From: a virus
DNA: 38,152 nucleotides
Virus genome (UHGV): UHGV-1370838
Reading direction: 5' to 3' (one strand)
Part shown: one piece after another, positions 1 to 38,152 of the stretch
How the letters are laid out: the number at the start of each line of letters is the position of its first letter
Numbering within the stretch: the first letter of the stretch is position 1
Program-made: the position numbers and the translations under genes
Notes under the pieces: generated by a model
What the model saw: only the letters and a program-made list of their open reading frames with translations
Databases searched by the model: none
What the model was told of the DNA's origin: nothing

Positions 1-25
1 AAATAATTAAAAACACAACACTTCC

Positions 26-2500
26 TTATTGCGGAGTGACATCCTGAGGTCGCCACCAGTATGTCTGGTTAAACTCTTTCTTCGAACGTTGCTCCATTTT
101 ACGCAAATAGCCTGGTGAAAAATACTCCTGCATCTGGTTAAAGATCATATGATCGAGAGCCGCCTTTAAGTACCAGAGATTCGCACCTGGCATCAAACCT
201 TTCCCCAGCTTCACCAGATCACCACCAGTCTGCTCACTCTTCCCTTCCACAGCATTTAACGGTATGCCCTGAGCAATCTTCACTACGTCATCAACCAGAC
301 CAGCTACCGGGCCAAGCATCGACGCCAGCGCGCCGCTTCCGTACCTAGTGTGATCTGACAATAAAAAGTCACCGTAAAGGCCAAGACCACCACCTTTCAG
401 TAGAGCACCAAGCCAAAATTTAGCAGCATCTTCTCCTGTCATCTCGCGAGGATTACGACCAGACGCAAGGTCGTTAAGTTGCTGCGACAAAGCGCCAAGA
501 ATGGTCGTACTGGCAATAAACGTCGCAATATATGCCGCACGCCCACCAGCAGACGGCATACCCATAGCGCGTGACCAGTGACGCATAACCACCGAGATAG
601 GGAACGATTTAAACAGGAAAACACTTCTCGTTAATTCACCTTTCCATGTTCCACGCTGAATACCAGAACCGGTTATCAGTTGCTCACGTGCTCCCGGTGT
701 AATAACAGCCATATCAACTTCTTCAGTTACGGCACCGAGCAGTTTACGCATTGCCTCAAATTTCACGCGTTCAGGCTCACCAAGATGTTTAACTGCTGAA
801 TCAGGGATACGCATAATGCTTTCCGGTGTCAGCATCGTATTATTGCCGTTCCCCCAGTCCTCCTGTTGCGCCAGCTTCCATACGCTCCAGTCTGTGTCAG
901 TAATCCCTTTGCTTTTCAGGATACGAAAATCAGAATCATCGAGGCTACGAAGGTCTGGTGTCCGTGACACTACTTCTCCCAGGCTTCCCATCATGGTTAC
1001 GCCATAGGCGCGCTTGTGCGCATCTGACCATGCTGTAAGCCCACTGGCACGCATTACCGCCGTTGCCGCCCAACGAGACACAGACGGCCCCATATTATCC
1101 ATCGCCCAGCGGTTAACGCTGCCAAGTAGAGATTCCATCGCCAGACCAGCGCGGCGCGCCCGCACAAGTTCTGTACGGTTCGTTGGGTCCATAGCTTCAA
1201 GCTGGTTGCGGAATAACTGGTTCATTGGAAGGTTGGTAACCTTCGCAGACAGATACATGGTTCCAAGATCAGAGAACGATGACAGCAACGCGGATCCGAG
1301 TCTGCTGGCAACCAGCCAGTTGCGGATATTGTCAGACCATCGCGCGATGTGCGGATTCGCTACAGGCTGTGTCTTTCCGGAAATAAAGTTGTACAGATTC
1401 TCTGTGTTGTTCGCCAGCCGCTCGACTTTACCGGTTTTACTCGGGTTAGCTGTTGCCGTTTCTGCCTTCACCTGATCAAGAAGAGAGCGGAAAACATGAT
1501 CGGGGTTTGGGCCATATGTTTCCACCAGTGCAATATCTTTACTGATACCTTCAAGGTGACCGACCATGATTTCCCATAGAGAGCGATCGCCATAAAGTTG
1601 CTGATATTGCAGATAGGAATCTGCATCTTTGAAATGTATCTGTCGTGATGCATTACCACGGTTAGCACGTGCGCCGGAAATTCGCATTCCGGTATCAGTA
1701 AGCTTATTCAGCCCACCAGTAGCGATCGTGTTATAAGCCTCTCCAAGAAATGCAGACAACTCGGCATCGTTCATCAGTTGTCCATCGGCTCGGGTATAAT
1801 ATTTGCGATCCAGCTTACCTATAACATCGCTAACCCATTTATCTTTTGATACCGCCCCAACCTTTTCCATAGAATGATGTTGAGGGATCCCCCAGTTTTC
1901 GAGATAGCCAATGTCCCCACCAGCATCATTAAACCGGCGGCGCAGCAGCTCTGTAACTTCTCTCCACGCCTTAGCACCTTTTCTTGCTTTAGCATTGCCA
2001 GTATTTTGCCCCCGCATTTCATATACCAGGTCACGTACGCCCGCTTCATCTTCAAACAGACCAAAAAAGCGAGGATCAACTGCTTCGAATGCCTCCTGCA
2101 ATTGACTCAATGCATAATCACGGGTGGCTTTTGTTCTGGATTCAACAGAGAGGAAATTCGATTTACCGTCTGCATTAAAAGCAATAGTACGGTTAAGAGC
2201 GCCAAGTTTCCCATCAGCCCCTTGATAGCTATTGATAAATTTATCCAATCTCTGACGTGCGGCTATAGTGAGGGCCACACGACGTTTCTTTAATGCCGCT
2301 TCTCGCTGTAATTCTTCAGATGCCAATTGTGCTGCACGATACAACCGTTCTGATTCGGAAAGTTGTCGCCACGACATCGGGTCATCACGAGCAATGGAGC
2401 GCATATTTCGATAAATGCGGTCTTCAATGTTCTGTATTTCTCGCGCCGTTAACGTGCGCTGCGCCGCCTGCTGGACCGCTTGTATACATTCCTGTCTCAT
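26..2500 (-). CDS. large internal virion / ejection protein (last gene of structural operon)
   Basis: 824-aa ORF; ATG at 2498-2500 preceded by GAGAGG SD; follows the other large virion proteins on the same strand. Confidence 0.6.
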   Translation of the reverse strand: MRQECIQAVQQAAQRTLTAREIQNIEDRIYRNMRSIARDDPMSWRQLSESERLYRAAQLASEELQREAALKKRRVALTIAARQRLDKFINSYQGADGKLGALNRTIAFNADGKSNFLSVESRTKATRDYALSQLQEAFEAVDPRFFGLFEDEAGVRDLVYEMRGQNTGNAKARKGAKAWREVTELLRRRFNDAGGDIGYLENWGIPQHHSMEKVGAVSKDKWVSDVIGKLDRKYYTRADGQLMNDAELSAFLGEAYNTIATGGLNKLTDTGMRISGARANRGNASRQIHFKDADSYLQYQQLYGDRSLWEIMVGHLEGISKDIALVETYGPNPDHVFRSLLDQVKAETATANPSKTGKVERLANNTENLYNFISGKTQPVANPHIARWSDNIRNWLVASRLGSALLSSFSDLGTMYLSAKVTNLPMNQLFRNQLEAMDPTNRTELVRARRAGLAMESLLGSVNRWAMDNMGPSVSRWAATAVMRASGLTAWSDAHKRAYGVTMMGSLGEVVSRTPDLRSLDDSDFRILKSKGITDTDWSVWKLAQQEDWGNGNNTMLTPESIMRIPDSAVKHLGEPERVKFEAMRKLLGAVTEEVDMAVITPGAREQLITGSGIQRGTWKGELTRSVFLFKSFPISVVMRHWSRAMGMPSAGGRAAYIATFIASTTILGALSQQLNDLASGRNPREMTGEDAAKFWLGALLKGGGLGLYGDFLLSDHTRYGSGALASMLGPVAGLVDDVVKIAQGIPLNAVEGKSEQTGGDLVKLGKGLMPGANLWYLKAALDHMIFNQMQEYFSPGYLRKMEQRSKKEFNQTYWWRPQDVTPQ

Positions 2501-2505
2501 TTAAT

Positions 2506-4308
2506 TTAACCTCTCAAGAAACACGCCACAGCAACATCAAACAGGCTGGAATCCTGTATTGCCTGCTCACTTTCCCTGTTCGCTTCATCCAGTACTTCAC
2601 GCGCACTGCGCGATTGTGGATTACCATCATCATCCAGCACGGTGATTATCATGTCAGGTGATTCAAGCAGCGAGTCTTCAGCTATGCGCAGATCAATATC
2701 TCCTGCCTGATCTGACATCATTTTTTGTTCTGCCTGTTGCAATATTTTATCAGGCTCAAAAGGAGCTACTTCGTCTGGCGTCCTGACCTCTGCTGTTTTA
2801 TAGAATGAAACAGCCTGAGCATTAAGTTCACTTTCTGCCTGCTGTCTCCGAGCCAGTTCTGCTCGAGCTTCAAAAAACTGACCGCCAGGCTCGTGCGGTG
2901 CCAACGCGTTACGGGAAAATTCCAGGCGTTCTTGTGCCTGCCGGATTCGTTGATCAATATCGCGAAGTCTGGCCTGTTTATCTGATCGAGCACGAGACAA
3001 AGCTTTACCGCTACCGGTTGGCTCTTCTGCAAGAATTTGTGCACGCTGTTCAGTGAGATTTTCAATAATTCGTTGGCTATTAGCGATTTCAGACTGGTAA
3101 ACCTGTCTATCTCCACGCGGCAAAAGCTGCGCGGCCTGTTCTTCAAGCAACCGATTTTCTATAGCGCGCGCCGTTACTCCATCATCTACAGATGACAGAG
3201 CCTCATTAACTGCCTGAGACAGCAGACTCTTGCGCCAAGGAATTTCACTGAAAGATGCAGACTCAACAATGCTGGCAACGTCTACAGGTCTCCCCTGGCT
3301 AACATCAGACATAGCTTTTCGCAGAGCCTGAATGTGAGAATTGCGCGAAAGCACGTTGATCGGCACGCCGGGCGCAATATCAATTTCAGCATGATGAGCG
3401 GCATTCGCCGCCAGTGCAGCATCGATATCAACTGGTGAAAAATTTGGTGCGTTTGTAGACTCGCCGCGAGAGTTAATAAATCTGCCGACACCACCAAACG
3501 CCACCCCAAGAACAGCATCAATAGCAATTGCCTGTCGATCCAACACATCATACTGGTTAGCCATTTCGCTATAGCCACCATCACGAAGTGTTTTTGCAGT
3601 AAGCCCACGCTGTGCCATACCGAACGCAATATTTGTACCTGCGGCATAGGCAATATCTGGCGTTGCACGTACTGCTGTTGCTGCGGCGCGTCGCACTGAA
3701 CTCTCACCCGTCCGCGCAAGCTGAGCCGCCACACCTTCCGCCAGCGCACCACCAGCACGTAACCCGAGGCTCATAGGGATCAGCGTTCCGGCACCAGCAG
3801 TAATGCCCTGCACTAATCCCGCTTCCTGCGCCGTCCTGAAATCAACACCCTGTGCTGTCAGCCGTTCAAACTCAGAAAAACCCTGTAGCGAAGTTACCGC
3901 CGCTGCACCTCCGACAGGACCACCGAGCGTTGTACCGACAACAGCCTGCCCGCCCATATCGAACAACCCATAAAGAACCTGCCCAGCGGTTCCAGTTGTC
4001 GCGGCATCAGGCGTCAGCCGCTTAACCTGCTGCTCTGCTAGTTTTCTCTGCTCAGCAATGTATGAAACTGAAGTGTCATTGAGCGAGGTGTTTTCGTTAA
4101 CAAACTGAGCAATCGGGGATACGATTTTATCCATCCCTGCCCATAGCAACTGATCTGGCTTTGCCACCAGCCCGGAGTACAAACCAGACAATGCCGCTCC
4201 TACAGCATTGTCGAAAAAACCAACATCGCTGTTAAAGCCAGCTGGATTTGATGCTGCTTCGTCAAGCTGCTGATTCTGGTTTACTGGATTAAGGCCAAAG
4301 TAACTCAT
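2506..4308 (-). CDS. internal virion / ejection protein, Gly/Ala-rich N-half and coiled-coil C-half
   Basis: 600-aa ORF; ATG at 4306-4308; sits between two other large virion proteins. Confidence 0.55.
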   Translation of the reverse strand: MSYFGLNPVNQNQQLDEAASNPAGFNSDVGFFDNAVGAALSGLYSGLVAKPDQLLWAGMDKIVSPIAQFVNENTSLNDTSVSYIAEQRKLAEQQVKRLTPDAATTGTAGQVLYGLFDMGGQAVVGTTLGGPVGGAAAVTSLQGFSEFERLTAQGVDFRTAQEAGLVQGITAGAGTLIPMSLGLRAGGALAEGVAAQLARTGESSVRRAAATAVRATPDIAYAAGTNIAFGMAQRGLTAKTLRDGGYSEMANQYDVLDRQAIAIDAVLGVAFGGVGRFINSRGESTNAPNFSPVDIDAALAANAAHHAEIDIAPGVPINVLSRNSHIQALRKAMSDVSQGRPVDVASIVESASFSEIPWRKSLLSQAVNEALSSVDDGVTARAIENRLLEEQAAQLLPRGDRQVYQSEIANSQRIIENLTEQRAQILAEEPTGSGKALSRARSDKQARLRDIDQRIRQAQERLEFSRNALAPHEPGGQFFEARAELARRQQAESELNAQAVSFYKTAEVRTPDEVAPFEPDKILQQAEQKMMSDQAGDIDLRIAEDSLLESPDMIITVLDDDGNPQSRSAREVLDEANRESEQAIQDSSLFDVAVACFLRG

Positions 4309-6818
4309 TGCGGAATATCTCCGGAGAATCTCTGACGTTTCTGTGTCAGATTAAGAACAACGGGAGAACCATCATCTTTCAGCAGATAACCAGTACCAAG
4401 TTTCACCAGGTACTGACTATCGCCGTAACTTTGCAAACCATACTGACCAGGCGGTGTTTTTATCCCGGAGCCGACAACTTGTTCATTCCAAGCCTGATTA
4501 ACCTGCTTATCGAATTGCTCTGCAGACATTCCCCACGGCAAAAGGACATTCCCCATTCCGTTATAGTCATGCACGCCACCTGTAGCTACGTTAACAGCCT
4601 GTTTCCAGATATCAGTGTCAATTTCGCCTGATATCACGCCTTTTTTCGCCATCACACCAGCGTAATAGTCCTTTGCGATCTCGTATGCCATTGATGCCCC
4701 CTGAGCATCACCAGCAAATGCATCCTTCACCATGTCAGAAAACTCAAGGCGAAGATCAGCATCTTTAGGCATCGGAATACCTTTCGCATCATCAGTACCT
4801 TTACGAGCCGCCGCGCCAGTAAGAATTGTCTGCGCAGCGGTTTCAGGAGACACGGAAACATCCGGATTAAACCAGTTTTTTTCTGCCAAAATACCACCAG
4901 GCTTGTCCATCAGTATCCCGGCAACGGCAGCAGATGGAGCGTTGGCACTGATCTGCTGTAGTGCTGACATATACACCTGCCCACCACCAGTGCTCTGCCT
5001 GATGGTATCGAGATATGCTGCCTGTTGGGAAACTGGAGCATCACGAAAAAAAACACCGATCTGATTGGCCTCGTCTTTGGAAAAGAACGTCAGTGGAGTG
5101 CCATATGACTTAGCAAGGTCACTGACCTGAGCGGCACGCAAGGCAACGCTCTGTCCAAAGTTATCCTTATTGCTCATGTCGATAGGCTTTGCCTGTCCAG
5201 AGGCAAGAGAGAACTGCACAGGATCAGACTGCCGCTGCTTTATCACCTGATTTGCAGCCGAAACAACGTTGTCATAAAGAGCTGCGCGAGCCGCATAACC
5301 CTCCCCTGTCTCACCAGTATCCGGGCGTAATTGCTCAACATATGCTGTAATGCTGCTTGTCGGCATGTTGCGGAAAGAGCCTATATACTGTCCGGCGATC
5401 TGCGTATTCTTAAACTCGGTATATCGCAGGTTTCCTTCTCTGACTCCATAAGCTGCAATAAAATCAGCCTCACCAGGTGGGTTAGGAAATTCAACGCCAC
5501 GCATATACGCAGCCGTCGCATCGCGAACCTGGCTGTCAATCATCGTTTTATATTCAGCCTGCTGCTGCCGACGCAGTTGATCCGCCTGCCGCATAAAACT
5601 TGCCTGAGCCTCAGGAGATGCCGCATCGAATGCTGCATTACCGGTATAGCGTTTGGTGTTGGTTGGAATTGTTGATAAACCAAGTGCTGCACTGACACCA
5701 GCAGTTAACTGCTGATCACTGTATGGCTGGCTACCGTTCTCATGATGGATAATGGCTGCACAAAGCGCCTTCAGGGTATCAGGATTTGATGCATCGAGAG
5801 GCTCATCAGCAGAAACGCCAAGTTGTTCGCACACTGCTTTGATATACGACATAGTGTCATTTTTATCAGTAGGCGGTGCCCAGCGATTAATTATCTCGCT
5901 GACGGTATCAATACCCTGCCGCTGATACGACATCAGGTTCCGCCCTAATGCACGAATCCCGTGTTCAGGTGTTTCGAATTTAGCAAATCTACCATCATCA
6001 CCGGTCTGGCCTACCCACGGATTAGTTTTGCTGTATTCGAGATTTCCGGGGTTATTGTTGCGTATGCCACGGACACGCTCGGAAGAGCCACTATCTGTTA
6101 CAGCACGGCGAGCTCCAGCAGCAGTATCACTTAACTCGCCATTACTTTGGATGAATGCGGTCGCATTGTTTGCCGACCACTGGGACAATGCTGCATCAGC
6201 AACCTTCTCTTTAAACTCGATTTTCTTGGCCTGTATTTGCTCGTCGCTCCAGCCATGTGCAGCACCGTACTCCTCAATTTGCTGGAAAGTTTGCTTATTA
6301 GCCAATACGTATGCGGCATTGTCGCCATACAATGCTGCGGCATTTTTACCATTGTTCAGCAGCGTCGCCTGAAACTGACCTTCTTCGTAGGCATTAATTT
6401 GCCCTATCTCGTGCCGCCCGGCCTGCGTAGTGAACTGAATGCGCTGCTGCTGCGCCTGCTGCATGAAAGCATTACGAGCCTGTTCATCCGGCAGCGACAT
6501 AGCCAGTTGTTCGACCTGAGCATCAAACTGCTGCGTATACTCATGGCCTTTTCCAATAGCATTTTTCCCTTCCAGGTTAAGCAAACCTGTTTCAGGGTTA
6601 TTCAGCAGATCACTGCTTATCTGACTGAGGTTAAGAGATGCCTCCTGAGCCAGAGCGATATTGGCACGCTGTTTTGCCTGCCCCAAAACATCAATTGCCT
6701 CTGTCCCTGCCCGAACAAAAGCATCACCAATACCTGGCTGAGAAAACGTCTGCAAGCCTGCTGACTGAACTCCACGGCTCTCAACCTGGCGTCCGGATAC
6801 TGTTGGTACGACTGGCAT
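4305..6818 (-). CDS. internal virion protein with putative muralytic domain
   Basis: Start moved to ATG at 6816-6818 (GGAGG SD; TAATG overlap with upstream stop); contains GIRNNNPGNL motif that I recall from virion-associated peptidoglycan hydrolase domains. Confidence 0.6.
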   Translation of the reverse strand: MPVVPTVSGRQVESRGVQSAGLQTFSQPGIGDAFVRAGTEAIDVLGQAKQRANIALAQEASLNLSQISSDLLNNPETGLLNLEGKNAIGKGHEYTQQFDAQVEQLAMSLPDEQARNAFMQQAQQQRIQFTTQAGRHEIGQINAYEEGQFQATLLNNGKNAAALYGDNAAYVLANKQTFQQIEEYGAAHGWSDEQIQAKKIEFKEKVADAALSQWSANNATAFIQSNGELSDTAAGARRAVTDSGSSERVRGIRNNNPGNLEYSKTNPWVGQTGDDGRFAKFETPEHGIRALGRNLMSYQRQGIDTVSEIINRWAPPTDKNDTMSYIKAVCEQLGVSADEPLDASNPDTLKALCAAIIHHENGSQPYSDQQLTAGVSAALGLSTIPTNTKRYTGNAAFDAASPEAQASFMRQADQLRRQQQAEYKTMIDSQVRDATAAYMRGVEFPNPPGEADFIAAYGVREGNLRYTEFKNTQIAGQYIGSFRNMPTSSITAYVEQLRPDTGETGEGYAARAALYDNVVSAANQVIKQRQSDPVQFSLASGQAKPIDMSNKDNFGQSVALRAAQVSDLAKSYGTPLTFFSKDEANQIGVFFRDAPVSQQAAYLDTIRQSTGGGQVYMSALQQISANAPSAAVAGILMDKPGGILAEKNWFNPDVSVSPETAAQTILTGAAARKGTDDAKGIPMPKDADLRLEFSDMVKDAFAGDAQGASMAYEIAKDYYAGVMAKKGVISGEIDTDIWKQAVNVATGGVHDYNGMGNVLLPWGMSAEQFDKQVNQAWNEQVVGSGIKTPPGQYGLQSYGDSQYLVKLGTGYLLKDDGSPVVLNLTQKRQRFSGDIPQ

Positions 6819-7363
6819 TATAATCCTCCGGGTAATCTGGTTCCTGCTGCTGCCCCGATTGGCGCAGGGGTGCTTTGAGTAAACGGACTCCACGTCCCAC
6901 CAAACATCTGGTACGCACCGTATGCCTTCAGAGGCGCAGTGAGCAATGTTGTTGCTGCTCCCACATTCCCCTGTTTACGGGCTGAACTGGCTTCTGCTTT
7001 ATAGTTGGCAGCCTGAACCTGATAACCGTAAGCCTCGCGTTGCGCGTTATTCACCGTCGTCAGCGAATCAAGAGCGCCAAACTGGGCAGTGTCGCCAAAT
7101 ATATCCAGCGCGTTACCTGTAGATAAATCAGCGCCGGTAGCCCCCATTGTCGCTGCCTGTGTACCAAGCCGCTGTCGGGTCTCTCTGCGCCGTTGCTCAG
7201 CTTCAGCGTTACCCCTGTTTATTGCATCATTTGCCTGAGCTGTGGCTATATCTGCGTTCGCTTCTGCAACCTTCGAGGCATACTTTCCCTGTTGGTACTG
7301 GGTGTATGCCTGAATGCCACTCATGGCGAGCATTGCGCCACCAGCAATAACCGGATCGCACAT
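6818..7363 (-). CDS. virion core protein (gp14-like position)
   Basis: 181-aa ORF; ATG with GGAGAG SD; Ala/Gln-rich. Confidence 0.5.
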   Translation of the reverse strand: MCDPVIAGGAMLAMSGIQAYTQYQQGKYASKVAEANADIATAQANDAINRGNAEAEQRRRETRQRLGTQAATMGATGADLSTGNALDIFGDTAQFGALDSLTTVNNAQREAYGYQVQAANYKAEASSARKQGNVGAATTLLTAPLKAYGAYQMFGGTWSPFTQSTPAPIGAAAGTRLPGGL

Positions 7364-7827
7364 TATTTTCTCTCCATGTGAAATCTGTGGAAATTAAGAC
7401 CAAGAGCACCATAAGGCGCGGCTTCTTCAAGCCTGAATCCAAGCCAGTGGAGCCATGCTTTGGCAACATGGTTTCGCTCGTCGACGTAGTTTTCCAGGCG
7501 CGGATAAACTGCCAGCATCTGCCGCAATACAGGGTGGCAGTGGCGAAGAAATGTCTTCTGATATTTTTCAATACGGCTGGTTCCTACCAGCCAGGGCGTA
7601 CCATTGCCACCGATCATTGACGCCGGAGATACACCAAACATGGTTACCAGTTCTCCGTTCGCGAACCCTGACCAGGCCATAGTCGCAGTGCGAAGACCAA
7701 CGCGCAGCGCATCTTCGGTAGTCATCAGCGATACCGCATACAGTTCGTCAATATCAGCCTGACGAACATCCGGCAAAATCATCTGAAGATGCTCTTCGGT
7801 AGCGGGAATAATTTGAACATCAATCAT
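7363..7827 (-). CDS. virion protein (gp13-like position)
   Basis: 154-aa ORF; ATG start; stop overlaps next start. Confidence 0.5.
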   Translation of the reverse strand: MIDVQIIPATEEHLQMILPDVRQADIDELYAVSLMTTEDALRVGLRTATMAWSGFANGELVTMFGVSPASMIGGNGTPWLVGTSRIEKYQKTFLRHCHPVLRQMLAVYPRLENYVDERNHVAKAWLHWLGFRLEEAAPYGALGLNFHRFHMERK

Positions 7828-10268
7828 CAGAATCCCCCAACAGTAAGGCGAGGAATAACGGCAAGAACAGACAGCGGCAACGGGTCAAGCTGACGGATTT
7901 TTACACGCCCGTTTTTGCCCCAGTTACTGTCCAGTTTCACTTCTACTTTTCCGGTAGCATCATCAACAGGATCATCGTAGAACTCGAATTCACGCTGTGG
8001 ATATTCGTACCATTTACCGCCAGGCGTAGTCGCCCAGATGCCGCGACTGGCATTCACAACCAGAGTAACGGATGGGATCACCTGTTTTTTGTCCAGCAGC
8101 GTTTCCTGTCCGTTAATGTTGATATCCAGTGTTTCGAATTCAGCAGTTATTGGCAGGCCGATGTGCACCACAGCCCCCGGAGATTCCAGCGTGACGGCAC
8201 CTCCGGAAACTACTTTCTGTGGTTCCACGTTCGCATCAGAGAGAATGTTTACGGTCTGGCCTTCAAGATGAGACAGGCCTCCAAATGTCCGGCGCGCCAT
8301 CTGCCAGTTCGTGGTGCCCACATTCCTGAGGGATGGCGGGACGTTCCTGTTAGCACGAACCACTACAGCGGTATTGCTGGTTACAGAAATGATGTCGCAA
8401 CGTAATTCATTTCCGGTATAAGGGAACTGTAGTTGCGCGCCGACATCACTACTGGTGAAGTACGCACCACCAGAAACACTGATTGTATATTCCGCGCGGT
8501 AATCCCATTCGCCAGAACCACCAGTGATGATCATCGTTCTGTCAGACGTATTTCTTCCATCATAGCTAAGGCCAGAATCAACAAAGAAAGCATCTTCATC
8601 GCTGGTAAATAAACGGCTGGACAGTCGCTCGATGTATCTCACTGTTTGCCCGTTAACGGTTCGGTTAACGACGAAATACACCGCATCTTCATTGCCTTCG
8701 CTGATACTGCATGTGCTTTCATATTTTCCGGTACTGGATTGTGGTGCCCATGCAAAAACCTGCTGATCACGCAAATAGGTCATCACCAGTAATTTACCGT
8801 CATCACGAATGCAAAAGGCACTGGAGTAAGGGACAATCGAGAAGCACCAGTCAACAATGCTGTGCTTCTGAAAAAGATGATTGGCAAGGATGGTCAGGTC
8901 GTTCCCCTGATAGCCGTCAACATCAAATGAGTAGGCCAGATCACGGACAACGCTGCCTTTCTCCTGGACGAACAGAGCAATATTCGCCACGGCAATTGGC
9001 GGGACGTTGCTTGAGCCATTTGATCCCTGAGAGCTGAATGCAAATGATGATGGGGTTAACACTTTGTTCTGGTCGCCGGTGATGACGTACTCACCTCCGG
9101 AAGTCAGTGCCACCAGCGAACCGACATCAATCAGGTGGCGGATCTCATTAACCTGACGCCCGGCATAGGTGTAGATAATTCTATCGTCATCCTGCGTAGG
9201 ATTGCTTTTGCCAAAATCCTTATAATCCCCAGTACGGCTGGCCCAGATAGTCTGAGGGAACGCAGTCGATGCGGCGAAGTAAAGACGCTGTTGATAATAA
9301 ACAACAGTGCCAGGATAACCATTAACACTGTTCCAGGCATATTTAGCCCATTTATAGCTGGCATTATCCTCGCCAACGACCTGCGAAGGGATATAGGAAA
9401 TCACCTCAGCAGTTGCAGTAGTGCCATTTGCAGCAGTGATACGGGCAATGCCAAAACCACTGTGCAGATACTCCCACTCAATGCCAGTATCATCATCACC
9501 GGATCCGCCCCAGCCATCCCATGATGTGCCTTCTGTATGCGAAGGGCGCAAAGTACCTGTTTTGCCTGCTGTAACGGCGCGATAGTAGTTACTGTCTGCA
9601 CGGCGAATATCGCCAATCGACGTACTCTTACTGGTTTCCCATACCGGTACTGAATCCACTGCAGGCTGTTCCAGATAGAACAATTTGCCTACCTGCTCCG
9701 CGCCAAAAATAGAGGCGCTTGCCGTTAACGTAATTGTCCCGGTGCTGGCGCTGGCATAAACCGTCACTGACTCATCAATATTGATATCTTCAAATGGCCC
9801 GTTCTTCGTTACCACATCAACCAGTTGCCAGTTGTCATGCGCATAGCGGCGCAGCTCTTTCGGCGGGTATGCCGGATGAACCAGCGTAAGCACGTCGGCG
9901 CTTTGCGTGAATTTAATTCGGAACAGATCGGCTTCAGTATATGGCGTGGCAATTTCATAAATAACATTGCTGCTGTTCAGCACCAACGCACCATCTTTGA
10001 TAACGCGCATGTACTGGTGTCCGAACTCCAGAGCGTAGGTCTGAACCGTCGAGAACTGGAACGGGATCAGGCGGCATTTCCGATTTGGGTATTTGGCGGC
10101 ACCGACAAAACGCGTACCAGGTCGATTCTCAACGCCGCCATACTGCCGCACGATAAAGTTATCGCACTTGCGCAATGCCACCTGGTACTTCGCCATGTCG
10201 ATACGACCGTACAACGACGGTCCAATCTCACCACCGGCAAAGCTGGGCTGGATCCAACTGATAGCCAT
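7827..10268 (-). CDS. tail tubular protein B-like (nozzle)
   Basis: 813-aa ORF directly downstream of a tail tube A-like gene; size and position match podovirus gp12-type protein. Confidence 0.6.
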   Translation of the reverse strand: MAISWIQPSFAGGEIGPSLYGRIDMAKYQVALRKCDNFIVRQYGGVENRPGTRFVGAAKYPNRKCRLIPFQFSTVQTYALEFGHQYMRVIKDGALVLNSSNVIYEIATPYTEADLFRIKFTQSADVLTLVHPAYPPKELRRYAHDNWQLVDVVTKNGPFEDINIDESVTVYASASTGTITLTASASIFGAEQVGKLFYLEQPAVDSVPVWETSKSTSIGDIRRADSNYYRAVTAGKTGTLRPSHTEGTSWDGWGGSGDDDTGIEWEYLHSGFGIARITAANGTTATAEVISYIPSQVVGEDNASYKWAKYAWNSVNGYPGTVVYYQQRLYFAASTAFPQTIWASRTGDYKDFGKSNPTQDDDRIIYTYAGRQVNEIRHLIDVGSLVALTSGGEYVITGDQNKVLTPSSFAFSSQGSNGSSNVPPIAVANIALFVQEKGSVVRDLAYSFDVDGYQGNDLTILANHLFQKHSIVDWCFSIVPYSSAFCIRDDGKLLVMTYLRDQQVFAWAPQSSTGKYESTCSISEGNEDAVYFVVNRTVNGQTVRYIERLSSRLFTSDEDAFFVDSGLSYDGRNTSDRTMIITGGSGEWDYRAEYTISVSGGAYFTSSDVGAQLQFPYTGNELRCDIISVTSNTAVVVRANRNVPPSLRNVGTTNWQMARRTFGGLSHLEGQTVNILSDANVEPQKVVSGGAVTLESPGAVVHIGLPITAEFETLDININGQETLLDKKQVIPSVTLVVNASRGIWATTPGGKWYEYPQREFEFYDDPVDDATGKVEVKLDSNWGKNGRVKIRQLDPLPLSVLAVIPRLTVGGF

Positions 10269-10873
10269 CAGGACAACCTCGCAATGGTAAACTCGTCAAC
10301 CGGTGGCTGTGGTTCCTGTGATTCATTCTGGCTATGCGAGCCAGCACTAAGAATCACGCGATTGTACATATTGAGAGCAAATGTACCGAGATCCGCATTC
10401 CCAGTCAGCGCCATGTTAATGGCTGCCGCAAGACGCCAGGCCAACGCCTCCATAAAAATGGCATCAAACATGTTCACATCTGAAACGCGAGAGACATACT
10501 TGAGCCATGCCTGCGGCTGGTCTGTGTAGATCAACTTTCCTGTTCCGTCGGTGTCTGCACCAACTTCGTACTGAACGCGCATTGCTGCTGTTGGATTGCG
10601 TACACCAGGAAGCATAATTTCAGTAATGCGCAGACAATCGGACGGGTACTGGTACGCATATTCCCAGTCAGGCGGTGGATTGCTCGTATCTGCAAGCGCC
10701 ACGCGTTTGGTAGCAAAGTTCCAGTCAAAATCAGAAAGCACAGCATCACGGCAGGCCTCAAAGTGCAGCGAACATTCCCCCGCTTCCTTGCTGGCTTCCG
10801 TCAGGCTGTTAATGCTGCGGCTATTGCCAATATTGGACAGCGCACGATTACAGATCTCTACTACAGAGGCCAT
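10268..10873 (-). CDS. tail tubular protein A-like / adaptor
   Basis: About 200 aa; ATG at 10871-10873 with GGAGGTGA SD; weak resemblance to T7 gp11 in length and N-terminal pattern. Confidence 0.5.
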   Translation of the reverse strand: MASVVEICNRALSNIGNSRSINSLTEASKEAGECSLHFEACRDAVLSDFDWNFATKRVALADTSNPPPDWEYAYQYPSDCLRITEIMLPGVRNPTAAMRVQYEVGADTDGTGKLIYTDQPQAWLKYVSRVSDVNMFDAIFMEALAWRLAAAINMALTGNADLGTFALNMYNRVILSAGSHSQNESQEPQPPVDEFTIARLS

Positions 10874-11196
10874 CACTCACCTCCGTTACCGTACAGAGTT
10901 TCAGCCGCTGATTTTTCTACATCCCCGGAAACAGGAGCGATCGCCATATCAGTGATCTGCAGATCGGCGCTGCGATTAACACCATCGTCAGTTTCTCTGG
11001 CAGACAGGCCTCGAATAACAGCCTTTGCAGTTATCATCACTTCTGTTCCGACGCCCTGAGGTTGTGCCTTCAGCTTATTCAATGTGTCGTTATTAAGAGT
11101 GATGCACAGCCCCCACGGGTATTCATCGCGAGTTCTGGTTTCTCCGCTCTCATCCTGGTAGCTGTCAGTGCCGGTTTTGAGGTTTACGAGTTCCAT
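10873..11196 (-). CDS. hypothetical virion protein
   Basis: ORF trimmed to ATG at 11194-11196 with AGGAG SD. Confidence 0.5.
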   Translation of the reverse strand: MELVNLKTGTDSYQDESGETRTRDEYPWGLCITLNNDTLNKLKAQPQGVGTEVMITAKAVIRGLSARETDDGVNRSADLQITDMAIAPVSGDVEKSAAETLYGNGGE

Positions 11197-11246
11197 ATAC
11201 ACTCCTGCAATAAAGGGGCCGAAGCCCCTTGTCTGATTCGCGAGGC

Positions 11247-11582
11247 TTACACGCCCAGTTCTTTACGCTTATCTGCGATCTTCTCGCGGAGCGTTTCGGC
11301 TTTGGCGTTATGGTGTGGCTTCTCGTTAAAGAGCAATTCGTACTCTTCACGGAGCTTATCCAGTTCACCATCATCTGACACATCGTTGATGATTTTGGTG
11401 CTGGTTGCTGCCATAGTCACCTTTCCTACTACCTTTGCTTTTGCCTGTCTGGCTGCATCGTTAACAGGTTCCAGTGCGCTACCAGGCTCACCTTCGTATT
11501 CGATTTCTGCCCCCTCCGGCCACAGTGTGTTATGGATATGAGAGAGGCGCAGAACGCGGTATCTTGGTTTCTCACCTGACAT
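11247..11582 (-). CDS. hypothetical virion protein
   Basis: ORF trimmed to ATG at 11580-11582 with AGGTGA SD. Confidence 0.5.
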   Translation of the reverse strand: MSGEKPRYRVLRLSHIHNTLWPEGAEIEYEGEPGSALEPVNDAARQAKAKVVGKVTMAATSTKIINDVSDDGELDKLREEYELLFNEKPHHNAKAETLREKIADKRKELGV

Positions 11583-11592
11583 CGAAATCACC

Positions 11593-12030
11593 TTAACCAG
11601 TTACTTTTGAGCGGATCGGGTACGGTGTATTGGCATCAACATCCAGACTAATACTCGCAGTGAATTTGCCGGCCGTTAGTGGGCCAGTTGCGACGGAGTA
11701 GTTAACACGCAGATATCGCTGAACACCGGCAGGCACCTTTGCAGAAACAACTCGTTTACCTGCTGTCAGGGTAGCCTTTGCCAGTGCGCCACTATCATAA
11801 ATAGTGGACCATGAGCTGTTATTCTCACTCGTCTGCAACTGGATGTTTACAGTTGCCTCACCACTTGCCGTGGCGGCTTCGTTAACCAGCACCCAAAACT
11901 CAAGCGGGTAACCTACACCGATATCGCGACGGTTTCCGTCAATTGGACCGAGATCGATTACGTCAGTTGAAGCCGCGGTATCAGTTACCGCCTGTGCTTC
12001 GGAGAACATCAACAGTTTGTCGGTGATCAT
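11593..12030 (-). CDS. beta-rich capsid-associated protein (possible decoration protein)
   Basis: 145-aa ORF immediately downstream of the major capsid gene; GGAG SD; Thr/Ser/Val-rich. Confidence 0.5.
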   Translation of the reverse strand: MITDKLLMFSEAQAVTDTAASTDVIDLGPIDGNRRDIGVGYPLEFWVLVNEAATASGEATVNIQLQTSENNSSWSTIYDSGALAKATLTAGKRVVSAKVPAGVQRYLRVNYSVATGPLTAGKFTASISLDVDANTPYPIRSKVTG

Positions 12031-12081
12031 CTTCTTTCTCCATTAGTGTGCCTGTTGCGGCCCACAGGTTAATAACAGGCG

Positions 12082-13068
12082 TTACACCACGCGGGCTTCT
12101 GTTTCCAGAAGCGCATCAGTTTCACGGATTGGTACACCACGGAATGAAGTCCACCACTCGCCTTCAGTCTCTTTTACGCTGATAGCCAGAGATGTTTTCT
12201 CCAGAGATTGCAGATCAAGAGCCTGGCCTACAGTGCGGTTCATGTAGAACACCGGGCGGCCCATGCCACGGTTTGGAATGCGATGCAGTGCTTTAACCAT
12301 CAACTTCGCAATATTTGCGGCAGAGGAAGGTTCTGAAAGATTGCTGACATCGATGTTTGCAATGCGAACAACATAACGCCAGTCACGCAGAGCAAGTCCG
12401 TTGTCCCATTTGTAATGGGTGCGATAGCCTTCGTACTTGCCGCCATTAGCATCTTCCAGTGTCACCTGGCCTTTATCTTCCATCTGGATGCCAGCCTTCT
12501 GCCCTTTCGGGAAGATGCCATGCACGGTGTTTTCGCCCCACACCACTAACCAGATTGAGGTGTTATCTGTACCCGTGCCACCAGCATCAATGATGTTCTG
12601 AGCATTACCCGCAGACAGGCTGGAATAGCGGGAGGACAGTCCCATAAACTGCTGAGGGTTAACGCTGGAATCACCATAAAACAGCGTCTGCGCCATCTGC
12701 TGATTCATCGCTTCAATAAATGCGCGGTCTTCAGACAGGCGGAATTCAGCGGTATTGCCGTTCAGATCAGCCAGTGACTTATCGACTTCAGCATAGGTTT
12801 CCAGCATGCCAACGGAATCGGTTACCTGCACTGTGGTTGATTTGCTTGGCTGTACGCCATAGTTCAGCAAACGCCAGGTAGCTGAAGGTAAACCAGAACG
12901 AATGGTGGTTCGGTGTCCGGTAGGAAGGTTCCCTTCGACAAAAGGCATATCCTGAAGGATCGGGTTAGTTTGACCGAGAAGCTCGATAATCTTATCGACT
13001 TTCCCGTTTGGATCGACGCGCTTACCCCAGTCAGCCAGCGTTAGCGCAGTTAAGCCTTTAACAGCCAT
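12082..13068 (-). CDS. major capsid protein
   Basis: 328-aa ORF after the scaffold gene; strong SD GAGAGG; canonical portal-scaffold-capsid order. Confidence 0.8.
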   Translation of the reverse strand: MAVKGLTALTLADWGKRVDPNGKVDKIIELLGQTNPILQDMPFVEGNLPTGHRTTIRSGLPSATWRLLNYGVQPSKSTTVQVTDSVGMLETYAEVDKSLADLNGNTAEFRLSEDRAFIEAMNQQMAQTLFYGDSSVNPQQFMGLSSRYSSLSAGNAQNIIDAGGTGTDNTSIWLVVWGENTVHGIFPKGQKAGIQMEDKGQVTLEDANGGKYEGYRTHYKWDNGLALRDWRYVVRIANIDVSNLSEPSSAANIAKLMVKALHRIPNRGMGRPVFYMNRTVGQALDLQSLEKTSLAISVKETEGEWWTSFRGVPIRETDALLETEARVV

Positions 13069-13082
13069 TGTTATTTCCTCTC

Positions 13083-13778
13083 TTATTTGCCATAGAGCAC
13101 TTCGGCCGCACTACGCTGGCCTTCATTACCACCGGTGACCATGCCATCCTCAGACATCGCCTTTCCGATTTTCACGAACGTTTTGACCAGATCAGGGTGA
13201 TTACCCAGTCCGGTGGTGTTCAGATATTCTTTGAGCTCAGGTGTCCCGAACTGGTCAAGCGCACGCTGTGCGGCGCTAAGGTTAGAAATCAACTTGTCGC
13301 CACCGATTTCTTTGTCAGCTTTTACATCAGCAGCCCACTGCTCGGTTGTTTTCTGCCAGGCTTCTGCCTGGCGCTGCTGCACACCTGCCAGAATCTTCGG
13401 ATAAGCATCAACCAGCTTTTGCGCTTGCTCGTTGGTCAGGTTTAGTTCTCGCGCCACCGGCTCGAATTCCTTCAACGCTTCTGTATCCAGCTCTACGCCT
13501 TCGGCAGCCTGAAACTCGTACTTCTCAGGCGCACCCTCAGGTTTATCGCCGTCCTTTTTTTCATCCTGCTTATCGTTTTCAGGCTTTTTGTCATCAGCAG
13601 GTTTATCGCCATCAGCAACAGGTTGTGGCTTATCACCTTCCTGTTGTGATGGATCACCAACTGGAGCAGGGTTATCACCTGCAGGCGCTGACGGTTCTGA
13701 CGCAGCCGGAGCTGCTCCACCATCGACTGGTTGCTCATTGCAAAGACGGCGATACAGCAAACGCTCAAATAAATTCAT
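13083..13778 (-). CDS. scaffolding protein
   Basis: Pro/Asp/Glu/Lys-rich low-complexity N-half and helical C-half; ATG at 13776-13778 with AGGAG SD. Confidence 0.7.
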   Translation of the reverse strand: MNLFERLLYRRLCNEQPVDGGAAPAASEPSAPAGDNPAPVGDPSQQEGDKPQPVADGDKPADDKKPENDKQDEKKDGDKPEGAPEKYEFQAAEGVELDTEALKEFEPVARELNLTNEQAQKLVDAYPKILAGVQQRQAEAWQKTTEQWAADVKADKEIGGDKLISNLSAAQRALDQFGTPELKEYLNTTGLGNHPDLVKTFVKIGKAMSEDGMVTGGNEGQRSAAEVLYGK

Positions 13779-13780
13779 GA

Positions 13781-14077
13781 TCACTCCTGTTCACTGGCCT
13801 CTTTGGCCATCTTCAAATACTGTGCAGGGCAATGCGCCATAACGCGCTGAAACAGTTCCAGCGCCAGATTGCGTTGCCCCTCATTAAATGCCATTGCCAT
13901 AGCGTCCATCGGTGAGATAGCGGAAAACACACGGCCTTTCTCCAGCACCGACCAGACAACGCGACGCCCCTGTTCACTGCTCATGACAAAGCGAATGTCA
14001 TCAATTTCACGCTGCGCCATGTCACGTTGCTTACGGGCGTTTTCTTCTTTCAGTTGATCGTCTTCGTAATCTGTCAT
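13781..14077 (-). CDS. small acidic protein between portal and scaffold
   Basis: 98-aa ORF; ATG overlaps portal stop (ATGA); acidic N-terminus. Confidence 0.5.
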   Translation of the reverse strand: MTDYEDDQLKEENARKQRDMAQREIDDIRFVMSSEQGRRVVWSVLEKGRVFSAISPMDAMAMAFNEGQRNLALELFQRVMAHCPAQYLKMAKEASEQE

Positions 14078-15753
14078 TGTGATTGCCCACCCTGACCACT
14101 AACTGCATTCGCCATAGCTGACAAAACACTCGGATCCGAAGTTTTAGCTTCGCTTAGCGTCTTGGCACCCTGTGCCGCCGCCATCCCCATCGCCATCATT
14201 TGTTGCTGCTGTTGTTGCTGTGCCCGTTGCTGGCGAGCCTGCTCAACCTGTTCCTGCGGAACAATGACGGTTGGAGACACTCCGGACATATCAGCGAATG
14301 CATCGATCGCCTGATCAACGTTGAGTTTGTCGAGAGCTTCTGGTTTCGCTTGCGCAAGTTGACCAATGAAGTTAACCGTGGACGCCAGACTGGACAGGCC
14401 GATAGACTTCTGCGCCTGAGCCATGACGGAAATGTATTCGACCTTCAGGGGCATACCTTCCATCGCGTCAGGCGGTGGCGGCAGCATGTTTTTACGCACC
14501 ATCATCGAGAAAGCGCGGTCAATGAGAGGGTTAAGACATTCGTCGTTCAGACGCTCCAGAACCGGCCCCAACATCAGAAGTTTTTCTTCTTTCATTTCGA
14601 TCACCGCTTCAACAGGCATCGAGCGGGTATTGATGTTCTGCAACATCATGAACAGATCGACAAAGTAGGCGCTGTTAATGATTTGACGAGTGTCCTGAAT
14701 GTCTGCTACCAGATCTGCTGTACTGGGGTTAACCAGATAAGCAGGCCTGAAACCATCCTGACCAGTAATCTGATCGATATACGTGATGTCGCCAGGAAGA
14801 AGGGAGGCGCGCTGATTCTTGAGGGAAGTCGGAGCAACCATCGGCGGATTGGTGGCTTTATCAATCAACTGCGACTTGCGCTTCTGGAGAAGCTGCAATG
14901 CCTTAACAGGTCCAAGCGCCAGCATACCCGGGCATGATGATCCATAAACATCTTCGCCATTAACTTCCCAGCGCGGAGCCATAATTGGAAACTCATCAAA
15001 TCCGGACTCACGCAACAACTTGTCGTTATCGCCACCAACCTCGTAATAAACCGATTTGAATGGCTTGTTCTTGCTATCCAGCTTCGATGTATCGCGGTCA
15101 ATGTTCGGGTAAACCGAATGCATCACGTCAATCCACTTCTCGTAGGTGCCGCTTTCCCACATGCTTTTTACGGATTCGCTGACGTTATTTAGCCCGAACT
15201 CCTGAACAAGCTGACGAACAGTCATAGAGAACTTGCGAAAACAGGTGTCCACACTGCCACGAGGTGAGTTAGCCAGGTAGTAACTGCCTATCGGGAATGG
15301 CATTGTGCGAATGATGTCCTCGTCATCCTCCAGCACCGCCATTGCACCAGTGCTGTATGTGCCGAGGCTTCCGTATAACTGCGGAAGAGACTGGTAGAGA
15401 TTCGACTTATTGAACATATCGTTCATGCGGCTCTGCACCGCCTCGAGCCACAACTTAACAGGACCATAATCCATCATTTCAGGATCTGGCGTAGCCAGGC
15501 GAAACCACGGACGCGCAGGGCTTGTGATGCCTGACATCATGCCGCTGGCGAGAGTGCGCGCCGCCATAGTCCCGGTCGAATCAATAATGCGTGTATTGCG
15601 TCGATCGTTACGGTTGACCTCAGAAGTCAGAAAGCGGGAACCACGCGGGTTGATGTAATCACTCAACTCGCGCCAGTGCGGCTCGAACGACTGACGCTCG
15701 CTTTCAAGTTGTGCGAACTGTTTGTTCAATCGCTCTTTAGTTGTTTCCGCCAT
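14074..15753 (-). CDS. portal protein (podovirus head-to-tail connector type)
   Basis: 559-aa ORF; GGAG SD; Gln/Ala/Met-rich C-terminal tail resembling T7 gp8-type portals; follows terminase. Confidence 0.85.
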   Translation of the reverse strand: MAETTKERLNKQFAQLESERQSFEPHWRELSDYINPRGSRFLTSEVNRNDRRNTRIIDSTGTMAARTLASGMMSGITSPARPWFRLATPDPEMMDYGPVKLWLEAVQSRMNDMFNKSNLYQSLPQLYGSLGTYSTGAMAVLEDDEDIIRTMPFPIGSYYLANSPRGSVDTCFRKFSMTVRQLVQEFGLNNVSESVKSMWESGTYEKWIDVMHSVYPNIDRDTSKLDSKNKPFKSVYYEVGGDNDKLLRESGFDEFPIMAPRWEVNGEDVYGSSCPGMLALGPVKALQLLQKRKSQLIDKATNPPMVAPTSLKNQRASLLPGDITYIDQITGQDGFRPAYLVNPSTADLVADIQDTRQIINSAYFVDLFMMLQNINTRSMPVEAVIEMKEEKLLMLGPVLERLNDECLNPLIDRAFSMMVRKNMLPPPPDAMEGMPLKVEYISVMAQAQKSIGLSSLASTVNFIGQLAQAKPEALDKLNVDQAIDAFADMSGVSPTVIVPQEQVEQARQQRAQQQQQQQMMAMGMAAAQGAKTLSEAKTSDPSVLSAMANAVSGQGGQSQ

Positions 15754-15767
15754 TTCAATGACTCCGG

Positions 15768-15974
15768 TTACTGACCAAGCAGCGTTTTACCGCTGGTATT
15801 AGCGGTTGATGTGTCGCCCTGAGAACCGGTAAGCAGCGTAGAACTACGACCAGCAGCAGCGCGACGGCGACGTGTTTCTTCGTCGCGGGCATCAACAACG
15901 GCGGCATCCTGCTCCTGTGGTGCTGCCTGAACTTCTGGTGTTGCAGGCACTGATGGTGAGCTACCCATGCACAT
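15768..15974 (-). CDS. small low-complexity protein upstream of portal
   Basis: 68-aa ORF; its ATG is preceded by the same 12-nt initiation region (CGGAGTCATTGA) as the portal gene. Confidence 0.4.
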   Translation of the reverse strand: MCMGSSPSVPATPEVQAAPQEQDAAVVDARDEETRRRRAAAGRSSTLLTGSQGDTSTANTSGKTLLGQ

Positions 15975-16042
15975 ATCAATGACTCCGTACGCAATTAAAT
16001 TATTACCAATTTAACCACATATGATTTATTTATCGTAGAAGG

Positions 16043-16079
16043 TTGACATTTAACGCGTGAATTATTACCTTTCAGGTAA
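16043..16079 (+). promoter_or_regulatory. -35-like TTGACA (16043-16048) followed by operator palindrome TTACCTTTCAGGTAA (16065-16079)
   Basis: Read directly; palindrome identical to the copy at 37304-37318. Confidence 0.45.
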
Positions 16080-16401
16080 CTAAAGAGCTCATTCTGGTTA
16101 CTAACCTGACTGGCTTGTCGTTAAATTAAACAGGTGGAGTGAGCTTTTATTTTGAGCAGTACGGCGTATGGCACATGCGCCGATAGCGGTCTGGATACGT
16201 TTAAGGGGCACCCTCCCTTGCTCGGGCAAACGAACCAGGTAGCCGGAATGTGCAAGTCGAGCGGTTTTATTCCGCGCACGGGGATTCACCATCCCGGCGA
16301 TTCGGTGTGACGCCTCGGAAGAGACGAGGGTACAACGATGAGAGCATTTATGGAGCCGCGACAAAGTGTGGCGCCTTAACAGGCTAAGTGCTCTCAGCGT
16401 T

Positions 16402-16478
16402 GTGGCATTAGCTCAGTCGGACAGAGCAACCGCCTTCTAAGCGGTTGGTCGCAGGTTCGAATCCTGCATGCCACGCCA
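16402..16478 (+). tRNA. tRNA-Arg (anticodon UCU)
   Basis: Cloverleaf folded by hand: acceptor GTGGCAT/ATGCCAC, D-stem GCTC/GAGC, anticodon stem ACCGC/GCGGT with loop CTTCTAA, T-stem GCAGG/CCTGC with TTCGAAT loop, discriminator G, encoded CCA. Confidence 0.9.
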
Positions 16479-16521
16479 GAATCACGCCTAAGGACCGTGA
16501 TGCCAGAAGTTCCAGGGGCTT

Positions 16522-16564
16522 GGCGGTGATGGTTTCCCTTGAAGGACTATCACCGCCCTTTTTA
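16522..16564 (+). terminator. intrinsic terminator downstream of tRNA
   Basis: GGCGGTGAT / ATCACCGCC stem with structured loop, followed by CTTTTT. Confidence 0.6.
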
Positions 16565-16641
16565 CAGCAGGACGCCATTGCGATGACTTCATGCTGTAAA
16601 CCCGTACAGCCACGGAAGGCATAACTCATTGCTTCCAGTTC

Positions 16642-16665
16642 GCCCGGTTCGCCGGGCATTTTTTT
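16642..16665 (+). terminator. hairpin GCCCGG-TTCG-CCGGGC plus T7 run, 11 nt upstream of next ATG
   Basis: Perfect 6-bp stem with TTCG tetraloop and ATTTTTTT. Confidence 0.65.
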
Positions 16666-16676
16666 AAGGTGAGATT

Positions 16677-17048
16677 ATGAACGACAAGCAAATCGAAAAA
16701 GAAATCGTTGAGAAAGGCAAAACGGCACCGCGCGTTACGCCAGACCATATCGAAGGAATTATTGCTCAGGAGGCATATTTCACAGCAGAAGATGGTGCCT
16801 TTGGCAAAGCCATAAAAGCGAAACATACTGGCGGAGAGGTAAACTACCAGCCGCACGAATCACTTTCTCTGCTGACGTTCTGCGTCCTGGTGCTGCGCAA
16901 CGGCTTCACCGTCACCGGAGAGAGCGCCTGTGCAAGCCCGGAAAACTTTGATGCAGAAATTGGTCGGAAGATTGCCCGGCAGAATGCTGTAAACAAAATC
17001 TGGATGCTCGAAGGTTACTTGCTGAAGCAGAAGCTAAGCGAGCAATAA
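16677..17048 (+). CDS. hypothetical phage protein (possibly gp49/gp66-like family)
   Basis: 123-aa ORF on opposite strand to flanking operon; AAGGTGAG SD; family assignment from memory only. Confidence 0.55.
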   Translation: MNDKQIEKEIVEKGKTAPRVTPDHIEGIIAQEAYFTAEDGAFGKAIKAKHTGGEVNYQPHESLSLLTFCVLVLRNGFTVTGESACASPENFDAEIGRKIARQNAVNKIWMLEGYLLKQKLSEQ

Positions 17049-17052
17049 CACC

Positions 17053-17064
17053 GTGACATGTCAC
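17053..17064. repeat. perfect 12-bp palindrome GTGACATGTCAC (copy 1 of 3)
   Basis: Read directly; 5 bp after stop of 16677-17048. Confidence 0.8.
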
Positions 17065-17068
17065 AAAC

Positions 17069-17097
17069 AGCCAGCCGATGAGCTGGCTTTGTTTTAT
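17069..17097 (+). terminator. intrinsic terminator
   Basis: AGCCAGC / GCTGGCT stem followed by TTTGTTTTAT. Confidence 0.6.
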
Positions 17098-17138
17098 CCT
17101 CATCAGAGGATATCAACGACATTATCCCCACCAGCGGA

Positions 17139-18614
17139 TTAAGCATAGGGATCGTAATCTGTGATGGCCTTGCCTTGCTGGTTCTGCTGCCCGGGAATTC
17201 GCAGACGCTTCGACACAGGGAACGCAAACGTCAGCAGTAGCGCATCGCCTTTACCAGGCGAACGCCCAAGCCGCTCCTTGATATCTTCCTTCGGTTCGAT
17301 AACGATTTTACCGTCCACTCGAACTTTGTACTCTGCCGCCGACAGATCGTCCGCTGTTTCCTGGTCATCCAGCATCCCGCCCAGCCTCAGCCATGTCTTG
17401 CATGAGTTGAACATCTCCCCACGCTTGTTGAGCATCTGCTGGTCAGTAGACGCGCCACCGAACGGAACAAGTTGCCATGTGCGCCCCCAACCGTCACCGA
17501 TTGACTTCAGACCGGTACCGTAACCAAAGTCGATGAACACTGCGTCAGCCTGATACAGGTCTTCAAAGTCAGCGATACGCTTCGCCATAATCAGATCGTC
17601 GGTAGTCTTGTTGCCAGTCCACAGCACCTTACTGTGTAGCCCCTGCCGCAGGTATATCACCGCGTCATCAACGCCTGAATATGCCGGGTCAACACCGATT
17701 ATCACCGGAGCATGCGCCACCTGCGCAGCGGTTACCACCCGTTTCATTGCCTCATCAGTAAGACCGGTAGGGATAAACTGCAATTCAGATGCATCAGGGA
17801 ATATGCCGCGCACACGGATTTTAACGAAGTCGCTGTCTTCCCCGTAGTCATCAACCCATTTCTGCAACTGCTGTTTGTTAGTGCCTTCCACCGTCCGGCT
17901 GTCAATCTGCGCAGTTTTCCAGCGGTGTTTATATTTGCGGAAACATTCACGGAATCGCCCGGTATTACGCGTCGGGTTTCCGAACGCCACCCAGATAATC
18001 TCAGTGTCTTCGTCCGTTAGCGCACCTTCGGCAACTTCCCACACCAGATCCGCAATGTTCGACGCTTCATCGAATACCACGATGATGCGTTTGCGCTCGT
18101 TGTGTAGTCCGGCGAATGCCTCAGTGTTGTGCTCAGACCAGGGGATTGCGTCAGCTCGCCACCGCTTGTCGTGCCCAGGATCATTGCTGTACATCGCGGT
18201 AGCGGTACAGGTAAACCAGTCTTTCGTGATAGCAAGGTTCGACCACTTGATAATTTCCGGCCAGGTCTTCGTTCGTAGCTGGTTGTCGGTGTTGGCGGTC
18301 ACCACGACCTTACAATCCTCGCAAGTGGACATGCCCCAGTTGATCAGCATTGAGATGAATGCGGATTTACCAATACCGTGACCAGAAGCGCGTGCCAGCA
18401 TAAGCGGCTGATAGCGCGTCTCTGGATTCTGCAGGTGATCACGTATCTCTCGGAACGCATCAGCCTGCCACTGACGTGGGCCGGTGGCATGTGCCAGTTC
18501 AGTCCCCTCTTCCCCCCACGGGAACGCATAGAGGGCATAGCCAAGCGGATCGTGAGTGAACCCTGCAATATCCTCGATCAACTGCTCTTCAGGAGATAAC
18601 GCTGTATCTGTCAC
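17139..18614 (-). CDS. terL: terminase large subunit
   Basis: 491-aa ORF with Walker A-like GHGIGKS; GTG start overlapping terS stop. Confidence 0.9.
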   Translation of the reverse strand: MTDTALSPEEQLIEDIAGFTHDPLGYALYAFPWGEEGTELAHATGPRQWQADAFREIRDHLQNPETRYQPLMLARASGHGIGKSAFISMLINWGMSTCEDCKVVVTANTDNQLRTKTWPEIIKWSNLAITKDWFTCTATAMYSNDPGHDKRWRADAIPWSEHNTEAFAGLHNERKRIIVVFDEASNIADLVWEVAEGALTDEDTEIIWVAFGNPTRNTGRFRECFRKYKHRWKTAQIDSRTVEGTNKQQLQKWVDDYGEDSDFVKIRVRGIFPDASELQFIPTGLTDEAMKRVVTAAQVAHAPVIIGVDPAYSGVDDAVIYLRQGLHSKVLWTGNKTTDDLIMAKRIADFEDLYQADAVFIDFGYGTGLKSIGDGWGRTWQLVPFGGASTDQQMLNKRGEMFNSCKTWLRLGGMLDDQETADDLSAAEYKVRVDGKIVIEPKEDIKERLGRSPGKGDALLLTFAFPVSKRLRIPGQQNQQGKAITDYDPYA

Positions 18615-19207
18615 TGATTACCATCCTGACGTTCTTTGAGTCGCTTCCTGGCTGCCGCTATGCGATCAGCAATTGTCACATTCACATTAACATCCAGGCG
18701 TTCTTTGAACGCGTTGACGTCGACGTGCTTACCAATCAGTTCGAGGTTCTTCACCTTGTCAGGCCATTTAATTTTTTTGAGGATTGTCTCTATCGAATCC
18801 TCGTTCATGTTCATGATGGTCGATGACAGATCAAAGCCACTAAGCGTAGTGCGCCAGATTTTCGGCCACTCGCGGATTGGCTTAAGGCTCCCATCGTCGT
18901 TGAGGATGTCGATCACGTCCATCTGGTCGATCTCCACCAGGCGCATGAGAACGTAATCAGCACTGACGCGCATTCGTTTGTTGCGCTCCTCCATCAACTC
19001 GGCAATCCGTTTTTGAATGCGTTCATCGCGCATCATGACACTGGCTTTAACTGCCGCTGTATTTGGGGAGAATCCTGCGTTAATCGCTGCCTGAGTCTGG
19101 TTTTCAGGCGTTTTGATGTATGACTGGCAATAAGCCTCCTGCATTGCTGTTAGTGGCTTAAATTGCGTTGATTTGCGTTTATAGGTTTTAGGTTCAGCAG
19201 GCATCAT
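18611..19207 (-). CDS. terS: terminase small subunit
   Basis: Start moved to the ATG ATG pair at 19202-19207; the longer ORF prefix is low-complexity Thr/Ile/Val translated from DNA repeats. Confidence 0.7.
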   Translation of the reverse strand: MMPAEPKTYKRKSTQFKPLTAMQEAYCQSYIKTPENQTQAAINAGFSPNTAAVKASVMMRDERIQKRIAELMEERNKRMRVSADYVLMRLVEIDQMDVIDILNDDGSLKPIREWPKIWRTTLSGFDLSSTIMNMNEDSIETILKKIKWPDKVKNLELIGKHVDVNAFKERLDVNVNVTIADRIAAARKRLKERQDGNQ

Positions 19208-19214
19208 AACCACC

Positions 19215-19246
19215 GTGGTAATAGTTACCGTTGTGGTAATAGTACC
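19215..19246. repeat. tandem GTGGTAATAGT(T)ACC repeats in terS leader
   Basis: Two copies at 19215-19229 and 19233-19246; GGTAA and TTACC half-sites in everted orientation. Confidence 0.5.
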
Positions 19247-19316
19247 ATGCAAAATAAAGCCGCCATAGTTGGCGGCAGTATTCAAAACCATCAAATTCAT
19301 CATGCATAATCTACTC

Positions 19317-19328
19317 GTGACATGTCAC
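19317..19328. repeat. perfect 12-bp palindrome GTGACATGTCAC (copy 2 of 3)
   Basis: Overlaps stop codon of 19325-19672, 14 bp upstream of the longest terS ORF. Confidence 0.8.
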
Positions 19329-19672
19329 ACTATTAATTTCGTTTCATGCCAGCCTTTAGTCACCCAGCATTGTGAGTCACCATTACACGGACATGAATTA
19401 ACTGGAACTCTCTCGCCGCACTTACCGCAAAGTTTTCTGCTGATCGATTTTATACGCCCGCGCACACGTGCATCATCCTGGCGGATCAGCAGCGCGATGT
19501 ACTCGGCCATTTCATAGGGATCGCGACCAGGGCGCCGGGCGGCGCAGTTCCGCGCCAGCATTTCCTGCTCCTGCTTATCCAGCACCAGTTCAATTTTGCG
19601 CTCACCGGCGGCGGACTGCCGAGCGCGCTGCGCGGCTTTGCGTTCTGCGGGGGATTTAGCCACGAATCGCAC
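19325..19672 (-). CDS. putative DNA-binding regulator (ribbon-helix-helix-like N-terminus, Cys-rich C-terminus)
   Basis: 115-aa ORF, GTG start; strand-helix-helix pattern KIELVLD...EMLARNCAARR...PYEMAEYIALL and CGKCG...CPC motif; immediately upstream of terminase genes. Confidence 0.45.
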   Translation of the reverse strand: MRFVAKSPAERKAAQRARQSAAGERKIELVLDKQEQEMLARNCAARRPGRDPYEMAEYIALLIRQDDARVRGRIKSISRKLCGKCGERVPVNSCPCNGDSQCWVTKGWHETKLIV

Positions 19673-19778
19673 TCCACGCCAGATTGATTAATGACTCCCA
19701 GGCAATATAAACCCGGATACCAGCAGCCAGGCCGAAACCAATCACCATGGCATAAAGCAGAGCGTTGCACTTGTTCAT
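19656..19778 (-). CDS. 40-aa single-pass membrane peptide
   Basis: ATG at 19776-19778 preceded by AGGAGGTGAAGTA; TAATG overlap with upstream stop; hydrophobic core. Confidence 0.45.
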   Translation of the reverse strand: MNKCNALLYAMVIGFGLAAGIRVYIAWESLINLAWSAIRG

Positions 19779-20320
19779 TACTTCACCTCCTGCGGCGGTT
19801 CCGGTAGCGGCATCCAGTGTGACGGTTTCCACGACGCACCAGGAATTATCCACCCATCATTAGCGTCAGGATGCCCCGGGATGTAAGTCGCCCATTTCAT
19901 TCGCCAGTCACCTTTCCTGTCAAACTCCACGGCAACAAGAACGGCTGTTTTGGTATTCGGCATTCGCTCACTACAGCTTATCCAACCATCCGGAGTTACC
20001 GGAGAGTTGCCATTTATATCGAAGTTTGGCTCTGCGTCCTGAACCAGGAGGATGTAACCATTCTTGGCAGTATCAAGTTCTAACGCCTCGGTGACGGTAC
20101 CGAAATAGCGATTACCTAAATCAGCATCACAAGTGCTTACATCAATGGAAACTTCCATCCCTTCGATTAATTCTGGCAAGTTGTAAGTTTGGCTTACAGG
20201 CTCTGCTTCCAGTGATGCCAGTGCAATTCGTGCCAGTTCCATTTGTTCGCCACGAGTAAGTCCGTTATCAAGCGGATTTTTAATGAATAATTCGATACGT
20301 TCTTTGGTTATAGCGCTCAT
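19778..20320 (-). CDS. DUF551-like protein
   Basis: C-terminal HWMPLPEPP motif typical of DUF551 as I recall it; ATG with AAAGGAGAG SD. Confidence 0.65.
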   Translation of the reverse strand: MSAITKERIELFIKNPLDNGLTRGEQMELARIALASLEAEPVSQTYNLPELIEGMEVSIDVSTCDADLGNRYFGTVTEALELDTAKNGYILLVQDAEPNFDINGNSPVTPDGWISCSERMPNTKTAVLVAVEFDRKGDWRMKWATYIPGHPDANDGWIIPGASWKPSHWMPLPEPPQEVK

Positions 20321-20321
20321 A

Positions 20322-20942
20322 TCACTCTCCTTTGATGCGAATGCCAGCGACGCGTGGCACATTAACTTCCACGATGCGCACAGTTGGTTTGTACATCTCA
20401 ATCGCTGTCAGCCAGTCAGCGCCAGTCATGCGCTTTTCTGCATCGCCATTAGTCCACTTAACCGGTACACCAATAGCCTTCATCGCGATTTCTATTTCCC
20501 CGGCAATGGCGCTTTTTCCGCAACCAGTAAAACCAGAAACAACGACAAGAACTTCGCCTTTGGCTGGTTTTATTTCCCGCGCTTCCAGTTCTGCTATGCG
20601 CTTCTCTGATGCTTCAAGTAACGCCTGCTTATCGCGTAGCGCTTCTTCCAGTTCAGCAACATGGCACTCACTATCAATAAGGTTGTTCTCTGCGGCTTCC
20701 AGCTCAACACGCAGCTTCCCTACCGTTAGCGCAATATCCTCGTTCTCCTGGTCGCGGGATTTGATGTATTGCTGGTTTCTTTCCCGTTCATCCAACAATA
20801 CCAGCGCGATATCTGGCGAAAAGTGCTTCATAAAATCGTTAAGCGCATTAATTCGCTGATCGAAAGGCATTACAGGTGCTTCACCAGCAATTTTTGTTTT
20901 TTCAGCGATTTCACGAAGCTTTTGATAATCAATCTTGCTCAC
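20322..20942 (-). CDS. Ead/Ea22-like protein with C-terminal P-loop motif
   Basis: Coiled-coil N-half; GFTGCGKS Walker A-like motif near C-terminus; GTG start overlapping upstream stop. Confidence 0.6.
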   Translation of the reverse strand: MSKIDYQKLREIAEKTKIAGEAPVMPFDQRINALNDFMKHFSPDIALVLLDERERNQQYIKSRDQENEDIALTVGKLRVELEAAENNLIDSECHVAELEEALRDKQALLEASEKRIAELEAREIKPAKGEVLVVVSGFTGCGKSAIAGEIEIAMKAIGVPVKWTNGDAEKRMTGADWLTAIEMYKPTVRIVEVNVPRVAGIRIKGE

Positions 20943-21694
20943 TGGTTGCCTCCTTTGCGAAGCTGGGCAGCAAAGTCAACTAACCACTCAGTCATTTCAA
21001 CCTTCCCTACCAAGTCTGAACCAGGGTGCATACAGCAATCACTCTGCGCCGCTTTGAAATCCTTATACTCATATTCTTGGGCCACCAGATTTTTTGCAGC
21101 TTCTATAGCAGCATCCACCCCCTGCGCCCGGACTTCAGCCAGGAAAGCGTCGGTGGCTGGGGTTTCGATATTAGGCAGAAGCGCATAATCGCAAATCGTA
21201 TCGATCGCAGGATCACAACAGTCATCCTCGTTGCGTGGTCGTTCGCCAACCTTCGTTGACGATTGCATGATGATTCCCCAGCAAATACTATCGACCTCTT
21301 CGCTCCATCCATCGCAAGCATCACCGCGATAGTCGTCGATTGCAGCCTCAGCCGATTCGATAGCTTCCTCAGCAGTTTTGTGCCATTCGAAATTATGCTC
21401 AGAGCCATATGAGAAATATGAATGTCCCGCCTTCAGCCCCGCATTCTCCGCCGCCAGCGCCGAAAACTTCTCGTGTGCCAACTTAACAGCCGAATCAGCC
21501 TGCTTAATTGACTCAATCGCTCTCTGGTGGTCTTCGGCCAGCGCATTAGCACGCACCAGTTGCACTTCCAGTTGCGTTGCCAAATCGCTGATCAGCTTTG
21601 CCACACTGCGCATATCAACGGCACCACATTCTGCTTTCAGTTCCGAAGCCATCTCATGCCCGGCGGCAACTAACCCTTTGATATTACTTTCCAT
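20939..21694 (-). CDS. Ead/Ea22-like Cys-rich protein
   Basis: 251-aa ORF; GAGGG SD; several CC/CxxC clusters. Confidence 0.55.
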   Translation of the reverse strand: MESNIKGLVAAGHEMASELKAECGAVDMRSVAKLISDLATQLEVQLVRANALAEDHQRAIESIKQADSAVKLAHEKFSALAAENAGLKAGHSYFSYGSEHNFEWHKTAEEAIESAEAAIDDYRGDACDGWSEEVDSICWGIIMQSSTKVGERPRNEDDCCDPAIDTICDYALLPNIETPATDAFLAEVRAQGVDAAIEAAKNLVAQEYEYKDFKAAQSDCCMHPGSDLVGKVEMTEWLVDFAAQLRKGGNQ

Positions 21695-21755
21695 CTTTAC
21701 CCTCGCTTATCCACATAACTTATTGATTACATTGATAACTAAAAAGATCGTCGAT

Positions 21756-22100
21756 TCAGAACTCTTCGATGTTCCAGCCACCACCTGCTTTCTTTGGCTT
21801 AACCGTTACCCCGATGATTCGGAACGGATACTGATCTGCGGCGACTTTGGTTTTCACCCTGGCGTCGTCGGTCCAGAAACCTTTCACTTCGTGCAGTTCC
21901 ATCTCGCCGGTGGCGAGCATCACAGCAAAATCGGGCGTATAGAACGTGTTGTCAGCTAACCGCAACTTGATACCCTCGAATCGATACCAGGCGATTTCCC
22001 CTGCACGTTTACGCTGCTCAAGGTGCTGGCAATACGCAGATTCTGTTTTGTTCATCTGGCCTGTTTTGAGTCGACCAAGAGCCTGTATCTGTTTTCTCAT
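21756..22100 (-). CDS. PD-(D/E)xK nuclease-like protein (DUF1064-like, putative resolvase)
   Basis: 114 aa; PDFAV...ELHEVKG motif; first gene after an operator pair. Confidence 0.55.
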   Translation of the reverse strand: MRKQIQALGRLKTGQMNKTESAYCQHLEQRKRAGEIAWYRFEGIKLRLADNTFYTPDFAVMLATGEMELHEVKGFWTDDARVKTKVAADQYPFRIIGVTVKPKKAGGGWNIEEF

Positions 22101-22103
22101 GAT

Positions 22104-22180
22104 TTACCTCTAAGGTAATTAGAAACCACATAAGACACGAAATCAATAGATTTTAGAATGTTTTGTTACCTGATAGGTAA
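22104..22180. promoter_or_regulatory. two operator palindromes TTACCTCTAAGGTAA (22104-22118) and TTACCTGATAGGTAA (22166-22180)
   Basis: Perfect TTACC-N5-GGTAA copies, centres 62 bp apart, between P-like stop and DUF1064 start. Confidence 0.6.
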
Positions 22181-22217
22181 TTATTGAGACGTAAAAAAAT
22201 GCGCTATCGCGCTGGTA

Positions 22218-23018
22218 TTACTTGATAAATCCTGCCGCCTTTCCCCGCCTGTATTCCTCCATCAGCCACTGCGCCGGTGTTATTCCCCCAAGGGTGGCGG
22301 CGTTAGGCATGCACCCGAAACTTCGCCCTGGTGGATGGTAAACGTCTCTCCCTGTGTCCGGAGGCGTACTCATGGGCTCTGGCTTTGCCTGTATGCTGAT
22401 CACCGGATCGGGTATCTGCTGTCCGGAAGCCACCTTTTTCGCCCAATCATCGAGCAGCCTGCGTGCGTGTTTCTCAACCTCAATCTCGCTAAGCTGGCGC
22501 TGATACATTGCACGGCGGGTATCACATACGACCCAGTACATAACCGGATGTCGCCACGGGAATCTTTCGGGACCACCAGGATATAAACTTTTTTCCTTGC
22601 TGTACCGGTGAAACTCCGCCATCACATCGTCAATGGTGACGCCAAGAACCATCTTGCTGTCTTTGCACCACTTGATAAATTGCCCTGGAGACGGCCAGAA
22701 CGGAGATTCACTGGCGCGGGCGTGGCGCATACCAGCAGAAACCTGTTCACGGGTTCGGATCCCCCCTTCGGCAAACGCAGCAATCCACTGCTGTTTTGCA
22801 GCAACTTCCTGCTCTGGCGTCTTCAGGTTGGTTACCACTGCCGCCGGAAACAGTTGTTTCAGCTGTTTAAAAAGGGCATCAACAAGCCTCTCTGCTGACA
22901 TGTTCACCACATTGTCATTGTTGACGTACTGATGCTCATAACCTGACATGCGAGAAAGGGCTTCTCCGTCACGGTTTTGTATCGCGGTAAAAACGTTGTT
23001 CACAAGAAATCCTCCCAT
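22218..23018 (-). CDS. replication protein P-like (helicase loader)
   Basis: GMRHARASESPFWPSPGQFIKWCKD closely matches the lambda P motif as recalled; start overlaps O-like gene. Confidence 0.8.
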   Translation of the reverse strand: MGGFLVNNVFTAIQNRDGEALSRMSGYEHQYVNNDNVVNMSAERLVDALFKQLKQLFPAAVVTNLKTPEQEVAAKQQWIAAFAEGGIRTREQVSAGMRHARASESPFWPSPGQFIKWCKDSKMVLGVTIDDVMAEFHRYSKEKSLYPGGPERFPWRHPVMYWVVCDTRRAMYQRQLSEIEVEKHARRLLDDWAKKVASGQQIPDPVISIQAKPEPMSTPPDTGRDVYHPPGRSFGCMPNAATLGGITPAQWLMEEYRRGKAAGFIK

Positions 23019-23815
23019 GCTTCAGGGCTGTTCCAGTGCGGAACGTTGTTATCAGGTAATGTTGATTGCTTCTGTCTGCTAATCTGCAGCCGCCTTGCCA
23101 GCTTCTGCTCCCACTGTGCCTGATGGTATGCCTTACCCTCAGCCATCCAGTAAATTCTGAACTCTGCAAGTTCCTGTGCCGTTGGCAGACTGTCCAGGTA
23201 GATCCCCTGCAATGAGCTTTTCCGAAGAAAGTCATCTGATGGCTGCCATTGTTCATGCATGACAAATTTGCCTAATTGCCCTGGCCCACCAGGAGGAACA
23301 AAGTTATTCATCACGGCGTTGTTTGCGCCGGGGTCATTAGGCACAGAATCCCCGCTTTTTGTCCTGCTCTCCCTCTCTTGGTTAAATGACTGGTTATATG
23401 ACTGGTTCTGGATCCCGTTTTTGGGATCATTCAACATCCCGTTTTTGGGATCATTCAACATCCCGTTTTTGGGTATATTCCCGTTTTCGGTAACATTACC
23501 GTTTTCGGGTTCATTACCCCCTTCTCGGTTGCCTTTAATGTTCCCGTTTTTGGTTATATTAAGAGAGAAAACCCGCACTCTTTTCGTCGCTCCCTTTCTC
23601 TCTCCGGTATCTGAAATAAGCCCCATTTTCATGAGCGATATAAGTCCGGCCTGCACGGTTTTTTTATTCAGGCAAGTGTCTTTAACGAGGCGTTCTATGC
23701 TGGGGTAGCAGAGGTTATATTCATCGGCTCTGTCAGCCATCGAGAGCAGTATGAGCTTTAATGATGAGCTACCTGGATCTGTCTCCCAGGCCCAATCTGT
23801 TGCATGTCTGCTCAT
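23000..23815 (-). CDS. replication initiator O-like protein
   Basis: N-terminal HTH-like domain; central NGN/KNG peptide repeats encoded by the DNA iterons; GGAG SD. Confidence 0.75.
   Translation of the reverse strand: MSRHATDWAWETDPGSSSLKLILLSMADRADEYNLCYPSIERLVKDTCLNKKTVQAGLISLMKMGLISDTGERKGATKRVRVFSLNITKNGNIKGNREGGNEPENGNVTENGNIPKNGMLNDPKNGMLNDPKNGIQNQSYNQSFNQERESRTKSGDSVPNDPGANNAVMNNFVPPGGPGQLGKFVMHEQWQPSDDFLRKSSLQGIYLDSLPTAQELAEFRIYWMAEGKAYHQAQWEQKLARRLQISRQKQSTLPDNNVPHWNSPEAWEDFL
23412..23560. repeat. replication origin iterons inside O-like gene
   Basis: ATCCCGTTTTTGGGATCATTCAAC twice in tandem, then degenerate copies (CCCGTTTTTGGGTAT, CCGTTTTCGGTAAC, CCGTTTTCGGGTTC, CCCGTTTTTGGTTAT); each has TCCC...GGGA dyad symmetry. 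Confidence 0.75.
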
Positions 23816-23830
23816 GATTAATCTCCGCTA

Positions 23831-24031
23831 TCAGCTTGAGTGTTGTGGGGAGGAATTAATCATGATCTGCTTAATCTCTGCCCTGATGCGACGGTTTGAT
23901 TCCATGGTGCACTCAACACAGTGTCCGTTGTAAACCCAGCGTTCACTGTCATGTCCGTGCTTACATGGTTTTCCGGTGTAGTAGCGTTTAAGTCCGCGCT
24001 TTGCGGCATCAATACGTGTAATGATTTCCAT
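23831..24031 (-). CDS. small zinc-finger-like protein at cII position
   Basis: ATG at 24029-24031; CKHGH...CVEC motif; between cro-like and O-like genes. Confidence 0.45.
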   Translation of the reverse strand: MEIITRIDAAKRGLKRYYTGKPCKHGHDSERWVYNGHCVECTMESNRRIRAEIKQIMINSSPQHSS

Positions 24032-24111
24032 GGTAAGCCCTGTTATTAGTATTGGGATTACGGTTATTTTGTGCTGACACAAAAAAAAGATCAACCATAT
24101 TTGGTTTTTTA

Positions 24112-24126
24112 TTACCTTTGAGGTAC
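24112..24126. promoter_or_regulatory. operator-like palindrome TTACCTTTGAGGTAC (1 mismatch)
   Basis: Read directly, upstream of Zn-finger/O/P genes. Confidence 0.45.
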
Positions 24127-24131
24127 GAATA

Positions 24132-24160
24132 GATATGAAAAGACCGCCGGATGGCGGTCT
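24132..24160 (-). terminator. hairpin AGACCGCC-GGAT-GGCGGTCT downstream of cro-like gene
   Basis: Perfect 8-bp stem; on minus strand followed by TTTTCAT. Confidence 0.55.
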
Positions 24161-24181
24161 ACAGAGGGTTGTGGCTGGATA

Positions 24182-24412
24182 TCATGAGTAGAAGAAGTAT
24201 GCCAGTTCTGCTTTTGAGCGCAGCCATTGTCTTGATTTACAGGCTTTAAAAAGCCCATCCATCAATACCTTACCTGGCATTTTGCGCTTACCTGTTAAGT
24301 GAGTCTGGATATAGTGACTCGTCGTTCCGGCTTCCTGTGCGAAGGCTTCACGCTCATCCGGAGTAAGTGCAAGCCAGTGCTTTTTGAAATCGAAATGTCC
24401 GTTATCGCTCAT
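24182..24412 (-). CDS. Cro-like HTH regulator
   Basis: 76 aa; HTH segment TSHYIQTHLTGKRKMP; divergent from CI-like gene across operator cluster. Confidence 0.7.
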   Translation of the reverse strand: MSDNGHFDFKKHWLALTPDEREAFAQEAGTTSHYIQTHLTGKRKMPGKVLMDGLFKACKSRQWLRSKAELAYFFYS

Positions 24413-24437
24413 AGCTATTGCCTGATATTTATTTCAG

Positions 24438-24511
24438 ATAATAAATATTCACCCATAAGGTAACAAAAATCAAGGATAGTTACCTATGGGGTGCATTTAC
24501 CTGTTGGGTAA
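24438..24511. promoter_or_regulatory. tripartite operator region between cro-like and CI-like genes
   Basis: Three operator copies at 24449-24463 (TCACCCATAAGGTAA), 24480-24494 (TTACCTATGGGGTGC), 24497-24511 (TTACCTGTTGGGTAA); minus-strand -10 TATTAT at 24438-24443 with -35 TTGTTA 17 bp upstream. Confidence 0.65.
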
Positions 24512-24566
24512 TATTGCTTTAAATTGAATCATCTACTGATTCATATATGAGGCGATTTTCCAGAAA

Positions 24567-25151
24567 ATGAAAAGTATCCAGGACGTCCGCAGGCAAAATC
24601 TCAACGACTTGATCGACCGTGAATTCAATGGTGTTCAGACGCGGATGGCAGAAAAACTTGGAACTCAGGCAAATCTGGTAAACCGCTGGGCTCTTGGCAA
24701 GAAGGTTATCGGCGACCAGGTTGCGCGAAAAATTGAAGCTGCCGCCAATAAACCCCGTAACTGGCTTGATATCGATCGCTCGCTTTCTCAGGAAGGTTTT
24801 CAGCCTGTCGGCCCAAGCGACATTGGTCAGCTGGCAGCTCACAACCTGGAACGCTGGATGAGTGAAAGCCGCGACCTTTCAACTCAGGGAAAACTTCACC
24901 GCGCATCCGGCGTCGCCCAGGTGACAATAAGCCGCCTGTTAAACAATGAGGTCAGCGTTTCCATTTCCACCCTGGAGAATGTTGCATCTGCATTCGGGCG
25001 TCACGGATATGAACTACTGATTCATCCGCATGACCCTGCGACCATCAACTATGATCGCTCGCGCTACGCATTGTTACCCGAAACCGAGAAAGCAAAGATC
25101 GAAAGTTACATTGAATTTGTCATCAACCAGAACGAAAAAAACAAACAATAA
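24567..25151 (+). CDS. CI-like prophage repressor with two HTH domains and no peptidase domain
   Basis: 194 aa; two XRE-type HTH segments (residues about 25-45 and 110-135); no Ser/Lys autopeptidase motif seen. Confidence 0.7.
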   Translation: MKSIQDVRRQNLNDLIDREFNGVQTRMAEKLGTQANLVNRWALGKKVIGDQVARKIEAAANKPRNWLDIDRSLSQEGFQPVGPSDIGQLAAHNLERWMSESRDLSTQGKLHRASGVAQVTISRLLNNEVSVSISTLENVASAFGRHGYELLIHPHDPATINYDRSRYALLPETEKAKIESYIEFVINQNEKNKQ

Positions 25152-25171
25152 AACCATATTTTTCAGTAAGT

Positions 25172-25196
25172 AAGCCGCCTTATGGCGGCTTTTTTA
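25172..25196 (+). terminator. intrinsic terminator after CI-like gene
   Basis: AAGCCGCC-TTAT-GGCGGCTT followed by TTTTTATT. Confidence 0.7.
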
Positions 25197-25208
25197 TTGC
25201 CTATTCGA

Positions 25209-25285
25209 TTACCTAACGGGTAATTTTTTTAACTCATATCTATTGACATCAAACCATATACGCATAATTATTACCTCAACGGTAA
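25209..25285 (+). promoter_or_regulatory. early-left promoter region with two operators
   Basis: TTACCTAACGGGTAA (25209-25223), -35 TTGACA (25243-25248), TTACCTCAACGGTAA (25271-25285) over the -10/+1 region; operator centres 62 bp apart. Confidence 0.6.
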
Positions 25286-25304
25286 CAGACCGAGGTAACA
25301 AGTT

Positions 25305-25457
25305 ATGCAGTGGAAAATCATCAACGGTTGGTACTGCGTTACTGCATGCGGATTCATGAGCTGGAAGTTCCGCACCTTACAGGAAGGCATTAAGTGGGCT
25401 TTCGTCAGCAAAGAAGCTCGCGATGTGGCCAACGATAACGAGATATGGGAGGGCTGA
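25305..25457 (+). CDS. small ORF, first gene of early-left operon
   Basis: 50 aa, not in the ORF track; ATG preceded by GAGGTAACAAGTT. Confidence 0.35.
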   Translation: MQWKIINGWYCVTACGFMSWKFRTLQEGIKWAFVSKEARDVANDNEIWEG

Positions 25458-25459
25458 TA

Positions 25460-25759
25460 ATGAACGTTAATCAGCAGAAAAATCTTCAAAAAATCATGCT
25501 GGCATTCGACAAGGACTACCGTCTGTCAGAACAGCTATATGACCGACAAGTTGAACTGATTGAGAGTATCCGGCTTCATCAACTGGCATCAACTTTCGAC
25601 GTTGTAACAGTTAAAGGCGTTCGCCAGGAAGTATTGGAGGCCGCTAAAGACAGCCCTGAGTTCGAAGAACTAATGGATGCCTACCGGCGCGAGGCAATGG
25701 CAATTATCGCCCGCTGGGATCTGGCTGATCAGCTTGATGGGCAGAGGGACGCGGCATGA
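25460..25759 (+). CDS. hypothetical early protein
   Basis: ATG with GGAGGG SD; directly upstream of the recombination pair. Confidence 0.5.
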   Translation: MNVNQQKNLQKIMLAFDKDYRLSEQLYDRQVELIESIRLHQLASTFDVVTVKGVRQEVLEAAKDSPEFEELMDAYRREAMAIIARWDLADQLDGQRDAA

Positions 25760-26577
25760 AACCGGGAATTTATTTCGACATCAGCAACGAAGACTACCAC
25801 GCCGGTGACGGCGTGAGTAAGTCGCAACTGGACATGGTTGCCAAGAATCCGGCGCTTCTTAAATGGGTTCAGGCAGCACCAGAAGACGAAGAGAAAAAGT
25901 CTGCACTGGATATGGGAACCGCATTGCACTGTCTGCTTCTGGAGCCTGGAGAGTTCGACAAACGCTTCATTGTTTCACCGAAATTCGATCGTCGGACGAA
26001 ACAAGGTAAAGCTGACGAAGAGGAATTTCTTCGTGATGTGGCGGATATGGGGATTACGGTACTTGATGCCGAGCAGTGGCGGAAACTGGAGCTGATGCGT
26101 GATAGCGCAATGGCTCACCCGGCGGCACGCTGGATGCTGGAAGCACCTGGTTACTGCGAAGCATCAATGTACTGGAACGATGAAGAGACGGGGGAGTTGT
26201 GCCGAATTCGTCCAGACAAATGGCTGAACGAGCACAACGTGATCGTCGACGTGAAAAAGGTTGCAGATATGGACCGTTTTGCACGCCACATCGAGGAATT
26301 CCGCTACCACGTGCAGGACGCAATGTACCGCGAAGGCGCAATGAGGGTTACTGGTCAGCCGCATGGTTTTTTCTTTCTTGCCGTGAGCGAAAGCATTGAT
26401 TGTGGTCGGTATCCGGTACGCGTGTTCGAGCTGGATGCGCAGGATGTCGATGCCGGGCACGCTCTGTTCCGCCGGGATCTGAATACCTATCACGAATGCC
26501 GCATCAATGATGAATGGGGCGGTGTGGAAATCATTAAACGCCCTGAGTGGGCACGCAAACAGGATATGTACATATGA
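25756..26577 (+). CDS. recombination exonuclease (RecE/YqaJ-like PD-(D/E)xK)
   Basis: 273 aa; D...VDVKK catalytic-like motif; translationally coupled to RecT-like gene. Confidence 0.65.
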   Translation: MKPGIYFDISNEDYHAGDGVSKSQLDMVAKNPALLKWVQAAPEDEEKKSALDMGTALHCLLLEPGEFDKRFIVSPKFDRRTKQGKADEEEFLRDVADMGITVLDAEQWRKLELMRDSAMAHPAARWMLEAPGYCEASMYWNDEETGELCRIRPDKWLNEHNVIVDVKKVADMDRFARHIEEFRYHVQDAMYREGAMRVTGQPHGFFFLAVSESIDCGRYPVRVFELDAQDVDAGHALFRRDLNTYHECRINDEWGGVEIIKRPEWARKQDMYI

Positions 26578-27515
26578 GCAACGACATCGCAAACATCAAC
26601 GCACCAGTAGACACAGCAATCGCTGGAACTGCTGCAACTATTTTCAGCCCAGACGGCTTGAACCAACTGATGAAATTCGCCGAGGTAATGGCGCAAAGCC
26701 GCGTAACGGTACCGGCGCACCTCGCCGGGAAACCAGCTGATTGCATGGCCGTGGCAATGCAGGCTGCGCAGTGGGGAATGAACCCGTTTGCCGTGGCTCA
26801 GAAAACCCATGTTGTGAACGGCACGCTAGGTTATGAAGCCCAATTAGTAAACGCAGTTATCTCAACGATGTCGCCAACAAAAGATCGCATCAACTACGAG
26901 TGGTTCGGGCCGTGGGAACGCGTGATCGGTAAGTTTGTTGAGAAAACATCCAAAAACGGCAATCCATATATCGCACCAGGCTGGACTCTAAAAGACGAAG
27001 AAGGCTGCGGTGTTCGCGTATGGGCAACCATGAAGGGCGAGGATCAACCTCGAGTGCTTGAGTTAATGCTGTCTCAAGCACAGGTAAGAAACTCCACACT
27101 TTGGGCCAGTGATCCGAAACAACAACTCGCATACCTTGCGACAAAACGCTGGTCTCGCCTGCACTGTCCTGACGTAATCATGGGCGTCTACACCCCAGAC
27201 GAATTACAGGAAACGGCACCGCGCGTTGAGCGAGACATTACTCCGCAAACGACCACTGCTGCGGGAATGAACAGTCTGATCAACGCTAAACCAGCGAAAA
27301 AGCCTGATGAGCAAACGCGTAAATCGGACAGCCGTGATCCAGAAGAAATGCTGATGGCCTTTACCAGCGCAGCGATGAATTACAGCACTGTCTCCGAACT
27401 GGATAAGGCTTACAAATACATTGCACAAAAACTTTCAGATGATGACGAACTGCTGGCAAAAGCAACCGACGTTTACAGCGTTCGTCGGGAAGAATTAAAC
27501 GAAACATCTATGTAA
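26574..27515 (+). CDS. recT: RecT/Bet-family single-strand annealing protein
   Basis: ATG overlaps upstream stop (ATGA); C-terminal ERDITPQ segment resembles lambda Bet as recalled. Confidence 0.7.
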   Translation: MSNDIANINAPVDTAIAGTAATIFSPDGLNQLMKFAEVMAQSRVTVPAHLAGKPADCMAVAMQAAQWGMNPFAVAQKTHVVNGTLGYEAQLVNAVISTMSPTKDRINYEWFGPWERVIGKFVEKTSKNGNPYIAPGWTLKDEEGCGVRVWATMKGEDQPRVLELMLSQAQVRNSTLWASDPKQQLAYLATKRWSRLHCPDVIMGVYTPDELQETAPRVERDITPQTTTAAGMNSLINAKPAKKPDEQTRKSDSRDPEEMLMAFTSAAMNYSTVSELDKAYKYIAQKLSDDDELLAKATDVYSVRREELNETSM

Positions 27516-27564
27516 CCACCACCGCGGCGCCACGTGCGCCGCACTGCAACCAAGAGAGGTATTC

Positions 27565-27813
27565 ATGAAAGGTGCATTAGGTAAGAAAGAACTCCTGGCG
27601 GTGGTGCCACTGTCATGGAGCACTATCGACCGTATGGAGCGCGCAGGGGAATTTCCTAAACGCTGGTATATCACCGATAAACGCTGCGCATGGAACCGTG
27701 ATGAAGTTGAGCGTTGGCTTGATGAACGTCAGGCAGCAAGCCCGGCAGAGTTCCAGGGTAAAAAGCCTCCTGTTCAGCAACGTGTATATCGTCCCGTGAG
27801 CAACGCTGCATGA
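27565..27813 (+). CDS. AlpA/excisionase-like HTH protein
   Basis: 82 aa; LSWSTIDRMERAGEFPKRWYITDKRCAWNRDEVERWL is typical of AlpA/Xis-type HTH. Confidence 0.7.
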   Translation: MKGALGKKELLAVVPLSWSTIDRMERAGEFPKRWYITDKRCAWNRDEVERWLDERQAASPAEFQGKKPPVQQRVYRPVSNAA

Positions 27814-27922
27814 GTGCGCTGCTAAGGCACTGGAGCAAATGGTCAGGATGGTACTTATTCCTGGCCTCTGTTTCAGCATGGCTTTATCTGCTGGCATTAA
27901 TTTTCAGAGAGGGTTGGATTAA

Positions 27923-28222
27923 GTGAGAAAGTTAAGCCGACTTGAAAAATATCACATGAATAAGGTTTCAATGCGCAGTCCGTCAAAGATTGTCGCCGTT
28001 ACTCCTGCGGCGATAGAGATCGAAAAACGCGCGATTGAAAGAGAGAAAAAAGGGCAATTCCGCATTGCCGCTCACCTTTGGCTTCAGTGTATGGATGTTG
28101 CTTCTGGTGATGTTGAACGTGCAAGGATCGCGGTTCGCAGGGACCAATGTATCACAAAAGGTAACGGCCTTCGCCGTGGCGACTATAGCGGCATAGGATG
28201 TTGTGGGGTGGTTTATGACTAA
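27923..28222 (+). CDS. small regulatory-like protein (possibly ANR family)
   Basis: AIEREKKGQFRIAAHLWLQ pattern; start uncertain (GTG 27923 or ATG 27974). Confidence 0.4.
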   Translation: MRKLSRLEKYHMNKVSMRSPSKIVAVTPAAIEIEKRAIEREKKGQFRIAAHLWLQCMDVASGDVERARIAVRRDQCITKGNGLRRGDYSGIGCCGVVYD

Positions 28223-28865
28223 GAAATACACACTAATCTATGCAGATCCACCCTGGGTATACCGGGACAAAGCCGCGGATGGTAATCGCGGTGCCGGTTT
28301 TAAATATCCGGTTATGAGTGTGCTGGATATTTGCCGCCTTCCTGTGTGGGATTTGGCCGATGAAAACTGTCTGTTGGCCATGTGGTGGGTGCCAACACAA
28401 CCACTCGAAGCACTAAAAGTTGTTGAAGCCTGGGGATTCCGTCTGATGACCATGAAGGGCTTCACGTGGATAAAATGTGGTAGTCGACAACCAGATAAAC
28501 TGGTTATGGGTATGGGACACATGACTCGCGCCAATAGTGAAGATTGCCTGTTTGCAGTAAAGGGAAAACTACCTCCACGCATTAATGCAGGGATCGTTCA
28601 GTCATTTACCGCACCGCGGCTTGAGCATTCAAGAAAACCAGATGTCGTTCGTGAAAAACTTGTGCAATTGTTAGGCGATGTTTCTCGCATTGAACTGTTC
28701 GCCCGCCAGTCGTCTCATGGTTTCGATGTTTGGGGTAATCAGTGCGAAGACCCGGCAGTGCAACTACATCCTGGATACGCGTTGGATATTGGCGGATTAA
28801 CAAATGCATTCAGCAATGCTCCGCTGTCACCAACAGACAACCAGGGGCGGGAGCGTGCAGCATGA
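28215..28865 (+). CDS. MT-A70 family N6-adenine DNA methyltransferase
   Basis: IYADPPW catalytic motif near N-terminus; ATG at 28215 with GGGGTGG SD. Confidence 0.8.
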
Positions 28866-29521
28866 ACCTATATCAACGCATCAATGGCGCTGACTGGTGC
28901 AATATCTTCGTCGTCGGCGATCTGCATGGGTGCTACACGCTGCTGATGAACGAACTCGACAAAGTTTCATTCGACCCGGCGCGCGATTTGCTTATTTCCG
29001 TTGGTGACCTTGTTGACCGCGGCGCTGAAAACGTCGAATGCCTGGATTTGATTACTATGCCGTGGTTCCGAGCTGTTCGTGGCAACCATGAGCAGATGAT
29101 GCTGGATGCACTGGTCAACGGCGGAAGTTTCGGACATTGGATGTCAAACGGCGGTGGATGGTGGCACCAACTTGATTCTGAGCAGGATGTGCAACTCAAA
29201 TACCTTCTGCCAAAGGTTACCAACCTCCCGATGATTATCGAACTGGTTACCGGCAATAAGAAGGTCGTCATCTGCCACGCAGACTACCCGCACAACGAAT
29301 ACGCATTCGATAAGCCAGTACCGGAAGAAATGGTGATATGGAATCGTGAGCGGGTTAGCGACGCGCAGGACGGTATTGTCTCGGAGATAACCGGTGCCGA
29401 TTTGTTCATCTTCGGTCATACGCCAGCACATCACCCACTGGTGTATGCAAACCAAATGTACATCGACACCGGCGCAGTGTTCTGCGGAAATCTGACGCTT
29501 ACCAAAGTCCAGGAAGGATAG
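28862..29521 (+). CDS. Ser/Thr protein phosphatase (lambda phosphatase-like metallophosphoesterase)
   Basis: GDLHG, GDLVDRG and GNHE metallophosphatase motifs; ATGA overlap with the methyltransferase. Confidence 0.8.
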
Positions 29522-29523
29522 AA

Positions 29524-30780
29524 TTATTTATTACTGTCTTCCATCCACCTCTCAAACTTCGACGGGGAGAACGGAATCAGATCCGTATGCTCCCCGTTAA
29601 TCCAGGAATCAATCATATCGGCCCACTGCTGCAACATGTAGGCGCGCTGTCTGGCGTATTCCGCTTTGTTATATACGGCGCGCACACCTTTCTGCTCATG
29701 TGCCAGAGCCTTTTCAATCCAGTCTGAAGGATAACCAGCCTCATGCAACAACGTACTGGCTGTACGGCGCATATCGTGTACGGTGAAGCCCTGAATATGC
29801 TCACCATCTTCATTTATTATTTTCACCGTTCTGTCGATCAGAGAGTTCAGCGCGGCATTAGATAATGGCTTCCGGAAATTGTAACGACCAGGAACCAGAT
29901 ATTCACTTCCACCAGCGCACATCTGCAACCCGACCAATATATCCTGAGCCTGTTTAGGCAGGTAAATAACGTGCGCCCGGCTTCCCTTCATGCGGTCTGA
30001 AGGAATTGTCCATGTCCATTTTTTAAAATCTATTTCATCCCACGTTGCGTTGGTGAATTCGCCTTTACGAACCATAGTGATAAGCACCAGCTTTAAAGCC
30101 ATTTTCATAGTGCCCATAGCACCAATGGCATCCAGCGTGCGGAAGAACAGGCCAATTTCTTCTGGTGTCAGTGTTCGCTCTCTTGGTTTAAATATGGCGA
30201 TAGACGAAGGTTTAATGTCAGCCGCAGGATTAAACAAACCATGACCACGGTCATTGGCGTGACGGTATACGCTGCTGATGATCTCCCTTGCCTGTACTGC
30301 TGTTGCCCGACCACCGCGTTCGACAATCCGGTCACACAAATCACGAACCATCGATGTGGTAATTTCAGTCATCATTTTGTTGCCAAGAACTGGAAGTATG
30401 TCACGGTCGATCACCGCCTGCTTCATTGCGCGGGTACTGTCAGCCAGGATGACGTGTTTCATATAACTGTCGGTATGTACCGTAAACGTCTCGGCACCAT
30501 GAATCTTTTTGATACCGTCACGTTTAGCCGCAGCCGGTGACTGGCCTGCTTTAAGCAGCTTCTTTGCAGCAATCAGTTCTTCTCGCGCTTCTGCCAGGCT
30601 GATACCGTCACGCCCATACTGCCCGATTACCAGTGTTTCGCGGCGACCGTTGATACGGTAGTCATAGCGAAACGAGACCGTGCCTGACGTAAGCACAGCT
30701 ACATACAGCCCGTCACGATCGGAGACCTTGTACAGTTTGTCCTGCGGCTTGAGGTTTTTTAATTTTGTATCGGTAAGCAC
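29524..30780 (-). CDS. int: tyrosine integrase (P4-like family)
   Basis: 418 aa; P4-type N-terminal arm-binding domain pattern and C-terminal catalytic domain; GTG start. Confidence 0.9.
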   Translation of the reverse strand: MLTDTKLKNLKPQDKLYKVSDRDGLYVAVLTSGTVSFRYDYRINGRRETLVIGQYGRDGISLAEAREELIAAKKLLKAGQSPAAAKRDGIKKIHGAETFTVHTDSYMKHVILADSTRAMKQAVIDRDILPVLGNKMMTEITTSMVRDLCDRIVERGGRATAVQAREIISSVYRHANDRGHGLFNPAADIKPSSIAIFKPRERTLTPEEIGLFFRTLDAIGAMGTMKMALKLVLITMVRKGEFTNATWDEIDFKKWTWTIPSDRMKGSRAHVIYLPKQAQDILVGLQMCAGGSEYLVPGRYNFRKPLSNAALNSLIDRTVKIINEDGEHIQGFTVHDMRRTASTLLHEAGYPSDWIEKALAHEQKGVRAVYNKAEYARQRAYMLQQWADMIDSWINGEHTDLIPFSPSKFERWMEDSNK

Positions 30781-30822
30781 AATTCACCCGTATAGAAACC
30801 ATTTTCATGACGGTATGAGAGT

Positions 30823-30837
30823 ATACCTTTAAGGTAA
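30823..30837. promoter_or_regulatory. operator-like palindrome ATACCTTTAAGGTAA (1 mismatch) upstream of int
   Basis: 43 bp upstream of int start; nested inside inverted repeat GACGGTAT...ATACCGTC. Confidence 0.45.
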
Positions 30838-30892
30838 TACCGTCACCTGTACCGCAGAAAAATATGGTGTAGAGTGAATAGAAATGAATACA

Positions 30893-30926
30893 TAAAAACA
30901 AAAACCCTCTGTAAAAACAGAGGGTT
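30893..30926 (-). terminator. intrinsic terminator ending the lysis operon
   Basis: AACCCTCTG-TAAAAA-CAGAGGGTT perfect 9-bp stem; minus-strand T-run TTTGTTTTT. Confidence 0.75.
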
Positions 30927-30979
30927 AAATTAGTATCTGAATAGGAATGAGTTGCTATGAGTTAGCTGTTAATCATTCC

Positions 30980-31016
30980 CACTCAATTATTTACGGACAC
31001 CATAACCAATTGAGTG
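30980..31016. repeat. 9-bp inverted repeat CACTCAATT / AATTGAGTG with 19-bp spacer (attP-region candidate)
   Basis: Read directly, in the noncoding stretch between int and lysis genes. Confidence 0.3.
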
Positions 31017-31097
31017 ATAACATTTTTCCAAAGATGAATTTTTCCCGTACCGTTTTATATACCGTCACCGGAAATCAGTACCATGAAAAATGCCATG

Positions 31098-31580
31098 CTA
31101 TCTGGTCAGGGTGTCGTACTGTTTTTCGCAGACTCTTCCGGCTTCGGCTGCCCGGTCAGCATACTCTGCCAGTTGTCTGTTTCTCTCGAGAGATTTGCTG
31201 AGCACGTCGGCAAGCAAAACTCCGGTATCTGCGGCTGACGACCCAGCGCCGACAATGGCGTTATAGTGCCTGAGCTGCTCACGGATGGCAACGAGCTGTT
31301 GCTGCAACCGGCCAGCGCGAGCGGCAGCATCAAGAGCATCATTGCGCGCCTGGTCGATCCTCTGCTGCGCTTCACGTTCATTGATCGATTTCTCCTGTTC
31401 GTAGTGCTGACGAACTCTCTCATCTTCGGTTTTGCGGTCTTCTTTCGCCTGTGCATACCCGGCGTCGTACTGACGACTGCCGTGCACATTCCAGGCAACA
31501 ACTCCTGATATGACCAGAACAGCAAGCACCGCCATGATAATCAACTGATTACGGTATGCTTTTACGAATGCCCAGATCAT
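31098..31580 (-). CDS. i-spanin (Rz-like)
   Basis: N-terminal TM segment then Gln/Arg/Ala-rich coiled coil; last gene of lysis cassette. Confidence 0.65.
31106..31381 (-). CDS. o-spanin (Rz1-like lipoprotein) nested in +1 frame
   Basis: Signal peptide with lipobox LAGC; Pro-rich mature part; start uncertain (31381 or 31342). Confidence 0.5.
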   Translation of the reverse strand: MNVKRSRGSTRRAMMLLMLPLALAGCSNSSLPSVSSSGTITPLSALGRQPQIPEFCLPTCSANLSRETDNWQSMLTGQPKPEESAKNSTTP

Positions 31581-32206
31581 ACGGCCAGCACCTTACTGGC
31601 AGTAACGTACCGCGCGCGCCGGTCGTCGATGCCGTTCCGGCCACCATTGATAATCAGAGTTACACGTGCAATATCTCCGGGATACTTCATGCAGCCTTTG
31701 CTGGAGAAGAACCACGCCGCGCTACGAGCCGCGTATTCGTCCTGCGTCAACAGCTCAGGATTCTCCAGCAGGTCCACTTTTAGACCGTTTCCGCAGTCAC
31801 GATAGTTATTCAAACCGGTAATCTGGATAAGCCCGCGCCCACGGTAAAACCAGCCGTCAGTCGGCCCGTTGTTCCCCATGCGCTTGCTATACACCAGATT
31901 GGCGATCGCACGCTGGCGCTCCAGCGGTAACGATGGCTCACCAGCACGACGGCCCAGCGCGTTGGCCTGGCCCTGAGTGAGGCGCCCGGCACGGACGAAT
32001 CCCGCCAGCCCAGTCACGCTGTAGTTGAAGTTCTCCTGCAGCCGGGTGAAGCCTCCAGACTCATGCCCGACCTGAGCAATAAACATTGCCTGATCTTCTG
32101 GTTTGCTGATACCAAACTCTTTCATCGCAGAAGTTATATGCGAGAACCAGCGTGCGGCCAGCGCCTCGCTAATACCAGCAGCTCGCTGGAATTGTTTAAT
32201 CTCCAT
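31577..32206 (-). CDS. endolysin, glycoside hydrolase family 19-like
   Basis: [16 protein letters not shown]-type GH19 motif; GAGG SD. Confidence 0.8.
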
Positions 32207-32504
32207 GTTTAGACCTCGTTATTTTGAAAATCTGAACGACGTTACCGCGAGTTTTAAGAACCGCAGCAAGCATGACAGCGTTGATAATGACCTCAGATAA
32301 ATCCACAGCCATTGGCGTGCGTAACCAGATTGCATAGACGACACGAACAGGAATACTGGCCGCAGCAACAATAAGGAAATAAGCAAGCCACCCTCCCCAC
32401 CTTCGATGTTGTGAACCGTTACGCCGGAATGTGACAACACGAATTGCTATGCCAGTACAAATAAGTGCATTGGTGATAAGCAAAACAAGCTCATTAGTTA
32501 CCAT
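32196..32504 (-). CDS. holin/antiholin-like membrane protein
   Basis: 102 aa with about 3 TM segments; between holin and endolysin. Confidence 0.55.
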
Positions 32505-32895
32505 CGCCTTTTCTCCCCGGAATTAACTCGCGTGGATTATCGGAACGGTGATAGAGCCAGATGCCAATTCGAACTGCAACGATTGCTGACACGAATGCAC
32601 CAGCAGAGAAAACAATCCCTTTCTCGAAAGAGTCCTGCGTGATGGTAGGGATCAGGCTGGCTATGCCGATAAGAATTGATGCTGCTGGTTTATAGAAAAG
32701 AAGTCCGCAGAGAAAGCTAAGCATCGATAAGAGTACGCGACGATGAATTGGGTACTCTACCGCAGAGGTAACAAAAATTACCGCACCAGCAAGAGCACCT
32801 AAAGCCACCTCAGGCGGTATACCAACGAACACGGACGCCAGTGCAGTCAGGCTTAACCCCTGATTTACTGACTCTGTTGTCAGCACATGCGCCAT
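32494..32895 (-). CDS. holin-like membrane protein
   Basis: ATG at 32893-32895 with GGTGG SD; multiple TM segments; first gene of lysis cassette. Confidence 0.6.
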   Translation of the reverse strand: MAHVLTTESVNQGLSLTALASVFVGIPPEVALGALAGAVIFVTSAVEYPIHRRVLLSMLSFLCGLLFYKPAASILIGIASLIPTITQDSFEKGIVFSAGAFVSAIVAVRIGIWLYHRSDNPRELIPGRKGDGN

Positions 32896-33000
32896 AGTGA
32901 CCACCGTTTATTGTGCATAAAGAACCCCCTTAGTTGGTGAGTTCATCATACACAATAAACCATATGTGGATTAATTTTGATCGGATAACTCTTAACGAAA

Positions 33001-33015
33001 TTACCCTAAAGGTGA
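33001..33015. promoter_or_regulatory. operator-like palindrome TTACCCTAAAGGTGA (1 mismatch)
   Basis: In divergent region between holin and acetyltransferase. Confidence 0.4.
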
Positions 33016-33051
33016 TATCATTAACGCATCTTACTCAAAACGATAGCGATT

Positions 33052-34911
33052 ATGTCTTCTTTAAAATACAGAACTGATATAGGCGGACTCAGGGCTATTG
33101 CTGTCATGGCAGTTGTCCTTTATCACTTCGGAGTCAAAGGGTTTTCTGGTGGGTTTTCAGGAGTAGATATATTCTTTGTTATATCAGGGTATCTGATGAC
33201 TGGAATAATTTACACAAAGATAGAAAATGAAAACTTTTCACTGTTAGGATTTTATCTTGATAGGGCAAGAAGGATTATACCTGCTTTAACTGTAGTTTCA
33301 GTTGCTGTTCTGATAGTTGGTTACTTCATTCTTTTACCTTCTGAATATGAATACCTGGCTCAACACGTAAGAAGTAGCCTTTTATTTTTCTCAAACGTTG
33401 AGTATTACCATAGCATTGATTATTTTGATACTGCATCAAAGCAGAAATGGCTTCTTCATACATGGTCGCTTTCTGTAGAGTGGCAGTTTTACATGGTATA
33501 TCCAATCATAATGATGGTAATTGCAAAGCTATTGGGCGCTAAGCATATAAGGTATGTTGTTGCCATCCTTGCAATTATATCATTTACTGCCTCAGTGTAT
33601 CTTTCTTATAATAATCAGGGGGCTGCATTTTATCTTCTGTCAAGCAGAGCTTGGGAGATGCTGGCTGGCGGCCTTGCCTACCTTCTTCCTACTATACAAA
33701 ATTCAAAACGCACTGCTGTATTTAGATGGATTGCCATAGCCTTTGCAGTATCGGGGATAGTCTTGCTTAACAGCTTAATGAAGTGGCCTGGGTATCTTGC
33801 CTTAATACCAGTCGTTTCTACTTTCTTTGTCATTTATCTTGGATGTAAAGATAACCTGTTACTTGATAATGCATTATCTCAATGGGTTGGGAAAATTTCA
33901 TACTCGGTATATCTGGTTCACTGGCCCATAGTTGTCTATATGTCAATGAATAAGATGGATGATATGGTTTATACAGTATCAGGTGTTGCCTTATCAATTC
34001 TTATTGGTGCCGCATCATTTTATTTAATTGAAAACCCTTCAAGAAAGGCACTTTCAAAATTTAAAAACGGCAGGTCCTTGAATGAATTAACTTTAATCGT
34101 GCTACCTGTAGGTGGTGTAGTTGGTTTGTGCTTCGCTGTACTATTGCTATCTGGAATTCCATCAAGGTTTTCGTTTGTCACAATGACGTCCGAACAGCTA
34201 AAAGAACAAATGAACAGGTATTGGGTTGATGGAGACAAGCCTCACCCTGTACCGAAGACAGGTGACAAAAAAATAGTAATAATCGGTAATTCTCATGGCA
34301 TAGATCTGACTTATGCACTTACTGAAAATGGGATGAAGGGTGATATAACTTATATAAGAACTACAAACTTATGTTCAAACTTTGGTTATACACCAAACGA
34401 CATGCCCTATGTAGAAAAGTGCAAAAAAATATTCAATGACGTGATCTCATCTCCAGCCATAGCTGAAGCTAACATTATAATCCTTCATGATGATTATGGC
34501 GTTGGCGATCTGTTCGGGATGCTTTACTCTATAGGCAAAATACAGGAGAGGACTAAAGGAGAAGTTATTGTATTTGGGCCTAAGATGAAGTTTACGGCAC
34601 AGCCAATGGAAATAATTAAGTCTGCTTTTAAATCTGGCGTAAACACAGTTGATGGGATAAATAAATACTCTAAAAAGTATTATGACAATAGTAGAGTTGA
34701 AATTAACAATACGATAAAAGGCTATCTTGGTAGCAACCAGCATTCGTATAAATACATAGATACGCTTGCCGAGCAGTGCGGAAAGTCAATGAATTGTGAC
34801 ATCCTTTCTACTAAAGGTGATTATCTTTACTTTGACAATAGTCATTTCACTCTAGAAGGCTCAAGGGAGTTTGGGAAAAAATTAAAAAATGACAAGCCAT
34901 TTATTTTTTAA
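33052..34911 (+). CDS. O-antigen acetyltransferase (acyltransferase-3 membrane domain fused to SGNH-like domain, OafA/Oac-type)
   Basis: 619 aa; N-terminal GGLRAIAV...LYHF motif and about 10 TM segments; C-terminal soluble domain with GNSH; visibly AT-rich versus flanks. Confidence 0.85.
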   Translation: MSSLKYRTDIGGLRAIAVMAVVLYHFGVKGFSGGFSGVDIFFVISGYLMTGIIYTKIENENFSLLGFYLDRARRIIPALTVVSVAVLIVGYFILLPSEYEYLAQHVRSSLLFFSNVEYYHSIDYFDTASKQKWLLHTWSLSVEWQFYMVYPIIMMVIAKLLGAKHIRYVVAILAIISFTASVYLSYNNQGAAFYLLSSRAWEMLAGGLAYLLPTIQNSKRTAVFRWIAIAFAVSGIVLLNSLMKWPGYLALIPVVSTFFVIYLGCKDNLLLDNALSQWVGKISYSVYLVHWPIVVYMSMNKMDDMVYTVSGVALSILIGAASFYLIENPSRKALSKFKNGRSLNELTLIVLPVGGVVGLCFAVLLLSGIPSRFSFVTMTSEQLKEQMNRYWVDGDKPHPVPKTGDKKIVIIGNSHGIDLTYALTENGMKGDITYIRTTNLCSNFGYTPNDMPYVEKCKKIFNDVISSPAIAEANIIILHDDYGVGDLFGMLYSIGKIQERTKGEVIVFGPKMKFTAQPMEIIKSAFKSGVNTVDGINKYSKKYYDNSRVEINNTIKGYLGSNQHSYKYIDTLAEQCGKSMNCDILSTKGDYLYFDNSHFTLEGSREFGKKLKNDKPFIF

Positions 34912-34919
34912 TTGATGAT

Positions 34920-34936
34920 GGGGAGCATTGCTCCCC
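34920..34936. other. hairpin GGGGAGC-ATT-GCTCCCC between convergent genes
   Basis: Perfect 7-bp stem; no U-tract on either strand. Confidence 0.4.
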
Positions 34937-34946
34937 ACGCATAACA

Positions 34947-37199
34947 TCAACCTATTTTAGTGTAAGTCCAGTTAAATGTTGCCGCGCCCTGACTTGTTAC
35001 CGCTACATTCCTTCCCGATGAAGAAAATGTTATGAATGCTCCGGCTTTTAATGGCGTTAGAGTTAATGAGCCATCATACATCGCTAGTTGTGTAGAAGAG
35101 TAGTTTGTGCCGCCGCCAGAACCCCATACACTAATGAGATACATCCCCTGCATATCAGGCAATGCAAACAATGTTGTTTCGGTGTTGGCATTTACGGATT
35201 GTGTTCCTTTTGCGGTGTAGAAACCAGGTGTCTGTAGCCCCGTTGATGATACTTGTTGAGTGTAACCGCCAGAAACAGTACCAGATATCGGGGTGCAGAA
35301 CCAGTTAACGTTACCCTGACTAACTACTGATAAAACCGGGGAGCCGCCTGCAGGCGCGCGCCAACGACCGCTGTACACGTCAATTCGGGATGTTGTGTCC
35401 TTAGCGTATAACGTAATAGGGTATCCACCAGTCCCGGAGTAAGGGATTGCGCTATCAGACAAGTCATCCTCAGAAGAATCGATTATAACCTGACTTGTCC
35501 CGGATGCCTTTATGAAAGAAACGACACCACTTGCCGCCGGGGCTACAGTTTTTAACTGATTTTGCCCTGCTGTGAGCCCGGATATTTTGCCATTAGTATT
35601 CTCAAAATGGAAAAGAGTTGCATCCCCACTACCATCTGTGGAAATTATATTTCCTTCCGCATCAAATCCCACAATGTTAACGCTGTGTGAGTTAATGAAA
35701 TGGACACCTGCTCCGCCGAATGAACCACCAGAAAGTGTAATGCTTGATTGGTCCATAGCGCAGTTGAGCATAGTTACAGACATAACGGCGCCAAATTGAT
35801 AAGGCGAGACGCATCCGGATGCGTAGCAAGTCTCCATCAAAATGGTCGTACCAAGCGCCTTAATAAAGCCGTCGTGGCAATTCCGCGCCCATACGTTTTG
35901 CAACTTAGTAAGGTAAGTTCCGGTGGCGTCGTAGAAACAGCGCCATGCACCATGTACTGTGCAGTTTTTAATCTCAGACATTTCAAGACCAGTAGTACCG
36001 GCTTCAGTGGAATAGAAATTAAATGCTATCTTCCCACCATCATCTTCAGGATTCGTTGGTGTGGTTCCTGGATCATAGAAAATATAAAGACCATCAATAA
36101 AAATCTGAATCATTTTTGTCGATAGGGAATCACCTTGATCTAAAGCAAAGGCTGATATATTCCCAACAATTGACATGAAAGACTGAGAACGGTTTATTGC
36201 ATCAGTCCCTTCACCAACAATTCTGACTGAATTATTAAATATAATTGTGGCATTATAATATCCAAGACCTTTTGGGATTAGCACCTTTTTACCAGTATTA
36301 CATGCGGCCTGCAGCGCCGCATAATCCAACGATTGCGTGAGAGACGTAACAAATGGATATACCATCTGAGCAGCTGATAGTGTTGAAAATATCTCGCTTA
36401 AAGGGTGAAGCGTTCCGTCAATTGTCGCTCCAAAATCAACAACACTAATGGCTTGTGCATTTTTTATATGCTGCGAAAGAGAAATTGCCCCCTGGTAAGG
36501 CTGCTTCACTGTTATCAGCGCATCACCTTTCCCGTCAGCGCTGCTGGCCAACTGGTTGAATACGTCCGCCGCCGTTCCTGAAGGCACAGGGAAAGGAACA
36601 GGCTTCCCGTTTTGAATGCCGATAATGCTGCCTTCAAGCTGAGCGAGTGGTGGCAGCGGATCGATATAAGCGTCAGGAACTCGGATGGTATGGTTGATGT
36701 TCGATAAAGCCGTGCTGTCCACATAATTCTTTGTGGCTGCATCCTGCGGGTTAACCGGGTCTTTCAGGTTCCGAATATAGTTGTTCAGCGCGTTATAATA
36801 ATTTGCTACGAATGACGGCTTGCGCAGCGCCAAGCTAAACCAACTTCGAACCTGCTGGATCAGCATCGTTAGCTTATCAAAAGCATCCTCATGCACTTCT
36901 GCAAAGAACTTACCCTGATTACGCAAATCAGTTTCCTGCGTAACCGGGAGGTCTCGTGATATAGAAATCTGATAACCGTTAGCTAACGCCTTCGACAGAA
37001 TTACATTACCGCCATTATATCCACCAGCCCCAGTGACAGTGTAATCAGTATCAAGAGCCAGCACAGCGATATTTTCGTCAAGGTCAACCACCTGTACTAC
37101 CAGATCAGATTCCTTGAAAACCCTAAAGGTATACGGAAATGATGTCGTAACGCCGTTACCTGTGTATTCGTTGTGGTCAACTTCGGTTGAGACCGTCAT
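34947..37199 (-). CDS. tailspike / tail fibre protein
   Basis: 750 aa; N-terminal particle-binding-type domain; Gly/Ser/Thr-rich beta-helix-like body; GGAG SD. Confidence 0.8.
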   Translation of the reverse strand: MTVSTEVDHNEYTGNGVTTSFPYTFRVFKESDLVVQVVDLDENIAVLALDTDYTVTGAGGYNGGNVILSKALANGYQISISRDLPVTQETDLRNQGKFFAEVHEDAFDKLTMLIQQVRSWFSLALRKPSFVANYYNALNNYIRNLKDPVNPQDAATKNYVDSTALSNINHTIRVPDAYIDPLPPLAQLEGSIIGIQNGKPVPFPVPSGTAADVFNQLASSADGKGDALITVKQPYQGAISLSQHIKNAQAISVVDFGATIDGTLHPLSEIFSTLSAAQMVYPFVTSLTQSLDYAALQAACNTGKKVLIPKGLGYYNATIIFNNSVRIVGEGTDAINRSQSFMSIVGNISAFALDQGDSLSTKMIQIFIDGLYIFYDPGTTPTNPEDDGGKIAFNFYSTEAGTTGLEMSEIKNCTVHGAWRCFYDATGTYLTKLQNVWARNCHDGFIKALGTTILMETCYASGCVSPYQFGAVMSVTMLNCAMDQSSITLSGGSFGGAGVHFINSHSVNIVGFDAEGNIISTDGSGDATLFHFENTNGKISGLTAGQNQLKTVAPAASGVVSFIKASGTSQVIIDSSEDDLSDSAIPYSGTGGYPITLYAKDTTSRIDVYSGRWRAPAGGSPVLSVVSQGNVNWFCTPISGTVSGGYTQQVSSTGLQTPGFYTAKGTQSVNANTETTLFALPDMQGMYLISVWGSGGGTNYSSTQLAMYDGSLTLTPLKAGAFITFSSSGRNVAVTSQGAATFNWTYTKIG

Positions 37200-37303
37200 G
37201 TTAAATCTCCAGATAGTCGCAGCACCCGTTGCGCCGCATATCTGGTTATTCTATTACCTGAAAAACCATATATGGATAGAAAGGCTGTAAATACGAATAG
37301 ATA

Positions 37304-37318
37304 TTACCTTTCAGGTAA
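37304..37318. promoter_or_regulatory. operator palindrome TTACCTTTCAGGTAA
   Basis: Perfect copy between tailspike start and the LexA-box gene. Confidence 0.55.
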
Positions 37319-37355
37319 TTTGCAAAACGTGCTGGATAGCAAACAAATTATTTGC

Positions 37356-37375
37356 TACTGTATAAATATACAGTT
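37356..37375 (+). promoter_or_regulatory. LexA (SOS) box TACTGTATAAATATACAGTT
   Basis: CTGT-N8-ACAG with AT-rich spacer, perfect dyad; immediately upstream of 37381/37396 ORF. Confidence 0.75.
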
Positions 37376-37395
37376 ATTGCATGGAGAAGATTAAG

Positions 37396-37653
37396 ATGCA
37401 GCAGTATCACTATCCACTGGAAGACGGATTTACCGAAAGGATTCACACGCCGGGAGGCGTCAGGTCACTGGTGGAGGGATCGCACTTGATGAAATTACTC
37501 CGGGATCTCGATAAGGATGGATTTAATGTCGATGGCCCACTTGCCGAACTGACTGCACTGATTAACTACGTCACCAGCTCACAGATGTCTATGCGGGATC
37601 TGCAAACACATCTCGACTATTGTGCCGAACAATTACGAAAACAAACCCGGTAA
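37396..37653 (+). CDS. SOS-regulated small protein, candidate antirepressor
   Basis: ATG at 37396 has GGAG SD (37381 ATG lacks one); 85-90 aa; LexA box overlaps its promoter. Confidence 0.5.
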   Translation: MQQYHYPLEDGFTERIHTPGGVRSLVEGSHLMKLLRDLDKDGFNVDGPLAELTALINYVTSSQMSMRDLQTHLDYCAEQLRKQTR

Positions 37654-37677
37654 ATTTAAAGGCCGCAAGAGCGGCCT

Positions 37678-37689
37678 GTGACATGTCAC
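37678..37689. repeat. perfect 12-bp palindrome GTGACATGTCAC (copy 3 of 3)
   Basis: 25 bp after stop of 37381-37653; preceded by hairpin GGCCGC-AAGA-GCGGCC. Confidence 0.8.
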
Positions 37690-37982
37690 GCTCTTTTTCT
37701 GAATGATAGCCATTCGAAAAATGATGACATTCCACCGCAGACAATAGCAAAGATGATCCCACCAAAGAAGAGAAGGCCAGCCTGCCACCACTCCCACCGC
37801 CATACATCCACAGCGCCAACCATACCAACAATCGCTCCAACAAATGGAATATAGCTCACGATGAAAGCAATGGGGGCTGCAATTATCCAGTGCAATCCCC
37901 ACCATGATTCAAGCCCAGCCATAATTGCTGCCAACTGAAAAAGACCAACGACGATATAAACAATGAATCCTATAGCTTGCAT
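37686..37982 (-). CDS. small Trp-rich integral membrane protein
   Basis: 98 aa; about 3 TM segments; AGGTGA SD. Confidence 0.55.
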   Translation of the reverse strand: MQAIGFIVYIVVGLFQLAAIMAGLESWWGLHWIIAAPIAFIVSYIPFVGAIVGMVGAVDVWRWEWWQAGLLFFGGIIFAIVCGGMSSFFEWLSFRKRA

Positions 37983-37993
37983 GTAGTCACCTA

Positions 37994-38152
37994 TTTACCC
38001 AGTAAAAATCAGAGGCCTCCCCTCAATAAGGCTTGCAACAAGAACTATTCCCTGCACAACAAAGATGAACCAGCAAATAGCTTGAGTCTGAGGGTTAAGA
38101 AAATATTTGTAGCGGTCAATAAATAACAACCCACCAGAAATTATCACACTCA
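37994..38152 (-). CDS. partial hydrophobic ORF running off the right edge
   Basis: Open minus-strand frame ending ...LIEGRPLIFTG; start lies outside the window. Confidence 0.3.

Follow-up and report, generated by a model that had tools for sequence, protein, structure and literature searches.

The Oac protein of phage phiV10 has been shown experimentally to acetylate the O157 antigen, which abolishes phiV10 adsorption (PMC11854483; PMC9558356). The Oac of Shigella phage Sf6 is an AT3 O-antigen acetyltransferase that shields lysogens from the endorhamnosidase tailspike of Sf6 itself (PMC9558356). In the literature, a block of adsorption in lysogens is shown for phiV10 and epsilon15 only. The oafA and oafB genes of Salmonella enterica are chromosomal loci outside the O-antigen cluster, oafA lying on a phage remnant, and are not carried by an intact Uetakevirus (PMC9558356, PMC7380047). 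A review of AT3 proteins has raised the question of why a fused SGNH domain is required by some O-antigen acetyltransferases and dispensable for others (PMC9558356).

The window analysed here, a 38,152-nucleotide stretch of viral DNA (UHGV-1370838), is a complete temperate phage genome of the epsilon15-like type (Uetakevirus). An oac-like gene lies between the tailspike gene and the holin-like, holin, endolysin and Rz cassette (Table 1). The relatives checked, seven named phages among them, carry genes for O-antigen modification in this slot: wzy in epsilon15, oac in phiV10, gtrABC in BUCT554 and, in both Tyrion and PAS61, an acetylase of two domains. Among viral contigs, all seven distinct divergent cargos are AT3 proteins, and in the majority of the 38 distinct contig architectures no divergent cargo occupies the slot. 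The placement of oac beside the tailspike is already documented in close relatives, phiV10 for example, and is an ordinary find. The aspect that is not ordinary is the wiring of the gene to the phage repressor.

Table 1. Features of the oac–tailspike region (positions in the window unless given as residues).
Feature	Position	Strand	Remarks
Conserved stem-loop, lysis operon leader	32906..32960	-	backbone; 20-nt inverted repeat
-35-like hexamer TTAACG, rightward cargo promoter	32992..32997	+	promoter scan
Repressor operator TTACCCTAAAGGTGA	33001-33015	.	backbone; common to the divergent lysis and cargo units; binding predicted
TG-extended -10 (TGaTATCAT), abutting the operator	33013..33021	+	
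Exchanged cassette: oac and tailspike receptor-binding part	33023..36717	.	
oac-like gene	33052-34911	+	619 aa; intact AT3 and fused-SGNH acyltransferase
AT3 domain of oac	33079-34008	+	
Linking TM helix of Oac	about aa 342-366		11th helix
SGNH domain of oac	34255-34884	+	
GC hairpin between convergent oac and tailspike	34919-34937	.	-17 / -22 kcal/mol
Tailspike gene	34947-37199	-	750 aa; convergent with oac, 35-bp gap
Tailspike receptor-binding/catalytic part	34947..36719	-	aa 161-750
Tailspike N-terminal particle-binding domain	36720..37199	-	aa 1-160, backbone
Perfect operator, tailspike promoter region	37304..37318	.	same -35, operator, -10 build

The initial annotation had described the gene product as an AT3 membrane domain followed by a C-terminal SGNH domain, and profile searches agree. 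Acyl_transf_3 (PF01757) covers residues 10-319 (E 1e-31; 110.7 bits against a cut-off of 31) and the fused SGNH domain PF19040 covers residues 402-611 (E 8e-13; 49 bits against 27), both above the Pfam gathering scores, while PHROG 6705, 'O-antigen acetylase', matches over the full length with 598 bits. The first-helix R/K-x10-H motif (R14-x10-H25) and the FFxISG block (S45, G46) are present, together with an SGNH triad composed of the block I Ser and the block V Asp-x-x-His (S414/D595/H598). Block I reads GNS where GDS is usual. Across 32 homologues, the most distant of them at 32% identity, residues R14, H25, S45, G46, G412, S414, D595 and H598 do not vary.

In the PDB, the sequence profile has a single significant match, 6SE1 (E 2.9e-14), which is the SGNH domain from an LPS acetyltransferase of Salmonella; its GDS and D..H align with blocks I and V. 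The AF2 model (pLDDT 90.2) likewise has 6SE1 as its top Foldseek match in the PDB (probability 1.0, TM 0.65). It places a helix at residues 342-365, followed by an alpha/beta domain, and the hydrophobic segment 348-366 has the highest hydropathy score of the protein. From hydropathy and this modelled helix, the 11th helix is predicted to set the SGNH domain in the periplasm. By sequence and fold, Oac thus classifies with the OafA/OafB type of AT3-SGNH carbohydrate O-acetyltransferases.

The target of this membrane acetyltransferase is very probably the host O-antigen, and the enzyme class combined with a role in O-antigen conversion is considered probable. As a counterpoint, peptidoglycan and further glycans are also substrates of AT3-SGNH proteins, which include the peptidoglycan O-acetyltransferases (PMC9558356), and the Oac relatives in Enterobacter (about 45% identity) are orphans on the chromosome beside flagellar genes, outside O-antigen clusters. 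Oac could accordingly be imagined to acylate another surface glycan (peptidoglycan, enterobacterial common antigen, capsule or LPS core), with a benefit unrelated to the phage receptor. This is very unlikely. The one PDB relative that the profile and fold searches found is a domain of an O-antigen acetyltransferase, and neither search matched OatA-type domains. Moreover, the same slot is filled by wzy, gtr or oac in the named relatives and by AT3 proteins in the contigs, and the relatives of 51-87% identity occur in other phages, adjoining tailspike or lysis genes. The joint exchange of oac with the receptor-binding part of the tailspike points the same way.

This exchange can be read from the limits of backbone homology. 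Similarity to phiV10 stops at 33022 and restarts at 36718, and that to BUCT554 and SPN1S stops at 33017. Judged from these boundaries, the exchanged unit is oac plus the receptor-binding part of the tailspike and not oac alone. Across relatives, nearer copies of oac pair with nearer tailspikes: an Oac of 87% identity pairs with a tailspike of 72%, and one of 30% with tailspikes of 48-59%. E. coli prophages carry near-identical oac-tailspike pairs; in two E. coli prophages the oac-region DNA is 92-97% identical and the tailspikes about 80%. The cassette is rare: of 5426 complete E. coli genomes, 2 contain it.

The tailspike matches PHROG 8649 over its full length and, locally, the tailspikes LKA1 gp49, phi297 gp27 and that of Sf6. 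Its N-terminal domain shows 76-94% nucleotide identity to phiV10, PAS61 and Tyrion and matches Dpo31/36 of the PDB over residues 1-159. The best phage relatives of the receptor-binding part, at 57-59% identity, are lateral tail fibres of E. coli siphophages. The tail-to-tail orientation reported for the two genes is correct. The hairpin that separates them is stable but has no U-tract on either strand, and the terminator scan makes no call there.

The foreign composition of the gene was also correctly described: the GC content of oac is 37.0% (GC3 33.4%), compared with 49-50% for the window. The same holds for its weak ribosome-binding site, with an anti-SD duplex energy of -0.2 kcal/mol against -3.8 to -8.1 in five neighbouring genes. 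No Shine-Dalgarno sequence was detected upstream of oac by this measure; the holin-like gene, if its GTG start is assumed, likewise lacks one. The term moron suits the distinct composition but not the promoter, which belongs to the backbone.

These properties could suggest a decaying or silent cargo, AT-rich, probably H-NS-bound, without Shine-Dalgarno and repressed by the operator inside its promoter, that gives lysogens no phenotype. A relative, ZX5, whose cargo content was not compared, has no detectable host phenotype (PMC9782041). Such decay is nevertheless highly improbable, given that the 619-codon frame is intact and the catalytic residues are all kept. Furthermore, the arrangement is unchanged in independent E. 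coli prophages, the protein belongs to a 99%-identical cluster of 50 member sequences, and the -10 element is kept across differing cargos.

A promoter scan finds TTAACG-18-TATCAT, with a TG upstream of the -10 hexamer, and the block CT(C/T)TAAC at the -35 is semi-conserved among relatives. The operator TTACCCTAAAGGTGA agrees with TTACC-N5-GGTAA at 9 of the 10 specified positions. Allowing at most one mismatch, this motif occurs at 35 sites in the window, with 2.7 expected by chance, and it is identical to the repressor-binding sites (protein_bind) annotated in epsilon15. The window encodes a Rep homologue (24567-25148) that matches 5D50 (E 4e-42), and the perfect operator of the tailspike promoter region is syntenic with the epsilon15 site 19895-19911. 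On this sequence evidence, the operator ahead of oac is a real member of the epsilon15/SPC32H-type repressor operator family.

The operator stands at the same position in 17 distinct junctions, and its presence is associated with divergent cargo (Fisher p = 2.8e-5). Of these 17, 14 retain the TG and TAnnnT, compared with 4 of 50 control operator flanks. Since the -35, operator and -10 all fall within the backbone homology, which ends at 33022, and are conserved ahead of unrelated cargos, promoter and operator belong to the backbone and are not borne by the cargo.

The initial annotation was right to see a phage operator here. Its further claim, that oac is under repressor control rather than constitutive, was not established, since the region is bidirectional and common to the lysis operon. 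The 147-bp intergenic region holds no second operator, and this one is the only one available to the divergent lysis genes. Their leader contains a conserved stem-loop, with a predicted RNA energy of -31 to -36 kcal/mol (z = -3.5), and the homologous stretch of epsilon15 is annotated RNaseIII.

The operator may thus serve mainly or only the lysis operon, the oac promoter being effectively constitutive or escaping repression; we regard this as a real but somewhat doubtful possibility. The lysis genes must stay silent in the lysogen, and a convergent cargo cuts them off from the transcription unit of the tailspike. Many relatives lack cargo; their lysis genes follow the tailspike on the same strand after 69-600 nt, with no operator. 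In addition, the succession of operator, about 30 nt, the palindrome AACCATATRTGG and gene recurs at the leftward tailspike and portal operons. However, no convincing conserved leftward -10/-35 pair was found among the relatives compared. Any plausible leftward start would lie some 45-50 nt downstream of the operator centre, whereas the operator falls squarely within the spacer of the rightward promoter. Phages of the TL-2011b type, in which a co-directional cargo is followed by a terminator-like hairpin, also have no operator before the lysis genes.

A promoter with an operator in its spacer would normally be tightly repressed in lysogens, and this is hard to reconcile with a role in lysogenic conversion; full repression would defeat the proposed function. 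A simple off-switch is doubtful because of this conflict and because epsilon15 lysogens are converted despite a perfect operator at this position, a fact that also favours a dedication of the operator to lysis. Partial repression of the oac promoter by the repressor is favoured instead, tentatively and at somewhat less than an even chance.

By analogy with the family, the AT3 domain would move acetyl from cytoplasmic acetyl-CoA across the inner membrane, through R14-x10-H25, and the periplasmic SGNH domain (S414, D595, H598), anchored by the 11th helix, would pass it to the lipid-linked O-antigen repeat. The most likely substrate is the very O-antigen bound or cleaved by the tailspike, since oac is exchanged together with the receptor-binding part. 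Acetylation would then keep the phage from re-adsorbing (superinfection exclusion) and convert the serotype, as with phiV10 Oac. The serotype conversion proposed in the initial annotation is supported in this sense by homology, synteny and the precedent within the same genus.

The oac transcript would start near 33028, from the backbone promoter with TTAACG, an 18-nt spacer and TGaTATCAT. The operator sits in this spacer, where its conserved G-for-A change also makes the TG of the extended -10. The repressor would damp this promoter and not silence it, so that oac expression would peak briefly after infection or induction and stay low in the lysogen, limited further by the absent Shine-Dalgarno.

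A broader proposal is that the slot is a fixed plug-in expression site, in which a backbone promoter with a deliberately weakened spacer operator, its palindrome broken by the conserved G, drives any O-antigen cargo with its matching tailspike head, in a burst on infection or induction and throttled in the lysogen, the operator also gating the lysis operon. This is speculative and rather unlikely. If true, receptor modification would act mainly in establishment and lytic growth and would not be only a trait of lysogens; for example, progeny could be kept from adsorbing to infected cells or debris.

O-antigen acetylation by prophages alters the serotype and phage susceptibility of E. coli, and possibly its immune recognition. 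The cassette couples an uncharacterised AT3-SGNH lineage with an uncharacterised tailspike, and so offers a matched pair of enzyme and receptor with which a new O-acetyl epitope could be defined. Through the conserved promoter-operator slot, the timing of receptor modification relative to the lysis-lysogeny switch becomes accessible in a simple way. Furthermore, phiV10 Oac does without a fused SGNH domain in the same slot, which bears on why some of these enzymes need one.

phiV10 Oac is a close parallel, being encoded by a Uetakevirus in the same tailspike-lysis slot, convergent with the tail fibre gene and with the same operator and TG-extended -10 upstream. However, its 338 aa comprise the AT3 domain alone, BLAST detects no similarity between it and the 619-aa Oac, and the receptor-binding part of the phiV10 tailspike is unrelated. 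Sf6 Oac is likewise a phage-borne AT3 O-antigen acetyltransferase, but it is AT3-only, belongs to a P22-like phage and adjoins the integrase gene.

OafB and OafA of S. enterica share with Oac the two domains, R-x10-H, the Ser/Asp/His triad, the 11th helix and the periplasmic SGNH domain. The identity of the SGNH domains is only about 16%, and GNS replaces their GDS. The acetylases of Enterobacter phage Tyrion (gp23, 624 aa) and Escherichia phage PAS61 (618 aa) resemble Oac in genus, slot and two-domain length and carry GDSx and DxxH motifs, but only the AT3 halves align, at 45-48% identity, the SGNH halves not being alignable by BLAST. The PAS61 gene also differs in being co-directional with the tailspike, with no operator upstream.

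Finally, epsilon15 genes 21/22 (beta-polymerase and alpha-polymerase inhibitor) and gtrABC of BUCT554 have the same slot, convergent orientation and upstream operator position. They share with the present locus, as does gtrABC of P22-like phages, the logic of a phage that modifies its own receptor, although this is achieved by unrelated proteins, through a change of polymerase linkage or glucosylation.

The window is the complete genome of an epsilon15-like (Uetakevirus) temperate podophage, with most genes on the minus strand and a backbone that groups with phiV10, epsilon15, SPN1S, Tyrion, PAS61 and BUCT554 by megablast and tblastn. The acetyltransferase gene oac occupies the cargo slot of this backbone, between the lysis cassette and the tailspike gene. 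It is present in public databases as 'acyltransferase family protein' or 'O-antigen acetylase', and an exact-sequence look-up of protein P0009 returned no record. The same oac–tailspike pair is found in a prophage adjoining yfgI in two complete E. coli genomes (FT130 and MFDS1019527) and one draft (GCA_001650555).

Features of the window and of two related phages (L011 and L013, compared sequences)
Feature	Position	Strand	Remark
Operator loci (eight)	16065; 19207/19225; 22104/22166; 24112-24497; 25209/25271; 30823; 33001; 37304		
Palindrome AACCATATRTGG	16013-16026; 24093-24106; 32958-32971; 37264-37277		
SPC32H-type repressor	24567-25148		
Integrase	29524-30780	-	left of oac
Integrase-upstream operator	30823-30837		single mismatch, GGTAT
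Rz (DUF2514), GH19 endolysin, holin		-	left of oac
Holin-like membrane protein	32494-32904	-	left of oac
Lysis-leader stem-loop	32906-32960	-	
oac operator	33001-33015		
oac	33052-34911	+	619 aa; between holin-like gene and tailspike
Hairpin	34919-34937		
Tailspike	34947-37199	-	750 aa; right of oac
Unalignable tailspike patch	35136-35454		320 bp; aa ~582-688
LexA box	37356-37374		TACTGTATAAATATACAGT
Candidate antirepressor ORF	37381-37653	+	90 aa
PAS61, acetyltransferase upstream	L011 4902-5008		no operator
TL-2011b, acetyltransferase upstream	L013 6811-6880		no operator

The acyltransferase-3 and SGNH domains claimed for the oac product in the initial annotation were both recovered by Pfam above gathering scores, the former at aa 10-319 (Acyl_transf_3, E 1e-31) and the latter, of the AT3-fused type, at aa 402-611 (E 8e-13). 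The protein also matches PHROG 6705 'O-antigen acetylase' end to end (598 bits). In an alignment of 32 homologues, with identity as low as 32%, the invariant residues include R14 and H25 (the R-x10-H motif of the first helix), S45, G46 and C457, together with G412 and S414 of SGNH block I, which reads GNS here, and D595 and H598 of block V. While a PDB search with the single sequence (phmmer) gave no match, the 32-sequence profile retrieved one entry only, 6SE1 (E 2.9e-14, catalytic blocks aligned), the periplasmic SGNH domain of a Salmonella LPS acetyltransferase (PDB entry). The AlphaFold2 model built from the homologue alignment (mean pLDDT 90.2) consists of a bundle of helices and an alpha/beta domain, with a long helix at 342-365; the most hydrophobic segment in a hydropathy scan, 348-366, coincides with the expected position of the linking 11th helix. 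Foldseek against the PDB placed 6SE1 at the top (probability 1.0, target TM 0.65), followed by GDSL esterases. All the sequence-level defining features of the OafA/OafB type are present, in an assignment that does not extend to the acceptor sugar, and, with all sequence and fold tests for the family passed, the product is predicted to resemble OafA/OafB in mechanism.

The gene is AT-rich with a weak ribosome-binding site, as had been described: its GC content is 37.0% (GC3 33.4%) versus 49-50% for the window, with 45.7% in the tailspike gene, and anti-SD pairing in the 21 nt before the ATG reaches only -0.2 kcal/mol, compared with -3.8 to -8.1 for five neighbouring genes. The copy in E. coli prophages is the closest relative of the protein, at 99% identity, in a set of 50 member sequences. 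A metagenomic copy, 87% identical, is also convergent with a tailspike; a 51% relative adjoins a lysozyme gene in a Mu-like phage; and a further one, in Citrobacter, adjoins a Tail_spike_N remnant. Enterobacter relatives (~45% identity) are chromosomal orphans between yedD and fliE. On this evidence the lineage is mostly phage-borne, with repeated placement close to tail or lysis genes.

The operator that the initial annotation had placed before oac is judged real by motif enrichment and synteny. The pattern TTACC-N5-GGTRA, with at most one mismatch, has 35 occurrences over both strands of the window, where shuffled sequences predict 2.7, and the eight operator loci are syntenic with the (A)TTACC-N5-GGTAA(T) sites listed as repressor-binding in the GenBank record of epsilon15; operator identity is based on that annotation and on motif statistics. 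A homologue of the SPC32H repressor (PDB 5D50, E 4e-42) is encoded in the window. Epsilon15 also has a perfect, unannotated operator at 24704. It precedes conversion gene 22 by 42 nt, in the same relative position as the oac operator. The paper on ZX5 contains no operator or promoter detail.

Operators stand before the portal, terminase, tailspike, integrase and early operons, again in synteny with epsilon15, and the repressor seems to control many promoters directly, not the immunity region alone. The site upstream of the integrase has its single mismatch in common with phiV10, SPN1S, Tyrion and BUCT554 (L008 6371, L009 7487, L010 7069 and L012 2770 in the compared sequences) and is a conserved variant. 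Immediately before a 90-aa ORF there is a perfect LexA box, for which chance predicts 0.01 occurrences; the ORF product has a match in PHROG 450 and a weak one in an anti-repressor PHROG. With the SPC32H-type repressor also encoded, the combination resembles an induction switch in which LexA controls an antirepressor.

The operator before oac is tied to the slot. It lies ~106 nt from the holin-like gene in all eight divergent-cargo genomes compared directly, whether the cargo is wzy, AT3-only, gtr or AT3-SGNH. Over 38 dereplicated contig architectures, it was present in 8 and absent in 1 with a divergent AT3 cargo, and present in 3 and absent in 26 with no divergent cargo (Fisher p = 2.8e-5). 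At 14 of 17 distinct junctions the operator half reads GGTGA instead of GGTAA and is directly followed by TAnnnT, creating a TG-extended -10; among 50 other operator flanks, only 4 show this hexamer pattern. In the window, the promoter scan gives a -35 (TTAACG, 32992), an 18-nt spacer with the operator inside and TGaTATCAT ending at 33021, for a predicted rightward transcription start close to 33028. No other promoter fits, because only 30 nt are left between this -10 and the ATG, and the start codon is fixed by R14. The tailspike promoter at 37304 has the same -35/operator/-10 build with a perfect operator. The -35, operator and -10 of oac all fall within backbone homology, which indicates that the operator belongs to the backbone and not to the cargo. 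The description of oac as a moron therefore holds for its foreign composition and fails for its promoter, which is not its own, so that oac is not a textbook moron. The conserved slot of weakened operator and extended -10 would be a modest new observation, judged apart from the primary epsilon15 paper. Phase variation by Dam/OxyR, as in P22 gtr, was rejected, with a single GATC in the intergenic region, unconserved across relatives.

Judged by where the operator lies, RNA polymerase should be impeded at the oac promoter once repressor is bound, and to this degree the proposed repressor control is plausible. A simple off-switch is disfavoured on three counts. Epsilon15 has lysogenic conversion as its defining phenotype, yet a perfect operator stands at the same place in that phage; the conserved mismatch both weakens the operator palindrome and strengthens the promoter; and the divergent lysis operon, which has no other operator, must be controlled from the same 147-bp region. 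On these grounds partial repression is favoured, in which oac would be expressed in a burst when the phage infects or is induced and at a low level during lysogeny. Somewhat less probable, though a serious competitor, is that the site is essentially the operator of the lysis operon. The lysis, tailspike and portal operons have a common layout of operator, ~30 nt, AACCATATRTGG and gene; leftward sigma-70 promoter candidates for the lysis genes are good in SPN1S and Tyrion and poor in the window. In convergent-cargo phages these genes may use their own leftward promoter or, alternatively, may depend on tailspike read-through across antisense oac. The latter is conceivable because the hairpin between oac and the tailspike gene has no U-tract on either strand by sequence reading. 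The terminator scan did not call this hairpin either, and for both reasons it is not classed as an intrinsic terminator.

The palindrome AACCATATRTGG accompanies operators at a distance of 5-38 nt and, in leftward operons, is without exception on the side nearer the gene. With up to two mismatches it has 16 matches versus 5.1 expected, and it could be a late-promoter or leader element. The lysis-operon leader also contains a conserved stem-loop (20-bp arms, -31 to -36 kcal/mol, z = -3.5) that encloses an SD-like AAGGGGG, is an annotated RNase III site in epsilon15 and is present even in relatives without cargo. An Rfam scan of 30700-38152 at E <= 1 gave no match.

Homology to phiV10 extends from the lysis genes up to 33022 and resumes at 36718, that is, at tailspike codon ~160, the end of the particle-binding domain; in BUCT554 and SPN1S it ends at 33017. 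Given the breaks at 33022 and 36718, the mobile unit is 33023-36717, comprising oac and the receptor-binding part of the tailspike. The proposed coupling of receptor recognition to receptor modification gains support from a trend, resting on three points only, in which a closer oac goes with a closer tailspike. Prophages with oac-region DNA 92-97% identical have tailspikes ~80% identical; the 87% Oac goes with a 72% tailspike; and a 30% Oac goes with one 59% identical overall and 48% in its C-terminal part. Among phages, the receptor-binding part is closest (57-59% identity) to lateral tail fibres from lytic siphophages of E. coli. An O-serogroup was sought from tailspike relatives, and these best hits (e.g., JeanPiccard) gave no assignment.

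Exchange may also occur inside the unit. One tailspike patch cannot be aligned to otherwise 86-97% identical E. coli prophage tailspikes, which suggests mosaic exchange within the receptor-binding part. The cargo protein of viral contig L027 is only ~30% identical, yet its gene has the 5´ UTR and about the first 50 codons in common with oac (33023-33200), suggesting a recombination joint within the start of the gene.

The position of oac beside the tailspike is a known rule in Uetakevirus and not peculiar to this phage, since named relatives carry O-antigen-modifying cargo in the same tailspike–lysis interval and the function of phiV10 Oac is known. This cargo is wzy-beta with the alpha-polymerase inhibitor in epsilon15, an AT3-only oac of 338 aa, with superinfection immunity as its annotated and published function, in phiV10, gtrA with acetylase fragments in SPN1S, gtrABC in BUCT554, acetylases of 624 aa in Tyrion and 618 aa in PAS61, and a 368-aa oac in TL-2011b. 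Among 80 viral contigs retrieved with the holin-like protein, with cargos called by an ORF-based scan and Pfam, all seven distinct divergent cargos were AT3 proteins, one of them AT3-SGNH; many contigs have no cargo, and there 69-600 nt separate the end of the tailspike from the lysis genes, which follow it on the same strand. In TL-2011b and PAS61 the acetyltransferase is co-directional with the tailspike and has no operator upstream; TL-2011b has a near-consensus TTGACA-17-TAATCT promoter instead and a terminator-like hairpin after the gene. This arrangement is another wiring of the same cargo.

A specialist would not be surprised by oac or its neighbours; the regulatory slot, and the tailspike head that is exchanged along with the gene, add neat detail but no new principle. 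The phiV10 Oac, which alters the O157 antigen and abolishes phiV10 binding and plating (PMC11854483; PMC9558356), is the counterpart of oac in position and presumed role, but is AT3-only and not alignable to its product. Two-domain acetylases already occupy the slot in Tyrion and PAS61, although only their AT3 half is common with oac, at 45-48% identity.

What the first reader, a model, noticed from the sequence alone, without database searches (positions are those of the whole stretch)
34947..37199. Tailspike looks mosaic: conserved N-terminal anchor, compositionally different receptor-binding body
The first 150 or so residues (encoded near 37199-36750) have typical GC content and a particle-binding-type sequence. 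The middle of the gene (around 36100-36300) is conspicuously AT-rich and encodes a Gly/Ser/Thr/Asn-rich beta-helix-like region. This suggests the catalytic/receptor domain was exchanged by recombination and sets host O-antigen specificity, matching the adjacent acetyltransferase.
Basis: inference. Interest (0 to 1): 0.45.

Follow-up and report, generated by a model that had tools for sequence, protein, structure and literature searches.

The report
Patchwork tailspike of a phiV10-like phage
The tailspike gene of this phiV10-like E. coli phage really is a recombinant patchwork: a genus-typical anchor joined to a sugar-cutting body of the published "O2" type, whose outer half came from a lytic-phage version of the gene. 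This is a clear example of something already well known for these phages.

Summary
The 750-aa ORF at 34947-37199 (-) is the tailspike of a phiV10-like Uetakevirus (backbone about 97.6% nt identical to phiV10).

**Mosaicism is confirmed.**
- Only aa 1-160 match other Uetakevirus tailspikes at DNA level.
- The same body occurs behind at least four other N-terminal modules: a P22 head-binding domain, a PF18668 N-terminal domain, a Kagunavirus-like anchor and a Veterinaerplatzvirus lateral fibre.

**The composition argument is only half right.**
- Anchor and body have the same overall GC (0.456 vs 0.457).
- The AT-rich island (about 36330-36000, GC3 0.27) is a leftover of an AT-rich prophage allele (E. 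coli FT130 type).
- That allele ends at a crossover at 36037-36031, inside the beta-helix (max chi-square 343; 0 of 1000 permutations).
- From there to about 34978 the gene is 84-100% identical to tailspikes of metagenomic siphoviruses.
- A third allele supplies about 36359-36150.

**Specificity and pairing.**
- The body meets the published criterion for the "O2" subtype.
- Eleven of 12 checked host genomes carrying related bodies have O2/O50 wzy (base rate 2.45%).
- The adjacent AT3-SGNH acyltransferase differs by 1 nt from FT130's. Pairing therefore holds at family level, but the outer body half was swapped independently.

This is a new member of a known kind.

The parts
34947..37199 (-). 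Tailspike gene, 750 aa plus stop
   Evidence: ORF. PHROG 8649 matches full length and many 'tail' PHROGs match the N-terminus. Gene position and backbone are as in phiV10. The identical gene (0 of 2253 differences) is on four contigs from four assemblies, one of them in the E. coli chromosome next to yfgI/pdeF.
36750..37199 (-). Module A, aa 1-150: Uetakevirus particle-binding anchor
   Evidence: 76-90% nt identity to tailspike 5' ends of PAS61, TL-2011b, phiV10, epsilon15-like Salmonella phages and Tyrion; matches stop at nt 470-492. 90-100% aa identity to phiV10, L011 and L012 anchors. PDB Dpo31 tailspike aa 1-159, E=2e-26. Ends at the NLKDPVNPQDAATKNYVD motif, a weak Pfam T7 tail-fibre N-domain hit at aa 135-164. 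The AF2 model is poor here (pLDDT below 50), because few anchor sequences were in the alignment.
36525..36749 (-). Module B, aa 151-225: neck/linker, shared with some Uetakevirus tailspikes but not phiV10
   Evidence: Homology to phiV10 DNA ends at 36718. aa identity to phiV10 falls from 0.8 to 0.3 across aa 150-190. L012/P0059 keeps 0.88-0.92 up to aa 225 and then diverges; P0111 keeps 0.6-0.72. PDB 9m4d aligns to aa 136-220, E=1.5e-6. Highest GC of the gene, 0.53-0.60.
36285..36524 (-). Module C, aa 226-305: helical N-terminal cap of the receptor-binding domain, the most widely shared part
   Evidence: From about aa 225 (GKGDALITVKQPY) the P22-type (PF09008), PF18668-type, Kagunavirus-like and lateral-fibre proteins all become alignable. 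aa 250-341 match Pseudomonas phage LKA1 gp49 (E=1.3e-14) and phi297 gp27; aa 212-278 match the Sf6 tailspike. The 991-aa P0111 protein (a source's name for it includes 'Peptidase S74 domain-containing') shares the protein only up to about aa 300. Helices at 243-256, 274-280 and 291-300 in the model.
35460..36284 (-). Module D, aa 306-580: right-handed parallel beta-helix, the presumed O-antigen binding and cleaving part
34950..35459 (-). Module E, aa 581-750: C-terminal beta-sandwich domain
   Evidence: All-beta model, pLDDT 61-93 with a weak loop at 652-660. It is the most divergent part versus the FT130 allele (36-56% aa at aa 601-675) but 80-96% to the siphovirus alleles. It ends in the conserved FNWTYTK(I/L)G.
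36000..36330 (-).
   Evidence: GC 0.376, GC3 0.273. In aligned columns covering aa 315-373, the FT130 and ETEC P22-type alleles have GC 0.31 while the siphovirus alleles have 0.46-0.48. The window follows the prophage alleles here and the siphovirus alleles after the crossover.
36360..37199 (-). Recombination tract 1: FT130-prophage-like
   Evidence: 95-100% nt identity to E. coli FT130 prophage tailspike (L001) in 60-nt bins. 75 of 75 informative sites are FT130-type between 36527 and 36349.
36150..36359 (-). Recombination tract 2: patch from a third allele (P0029 type)
   Evidence: 100% nt identity to L014 (GCA_001650555.1, protein P0029) over 36359-36180, but only 70-82% to FT130. The flanks show the reverse pattern. 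Informative sites are mixed, 39 F and 20 S.
36038..36149 (-). Recombination tract 3: again FT130/ETEC-like
   Evidence: 44 of 44 informative sites are FT130-type. 100% nt identity to FT130, MFDS1019527 and the ETEC P22-type allele at aa 351-375.
36031..36037 (-). Crossover point inside the beta-helix (codons 388-390, DDGGK|IAF), in a shared GTGGGAA
   Evidence: The last FT130-type site is at 36038 and the first siphovirus-type site at 36030. Maximum chi-square 342.9 at this position; the permuted maximum was 19.7 and 0 of 1000 permutations reached it.
34978..36030 (-). Recombination tract 4: siphovirus-type outer beta-helix plus C-terminal domain (aa 390-741)
   Evidence: 340 of 366 informative sites are siphovirus-type. 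84-100% nt identity to L010 (P0033, Kagunavirus-like contig) and 67-96% to L009 (P0034, PF18668 N-terminus), against 47-76% to FT130. Donor backbones were identified.
34947..34977 (-). Return to FT130-like sequence in the last ~10 codons (FNWTYTKIG, stop)
   Evidence: 6 of 7 informative sites are FT130-type. Downstream, 32900-34946 is 98.9% identical to FT130.
33052..34911 (+). Convergent AT3-SGNH acyltransferase (619 aa), presumed O-antigen O-acetylase for lysogenic conversion
   Evidence: Pfam Acyl_transf_3 (1e-31) plus SGNH (8e-13). PHROG 6705 'O-antigen acetylase', 4.5e-179. GC 0.37. 1 nt of 1860 differs from FT130 and 20 from MFDS1019527. It occupies the position of phiV10 oac, which is unrelated in sequence.

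Best explanation
This is the single tailspike (receptor-binding protein) of a temperate phiV10/epsilon15-like podovirus (Uetakevirus) of Escherichia coli.

Architecture:
- aa 1-150 are the genus-specific anchor that plugs the trimer into the tail.
- aa 151-225 are a neck.
- aa 226-305 are a widely shared helical cap.
- aa 306-580 are a right-handed beta-helix.
- aa 581-750 are a C-terminal beta-sandwich.
- The beta-helix and the sandwich together bind, and probably cleave, the O-polysaccharide of the host.

Origin:
- The gene was built by recombination at several levels.
- First, relative to phiV10, a 3.7-kb block (36717-33023: neck, body and acyltransferase) is a different cassette.
- Second, the same body family is joined at about aa 225 to unrelated anchors in P22-like prophages, Kagunavirus-like and other siphoviruses, and Veterinaerplatzvirus lateral fibres.
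- Third, inside the body, homologous recombination between diverged alleles produced the pattern FT130-like / P0029-like / FT130-like / siphovirus-like / FT130-like.
- The main crossover is at 36037-36031, in the middle of the beta-helix. The return crossover lies in the conserved last ten codons.
- The AT-rich island is the surviving piece of the AT-rich prophage allele.

Specificity:
- The body belongs to the published 'O2' receptor-binding subtype, so the phage most likely adsorbs to O2 (O2/O50-type) O-antigen.
- The neighbouring AT3-SGNH acyltransferase probably O-acetylates that antigen in lysogens to block superinfection, as shown for phiV10 Oac on O157.

Shown: homologies, breakpoints, fold, host association of relatives. 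Inferred: trimer, enzymatic activity, O2 specificity of this particular chimera, direction of transfer, role of the acyltransferase.
For: Backbone and module level:
- The backbone is 97.6% identical to phiV10.
- DNA hits in isolated phages cover only nt 1-480 of the gene.
- phiV10 homology stops at 36718 and resumes at 33022.
- The body sits behind PF09008, PF18668, Kagunavirus-like and lateral-fibre N-termini.

Within-body recombination:
- Sliding nt identity and informative-site runs fix the breakpoints.
- Maximum chi-square is 342.9, with 0 of 1000 permutations as high.
- GC of aligned alleles explains the AT island.
- The chimera is identical in four independent assemblies, one integrated beside yfgI/pdeF.

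Fold:

O2 specificity:
- tblastn gives 48.9% identity over 91% coverage to 611R6 and 58.8% over 88% to JeanPiccard.
- The body is 43% identical to the L012 allele, whose DNA is 99.2% identical to the gene in strain SCU-116.
- All three are labelled subtype 'O2' in Pas et al. 2023, Table S1 and Fig. S4 (PMC10408124). Their subtype criterion is at least 30% identity and 60% coverage.
- Hosts of the FT130-type body are O2/O50 in 4 of 4 checked (FT130, MFDS1019527, PEC422, ETEC1730).
- Hosts of the L012-type body are O2/O50 in 7 of 8.
- The base rate is 133 of 5426 genomes.

Acyltransferase:
- Pfam AT3 plus SGNH and PHROG 'O-antigen acetylase'.
- Acyltransferases co-vary with body type: 100%, 99%, 45%, 32% and no hit.
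- The phiV10 record annotates oac as acetylating the O-antigen for superinfection immunity.
Against: - No host is known for the window itself, so O2 specificity rests on relatives that are 43-73% identical in the body.
- The chimera joins inner rungs from one allele to outer rungs and the C-domain from another, and the effect on specificity is unknown.
- JeanPiccard, which carries a 59%-identical body, has E. coli K-12 as its listed host. K-12 lacks O-antigen (my own knowledge), so such a body is not always needed for infection.
- Pas et al. note that some subtypes occur across several serogroups.
- Four ETEC and PEC pig strains may be clonally related, so the host counts are not fully independent.
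- One L012-type host (HCP4S3_I4) could not be verified.
- The direction of transfer (siphovirus to prophage) is only a parsimony argument. The chimera is one cluster (7 contigs read), against many siphovirus clusters.
- The model is a monomer, and no catalytic residues were verified.
Confidence: 0.85

Rival explanations
1. The direction or source is different. The siphoviruses acquired their outer body from a Uetakevirus prophage like this one, or both took it from an unsampled third lineage. The mosaic is then equally real, but the window carries the ancestral arrangement for that segment.
For: Identity to the siphovirus alleles is 84-100%, not uniformly 100%, so neither sampled contig is the direct donor. 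Such exchange has been reported between Uetakevirus and Kagunavirus (PMC11522302) without a fixed direction.
Against: The chimera is rare: one 90% cluster, all copies identical. The siphovirus-type allele sits in more than 25 clusters on two different siphovirus backbones. Its GC (0.46-0.48) fits those phages' loci (0.46-0.50) and not the AT-rich prophage cassette (0.37-0.40). The flanks, including the acyltransferase, are 1 nt from FT130, so the insert is the recent event on an FT130-like background.
Confidence: 0.2
2. The tailspike body targets something other than the O2 O-antigen, such as a capsule, enterobacterial common antigen or a modified O-unit, and the O2/O50 host association is indirect.
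For: A related body sits on the lateral fibre of JeanPiccard, whose listed host is E. coli K-12. Pas et al. list subtypes that cross serogroups. Many O2 strains are K1-encapsulated, for example the O2:K1 APEC strains in the wzy list. Some genomes carry two prophages with different bodies of this family.
Against: 11 of 12 hosts across birds, cattle, pigs, humans and a monkey share O2/O50 wzy, against a 2.45% base rate. The published assignment of the subtype is O2. An O-antigen acyltransferase is the partner gene in every Uetakevirus copy.
Confidence: 0.1
3. The compositional dip is just local codon or amino-acid usage in a single-origin gene, and no intragenic recombination took place.
For: The island is Ile-rich (10.9%).
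Against: Homologous columns in siphovirus alleles have GC 0.46-0.48 against 0.31 in prophage alleles. GC3 is 0.27. Informative sites switch from 158 F: 20 S to 32 F: 341 S at one point.
Confidence: 0.02
4. The chimera is a metagenome assembly artefact that joins a prophage and a co-occurring lytic phage.
For: The window matches metagenome scaffolds, and both parental types occur in gut and wastewater metagenomes.
Against: Shared sequence at the crossover is only 7 nt, and 14 nt a little further on. I judge that too short for an assembler to join contigs there. The same 2253-nt sequence, with no differences, appears in two ENA assemblies and two Logan assemblies from different runs, one inside E. 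coli chromosomal flanks.
Confidence: 0.02

Closest known systems
phiV10 tailspike (PhiV10p25) with Oac, and the Uetakevirus tailspike architecture described by Pas et al. 2023 (PMC10408124) and 2024 (PMC11522302)
   Same: Same genus backbone (97.6% nt) and the same gene position. The anchor is 90.6% aa identical. A convergent O-antigen acyltransferase lies downstream, followed by the holin and endolysin genes. The same principle applies: the anchor is conserved in the genus and the RBD is exchanged across genera, including a reported Uetakevirus-Kagunavirus exchange.
   Different: The body is unrelated to phiV10's O157-specific body (no BLASTP hit). The acyltransferase is a 619-aa AT3-SGNH fusion rather than the 338-aa AT3-only Oac. 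Homology to phiV10 ends at aa ~160, not at the aa 205 used as the phiV10 anchor limit in the paper. This copy also has crossovers inside the beta-helix.
Published 'O2' RBP subtype: Lederbergvirus 611R6 RBP, Veterinaerplatzvirus JeanPiccard RBP, SCU-116 Uetakevirus prophage RBP (Pas et al. 2023, Table S1 and Fig. S4)
   Same: The body aligns at 48.9% identity over 91% coverage (611R6), 58.8% over 88% (JeanPiccard) and 43% over 528 aa (L012, equivalent to the SCU-116 type). All exceed the subtype threshold of at least 30% identity and 60% coverage. Hosts of relatives are O2/O50.
   Different: No isolated phage in the collection is more than 60% identical over the body. The nearest relatives are metagenomic siphovirus proteins (75-83%) and E. 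coli prophages (81% overall). This allele is a chimera of two sub-lineages of the subtype.
E. coli FT130 / MFDS1019527 Uetakevirus prophage tailspike-acyltransferase cassette
   Same: Same integration neighbourhood (yfgI-pdeF), same architecture (751 vs 750 aa) and about 100% nt identity for aa 1-283 and 351-389. The acyltransferase differs by 1 nt.
   Different: aa 390-741 are only 36-80% identical (47-76% nt), and aa 284-350 come from another allele.
Sf6 (tailspike endorhamnosidase plus Oac) and P22-type tailspikes
   Same: Works alike: an N-terminal particle-binding domain, a beta-helix O-antigen depolymerase and a prophage O-acetyltransferase that alters the same antigen. The Sf6 tailspike is a top structural hit, and aa 212-278 align in sequence. 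P22-like prophages carry this very body behind PF09008.
   Different: The anchor fold and family differ. There is no sequence similarity in the catalytic rungs, and the catalytic residues and bond cleaved are unknown here.
Pseudomonas phage LKA1 gp49 and phi297 gp27 tailspikes (4RU4, 4RU5)
   Different: Only about 13-20% identity over the aligned structure. Different host and glycan. Membership of one enzyme family is not established.

Membership tests
Uetakevirus (epsilon15/phiV10-like) tailspike | N-terminal anchor homologous to the genus anchor | tested here: met
   76-90% nt identity to 16 Uetakevirus or related tailspike 5' ends. 90-100% aa identity over aa 1-150.
Uetakevirus (epsilon15/phiV10-like) tailspike | Encoded at the conserved position in a Uetakevirus genome: after the epsilon15p19-like small gene and before the O-antigen-modification gene and lysis cassette | tested here: met
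   Backbone 97.6% identical to phiV10. Gene order matches phiV10, FT130 and the metagenomic copies.
Uetakevirus (epsilon15/phiV10-like) tailspike | C-terminal right-handed parallel beta-helix receptor-binding domain | tested here: met
Uetakevirus (epsilon15/phiV10-like) tailspike | Homotrimer attached to the virion tail; O-antigen depolymerase activity | not testable with these tools
'O2' RBP subtype of Pas et al. 2023 | At least 30% aa identity over at least 60% of the RBD to subtype members | tested here: met
   611R6 48.9% over 91% coverage and JeanPiccard 58.8% over 88%. L012/SCU-116 type 43% over 528 aa. Subtype labels are and the criterion.
'O2' RBP subtype of Pas et al. 2023 | Host (or lysogen) serogroup is O2 | tested here: inconclusive
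   The window's own host is unknown: the contigs carry only E. coli core flanks. Hosts of the closest prophage alleles are O2/O50 by wzx/wzy annotation and wzy megablast in 11 of 12 checked, against a base rate of 133/5426.
AT3-SGNH O-antigen acyltransferases (OafA/OafB-like) for the neighbouring gene | N-terminal Acyl_transf_3 membrane domain fused to a C-terminal SGNH domain | tested here: met
   PF01757 at aa 10-319 (1e-31) and PF19040 at aa 402-611 (8e-13). PHROG 6705 'O-antigen acetylase'.
AT3-SGNH O-antigen acyltransferases (OafA/OafB-like) for the neighbouring gene | O-acetylation of the O-antigen recognised by the phage | not testable with these tools
   Inferred from position (same slot as phiV10 oac) and from co-variation with body type.
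LKA1 gp49-type O-antigen lyase tailspikes | Homology through the catalytic beta-helix, with conserved catalytic residues | tested here: not met
   Sequence homology is limited to aa 250-341, the cap and first rungs. The rest is similar in fold only, at 13-20% identity. I therefore do not file it as a member; the resemblance is at fold level.

The most novel reading that the evidence does not exclude
The outer-body swap could be an escape from lysogenic conversion.

- The acyltransferase is unchanged (1 nt from FT130's), while the outer beta-helix and C-domain were replaced by an allele from lytic siphoviruses.
- Those siphoviruses must be able to infect O2 strains, which would include lysogens whose O-antigen is acetylated.
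- The chimera may therefore recognise or tolerate the O-acetylated O2 antigen that its own acyltransferase makes. That would let this temperate phage superinfect lysogens of FT130-type prophages.
- More broadly, three different AT3-SGNH acyltransferases (619, 646 and 661 aa, 30-45% identical) are each paired with a different allele of this body family; the hosts of the 619- and 646-aa types checked are O2/O50 (the L011 host was not examined).
- This could be a within-serogroup arms race of modification and counter-adapted tailspikes.
Probability: 0.1. Interest if true: 0.55.

Novelty: new member of a known kind. Interest (0 to 1): 0.3.

Why it matters
Anchor/receptor-domain shuffling in Uetakevirus tailspikes is already documented. 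It is used to predict serogroup specificity and to engineer host range, so the main claim adds no new principle.

What this locus adds:
- It is a well-resolved natural example of recombination inside the beta-helix, with near-base-pair breakpoints (a 7-nt window and a ~12-nt window).
- The recombination is between a prophage allele and a lytic siphovirus allele of the same (O2) subtype.
- It shows that chimeric beta-helices joined in mid-helix persist in natural populations.
- It shows that a local GC anomaly can mark such a junction.

This is useful for people who design chimeric tailspikes or predict O-serogroup from prophage RBPs. It also gives an O2-type tailspike variant with no close isolated relative.

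Tried and rejected
- Pfam gave no domain for the body, only a sub-threshold T7 tail-fibre N-domain hit.
- The promoter and terminator scan of 32800-37800 gave nothing above shuffles that bears on the gene, and no terminator between the convergent genes.
- GC-skew profiles showed no informative signal.
- Source names of cluster members did not give usable serotypes: 'E. coli O2' appeared for two different body types.
- Literature searches for strain names (ETEC1730, FT130 and others) gave no serotype.
- Three coordinate guesses for the ETEC1730 O-antigen cluster missed, because the genome is rearranged. The fourth found it.
- ETEC1703, ETEC1717, ETEC1718 and HCP4S3_I4 were not verified.
- I considered whether other low-GC islands in the window (30681-31170; 24261-25410) point to similar events. 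They are the attP/integrase-adjacent intergenic region and the immunity region, which is ordinary.
Full report
**1. What is there**

- The ORF at 34947..37199 (minus strand) is intact and encodes 750 aa.
- The window is nearly a whole phiV10-like temperate podovirus. Bases 1-25000 are 97.6% identical to phiV10 and its relatives, and the rest matches at 93-97% wherever it matches at all.
- Gene order around the ORF is that of phiV10: an epsilon15p19-like small gene, the tailspike, a convergent O-antigen acyltransferase, then two holin-type genes, an endolysin and an Rz-like gene.
- The same 2253-nt gene, with no differences, lies on four contigs from four assemblies. One of these is inside the E. 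coli chromosome next to yfgI/yfgH/pdeF/ppx, which is the site used by a related prophage in E. coli FT130. The host is therefore Escherichia, and the sequence is not an assembly artefact.

**2. The observation**

- *Anchor composition.* Its GC (0.456) is about one SD below the backbone mean (0.503, SD 0.045).
- *AT-rich stretch.* It is real and unusual. The minimum 200-nt GC is 0.325 at 36071, reached by 0.09% of backbone windows. Residues 291-400 have GC3 of 0.273.
- *Body as a whole.* It has the same GC as the anchor (0.457 vs 0.456) and is internally heterogeneous.
- *Amino-acid composition.* The AT-rich stretch is only slightly enriched in G/S/T/N (0.32 vs 0.28). The strong enrichment (0.38-0.48) is further C-terminal.

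**3. Mosaicism at module level**

- Megablast against 50,697 phage records finds only nt 1-480 of the gene, at 76-90% identity. All hits are in tailspike or tail-fibre genes of Uetakevirus-type phages.
- Homology to phiV10 DNA stops at 36718 and resumes at 33022. A 3.7-kb block (neck, body and acyltransferase) therefore differs from phiV10.
- The body (from about aa 225, GKGDALITVKQPY) is found behind several unrelated N-termini:
  - the P22 head-binding domain PF09008, in pig ETEC prophages;
  - a PF18668 N-terminal domain, in 47-kb siphoviruses related to ChristineMuster_Bas80;
  - a Kagunavirus-like anchor (backbone 97% identical to fBC-Eco01);
  - 840-860-aa lateral fibres of Veterinaerplatzvirus.
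- Other junctions exist:
  - phiV10 shares the protein only to about aa 150-160.
  - The L012 allele shares it to about aa 225.
  - A 991-aa protein (P0111), which a source names as containing a peptidase S74 domain, shares it to about aa 300.
- The protein is thus anchor (1-150), neck (151-225), cap (226-305), beta-helix (306-580) and C-terminal sandwich (581-750).
- The cap and first rungs (aa 250-341) are the part with solved-structure sequence relatives: LKA1 gp49 at 1.3e-14, phi297 gp27 and Sf6.

**4. Mosaicism inside the body, and what the AT-rich island is**

- Codon-aligned comparison with five alleles shows the following:
  - 37199-36360 is 95-100% identical to the FT130 prophage gene.
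  - 36359-36180 is 100% identical to a third allele (P0029, GCA_001650555.1) and only 70-82% to FT130.
  - 36149-36038 is again 100% FT130-like.
  - From 36030 to about 34978 the gene is 84-100% identical to the Kagunavirus-like contig L010 (67-96% to L009) and only 47-76% to FT130.
- Informative sites switch from 158 FT130-type and 20 siphovirus-type to 32 and 341 between 36038 and 36030. Maximum chi-square is 342.9, the permuted maximum is 19.7, and 0 of 1000 permutations reach the observed value.
- The crossover lies in a shared GTGGGAA at codons 388-390, in the middle of the beta-helix.
- The return crossover lies in the conserved last codons, FNWTYTKIG.
- Downstream DNA is 98.9% identical to FT130, and the acyltransferase gene differs by 1 nt of 1860.
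- In aligned columns for aa 315-373, the prophage alleles have GC 0.31 and the siphovirus alleles 0.46-0.48. The window tracks the prophage alleles up to the crossover and the siphovirus alleles after it.
- The island is therefore the remnant of an AT-rich prophage cassette. The FT130 body has GC 0.40 and the acyltransferase 0.37. The remnant is bounded on the right by the crossover.

**5. Specificity and the acyltransferase**

- The supplementary table and figure of Pas et al. 2023 (PMC10408124) label the RBPs of Lederbergvirus 611R6, JeanPiccard and a Uetakevirus prophage of strain SCU-116 as subtype 'O2'. Their subtype rule is at least 30% identity over at least 60% coverage.
- The window's body matches 611R6 at 48.9% over 91% coverage and JeanPiccard at 58.8% over 88%. 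It matches the L012 allele at 43%, and that allele's DNA is 99.2% identical to the SCU-116 gene.
- As an independent check, I looked at the hosts of related bodies:
  - FT130's O-antigen cluster is annotated O2/O50 wzx and wzy, and that wzy occurs in 133 of 5426 complete genomes.
  - All four checked hosts of the FT130-type body carry it: FT130, MFDS1019527, PEC422 and ETEC1730.
  - So do 7 of 8 hosts of the L012-type body.
[quoted passage not shown] O2 adds a D-Fuc3NAc branch (PMC7685785).
- The most likely receptor is therefore the O2/O50-type O-antigen. This remains an inference for this chimera.
- The neighbour is an AT3-SGNH acyltransferase in the slot of phiV10 oac. The phiV10 record says oac acetylates the O-antigen for superinfection immunity.
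- Across Uetakevirus copies, body and acyltransferase change together. Body identity of 73, 73, 53, 43% and none goes with acyltransferase identity of 100, 99, 45, 32% and none.
- Within the FT130 group, however, the outer body was replaced without touching the acyltransferase.

**6. Mechanism**

- *Shown:* homologies, breakpoints, fold and host association.
- *Inferred:*
  - The protein forms a trimer anchored by aa 1-150.
  - The beta-helix and C-domain bind and cleave O2-type O-antigen. The near-invariant residues D424, D483, D513 and E515 are catalytic candidates, and all lie in the siphovirus-derived half.
  - The chimera arose when a lytic siphovirus carrying the same subtype infected an FT130-type lysogen and homologous recombination exchanged about 1.05 kb.

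**7. Comparison with what is known, and verdict**

- Conserved anchors and horizontally exchanged RBDs in Uetakeviruses are already described. This includes Uetakevirus-Kagunavirus exchange and the caveat about O-antigen-modification genes behind the RBP (PMC10408124; PMC11522302).
- This locus is a new, previously undescribed allele of a published subtype, with unusually clear crossovers inside the helix.
- It is a solid but ordinary finding. Novelty: new member of a known kind. Interest: about 0.3.

Noticed in passing
window 33052-34911 (+); L011 7253-9238; L012 7263-9203: Uetakevirus prophages carry three different AT3-SGNH acyltransferases (619, 646 and 661 aa; 30-45% identical, one on the opposite strand). 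Each is paired with a different allele of the same tailspike body family. The 619- and 646-aa types sit in O2/O50 hosts where checked; the L011 host was not examined. This suggests several distinct modifications of one O-antigen.
   Followed up: partly
L014 4001-5794 (GCA_001650555.1 contig JZDN01000009.1): The P0029 tailspike allele, donor type of the 36359-36180 patch, departs from its relatives after about aa 540 and is overlapped by an rve-family transposase gene on the other strand. It looks like an IS insertion that inactivated the tailspike of that prophage.
   Followed up: no
proteins P0109-P0117 (991 aa): The same anchor, neck and cap (to about aa 300, 77-78% identity) is fused in E. 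coli and E. marmotae to a different, longer body; a source name for one of them (P0111) includes 'Peptidase S74 domain-containing'. This gives another junction, at the NTGK motif after the cap.
   Followed up: partly
(contigs of 5,226,869 bp and 759,726 bp): Judged by matching longest-contig lengths, single E. coli genomes appear to carry two prophages, one P22-like and one Uetakevirus, with different alleles of this O2-subtype body (P0126 with P0143; P0002 with P0104).
   Followed up: no
L019 17461-18422 (ETEC1730 chromosome 1867461-1868422): In pig strain ETEC1730 the O2/O50 wzy, and a neighbouring gene in the O-antigen cluster annotated as DUF1972 domain-containing, are annotated as frameshifted. 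The region between yehD and yecA is rearranged at IS elements. This is either O-antigen loss or sequencing error.
   Followed up: no
window 30781-31097 and 24182-25151: There are other low-GC islands. One is the intergenic region between the integrase and the Rz-like gene (probable attP, minimum GC 0.315 at 30861). The other is the divergent repressor/cro-like immunity region. Both are ordinary for a temperate phage.
   Followed up: partly
MZ501080.1 (JeanPiccard), H34; A phage whose listed host is E. coli K-12 (which, to my knowledge, lacks O-antigen) carries a lateral fibre with a body 59% identical to this one, and that fibre is labelled O2-subtype in the literature. The fibre is presumably dispensable on K-12.
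   Followed up: no
window 37660-37677 (-): A strong terminator-like hairpin (7 pairs, 6 of them GC) lies upstream of the small-gene and tailspike region, at the position where phiV10 has an annotated terminator after p21.
   Followed up: no

Follow-up and report, generated by a model that had tools for sequence, protein, structure and literature searches.

p98, a conserved small membrane protein of a phiV10/epsilon15-like prophage, represents an undescribed family and lies in an accessory segment next to the internal-virion genes

The 98-aa protein p98 is encoded on the minus strand of a 38,152-nt stretch of viral DNA (UHGV virus genome UHGV-1370838; the whole stretch is called the window below) and, judged by its sequence, it defines an undescribed, widespread and highly conserved family of small membrane proteins. 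Its gene and that of a 57-aa protein, p57, lie in a recombination-prone accessory segment, bounded by the stop codons of the last internal-virion gene and of a LexA-controlled gene. Within this segment p98 is the constant element, and the gene between p98 and the virion gene is swapped. By analogy with known systems we tentatively propose, with a probability of about one in three (0.35), that p57 and p98 are accessory inner-membrane proteins with a superinfection-exclusion-like action, interfering with incoming phages. The family is undescribed, but no new mechanism is demonstrated here.

Results

Gene order around p57 and p98

The window is a Uetakevirus, a phiV10/epsilon15-like temperate podophage prophage of E. 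coli. Read on the minus strand across the joined window ends, the gene order is a T7 gp14-like internal virion protein, virion proteins of 862, 600 and 824 aa, p57, p98 and a terminator; beyond the p98 terminator come a convergent 90-aa gene, the tailspike gene (34947-37199) and a convergent 619-aa acyltransferase gene. The features on which the analysis rests are the following.

1-16, minus strand: 5' part of p57, with the GTG start at 14-16 and the first codons (window ends joined)
21-27, minus strand: Shine-Dalgarno sequence of p57, AAGGAAG, overlapping the TAA stop (26-28) of the 824-aa gene
26-2500, minus strand: last internal-virion/ejection-type protein, 824 aa, the equivalent of phiV10 p20 and epsilon15 gp17 (phrog_684, 'virion structural protein')
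6818-7363: T7 gp14-like gene, further upstream of the 824-aa gene
37358-37653, plus strand: LexA box and convergent epsilon15 gp19-like gene of 90 (or 85) aa, which bounds the variable segment
37660-37677: GC-rich hairpin AGGCCGCTCTTGCGGCCT, in the gap that separates p98 from the convergent 90-aa gene
37686-37982, minus strand: p98 (WP_001147905; phrog_3075), from its ORF, PHROGs profile, AF2 model and dN/dS
37987-37992, minus strand: putative Shine-Dalgarno sequence of p98, AGGTGA, 4 nt 5' of the ATG, read from the sequence
37995-38152, minus strand: 3' part of p57, codons 6-57 and the stop (ORF, dN/dS, GC content)

The 824-aa protein is 99% identical to phiV10 p20 and 28% identical to epsilon15 gp17. 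On the other side of the pair, the 90-aa gene is a homologue of epsilon15 gp19 and is preceded by a perfect LexA box (CTGTATAAATATACAG, 37358-37373). The hairpin at 37660-37677 is likely the terminator of the virion operon, and it accompanies p98 in phiv142-3 and BUCT711 too. The 824-aa gene, p57 and p98 are all co-oriented, with only 9 nt separating the 824-aa gene from p57 and 12 nt separating p57 from p98, and a consensus scan of the coding strand found no sigma-70-like promoter upstream of p57 and p98. The lysis cassette of the phage is complete, with two holin-family proteins, an endolysin and a spanin, and maps at about 31098-32904, about 5 kb from p98. The earlier note on this DNA had described the pair as lying between a LexA-regulated gene and a large virion gene and outside the lysis cassette, and the map bears this out on both counts.

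p57, a gene that spans the window ends

The smaller of the two genes had been noted as a partial hydrophobic ORF at the edge of the window. This ORF is real, and once the window ends are joined it is whole: complement(join(37995..38152,1..16)) encodes a protein of 57 aa from a GTG start (MFLIILSVIISGGLLFIDRYKYFLNPQTQAICWFIFVVQGIVLVASLIEGRPLIFTG). The end-to-start junction of the window is identical in phage phiv142-3 and contiguous in the chromosome of E. coli FT130; therefore, the window is a circularly permuted prophage sequence cut at an arbitrary point, and the p57 ORF is complete. p57 is a real, selected gene. Compared with diverged homologues by the Nei-Gojobori method, it has a dN/dS of 0.17-0.25 at a dS of 0.56-0.72, and both the p57 and the p98 ORFs are intact in Klebsiella phage BUCT711. 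Its GC content, 37.4%, deviates clearly from that of the genome (49.2%). Hydropathy predicts two transmembrane (TM) helices that form a hairpin with a short basic loop, and the protein contains a single Trp. The gene is absent from PGAP/RefSeq annotation and from GenBank phage records, and it matches no PHROGs family; p57 is a conserved 57-aa gene overlooked by current annotation pipelines.

Sequence and predicted structure of p98

p98 (MQAIGFIVYIVVGLFQLAAIMAGLESWWGLHWIIAAPIAFIVSYIPFVGAIVGMVGAVDVWRWEWWQAGLLFFGGIIFAIVCGGMSSFFEWLSFRKRA) is a real gene under very strong purifying selection: against diverged homologues, dN/dS (Nei-Gojobori) is about 0.02 at a dS of 1.6-2.3, with 44-47 synonymous and 6-12 non-synonymous differences. 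Its GC content (46.1%) differs only marginally from the 49.2% of the genome. PGAP labels the product 'hypothetical protein' (WP_001147905), and it matches phrog_3075, a family of unknown function, with an E value of 2.2e-54 (residues 1-97 on profile positions 1-97 of 98).

Three TM helices are predicted both by hydropathy and by an AlphaFold (AF2) model built from 29 homologues (pLDDT 91.7), in which the helices span residues 2-28, 32-42/46-59 and 65-97 and the second is kinked at the invariant Pro46. The 98-aa, three-TM, minus-strand protein of the earlier note is thus recovered as ORF 37686..37982. The note had also asked for a topology prediction: because the C-termini are basic across the whole family, the positive-inside rule predicts that the N-terminus of p98 is out and the C-terminus in. 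The GRAVY value of p98 is 1.22. Eight of its 98 residues are Trp (8.2%), compared with 2.3% in the gp17-like and 0.9% in the tailspike neighbours, so that the description 'Trp-rich', applied in the earlier note to both proteins, holds for p98 but not for p57. Close and distant members of the family share a signature, G13, Q16, A19, G23, Y44-I45-P46, G49xxxG53xxG56-A57, W61xW63 and A68xxL71F72, whose elements are a polar Gln in the first TM helix, a glycine zipper in the second and a Trp belt ahead of the third. The invariant residues are Q16, P46, the glycine zipper G49xxxG53xxG56A57 and the belt WxWxWWQA.

Distribution of the p98 family

In a collection of 5.8 billion proteins, p98 accounts for 52 clusters (90% identity), whose members come from E. 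coli, Klebsiella, Cronobacter, Salmonella, Yersinia, Dickeya and Kosakonia. Only 7 of 50,697 phage records encode it, all 7 of them Uetakevirus-like phages of E. coli or Klebsiella, and no virulent podophage in these records has a homologue. Of 5,426 complete E. coli genomes, 217 (about 4%) contain the p57-p98 DNA. A profile search of 1.84 billion representatives retrieved 749 clusters at E <=1e-3, 320 of them at E <=1e-10, the family size of about 750 being a count of clusters at 50% identity. The family reaches Alpha- and Deltaproteobacteria and others. Most members, of 90-110 aa, stand alone; fusions to DUF805, RDD or MORN domains also occur, and three of the distant members are followed by the gene of a DUF6804 membrane protein.

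None of the distant members in Microvirga, an alphaproteobacterial MAG, Desulfovibrio, Mailhella and Buttiauxella adjoins virion genes, and several of them have a large serine recombinase, tyrosine integrases or a phage AAA_24 gene within a few kb; the Buttiauxella relative is chromosomal, between umuC and a yejM-like gene. Relatives were found only in temperate phages, integrative elements and chromosomes. The location of distant members near integrases and away from virion genes thus indicates that the family is mainly cargo of temperate or integrative elements, and not a virion component.

No described family fits p57 or p98. Pfam and NCBIfam scans of the two proteins gave nothing significant, a Pfam scan of 29 family members gave only sub-threshold matches to DUF4112, DUF4134 and Hol44, and PADLOC-DB, searched up to an E value of 1 with the 90-aa protein as well as p98 and p57, returned 0 families. 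A Foldseek search of the p98 AF2 model against PDB and BFVD produced no match with E below 4, the K+-channel pore matches being noise, and hhalign probabilities were at most 2% against SieA, epsilon15 gp22 and gp18, phiV10 p21 and the two holin-type proteins of the window. The DUF805, RDD, MORN and DUF6804 partners are themselves uncharacterised and provide no functional lead. In the literature we found no mention of WP_001147905, phrog_3075, DUF6804 or QGF19618, and the phiv142-3 publication does not discuss orf12. An analogue of pore-forming-colicin immunity proteins was also considered and rejected, as the likeness is one of shape only and there is no Pfam match.

An accessory segment with one constant and one swapped gene

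Sister phages differ downstream of the internal-virion gene, and it is therefore that we regard the interval as a recombination-prone accessory segment. In phiV10 and PAS61 the gp17 homologue is 99% identical to that of the window, p98 is absent and an unrelated 46-aa two-TM gene is present instead; the phiV10 segment also holds antirepressor genes. At the same position epsilon15 carries gp18, an unrelated 64-aa two-TM gene that overlaps gp17 by 4 nt. Replacement among near-identical phages, as expected of a moron, is thus seen downstream of the 99%-identical gp17 of phiV10; of the flanking signals of a moron, the terminator hairpin is present 3' of p98 and no promoter was found upstream. Terminator and p98 move as one unit inside the segment.

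We surveyed 96 distinct genomic contexts of p98. The neighbourhood of the homologues, whose conservation the earlier note had proposed to examine, proved largely constant on one side: in 88 of the 96 contexts a large internal-virion-type ORF ends at most 1 kb upstream of p98. These ORFs are of at least seven sequence types (824, 848, 925, 921, 833, 937 and 1129 aa). Five types were compared with the 824-aa protein of the window and are 24-28% identical to it, whereas p98 in the same contexts is 54-94% identical. This contrast points to a conserved host-side or self-assembly constraint on p98, and suggests that p98 is dispensable for the virion module.

The interval between the internal-virion gene and p98 is either empty or occupied by one of at least eight unrelated genes for small membrane or secreted proteins. 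The insert is p57 in 62 contexts; other types are a 123-aa signal-peptide protein, a 103-aa two-TM protein (phrog_21905) and ORFs of 112, 204, 176, 66 and 63 aa. Two further inserts, a two-TM protein of 54 aa and a signal-peptide protein of 102 aa, were observed at individual loci. p98 directly follows the internal-virion gene in Cronobacter prophages, where the gap is 1 nt, and in a Salmonella T7-like prophage. Whatever the function of p98, a hypervariable gene position closes the internal-virion operon of temperate podophages.

Discussion

How p57 and p98 might act in exclusion

If p57 and p98 act in exclusion, both proteins would insert into the cytoplasmic membrane of the lysogen or of the infected cell and would interfere with a conserved step at the envelope on which incoming phages depend; the likeliest such step is the crossing of the inner membrane by the DNA or by the ejection-protein conduit. 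The variable partner of p98 may tune specificity. Expression would come from late-operon transcription, possibly supplemented in the lysogen by a weak promoter that escaped detection. The argument for this reading is an analogy of position and architecture to SieA: the segment of p57 and p98, flanked by the last internal-virion gene and the tailspike gene, is the same interval in which P22 carries sieA. The earlier note had suggested a superinfection-exclusion factor as one possible function, and the part of this idea that holds up is the accessory character of the genes, in view of the replaceable segment, the restriction of the family to temperate phages, integrative elements and chromosomes, and the hypervariable neighbour; homology to SieA and a promoter of their own, which would have strengthened it, were not detected.

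Several observations argue against exclusion. PADLOC and the hhalign comparison with SieA indicate no homology to known exclusion or defence proteins. The late-operon co-orientation, the 9- and 12-nt spacers and the failure to find a sigma-70-like promoter make expression in the lysogen putative. The extreme conservation of p98 is unusual for a protein engaged in an arms race, and suggests contact with a host component or with itself rather than with fast-evolving phage proteins. Chromosomal relatives outside phages, together with the fusions to DUF805, RDD and MORN, suggest a more general membrane role.

There is a small chance that p98 is more specifically the constant membrane subunit of a two-part module for exclusion or defence, so far unrecognised, in which the specificity partner can be exchanged. 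The partner would be p57, the 103-aa two-TM protein, the 123-aa secreted protein or others, and DUF6804 outside enterobacteria; the module would be carried by temperate podophages, behind the ejection-protein genes, and by other integrative elements.

Should p98, alone or with its variable partner, prevent phage genomes from entering, P22 SieA would have an unrelated counterpart that does the same work. Its presence in Klebsiella, Cronobacter and Salmonella prophages as well would bear on the host range of therapeutic and typing phages, for example phiV10 reporters. If they turn out to have no exclusion phenotype, p57 and p98 remain ordinary hypothetical phage membrane proteins.

Other functions considered

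A membrane function late in the lytic cycle has a modest chance of being the correct explanation. The two proteins would then affect lysis timing in a holin- or antiholin-like manner, or would shield an already infected cell against further phages at the stage of adsorption or injection; since their genes close the virion operon, they would be made only late, and would not be lysogenic-conversion factors. The organization of the operon is what one would expect in that case, with co-oriented genes, the short spacers, the 1-nt gap in Cronobacter, the 4-nt overlap of gp18 with gp17 in epsilon15, no own promoter detected and a terminator only behind p98. p98 also resembles a class I holin in outline, with its three TM helices, basic C-terminal tail and predicted N-out/C-in topology, and weakly matches Pfam Phage_holin_5_2 (E 0.027). 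However, this match scores 15.2 bits against a gathering threshold of 29.2 and is found, again weakly, in only 4 of 29 family members, and the phage already has a full lysis cassette with its two holin-family proteins, endolysin and spanin. A third holin was rejected on these two grounds, the sub-threshold Pfam score and the complete lysis cassette elsewhere. A late lytic role in general is further opposed by the absence of p98 homologues from virulent podophages among the 50,697 phage records and by relatives that lie beside integrases in elements that are not phage-like.

There is an equally modest chance that p98 is a membrane cargo or fitness gene of a generic kind, such as a small channel, a membrane-stress protein or an immunity-like protein directed against membrane-active toxins, which mobile elements carry for the benefit of their host. 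The breadth of the family (749 clusters at E <=1e-3, in Alpha- and Deltaproteobacteria and others), the repeated pairing with DUF6804 membrane proteins and the fusions to DUF805, RDD and MORN domains agree with such a role, and the very low dN/dS and the glycine zipper fit a self-assembling membrane unit. What a generic cargo function leaves unexplained is why p98 should always lie directly after the last internal-virion gene and beside a hypervariable site in at least seven divergent podophage lineages, and there is no similarity to a known channel or immunity family.

We consider it very unlikely that the proteins belong to the DNA-ejection apparatus, either as packaged components or as assembly factors that aid the internal-virion proteins. 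The strict adjacency and apparent translational coupling of p98 with the last internal-virion gene in many lineages would fit such a role. On the other hand, a protein that is hydrophobic throughout (GRAVY 1.2-1.35) is hard to fit into a lipid-free capsid, p98 is missing from phiV10, PAS61 and epsilon15 despite their homologous virion modules and from all virulent podophages of the phage collection, p98 and gp17 do not co-diverge, and p98 has relatives outside phages. A virion component was rejected on account of the hydrophobicity, the absence from sister phages and the non-phage relatives. The earlier note had stated that homologues that are virion components would speak against its proposal; the relatives outside phages and the sister phages that do without p98 make a virion role unlikely.

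Finally, the earlier note had named inhibition of the O-antigen polymerase as a possible function. We find it very unlikely that the proteins inhibit this polymerase or alter chain length, causing seroconversion like epsilon15 gp22 or Pseudomonas D3 Iap. The size and membrane character of the proteins, the seroconverting genus and the nearby tailspike and acyltransferase genes speak for such a role, and epsilon15 itself encodes a 66-aa two-TM inhibitor of the alpha-polymerase (PMC7380047). Similarity to gp22 is nevertheless absent (phrog_32492 unmatched, hhalign 0.5%, no BLASTP match), and gp22 adjoins a wzy-like gene on the opposite side of the tailspike gene; no wzy-like gene was seen in the window, where a Pfam scan covering part of the ORFs identified the 619-aa acyltransferase as the sole conversion-type gene. 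The polymerase Wzy is serotype-specific. p98, by contrast, is 89-100% identical across differing tailspikes, hosts (E. coli, Klebsiella) and conversion modules, which consist of an acyltransferase, of GtrA/B and a glucosyltransferase, or of none. Polymerase inhibition is disfavoured because an inhibitor of a serotype-specific Wzy should not stay near-invariant across conversion modules, and relatives also occur in bacteria and elements that have no connection with O-antigen.

Comparison with known systems

The exclusion reading draws on P22 SieA, which blocks DNA delivery and is escaped by mutations in the ejection proteins gp16 and gp20; the same source names HK97 gp15 as a moron-encoded exclusion protein (PMC10883804). 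Like SieA, p98 is predicted to be an inner-membrane protein with three TM helices, and both come from temperate, O-antigen-specific podophages. Their genes are also placed alike, in a variable stretch that is flanked by the last ejection gene and the tailspike gene and adjoins antirepressor-type genes (PMC10883804). The two nevertheless differ in size (98 aa against 162-164 aa) and are unrelated by hhalign (probability 0.2%), and the cytoplasmic SieA motif FxRYPxEAxxFNK is seen by inspection in neither p98 nor p57. sieA is on the opposite strand and is expressed in the prophage from its own promoter, whereas p57 and p98 are on the strand of the virion operon and no promoter was found for them.

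With epsilon15 gp22 and D3 Iap the pair shares the property of being very small membrane proteins of seroconverting phages, epsilon15 belonging to the same genus (PMC7380047). The sequences are unrelated to gp22, and p98 is independent of serotype and tailspike type. In epsilon15, gp21, a 10-TM protein of the O-antigen ligase family, adjoins gp22; no replacement polymerase was seen in the window. Closer in position are epsilon15 gp18 (64 aa) and phiV10 p21 (46 aa), two-TM proteins encoded directly behind the last internal-virion gene and before the operon terminator, which are the positional equivalents of p57, but they have no detectable similarity to p57 or p98 and both phages are without p98. 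Class I holins and Phage_holin_5_2 resemble p98 in having about 100 aa, three TM helices, a predicted N-out/C-in topology and a short basic C-terminus; unlike holin genes, p98 does not lie beside the endolysin and spanin genes, and it remains below the Pfam threshold.

HK97 gp15 and T4 Imm are small inner-membrane proteins from virion or tail modules that block the entry of superinfecting genomes, and interference with passage across the inner membrane is the mode of action of both P22 SieA and T4 Imm. By description, not by sequence, p57 and p98 may be likened to HK97 gp15 and T4 Imm.

Neighbours of p98-family genes

Outside enterobacteria, genes of the family of p98, the 98-aa three-TM Trp-rich membrane protein, are repeatedly followed by one coding for a DUF6804 small membrane protein, and other accessory genes are found near p98 in Cronobacter prophages. 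The positions within these other loci are as follows.

L015, 8308-8646: p98-family gene, then DUF6804 small membrane protein
L017, 8304-8594: p98-family gene, then DUF6804 small membrane protein
L113, 3465-3767, reverse strand: p98-family gene, then DUF6804 small membrane protein
L007-L009 (Cronobacter prophages), 8362-8820: HicA toxin/DUF1902 (HicB-like) pair and Bro-N antirepressor

Because DUF6804 repeatedly follows p98-family genes in the first three loci, the two genes together suggest a conserved two-gene membrane module. The Cronobacter genes lie between p98 and the tailspike gene, in the variable segment equivalent to that of the window, where accessory cargo of various kinds generally lands.

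Window ends and small genes around p98

37995-38152 plus 1-16, minus strand: p57, conserved two-TM gene, 57 aa
38011-38032, minus strand: weak terminator-like hairpin with a T-run, within the p57 3' end, just upstream of p98
37358-37653, plus strand: LexA box and 90-aa gene, homologue of epsilon15 gp19 and phiV10 p24
16402-16478, plus strand: tRNA-Arg gene (anticodon TCT), flanked by minus-strand genes

In sequence comparisons the window ends (38152 and 1) adjoin without a break in phage phiv142-3 and in the chromosome of E. coli FT130, the latter being 100% identical to window 37655-38152. As both ends are contiguous in these two sequences, the window is a circular permutation. The p57 gene, which spans the ends, is missing from the PGAP annotation of FT130 and from the GenBank records of phiv142-3 and the Klebsiella phage BUCT711, and its copy in YDC107_2 carries a 1-nt insertion or frameshift. 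In phiv142-3, 1 nt is inserted in the intergenic stretch, which led the annotators to extend Orf12 (p98) to 118 aa. The hairpin with its T-run is shared by phiv142-3; its effect could be to reduce transcription continuing into p98, or it may have arisen by chance.

The LexA box upstream of the 90-aa gene is perfect (CTGTATAAATATACAG). PGAP gives this epsilon15 gp19-like product a length of 85 aa, and the C-terminal half of the 90-aa protein weakly matches the C-terminus of the antirepressor PHROG phrog_1760 (E 5.5e-07). The gene product may be a small antirepressor similar in type to Tum/Gifsy and under SOS control.

Conversion module

33052-34911, plus strand: 619-aa acyltransferase gene

This acyltransferase is a probable O-antigen acetylase, and the GC content of its gene is 37%, compared with 49% for the genome. 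The conversion module is exchanged between relatives: the Cronobacter relatives carry Gtr genes in this role, and no conversion module was seen in BUCT711. Phage PAS61 encodes a comparable 618-aa 'O-antigen acetylase' in the reverse orientation. Oac of phiV10, with 338 aa, is far shorter than the 619-aa protein.
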